This document shows, one piece after another, positions 1 through 10,041 of a stretch of 10,041 nt of DNA. Origin of the DNA: an uncultured Deinococcales bacterium (lineage in GTDB: Bacteria; Deinococcota; Deinococci; Deinococcales; JAAFIG01); assembly GCA_964247135.1 (NCBI GenBank), contig CAXTTL010000181.1, forward strand, positions 1 to 10,041, read 5' to 3'. The translations under genes and the position numbers were made by a program. Numbering within the stretch: the stretch's first letter is position 1; each line of letters begins with the position of its first letter. The notes under the pieces were generated by a model that searched no databases, was not told the origin of the DNA, and saw nothing but the letters and a program-made list of their open reading frames with translations.

Positions 1-181
1 TCAAGACGATGTGCCTGGTGCGTCGTTTCGGTGGTTGAGTATAGGCTGACTCGAGCACCGCCAATGCTCTGGTGGCTTGCGGATAGCCGTACCATTTCAT
101 GGTTGAGACAAAATACTTGCGCTCGTCAGCACTCAACTCGAGGGCGGCTCGGGCATTCGGGTGCAGGTGATCGGCGGGCAT
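1..181 (-). CDS. tniB: TniB/TnsC-family transposition NTP-binding protein, 5' part (runs off the window start; absent from the ORF track)
   Basis: Hand translation from ATG at 181: MPADHLHPNARAALELSADERKYFVSTMKWYGYPQATRALAVLESAYTQPPKRRTRHIVL..., open to the edge. It fits the TniB N-terminal pattern (HL-x-P...L-x-A-D-ER...W-x-GYP-x-A...LE...P-x-K-x-R) that precedes Walker A. The start overlaps the transposase stop (TGATG). Confidence 0.88.
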   Translation of the reverse strand, partial: MPADHLHPNARAALELSADERKYFVSTMKWYGYPQATRALAVLESAYTQPPKRRTRHIVL

Positions 182-2121
182 CAGCGTCCCACTTTGGGAA
201 TTCGCACATTCGTGTACAACCCACCTGGCGTGGTTCTCAAGGGAGCTTTCAGCGCGGCAACCTCGAGCTTCACGACTTGCTCCTGGACGGTTTGAAGCTT
301 AGATGGCGGAGCTTTCAAGGCAGTCTTCTGTGCCGCCTTGTCTGCGATTGCCCGTTCTGCCACCCGTTGTTCTCGTTGCTCGAGCTTCAACTGCCCCTCA
401 TACACCTTTTCGCTTGCCTGGTCTCCCCTGCTTTTGCGTTTCGCCTTGTTCGAGCTGCGAAGGTCCCAGAGGGTGGTTAACGCCATCGGTTTGACCGAGG
501 GCACCTCGATGTATTCATCCACGTCAGGATCAAGAAAGTAGATCACCCGCACATCCGATGGATCGCGGCGCAGCACAAACTTGCGTCCTTTGCGGCTCGC
601 CCCAGGTTCTTTCGCCAAGACAAAACGTCTGAGCGATGGATGGTAATAGAAGTTCGTGTCCAGGCTGATGCCCTCACGCTGAACCGTGCGTTCCTCAAAT
701 GGCAGGAAATCCAAGCGCAATCGTGCCACTAGATCAGCCGTGAGCCGGGCTGGAACACCCCTTCCAGGCTGTTCGACGTTGCCTTTGAGTCCCTCGAGGT
801 ACTTCTCCAACGGGGACATGCCAAGCTCACTGTGCTCGGCATTGTGATAGACCTCAACGATCAATTCGGTAAACCAGCCCTCGAGTTCCTCGAGCGTGAA
901 CAAATCAAACTCGTCCAGTTTGGTTTGAGAGCGGGATCGTTTGGTCTTGGGAATCGCCCCAACAATGTCCATCATCCAACCCTTCAGTGTCCCGGCAAGC
1001 CGTTCCACGTGAGCGCCGTAATTTGGTTTGGCGGGCGGGCGAAAGTCCTGTTGAATTGCGTAGCGCGGGTCGTTGCAGGCTCGCTCGAGCATCTTGCCAC
1101 GAAACTCTTTGGCGTTGTCCGCCGCCAGAATCTCAGGCAAACCCCAGCACGGCCAACTGCCGGTGATGCCGTGACGCGCTAGCATGGCATCTTTGGGCAG
1201 GAAGGCATTCACCAGGGCAAGCCCCGCCGAGAACGCGCTGGGTTTGACGAAGGTCAAACAAAACCCAATCACCATGCGGCTGTACACATCGATCACCAGG
1301 GTCGCCCAGGGTCGTTGTGGTTTGCCGCCCTGGCGTGGCACTTTCACCCGAAGCAGGGTGTGATCGATTTGCACCAAGGCGAGCGGATGGGTGGCTCGAG
1401 GATCGAACCCTTGAACGGCTTGCAGCGCCAGCGCGGCGGTGTAGCCGCCTCGAGCGCGGGCGGTGGAGATCGGATTCAGATGGTCAATCCTCGCTCGCAC
1501 GGTGTGACGGTGAGGCACGGGCAAGCCATCGGCTTTGCAGCGCTTGCGAACCACAAAGTTCACATGGCGCACGGATTTTCCGAGTTTTAGGTATTCTTGG
1601 GTGATCGCAAAATTGAGGATCGCTTCGACTCGAGCATCCAACCTGGAGGCACGGTGCGCTCCAGCTTTGCGGGCTGGTGCCAAATCCGCAATGTTGCCGT
1701 GCTCACGGTAGGCACGAATCCAACGGTAGATCGTCGTGTAATGCACACCGATGGTTTTGGCTTGGGCTTTGACCCGAGCGCCCAATTTCTCTTGCGAACC
1801 CTCGAGAAATGGTTTGATGATCTTGTACCGTGATCGGGCGATGTTCATCGAGTAATCGTCGGTTTTGGTTTTCTGAACAGCTTTTGGGACGTTGTCCTCC
1901 ACAGGCTCTGTGGTGGAGAGGGTGCCGATCGGCACGAGTTCGTTGTGACCAGTCTTGAGGTCAGAAACGATGACTTGATCCAAGTCGCCAAAGCCAACGA
2001 TGGTGACGGCTCGAGCACCATGCCAGACGACCTGACCGTGGTTCAACCAACGACGGGTTTTGGGGGTTGTGTGTTTGGCTCGAGCTACAGTTCCAGCAGA
2101 TTGCGGTTTTTTGCTCGACAT
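181..2121 (-). CDS. tniA: TniA/TnsB-family DDE transposase (rve integrase core, Mu-transposase C-terminal domain), about 646 aa
   Basis: HTH region (IARSRYKIIKPFL...IGVHYTTIYRWIRAY), DDE triad motifs QIDHT (~1357-1371), ADNAKEF (~1101-1122) and AHVERL (~997-1014), plus RPWATLVIDVYSRMVIGF, YHNAEHSELGMSP and RRDPSDVRVIYFLDP. ATG at 2121 is preferred to the track's TTG at 2157 because a TACACT box lies 5 nt upstream. Confidence 0.93.
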   Translation of the reverse strand: MSSKKPQSAGTVARAKHTTPKTRRWLNHGQVVWHGARAVTIVGFGDLDQVIVSDLKTGHNELVPIGTLSTTEPVEDNVPKAVQKTKTDDYSMNIARSRYKIIKPFLEGSQEKLGARVKAQAKTIGVHYTTIYRWIRAYREHGNIADLAPARKAGAHRASRLDARVEAILNFAITQEYLKLGKSVRHVNFVVRKRCKADGLPVPHRHTVRARIDHLNPISTARARGGYTAALALQAVQGFDPRATHPLALVQIDHTLLRVKVPRQGGKPQRPWATLVIDVYSRMVIGFCLTFVKPSAFSAGLALVNAFLPKDAMLARHGITGSWPCWGLPEILAADNAKEFRGKMLERACNDPRYAIQQDFRPPAKPNYGAHVERLAGTLKGWMMDIVGAIPKTKRSRSQTKLDEFDLFTLEELEGWFTELIVEVYHNAEHSELGMSPLEKYLEGLKGNVEQPGRGVPARLTADLVARLRLDFLPFEERTVQREGISLDTNFYYHPSLRRFVLAKEPGASRKGRKFVLRRDPSDVRVIYFLDPDVDEYIEVPSVKPMALTTLWDLRSSNKAKRKSRGDQASEKVYEGQLKLEQREQRVAERAIADKAAQKTALKAPPSKLQTVQEQVVKLEVAALKAPLRTTPGGLYTNVRIPKVGR

Positions 2122-2126
2122 TGAGG

Positions 2127-2157
2127 AGTGTAGCGCTCTACGGTGGACTGTTGTCAA
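2127..2157 (-). promoter_or_regulatory. Candidate sigma70 promoter for tniA, probably leaderless
   Basis: Minus strand reads TTGACA (2157-2152), a 19-nt spacer, TACACT (2132-2127), 5 nt, then ATG. No Shine-Dalgarno is evident. The spacer is longer than optimal. Confidence 0.5.
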
Positions 2158-2297
2158 CCTTTAGCAGCCTCGAGTATCGAGTTTTGCAGGCTTAGCTCAT
2201 CATTTGTGGTCAAAAAAGGGTGATTTTTAGCATTTTTGAGAAAAAAACGACATTTAAACTTTCCTCACTCGAGTCAGCCTCGAGCCTGGAGGAAGGT

Positions 2298-2846
2298 ATG
2301 AAAAAAACTTTTGGCGTTTTGGTGTTGTTTTGCGCATTCGGCTTGAACTCCTGCGCTCCTGAAAATACGCGCTCAGCCCTCAATTACTCGTTGCGCGACT
2401 TTCCAATGCTTCAAGGCGAAATCTGGGGTGTGGCGTTTGCGGCTGGCAGCGCCACGCTCGAATACCAAATGCGAATCGCAGAAACCCCCAAGCAACGTTC
2501 CACGGGCATATTTGGCGCGGCGCTCGAGCTGACGACCAAAAACGGCGGGACAGCCTATTTGGACCCTGACGATGACACGTTTAACATCCTGATTGCCACG
2601 GGTTCGACTTTTAAACTTTTGTGTTACGTCCCACGAAACAGCAATTTTAACGACGTACTCAAAGGCGATGGCGTTTTTCTGGATGACAACGGAAGCAAAA
2701 AAAGTGTCGGTTGCGCGATGGGCGTGCTCAGCAAACCAGCCTTGAACACTGCAACTTCGATTCGAAGGTTGGTTCACGAAGTCATATCCAACTCGCTTTC
2801 ATTGAAATCAAACCCGAGCCTGTCTTTAAAAACGATTTCCGAATAA
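2298..2846 (+). CDS. Hypothetical lipoprotein, 182 aa
   Basis: GGAGG at 2288-2292 precedes ATG 2298. MKKTFGVLVLFCAFGLNS-C is a basic/hydrophobic signal with a lipobox-like LNSC. No domain recognised. Confidence 0.75.
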   Translation: MKKTFGVLVLFCAFGLNSCAPENTRSALNYSLRDFPMLQGEIWGVAFAAGSATLEYQMRIAETPKQRSTGIFGAALELTTKNGGTAYLDPDDDTFNILIATGSTFKLLCYVPRNSNFNDVLKGDGVFLDDNGSKKSVGCAMGVLSKPALNTATSIRRLVHEVISNSLSLKSNPSLSLKTISE

Positions 2847-2875
2847 AGCCTGTTTTGGCGTTGAAGCTCGAGTTT

Positions 2876-2921
2876 GAAGACTCACCGTCGGTAACGTTTT
2901 GCTTACCGACGGTGAGTCTTC
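2876..2921. terminator. Perfect 19-bp inverted repeat between convergent genes, probable bidirectional terminator
   Basis: GAAGACTCACCGTCGGTAA (2876-2894), 8-nt loop CGTTTTGC, TTACCGACGGTGAGTCTTC (2903-2921). It lies between stops at 2846 (+) and 2953 (-). U-tracts are weak. Confidence 0.65.
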
Positions 2922-2952
2922 TCTCAATTGAATCTGTCGCAACTCACTCGAG

Positions 2953-3153
2953 TTATTGCACAACAAAACCCAGTTGCTTGGTGGCGGGTATCTTGAGGCT
3001 CACGCCGTTCTCGAGTTTGACCTCTCCCCCATCGCTGGCTTTGATATCGCTCGAGACGCTGTTCGGGTCTGGTGTGGGATTGCTGGCTGCTGGGCTGGTG
3101 GTTTGACATGCCATCATCAATGCCAATAAAAGCAAGGCTAAAATCTTTTGCAT
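2953..3153 (-). pseudogene. Short lipoprotein ORF (66 aa), probably a 3'-truncated remnant of a larger surface lipoprotein
   Basis: Strong RBS (GAAAGGAG) before ATG 3153, signal/lipobox MQKILALLLLALMMA-C, a P/T/S linker, then IKASDGGEVKLENGVSLKIPA. The last segment resembles the first strands of a ZU5-like beta domain, and the ORF stops 10 residues later. Confidence 0.55.
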
Positions 3154-3224
3154 GTTGCTCCTTTCTAACCGTGGTTTGGGAACTGTTCGGAGCATAGAAA
3201 ATGCAATCTGAAATTGGTCTGAAA

Positions 3225-4730
3225 TTACGGCTGGATGGCGGCGTTGATGTCCAGCAAACCCGCGCCGCATTTTGGACGTGAGCATGAAATCGCTTGCGCT
3301 GTATTCTCGAGCCTGGTTTTGATCTGGGCGGGCGTCCAGCTAGGATTCTTGGCAATAATGCGTGCCACGGCGGCACTGACAATCGGTGTGGCAAAGCTCG
3401 TGCCCTCGAGCGTTGCAATACCGTAACCTGCCACGCCGTTGTCCGTGACCACGGCGGTTTCGTTCGCGCCAGGTGCAGATAGGCTGACCCAATCGCCTGG
3501 GGTTGAATAGCTCGAGCCGAGCCAGTTTGTGCCGTCAAATTCGCTGGCAGCCACGGCGATCAAACCAGGAACCTCGAGGGCGTAGGCGGCGGGATAATTG
3601 GCGGGGTAATTGGCGGGCGGGTTGGCGCTTGCGCCGTCATTGCCCGCCGCCGCCACAAGGCTGATGTTTTGCGCACTCACCTCGAGCAGCACTTGTTTGA
3701 GGGCGCGAAATGGCTGTTTGCCGCCCAGGGAAAGATTGATGACTTTTGCCCCGCCCGCCACGGCTTGGCAAATTCCAAACACCACATCGCTGCCATTGCA
3801 ACGGTTTTTGCCCGCCTGGGTTTGGCAGACTTTAAATGGCAAAATCGGCGCACCGACCGCGTAGCCACGGCTTAAACCCAAACTCGAGCCAGAGATCAGT
3901 GCTGCAACGCCCGTGCCATGACCCATGATGTTCGCGCCGTAAAGTCCAAGGTCGCTGACATCGGATTGCAGCGCTCGAGGGTCGGATGGATTGTCAAAAT
4001 TGGTCAGGTTCTCCCCTACCCCCAGCGTCGCCAACAAACTCGGATGGCTCGAGACACCGCTGTCCAGCACAGCCACTTTGACATTGGCGAGGTTTGGATC
4101 ATCAATGGTTGGAATAGGGAGCGGCGTCGGTACAGCATTGGTTGCGATTTGACTGCCCGTGAGAAGCGAGCGCGGGTTGGCTTCATAACTTGGGTTAATG
4201 CGCTGAATTGCCACTTGCAGCTCGTTGAGCGCCACCGCTGTGGTCCGACCTCGAGTGTCCCTAAAGACCGCATAATGTTGATTGCAGGCGGGCAAAATGT
4301 TGCTGATGTCAGTTTGAAATTGCGTCAGGCTAAAACCGTTTTGACTGGCAATCTCGAGCGCTTCCTGTTGACTGAATGTTCCCTTCACCAGCACCTCTCG
4401 AGCCACCACATCAAGGTCATCCGCGCCGAGCACGGCTGGTCCTGGCGCGACCAATTCTGTGCCGTCGGTTTCGCGCAGCAGTACGTTGTACTCGCCGATG
4501 GGCAGGCTTGGCATGACCACCTGAATTTCAACGGCGTTGCTCGAGATGATGCTGGCATTGACAGCCCCAATCTTGACCGTGCTTCCAGTGTTAAAACCTG
4601 CGCCGCGAAGAATTACCGTCTCGCCAGCCGCCGCGACCCGAGGTGTGACACCAAGAAGTTGCACGGCGACCTTGCTCGAGTCGGCACAAGCCATCAAGAC
4701 CAGCAAAAACAGCAATTTCCAGCGCATCAT
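3225..4730 (-). CDS. S8 (subtilisin-family) serine peptidase lipoprotein with N-terminal IPT/TIG domain, 501 aa
   Basis: Lipobox VLMA-C, IPT/TIG-like segment (VTPRVAAAGETVILRGAGF...VKIG...IQVVMP), catalytic Asp (VAVLDSG), His (GHGTGVAALI), oxyanion Asn (VAAAGNDG), Ser (GTSFATP), and a C-terminal GAGLLDINAA. RBS AAGGAG lies inside the upstream gene. Confidence 0.95.
   Translation of the reverse strand: MMRWKLLFLLVLMACADSSKVAVQLLGVTPRVAAAGETVILRGAGFNTGSTVKIGAVNASIISSNAVEIQVVMPSLPIGEYNVLLRETDGTELVAPGPAVLGADDLDVVAREVLVKGTFSQQEALEIASQNGFSLTQFQTDISNILPACNQHYAVFRDTRGRTTAVALNELQVAIQRINPSYEANPRSLLTGSQIATNAVPTPLPIPTIDDPNLANVKVAVLDSGVSSHPSLLATLGVGENLTNFDNPSDPRALQSDVSDLGLYGANIMGHGTGVAALISGSSLGLSRGYAVGAPILPFKVCQTQAGKNRCNGSDVVFGICQAVAGGAKVINLSLGGKQPFRALKQVLLEVSAQNISLVAAAGNDGASANPPANYPANYPAAYALEVPGLIAVAASEFDGTNWLGSSYSTPGDWVSLSAPGANETAVVTDNGVAGYGIATLEGTSFATPIVSAAVARIIAKNPSWTPAQIKTRLENTAQAISCSRPKCGAGLLDINAAIQP
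3588..3623. repeat. In-frame 12-bp tandem repeat inside the S8 gene (two near-identical copies plus one degenerate), within the PPANYPANYPAAY segment
   Basis: Plus strand: GGCGGGATAATT GGCGGGGTAATT GGCGGGCGGGTT. Confidence 0.7.
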
Positions 4731-7615
4731 TGGACTCCTTTTATGGTTTGGGCGAGGATTTTGGCTTCAGTGTAAAACGCGGCATCGTAGTGGCTTGAGT
4801 CGCTCGGAATTTGCTCGAGTTGATGTAGCAATTGTTCGATGTGGGTTGAGGCTAAAGCGTGTTCAGCCAAAGCCAATTCGACCTCGGCGAGATTGTAGAG
4901 CGCTTCAAACTGCAATTGCGGAAAATCTTTTCCGACTTCCAAAGCCACGAGGTAATGCGCTTTGGCTTCCTGAAATTCTTGTTGGTGAAAGGCAGTCACG
5001 CCAAGATTGAACCTGCAATGGGCAATACCCCAATCGTCGCCGATTTCAGATTGCAAGGTTAAAACCCGCAAATATGCGGCTCGAGCGGCATCGTGTCGTT
5101 TCAGGACATCGTTGTACAACACGCCAAGGTTGTTCAGGCATCGCGCCAGGTTGACCACATCGCCAATCGCCTCGCAGAGCTTGACGCCCTCGAGCAAGGT
5201 CTGTTCGGATTTTGGGTCTTTTAAACCAACCAGTGCCGTGCCGAGGTTGTTGAGGGCGGCGGCAATTCGTGGGCGATCTCCCAAGGCTTGACGCAACCGC
5301 AATGCGCCCGCGAAAAATTCGGCGGCTTCGCTAAAATTCCCGCGCAAACGAGCCACCGTGCCCAAGGTGCTCCTGGCATCACTTTGCAATAACCTGGCTT
5401 CTTCGCCGCCCTCGCGTGCCAACCATTGCAACGCCTGTTCAGCCAAGGGTACGGCTTCCTCGAGTTGGTTCAGTTTCAGAGCCAAGATGTTGGCTCTGAC
5501 CACCAATGGCGCGGCTCGAGCCACCATGTCGGGGCTATGCTCCAACAAAACCTGGGCGTGATCCAGCGCTTCCAGGGCGGTTTGATGTTGTCCAAAACGC
5601 TCCAAGGCGCGACCCTGTTCGGTGAAAGCCCGAGCGCGAGTGCGCAGATCTCCCGCAATTTCGATGGCGCGTTCAAACCAGTGGCTTTGCAGTATGCCGC
5701 GTTGGGCAAAGGTCACACCTGCCTGAATAAAAACCGAGGCGGCATTTTCGCCATCGGTTTTATTCCAAACATTCTTGGCAGCCCAGTAATGCGCTGCCGC
5801 CTGAGTTGATGGGCGCAAAGCTCGAGCCGTCCGCAAATTGAGGACTTCAAACCGTGCGTGGCTTAAATCCTGTAAAGCGACTTCTCGGGTCAGGTCGTGG
5901 GCGAAAAAGAGATCATTGTGCTCAAAGCGAATCAAACCCGAAAATTCCAGCAGCTCGAGCGCCTCGGCAGTTTCCTCGAGCGAGCGTCCCGCGACCTCGC
6001 GCAACAAACCTTGGTTGGCGGTTCCCAACACCGCCAACGCGTCCAGCATTTGAGCCGCAACCGCAGGCAACCGTGCGATTCTGGCACGCAAGGCATCTTG
6101 AACCCGTGTGGGCAACACCGAATCGGGACTGCGCAACAACTCGAGCAAGAAAAATGGATTACCGCCCGAAGATTGATGCAAAACCTGCGCTCGGGTTTTG
6201 GTTCTGCCCAGCGTCTCGGCGAGCGATTCGGTGTCTTTAATGTTCAAGCCCGTCAAATGCAAATGTGACCCGTGTCCTTTGCGTCCAATCCAATCGAGCA
6301 TGGCTTGCAAATCGCTCTGGGCATTTTCGGTGTCGCGCACGGTTGCCACGACCAGCAAACCCTGGTCAGGGGGCGCACGTAGCAATTGCATGACCAGACG
6401 CACGCTGGCTTGATCCGCCCATTGCAAATCATCCAAAACCAGCAGTGCAGGCAGGTTTTGTTGCGTTAGCAAAGTGCGCCATGCCTCGAGCAAGACCCGT
6501 TCGGATAACTCGGGATGTCCAACTTTTAGGTTTTCGCCCAACAATTGCTGAATTGCCTCTTGATGCTCAACACGCAATACCGATATCGGGGTTTGCCGCA
6601 ACAAGCGCCGCAACGAGCGCTCGAGCAAACCAAAAACCGAATCCAACTGGGATGCCTCACCAAAAGCCACCAACCAACCCGCATTGGCAGCCTGATCCAT
6701 GAATGCTCGAGCCAAACGGGTTTTTCCCACGCCAGGTTCGCCGGACAACCAGACCAAACGCGCCTGGGTTGTGGTCACGAAAGCCATTTCAGCCCGCAAT
6801 TGCTGTTGTTCTTGTACGCGCCCCACCAAGGGCACTTCGGTTTCGGATTGCGAGATTTCGAGTGAAGATTTTCGTTTGACGCCAAGTTCACGTTGCAATT
6901 CGGCGAGCGCTTCACCGCGTCCCGCTCGAGCCAAATCGAGGGCTTGACGGGTTTTTGCCAAGGGTGCGACACCGAGATCATCTTGCAACGCCTGTTCCAA
7001 ACTTGCGAACACTTTCATTGCCTCATCCGGGCGCCCGAGTGCACCCAGGCACAACAACAACAAACGTGCGGCGTCCTCTCGGGGTTGGGCACTGGCTTGG
7101 GTTAGACGCAAAAATACGATTGCCTCCTCGAGCTTGTGCTGCGCTGCCAGATCGCTGCCGAGCCGCGTCGCCAAATCAAGCCGCATTTCCTCGAGCGATT
7201 CACGGTTTTGGTACAACCAAGCCTCGAACTCTTCGCCGTAGCCACGCGACCATTCCGGCAGGCGCAAACCCTCGAGAAACACGCCACGGTAGGCGTCAAA
7301 GGCAGTTTTGGTGTCTTGCTCCCAGCGAGAGCGCACATTTAAGACATCGCAAGTCCAATCGCCTTGCAAGATCAAGGTTTCGGTATCGCCGCCCAAGTGC
7401 TGACCCAAAACCTTACCCAACTGCACCCGAGCGGCTGAAACGCTGTTCAGCGAATCTGACGCGGCACTCCAGAGCAGGCGTGCAAGATCGCGGCGCTGCA
7501 ATCGCCCGTCCAAGGAGAGCATGGCGAGCATCGCTACGGCTTTCGCGCCGAGGCGCAACTCCACGCCGTCCAATTGGACGACCGGAACGCCGAGCCAGAA
7601 CAATGCCAGTGCCAT
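4727..7615 (-). CDS. AfsR/SARP-like regulator: wHTH + BTAD + AAA (STAND-type) ATPase + TPR repeats, 962 aa
   Basis: N-terminal LFWLGVPVV...KAVAMLAMLSLDG...RRDLARLLW; BTAD (YRGVFLEG...FEAWL; REDAARLLLLCL...GR...LGVAP); LVGRVQE; Walker A GEPGVGKT; Walker B LLVLDDLQWAD; SGGNPFFL; FAHDLTRE; C-terminal TPRs (ALNNLG, CLNNLG, FNLG, YNLA). The stop overlaps the S8 start (ATGA, 4727-4730). Confidence 0.92.
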   Translation of the reverse strand: MALALFWLGVPVVQLDGVELRLGAKAVAMLAMLSLDGRLQRRDLARLLWSAASDSLNSVSAARVQLGKVLGQHLGGDTETLILQGDWTCDVLNVRSRWEQDTKTAFDAYRGVFLEGLRLPEWSRGYGEEFEAWLYQNRESLEEMRLDLATRLGSDLAAQHKLEEAIVFLRLTQASAQPREDAARLLLLCLGALGRPDEAMKVFASLEQALQDDLGVAPLAKTRQALDLARAGRGEALAELQRELGVKRKSSLEISQSETEVPLVGRVQEQQQLRAEMAFVTTTQARLVWLSGEPGVGKTRLARAFMDQAANAGWLVAFGEASQLDSVFGLLERSLRRLLRQTPISVLRVEHQEAIQQLLGENLKVGHPELSERVLLEAWRTLLTQQNLPALLVLDDLQWADQASVRLVMQLLRAPPDQGLLVVATVRDTENAQSDLQAMLDWIGRKGHGSHLHLTGLNIKDTESLAETLGRTKTRAQVLHQSSGGNPFFLLELLRSPDSVLPTRVQDALRARIARLPAVAAQMLDALAVLGTANQGLLREVAGRSLEETAEALELLEFSGLIRFEHNDLFFAHDLTREVALQDLSHARFEVLNLRTARALRPSTQAAAHYWAAKNVWNKTDGENAASVFIQAGVTFAQRGILQSHWFERAIEIAGDLRTRARAFTEQGRALERFGQHQTALEALDHAQVLLEHSPDMVARAAPLVVRANILALKLNQLEEAVPLAEQALQWLAREGGEEARLLQSDARSTLGTVARLRGNFSEAAEFFAGALRLRQALGDRPRIAAALNNLGTALVGLKDPKSEQTLLEGVKLCEAIGDVVNLARCLNNLGVLYNDVLKRHDAARAAYLRVLTLQSEIGDDWGIAHCRFNLGVTAFHQQEFQEAKAHYLVALEVGKDFPQLQFEALYNLAEVELALAEHALASTHIEQLLHQLEQIPSDSSHYDAAFYTEAKILAQTIKGVQ

Positions 7616-7623
7616 TGTTTACG

Positions 7624-7632
7624 AGCGTACCA
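7624..7632 (-). promoter_or_regulatory. Candidate extended -10 element for the regulator-protease operon
   Basis: Minus strand TGGTACGCT (TGn-TAnnnT) ends 8 nt before ATG 7615. No SD lies in that gap. Confidence 0.4.
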
Positions 7633-7693
7633 GACCAACCTTAAAATCCTGGCAAACATCAACGCAACCACCTCCAAGACTGTTTATATGCTA

Positions 7694-7723
7694 AAGAAAT
7701 GGGTCTGAAAATGCCCTGAAAAT
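7694..7723. repeat. 11-bp-phased direct repeats (AAGAAAT / CTGAAAAT / CTGAAAAT) in the divergent intergenic region
   Basis: GAAA cores at 7696, 7707 and 7718. CTGAAAAT is exact at 7705-7712 and 7716-7723. Confidence 0.5.
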
Positions 7724-7877
7724 CTCGAGCGCCAGACTTGAATTCTCAGGAGCGCCAATGGGATTCTTGTAGGCGATTGCAAAAATGACCGCGCCAACCC
7801 CGTTGATTGCGTTACAATACTTTTTAGCACCAGGTTGAAGCATCAAAAGTCCAGCTCAAAACCCCAGGAGGTTCAGC

Positions 7878-8237
7878 ATGAAATTTCAAACCGTCTTACT
7901 CGCATCCGTCGCCGCCGTGTTTGTGGCTTGCGCCCCAAGTCCAGACCGTCCCAGCGTGCTCCCAGTCTTGATTAAACTCTCCGAACCAGCCGCCGTGGGG
8001 CAAAACCTGACCATTCAAGGTCGTTACCTTGGCGGACCCAGCAACTCAAGCGTCAACCTTGGGGCGGATGATTTGGGCAATGGCGGCGTGAAAAACTCGA
8101 GCGCCGATGTGGTGTCTTGGACTTCGACCGAAATTGTTTTGAAAATTCCAGTCGGGGCGCGTCCTGGCGGACATTTTGTTTTTGTTGAGGTGGGCGGCTT
8201 GCGTTCAAACTTCTTGCCATACAGCGTCAATCCTTAA
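7878..8237 (+). CDS. Small IPT/TIG-domain lipoprotein, 119 aa
   Basis: RBS AGGAGG, lipobox FVA-C, and IPT/TIG signature P-VL..LS...A..GQNLTIQGRYLG...VVSWTSTEIVLKIP...V-VGG-RSN. Confidence 0.88.
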   Translation: MKFQTVLLASVAAVFVACAPSPDRPSVLPVLIKLSEPAAVGQNLTIQGRYLGGPSNSSVNLGADDLGNGGVKNSSADVVSWTSTEIVLKIPVGARPGGHFVFVEVGGLRSNFLPYSVNP

Positions 8238-8242
8238 GCCAC

Positions 8243-8266
8243 CCTGATCTCAAACCTGATCTCAAA
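8243..8266. repeat. Exact 12-bp tandem direct repeat CCTGATCTCAAA x2
   Basis: Copies at 8243-8254 and 8255-8266, just after the stop at 8237. Confidence 0.75.
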
Positions 8267-8269
8267 ACC

Positions 8270-8313
8270 GCCGTTGAAAATCTCGAGCTTCAAAGATTTC
8301 AACGGCTTTTTTT
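8270..8313 (+). terminator. Rho-independent terminator downstream of the IPT/TIG lipoprotein gene
   Basis: GCCGTTGAAA(A)TCT pairs with AGATTTCAACGGC, followed by T7 (8307-8313). Confidence 0.75.
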
Positions 8314-8321
8314 GTGGCATG

Positions 8322-8350
8322 GTGACGCACCCAAAAAAAGCCGTTATGAT
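8322..8350 (+). promoter_or_regulatory. Candidate leaderless promoter of hisS-aspS
   Basis: GTGACG (8322-8327), 17 nt, TATGAT (8345-8350), 6 nt, then GTG start at 8357. No SD. Confidence 0.65.
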
Positions 8351-8356
8351 GCAGGC

Positions 8357-9625
8357 GTGAAGTATCAGACGATCAAAGGCACCAAAGATCGCCTTCCCAG
8401 CGATGCCCCAACCTGGCGTTTTATTTTGGAAACTGCCCGTGTGGTGCTCGAGCGTTTTGGCGCGGGCGAAATCCATACCCCAGTGTTTGAAGACACCGGC
8501 GTGTTTCACAAAGCTGTCGGCGAATCGAGCGACATTGTCCGCAAGGAAATGTACAATTTCTCCGACAAGGGCGACCGCCATTTAACATTGCGTCCAGAAG
8601 CCACCGCGCCGATGGTTCGCGCCTTTCTCGAGCATGGTTTCTCGAGCAAGCCCAGCCCGACCAAATTCTGGACTTTTGAACCGATGTTTCGCGCCGAGAA
8701 ACCGCAACGTGGGCGCGAGCGACAGTTTCACCAGTTGGGACTCGAGATCATTGGGTTGAGCGATGCGTTTGCGGATGCCGAATGTATCGATGCGGGTTGG
8801 AGCTTGATGACGGCGCTCGGCATTCAAAACTATCAAATTCACCTGGGCAGTGTGGGCGACCCCGAGGACAGGCTCGAGTTCAATGCGTACTTGCGAGAGA
8901 GGCTCTCCCCTGTTCTGGACCGGCTTTCCGAGGATTCCAAAGAGCGCCTCGAGTTAAACCCGATGCGGATTCTCGATTCCAAAAGTGCCGGCGACCAAAC
9001 GTTACTGAAAGAACTTGAGGTCAAACCGATGCTCGAGTTTCTGGGGGTTGCCGCGAAGGTGCATTTTGAGGAATTGCAACACCATTTGCGCGAGTGGAAG
9101 ATTCCATTTGTGGTGGACTCGAGCATCGTGCGCGGTTTGGATTATTACCGCCGCAGCGCCTTCGAATTCATTCACAACGCCGAGTCTATGCGCGGCTGCT
9201 CGACCATTTTGGCGGGCGGACGGTACGACGGGCTGGCGGAGATGCTGGGCGGTCAACACACTCCAGGCATCGGTTGGGGTAGCGGTGTGGAACGAATTGT
9301 GTTGGCGCTTGAGGCAGAAGGCATTCCAGTTTCCGAAGTGGTCAAGCCTCTAGCGTACATCGTGCCCCTCGAGGTTGAAGCCCTTTCAACCGCTGGCAAT
9401 GTGGCTCGAGTGGTGCGCAATGTTGGGCAAGTTTTAACCGCTTATAAAGTCAAAGGTGTTGGCAAATCGCTCGCCGATGCCGAAAAATTTGGCGCGAAGT
9501 TCGCGGTTTTAATTGGTCAAGCCGAAATCGCAAATCAAACCGTCAGCATCCGTGACATGCAAACTCGAGAGCAAGTCAGTGTTCCGATCCATGATCTTGA
9601 AACATGGTTTCTCGAGCGACGTTAA
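8357..9625 (+). CDS. hisS: Histidine--tRNA ligase
   Basis: KGTKD, TPVFE, VGESSDIVRKEMYNF, LRPEATA, motif 2 FRAEKPQRGRERQFHQ, HisA loop RGLDYY, HisB GGRYDGL, motif 3 GWGSGVERI, and a C-terminal anticodon-binding domain. Start re-assigned to GTG 8357. Confidence 0.98.
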   Translation: MKYQTIKGTKDRLPSDAPTWRFILETARVVLERFGAGEIHTPVFEDTGVFHKAVGESSDIVRKEMYNFSDKGDRHLTLRPEATAPMVRAFLEHGFSSKPSPTKFWTFEPMFRAEKPQRGRERQFHQLGLEIIGLSDAFADAECIDAGWSLMTALGIQNYQIHLGSVGDPEDRLEFNAYLRERLSPVLDRLSEDSKERLELNPMRILDSKSAGDQTLLKELEVKPMLEFLGVAAKVHFEELQHHLREWKIPFVVDSSIVRGLDYYRRSAFEFIHNAESMRGCSTILAGGRYDGLAEMLGGQHTPGIGWGSGVERIVLALEAEGIPVSEVVKPLAYIVPLEVEALSTAGNVARVVRNVGQVLTAYKVKGVGKSLADAEKFGAKFAVLIGQAEIANQTVSIRDMQTREQVSVPIHDLETWFLERR

Positions 9626-9655
9626 TCAATCCAAGCGCAAATCTTTGAGGAGTTT

Positions 9656-10041
9656 ATGAAACGCACCCATTATTGTAACGATCTAACCGCCAAAAACGCT
9701 GGTCAAACCGTGCTTCTTCAAGGTTGGGCGTCTCGAGTTCGGGACACCAAGGGCGCAAATTTTATTGTGCTGCGCGACCGAACTGGCATTGTTCAAGTCA
9801 CAGTCGAAGTCGATAACTCGAGTTACGGGGTTTCCACCGAGGTCCGTTCCGAATTTGTGCTCGAGGTTGAGGGATTGGTGCAATTGCGAGACGAGAACAA
9901 CCGAACCAGCCAGTACGCGACGGGTGAGATTGAAATTATTCCGACGCGGCTCGAGGTTCTTTCCACCGCCAAACCCGTACCGTTTCCTGTGGATGGCACG
10001 CCGCTCACGGCTTCTGAAGAAGTTCGCATGAAATACCGCTA
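9656..10041 (+). CDS. aspS: Aspartate--tRNA ligase, bacterial type, 5' part (runs off the window end; absent from the ORF track)
   Basis: RBS GAGGAG, ATG 9656. Hand translation: MKRTHYCNDLTAKNAGQTVLLQGWASRVRDTKGANFIVLRDRTGIVQV...VRSEFVLEVEGLV...ATGEIE...PFPV...SEEVRMKYR. It directly follows hisS. Confidence 0.96.
   Translation, partial: MKRTHYCNDLTAKNAGQTVLLQGWASRVRDTKGANFIVLRDRTGIVQVTVEVDNSSYGVSTEVRSEFVLEVEGLVQLRDENNRTSQYATGEIEIIPTRLEVLSTAKPVPFPVDGTPLTASEEVRMKYR

Follow-up and report, generated by a model that had tools for sequence, protein, structure and literature searches.

Introduction

Several processes alter the frequency of short words across whole bacterial genomes. Neisseriaceae and Pasteurellaceae carry DNA uptake sequences (DUS and USS, respectively) that are proposed to accumulate by molecular drive; for these words both the uptake preference and a receptor have been demonstrated. 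In E. coli, Dcm/Vsr very-short-patch repair shapes the frequencies of CCWGG and CTAG, and type II restriction-modification systems cause palindrome avoidance. The highly iterated palindromes (HIPs) of cyanobacteria comprise HIP1 (GCGATCGC) and the alternates GGCGCC, rCCGGy, GCsGC, GGGATCCC and TCGATCGA (Elhai 2015, PMC4390886; Xu, Lawrence and Durand 2018, PMC5861425). As HIP1 is portrayed in these accounts, the word described here, CTCGAG, resembles it in being a short palindrome that is tens-fold over-represented in all reading frames and in spacers, in the conservation of orthologous sites above background, in its lineage-wide occurrence and in its unexplained function; like the alternate GGCGCC, it is a six-mer. 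It differs from HIP1, which also shows a 10-90 kb periodicity, in its phylum and in the word itself, which has 67% G+C in a genome of 53% G+C. Our literature search retrieved no published report of CTCGAG over-representation in this clade.

CTCGAG in the window

The window, a stretch of 10,041 nucleotides from an uncultured Deinococcales bacterium, holds exactly 70 copies of CTCGAG, the first at position 50 and the last ending at 9955; the word is palindromic and reads the same on both strands. In 200 dinucleotide-preserving shuffles the mean was 2.05 and the maximum 7, and none reached 70. The resulting excess of about 34-fold is larger than that given by the sequence-only reading, which had counted about 70 copies, more than 20-fold over an expectation of about 3, and which was also right in pointing to the Deinococcota.

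The sites occur in every part of the window. Up to position 2157 they lie at 50, 137, 262, 379, 793, 880, 889, 1084, 1395, 1449, 1629, 1801, 2010 and 2079, and 12 of them (6.1 per kb) are in a transposase-like ORF of 658 aa (181..2157, minus strand). Its matches to IS481, IS630 and IS3 are weak and all under the curated cut-offs; it is a mobile-element gene with a CTCGAG density close to that of the genome. The adjacent stretch without a supported gene (2158..3224), in which the only ORFs have no family match, carries eight sites (2169, 2268, 2279, 2523, 2867, 2947, 3010 and 3050; 7.5 per kb). It is followed by a gene for an S8 (subtilisin/mycosin-like) peptidase (3225..4730, minus strand), which matches TIGR03921 at 1.3e-43, under the cut-off of that model, and has 13 sites (3306, 3405, 3511, 3573, 3681, 3883, 3974, 4048, 4250, 4353, 4397, 4540 and 4675; 8.6 per kb). 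An AAA/TPR (STAND-like) gene of 962 aa with TPR and AAA matches (4727..7615, minus strand) contributes 16 (4814, 5080, 5189, 5459, 5515, 5821, 5954, 5975, 6140, 6485, 6620, 6706, 6925, 7127, 7190 and 7271; 5.5 per kb), and a spacer with a 119-aa ORF without known family (7616..8311) another three (7724, 8096 and 8282). On the plus strand, hisS (8312..9625; TIGR00442 at 2.4e-126) has 12 sites (8447, 8627, 8641, 8741, 8873, 8948, 9032, 9118, 9368, 9405, 9564 and 9611; 9.1 per kb), and the 5' part of aspS (9656..10041; NF001750 at 1.4e-36) has four (9732, 9817, 9860 and 9950; 10.4 per kb). Seven sites had initially been called intergenic: 2169, 7724 and 8282 indeed fall between ORFs of at least 100 aa, whereas an intergenic position is only plausible for 2268, 2279, 2867 and 2947, all within 2158-3224.

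Frame reading of hisS bears out the earlier claim that its sites use all three frames. Eight are read as CTC-GAG (Leu-Glu), those at 8641 and 9118 as xxC-TCG-AGx (FSS and DSS, each with Ser-Ser), and those at 9405 and 9564 as xCT-CGA-Gxx (ARV and TRE). Several of them coincide with residues that are altered relative to other families. At 9032, 11 of 13 f1 genomes have Leu-Glu where 12 of 14 outgroups have Leu-Asp; the Leu-Glu at 8741 contrasts with Tyr-Glu in 10/14 outgroups; at 9564, Thr-Arg-Glu stands where 10/14 outgroups have Thr/Ser-Gly-Glu; and at 9118 Asp-Ser-Ser corresponds to Asp-Pro-Ser/Thr in outgroups. CTCGAG accumulates in this family even at the cost of altered protein sequence.

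Abundance, specificity and distribution

The 5.09-Mb genome G000, an assembly that is only 84% complete and fragmented, contains 33,925 copies of CTCGAG, which is its most frequent hexamer, at 24.8 times the base-composition expectation. One copy per 150 bp corresponds to about 6,660 per Mb, denser than the roughly 300-2,700 per Mb that PMC4390886 reports for HIPs. Only the exact word is favoured: its one-base variants occur just about 100-2,200 times each, and the reversed word GAGCTC is absent (0 copies). Strong avoidance of palindromes, of which the CTCGAG excess is the opposite, is seen in the same genome for GAGCTC, GRGCYC (11 copies, about 6,118 expected), GGCC (O/E 0.016), CCSGG (O/E 0.066), CAGCTG (15), CCGCGG (11) and GCGGCCGC (0); this is the familiar effect of type II restriction-modification, and the avoided words match the nuclease genes of G000 itself.

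CTCGAG is found in genes in all frames, in spacers and even in tRNA stems and mobile cassettes. Its spacing is almost random, Poisson-like apart from codon phasing, with a gap coefficient of variation of 0.96 and no 10-11 bp phasing. The windows poorest in CTCGAG encode accessory genes, and defence cassettes together carry 134 copies against 173 expected, although most of these cassettes still exceed chance 15-30 times; we read this shortfall as a signal of residence time or gene pool.

All 19 sampled genomes of the family, from five genera, have one CTCGAG per about 147-233 bp (12,028-35,442 copies each, compared with 0-568 of GAGCTC), including the closed genome G030 with 23,515 and G040 with 21,883. 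CTCGAG is much scarcer in the remaining four families of the Deinococcales; 11/11 MAG loci titled 'Deinococcales bacterium' are enriched. CTCGAG is a HIP-type word of one uncultured Deinococcales family, in agreement with the proposal of a HIP1-like palindrome outside cyanobacteria, and the enrichment extends beyond the window and its assembly to other genomes of the family and to MAGs of several studies.

Codon, dipeptide and assembly effects

In principle, no dedicated process would be needed if the excess arose from the make-up of codons, dipeptides or oligonucleotides, from a short mobile element scattered through the genome, or from assembly and binning. Pairs of CTC and GAG codons do raise the count 2-3-fold in phages and in high-GC relatives, where GAGCTC rises as well; in G000 GAGCTC has no copies. 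A maximal-order Markov model yields an O/E of only 1.24, a null that is built from sub-words dominated by CTCGAG itself. In a crude ORF set, coding DNA contains one CTCGAG per 154 bp and non-coding DNA one per 133 bp, which settles the presence of the word in non-coding DNA. The 28,531 coding copies compare with about 4,050 (3,995-4,133) in synonymous shuffles that preserve protein and codons, a 7-fold excess, and with about 1,690 after codon-order shuffling (17-fold). CTC-GAG encodes 77% of Leu-Glu pairs, and in each of the other two frames CTCGAG fills 44-46% of the positions that permit it. The dipeptide Leu-Glu (O/E 2.39, compared with 1.01 for Glu-Leu) has become the most over-represented dipeptide, a feature that sets this family apart from HIP1. 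Because the non-coding density matches the coding one, the shuffles fall far below the observed count and Leu-Glu itself is over-represented, the excess is not codon bias, as the sequence-only reading had held. Since the bases flanking CTCGAG are near background, the word is not part of a longer repeat, which argues against a mobile element, and its presence in a closed genome and in MAGs of several independent projects argues against an assembly or binning effect. Together with the conservation of orthologous sites described below, the absence of GAGCTC, the flanks, the spread over 19 genomes, the non-coding density and the shuffles refute this explanation, to which we assign practically no weight.

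Gain, loss and conservation of sites

Within a genus, 78-94% of CTCGAG sites are conserved compared with about 41% for other hexamers, and between genera 38-58% compared with 12-17%. Gains and losses were compared over 45 kb of conserved, mostly coding DNA in three genomes of one genus, which gave a small sample of 34 clear gains. Per branch, 726 of 861 CTCGAG sites (84.3%) were retained, in contrast to 37,509 of 56,896 (65.9%) for other hexamers. One-off words of the transition type were converted to CTCGAG on 12/91 branches (control 3.0%), about four times faster. Multi-hit gains made up 21 of the 34, compared with 25% in the control, and after flank filters 13/21, 10/18 and 6/12 against 21-23%; about half of the new sites arose by two or more changes. 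Gains and losses occurred in all three lineages, the gains from TTCGAG, CCCGAG, CTCGGG, CTTGAG, CTCAAG and CTCGAA and through T>C, C>T and G>A alike. Losses numbered 24 at positions 3/4 and 34 at positions 1/6, so the inner cytosine is not a hot spot of loss.

The bias thus acts at all six positions, in both transition directions and on the whole word. It is still at work, because CTCGAG is retained at a higher rate than other hexamers and one-off words are converted faster; this also sustains the proposal of a dedicated process that creates or keeps the site. We are highly confident that a real, ongoing HIP-type whole-word bias operates here.

Search for a cognate methylase

A methylase reading CTCGAG or TCGA could mark the site and bias repair from near-site to site, following either the HIP model that Elhai (2015) put forward or Dcm/Vsr-like very-short-patch repair; a similar scheme with an orphan methylase had been proposed from the sequence. 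Exact six-base palindromes are the kind of site that type II methylases recognise, and CTCGAG methylation has been described in nature, in a predicted M. smegmatis system and in hot-spring metaepigenomes. According to Elhai (2015, PMC4390886), every HIP-bearing cyanobacterial genome has a methylase for its word, whereas no such enzyme was found in this family: none of PF00145, PF01555, PF02384, PF07669 or PF02086 supplied a methylase common to the 19 genomes. The closed G030 has one PF00145 member and no PF01555, and G040 has one PF01555 and no PF00145. In G000, six small methylases all lie beside nucleases (NgoPII, Eco29kI, PvuII, MvaI/BcnI, SacI and NotI-like) that fit the avoided words, and the others are type I, MmeI-like or Eco57I/SNF2. 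Every methylase detected in G000, and every one except a single enzyme in G030, has a restriction-modification or defence context, and such cassettes occur only sporadically. Scanning 60 of 66 ORFs with a motif IV signature added no candidate, and an XhoI-family nuclease was not detected in G000 in a search without positive control.

The sole orphan of G030, a Dam-like methylase that in genus g1 sits in a cassette with a partner of no known identity, has orthologues in only 8/19 family genomes; it is missing from G000, where CTCGAG is nonetheless gained and retained as well as in its carriers. The other orphan-looking candidate, an alpha-class SPPY methylase, has orthologues in only 4/19. Both distributions count against these enzymes as the agent. 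Dcm/Vsr resembles the present case as a sequence-specific DNA process that shifts oligonucleotide frequencies genome-wide; it differs in that Vsr was found in 0/19 family genomes, no common m5C methylase is present, and the CTCGAG effect reaches 25-fold and does not depend on the direction of change. Gains by C>T and G>A are impossible for T:G-to-C:G repair, and positions 3/4 lose fewer sites than positions 1/6. A CTCGAG methylase may still belong to an unrecognised family or lie in unassembled DNA, given that G000 is incomplete, but methylation-linked repair appears improbable as the cause.

Candidate agents of the bias

The best reading is a HIP-type word maintained by whole-word transmission or selection bias. 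As its agent we tentatively choose the uptake or recombination of kin DNA: CTCGAG would be recognised when such DNA is taken up or recombined, and word-carrying alleles would then be passed on preferentially, a molecular drive as proposed for DUS/USS and now suggested for HIP1. As in those systems, one short word common to related species is in genome-wide excess, it occurs within genes and alters the proteome, DNA acquired recently has less of it, and transmission bias can account for both conservation and gain. Ratios of site to one-off words of 16-24 imply that each site has a scaled advantage of about 3, which would be weak singly and yet suffice to prevail over codon preference and over amino-acid changes that are mildly deleterious. 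Because the specificity is symmetric, all-or-none and exact over six bases, the putative DNA reader would be dimeric and similar to type II enzymes. HIP1 is described as raising transformation in Synechococcus 7002, and its abundance as correlating with uptake/secretion genes. The uptake components ComEC and DprA are present, but say little because they are near-universal (controls match in 10-11/14 genomes).

Against uptake, a six-base word at one per 150 bp is far denser than fragment-wise uptake needs, and it is a poor discriminator except where density itself is the signal. The known uptake sequences, for which alone preferential uptake has been shown, are 9-12 bp long and asymmetric at about one per kb, and Thermus is not known to favour any particular sequence in the DNA that it takes up. 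The explanation as a whole, with kin-DNA uptake or recombination as the agent in place of a cognate methylase and repair, is put forward as a possibility.

Conservation and faster gain are equally expected if each CTCGAG, or their overall density, served a chromosomal function, for example as a self mark or as a target for a protein of the nucleoid, of repair or of replication. Selection, both purifying and positive but weak, would then maintain the word, the argument that Xu et al. made for HIP1 (PMC5861425). The retention within the genus, between genera and per branch fits this alternative, the excess of multi-hit gains would arise if partial sites already brought some advantage, as they do for protein-binding sites, and a self-tag could exploit the poverty of foreign-looking islands in CTCGAG. 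The random spacing, without helical or other phasing and without a tie to gene features, speaks against position-specific roles, and it would be a heavy demand that some 34,000 sites be selected one by one, each with a scaled advantage of about 3. Direct selection, which the present data cannot separate from transmission bias, seems rather unlikely to us.

CTCGAG in this family is comparable to the unexplained HIP1 of cyanobacteria, but belongs to a different phylum and is more densely packed.

Abundance and sharpness of CTCGAG

CTCGAG is a hyper-abundant palindrome of the highly iterated palindrome (HIP) type, maintained by a preference for the complete word that is still active. The window contains exactly 70 copies, 34 times the mean of dinucleotide-preserving shuffles (2.05; largest count 7; none of 200 shuffles reached 70), at a G+C content of 53–57% along its length. 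The assembly in which it forms contig C181 (GCA_964247135.1, here G000; 5.09 Mb in 386 contigs, 84% complete) carries 33,925 copies, i.e., one per 150 bp or about 6,660 per Mb. This corresponds to an observed/expected ratio (O/E) of 24.8 against base composition (1,369 expected) and makes CTCGAG the most frequent of all hexamers. One-base variants have just about 100–2,200 copies each, and within the sixteen NTCGAN words the fifteen others have 121–2,188. With a maximal-order Markov model the O/E is just 1.24 because the sub-words themselves consist of the motif, and such a model is an unsuitable null here.

All 297 contigs longer than 5 kb contain one CTCGAG per 95–391 bp, and an assembly artefact is excluded or unlikely as the cause. 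The same applies to a longer dispersed repeat, as the flanks of the sites are near background (39% of sites have G at -1 and C at +1), and to GC-biased conversion, as T and A are favoured at positions 2 and 5.

Coding frames and effect on the proteome

The sequence-only reading had claimed that codon or dipeptide bias alone is insufficient for this excess, and the genome-wide data agree: non-coding DNA is as dense in sites and the excess outlasts both types of codon shuffling. By a crude ORF set (longest non-overlapping ORFs of at least 100 aa; 4,514 ORFs, 86% of the G000 DNA), CTCGAG occurs once per 154 bp of coding sequence versus once per 133 bp of the remainder. All three frames are used (CTC-GAG 17,385; xxC-TCG-AGx 6,602; xCT-CGA-Gxx 4,544). 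Against the 28,531 sites observed in ORFs, within-gene shuffling of synonymous codons, which preserves protein and codon usage that are both already inflated by CTCGAG, yields 3,995–4,133 sites (five replicates; about 4,050), and shuffling of the codon order about 1,690. Thus, codon or dipeptide bias is excluded or unlikely as the cause.

Leu-Glu ranks at the top of all dipeptides in G000, with 22,696 pairs versus 9,497 expected (O/E 2.39; Glu-Leu 1.01 and Ser-Ser 1.63), and CTC-GAG spells 76.6% of these pairs, as opposed to 4.9% predicted from context-free codon use. CTCGAG fills 77% of Leu-Glu, 44% of [SPTA]-R-[VADEG] and 46% of permissive x-S-[SR] positions. The hisS gene of the window (8312–9625, + strand) contains 12 CTCGAG sites, for which translation in frame confirmed the frame assignments made earlier. 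Several of them fall on residues at which other families have different amino acids. At one site, Leu-Glu is present in 11 of 13 genomes of family f1, the uncultured Deinococcales family of G000, versus Leu-Asp in 12 of 14 outgroups. Elsewhere in hisS, family f1 has Leu-Glu where 10 of 14 outgroups show Tyr-Glu, Thr-Arg-Glu where 10 of 14 show Thr/Ser-Gly-Glu, and Asp-Ser-Ser where outgroups show Asp-Pro-Ser/Thr.

Distribution across the order and its viruses

The enrichment is confined neither to the window nor to its assembly but is seen in 19/19 family f1 genomes; the sequence-only reading had allowed for similar enrichment in relatives. All HisS relatives in a species-representative collection carry the title 'MAG: Deinococcales bacterium', and they derive from several projects; 11 of 11 corresponding loci have one CTCGAG per 122–225 bp at a G+C content of 45–54%. 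Whole-genome word counts over 121 genomes of the order, with genome sizes rounded, gave 12,028–35,442 copies in the 19 family f1 genomes, which span five genera (about 1/147 to 1/233 bp), where the reversed-word control GAGCTC has 0–568. Genera g13, g22, g24, g6 and g21 show a moderate excess of up to about 1/330 bp, with GAGCTC 5–100 times lower, and genus g9 has about 1,500–2,500 copies with similar GAGCTC numbers, an ordinary codon effect. The 26 genomes of genus g7 (2.8–4.8 Mb) are depleted (40–942 copies). The extreme CTCGAG state is therefore a trait of one uncultured family, with a weaker preference elsewhere in the order. Genus g7 thus contrasts with family f1, and a resident XhoI-type restriction system would produce such a depletion.

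Among the viral matches listed for tight CTCGAG triplets, of which five whole records were counted, no phage with the family f1 signature was identified; most were high-GC phages with GAGCTC as frequent as CTCGAG. The viral record behind locus L149 (36.9 kb, 66% G+C) has 100 CTCGAG versus 1 GAGCTC, the signature of moderately enriched high-GC Deinococcales, and another record of 4.8 kb has 18 versus 1. Viruses of these Deinococcales may share the CTCGAG bias.

Ongoing gain and loss of sites

When the initial 20 kb of G000 contig C1 were searched at the DNA level against five genomes of the same genus, just short, weak matches were returned. This region is therefore not conserved, and DNA of two same-genus genomes, G045 and G085, was instead mapped onto G000, yielding a three-way alignment of 45,174 bases at pairwise identities of 82–86%. 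Since the three-genome tree is star-like, majority rule assigns each change to a terminal branch. CTCGAG is present in at least one genome in 465 columns, in all three in 242, in two in 135 and in one in 88. Per branch, ancestral CTCGAG is retained in 726 of 861 cases (84.3%) versus 37,509 of 56,896 (65.9%) for other hexamers (Fisher P = 2e-33), and its pairwise conservation is 78–94% versus a background of about 41%. A single change explains 89 of the 135 losses, nearly all of them transitions (CTCGAA 17, TTCGAG 17, CTCAAG 13, CTCGGG 12, CTTGAG 11 and CCCGAG 7).

Ancestral words one change away were converted to CTCGAG on 13 of 222 branches. For transition-type neighbours this occurred on 12 of 91 branches (13.2%) versus 3.0% for generic transitions (P = 2e-5), and for transversion-type neighbours on 1 of 131. 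T>C, C>T and G>A changes all gave rise to gains, whether at the outer, middle or inner positions, and gains came from different words at rates that rest on small numbers (CCCGAG 3/20, CTCGGG 3/19 and TTCGAG 3/18, plus others). The sample, conserved DNA of one genus, comprises 34 clear gains, defined by the other two genomes being identical to each other. At least two changes were required in 21 of these 34 versus 25% in the control (P = 7e-6), and filtering for well-aligned flanks gave 13/21, 10/18 and 6/12 versus 21–23%. This excess of multi-step gains fits either short-lived completable one-off words or partial sites that are already favoured.

CTCGAG has 33,925 copies in G000 versus 2,145, 2,175 and 1,439 for its transition neighbours. 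From this we infer a fixation-bias ratio of about 16–24 and a scaled advantage of roughly 3 per site, an approximation that assumes a two-state equilibrium. The advantage of each site would thus be weak individually yet pervasive.

Restriction-modification systems and avoided words

Methylases of G000 were sought by Pfam searches and by screening ORFs of at least 150 aa for the signature (D/N/S)PP(Y/F/W/H); this motif-IV signature is found in 66 ORFs, 60 of which were scanned. The genome encodes two m5C methylases, three or four PF01555 enzymes, one Dam-like enzyme, two MmeI-like enzymes, one HsdM together with HsdS and an ATPase, and one Eco57I/SNF2 protein. Six small methylases each adjoin a recognisable nuclease (NgoPII, Eco29kI, PvuII, MvaI/BcnI, SacI and NotI-like), and the resident restriction systems agree with the words that the genome avoids. 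These include GGCC (O/E 0.016), CCGCGG (11 copies), CAGCTG (15 copies), CCSGG (O/E 0.066), GRGCYC (11 copies versus about 6,118 expected), and GAGCTC and GCGGCCGC (0 copies each). Further avoided palindromes are GGGCCC (1 copy), CGGCCG (3), AGGCCT (4), CGTACG (5) and GGATCC (7), while GATC is neutral (O/E 0.95). CTCGAG is enriched, not avoided, and a search of G000 for the XhoI family (PF04555) gave no match, nor did it match in the control genomes.

A hot spot for restriction-modification cassettes lies in the slot between a nucleoside hydrolase gene and Sua5 (G000 C14:36040–37936; extracted loci L260:8308–10342 and L261:7524–9493). It holds an NgoPII-type nuclease with an m5C methylase in G000, and in G045 and G085 a Dam-like methylase coupled to a protein of 376–396 aa without known family, which is probably an unclassified nuclease. 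GGCC avoidance extends to relatives without an NgoPII cassette at the corresponding locus, and this persistence suggests a long-lived, shared pool of restriction systems.

Search for a cognate methylase

According to the accessible text of Elhai 2015 (PMC4390886), HIPs in cyanobacteria are accompanied in every HIP genome by a cognate methylase, specific for the word or its core. CTCGAG differs from HIPs here: across the 19/19 family f1 genomes, most of which are incomplete assemblies, no shared orthologue was found from the five families PF01555, PF00145, PF07669, PF02384 and PF02086. In the closed genome G030 (23,515 sites), PF01555 is missing and PF00145 has one member; in G040 (21,883 sites, 91% complete), PF00145 is missing and PF01555 has one member. 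Within these families, no orphan CTCGAG/TCGA methylase that tracks the enrichment, as the sequence-only reading had envisaged, was found in all 19 genomes, the candidates being present in 8/19 and 4/19.

The methylase contexts in G030 are of type I, type ISP, SacI-like and m5C/HD-CE/ORC-CDC6-like systems. The sole m5C methylase of this genome (C1:4978500–4988000, locus L253) shares its operon with genes for an HD-CE protein and an ORC/CDC6-like ATPase, a defence-like three-gene unit unlike a classical methylase-nuclease pair. The sole exception to these defence contexts is a Dam-like enzyme of 282 aa without a nuclease neighbour. Its orthologues in G045 and G085 are 62–64% identical; with at least 57% identity, orthologues were found in 8/19 family f1 genomes and in genus g6, but not in g13, g21, g22 and g24. 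Carriers show no distinctive avoidance of GATC or other palindromes. G000, which has no homologue of this enzyme, shows 28 gains and 34 losses of CTCGAG, compared with 24 and 42 in G045 and 36 and 59 in G085. The enzyme was therefore rejected as the shared agent, because of its presence in 8/19 genomes, the unavoided GATC and the gains of G000 without it.

A divergent alpha-class methylase of G000 (C4:28580–30016), with the motif I DPFCGTGS, a TSPPY about 190 residues further on and a partial Pfam match, was rejected since orthologues are present in only 4/19 family f1 genomes. Three other genomes match just its flank (37 residues), and it is another insertion/deletion-polymorphic cassette. 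The six small methylases of G000 were rejected because all are nuclease-linked, and its type I system, MmeI-like and Eco57I/SNF2 enzymes were rejected as well. Methylase orthology was judged by scores, identities and a few contexts. As the candidates are sporadic and none is shared, the cyanobacterial methylase rule does not extend to family f1 in the methylase families scanned, judged by Pfam presence and presumed specificity. The incompleteness of most assemblies, or a CTCGAG methylase of an unrecognised family, could overturn this conclusion. The accessible text of a hot-spring epigenome preprint draws no tie between CTCGAG methylation and Deinococcota.

These data bear on methylation-linked repair, which would create or keep the word at methylated sites. 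Very-short-patch (Dcm/Vsr) repair differs from the CTCGAG case in several respects. Vsr (PF03852) was found in 0/19 family f1 genomes, G000 included, while the controls matched; PF00145 is absent from G040, and its lone G030 member lies in a defence operon. The gains, although small in number, are not confined to T-to-C changes at a methylated cytosine. Vsr-type repair is excluded or unlikely, given its absence and the direction-independent gains. More generally, methylation-linked repair has its precedent in the methylases of HIP genomes, but all methylases seen in family f1 are excluded or made unlikely as the agent, and we consider it improbable.

Arrangement along the genome

Gaps between sites in G000 have a mean of 148 and a median of 108, with a coefficient of variation of 0.96, which is near Poisson. 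The frame preference raises the frequency of gaps that are multiples of three by a factor of about 1.7, and no helical phasing of 10–11 bp was detected in the G000 spacing once the 3-bp term was removed. Pairs 6 bp apart do not occur, versus 87 at 7 bp and 115 at 9 bp; such a tandem would form GAGCTC, which is absent from G000. Windows of 5 kb contain 33.2 ± 8.0 sites (Poisson SD 5.8) with a minimum of 8. For the cyanobacterial HIP1, the accessible text of Xu 2018 (PMC5861425) describes a long-range chromosomal periodicity of 10–90 kb.

The poorest windows and longest gaps encode accessory-type genes, such as a DDE transposase and S8 peptidases with TPR/AAA partners, a glycosidase/sugar-transport operon, pilins, an O-antigen ligase and proteins without known family. 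An Rfam scan of the longest motif-free stretches and poorest windows of G000 revealed no RNA family, and the gaps are not rRNA. Eleven restriction-modification/defence cassettes together contain 134 sites, fewer than the 173 that the genome-wide density would give (Poisson P = 0.0013); nine of them are poorer than their own flanks. The BcnI/MvaI pair (39% G+C) has 1 site in 1.56 kb, and the remaining cassettes 4–8 per kb, where chance alone would give about 0.27. Within the 66 predicted tRNA genes, some of them doubtful predictions, there are 10 sites versus 34 at genome density; CTCGAG lies within the stems of convincing tRNA-Glu, tRNA-Asp and tRNA-Val genes (contigs C14, C46 and C157).

In the window, an S8 peptidase gene and a gene for a 962-aa AAA/TPR STAND-like protein (3225–7615, - strand) are translationally coupled with a 4-bp overlap. 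Similar peptidase and TPR/AAA pairs recur in motif-poor accessory islands of contigs C5, C13, C109 and C78, and the pair may be a mobile or defence-type module. A transposase-like ORF of 658 aa (181–2157, - strand), with weak IS481/IS630/IS3 matches below the cut-off, is overlapped on the opposite strand by an open-ended ORF of 159 aa (1–480, + strand), and one of the two is probably spurious. This transposase-like element carries CTCGAG at near-genome density.

Comparison with known systems and possible agents

CTCGAG resembles the HIPs described by Elhai 2015 and Xu 2018 in its strong over-representation, which for HIPs amounts to tens to hundreds of times with hundreds to thousands of copies per Mb, in its occurrence within genes in all frames and between genes beyond codon usage, and in site conservation above background between related genomes. 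As far as the accessible text goes, the HIP literature treats hyper-abundant palindromes as cyanobacterial (PMC4390886, PMC5861425). The literature searched, with a coverage that stops short of subscription journals, held no report of CTCGAG hyper-abundance or of a non-cyanobacterial HIP. The exact symmetric six-base specificity points to a dimeric, type-II-like putative reader, and sites that are randomly spaced and equally dense within and between genes suggest that what matters is density rather than position.

Two families of explanation are left for CTCGAG: preferential transmission of word-bearing alleles, and direct selection on a density-dependent function. For a transmission bias, kin DNA would be taken up or recombined, and word-carrying alleles would be transmitted preferentially. 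In support, the accessible parts of HIP1 studies report that HIP1 affects transformation strongly, in part depending on methylation, and that its abundance correlates with uptake/secretion genes; a protein-family regression with phylogenetic correction was performed for HIP1 in PMC13756078. ComEC and DprA are present and are also cited for transmission, although both are nearly universal and non-discriminating.

DNA uptake sequences (DUS/USS) are asymmetric words of 9–12 bp that occur about once per kb; DNA bearing them is taken up preferentially, through a dedicated receptor. CTCGAG shares with them the genome-wide excess, the occurrence in related species and the lower density in recently acquired DNA, but it is a palindrome of just six bases, its flanks are near background and its density is one per 150 bp. 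The greater length, the asymmetry and the much lower density of uptake sequences speak against the uptake reading. Transmission bias via kin-DNA uptake or recombination is nonetheless tentatively preferred over direct selection and methylation-linked repair, with a confidence that is low. Direct selection on a density-dependent function is only a little less likely, and the remaining probability belongs to an agent of some kind so far unimagined.

More specifically, and with considerable reserve, CTCGAG could be a kin-recognition word bound by a putative non-methyltransferase reader. By its density it would signal 'self' or 'kin DNA' when DNA is taken up or recombined or when foreign DNA is discriminated against. 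Biased transmission would spread the word, and it would be old enough to occur in weaker form in other Deinococcales families.

Implications

CTCGAG skews codon-usage and dipeptide statistics, and it is a strong signature for binning and for assigning viruses of the clade to their hosts. XhoI-type enzymes would cut family f1 DNA into fragments of about 150 bp, if the DNA is unmodified. Hyper-abundant palindromes have been a puzzle for thirty years that was limited to cyanobacteria until now, and an independent case in another phylum provides a second test system for any general explanation. The CTCGAG case is denser, with measurable ongoing gain and loss, a visible proteome cost and apparently no cognate methylase, and it challenges the methylase-centred model of HIPs. 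Rival explanations, including a transmission bias in uptake or recombination, a self-mark and a nucleoid function, become testable, and cultured relatives with a weaker CTCGAG bias are probably available for such tests. If the kin-recognition reading is true, CTCGAG would be the first HIP shown to function without a cognate methylase and would join DUS/USS and HIP1 as a third class of uptake or self-marking sequences, with a mechanism of its own.
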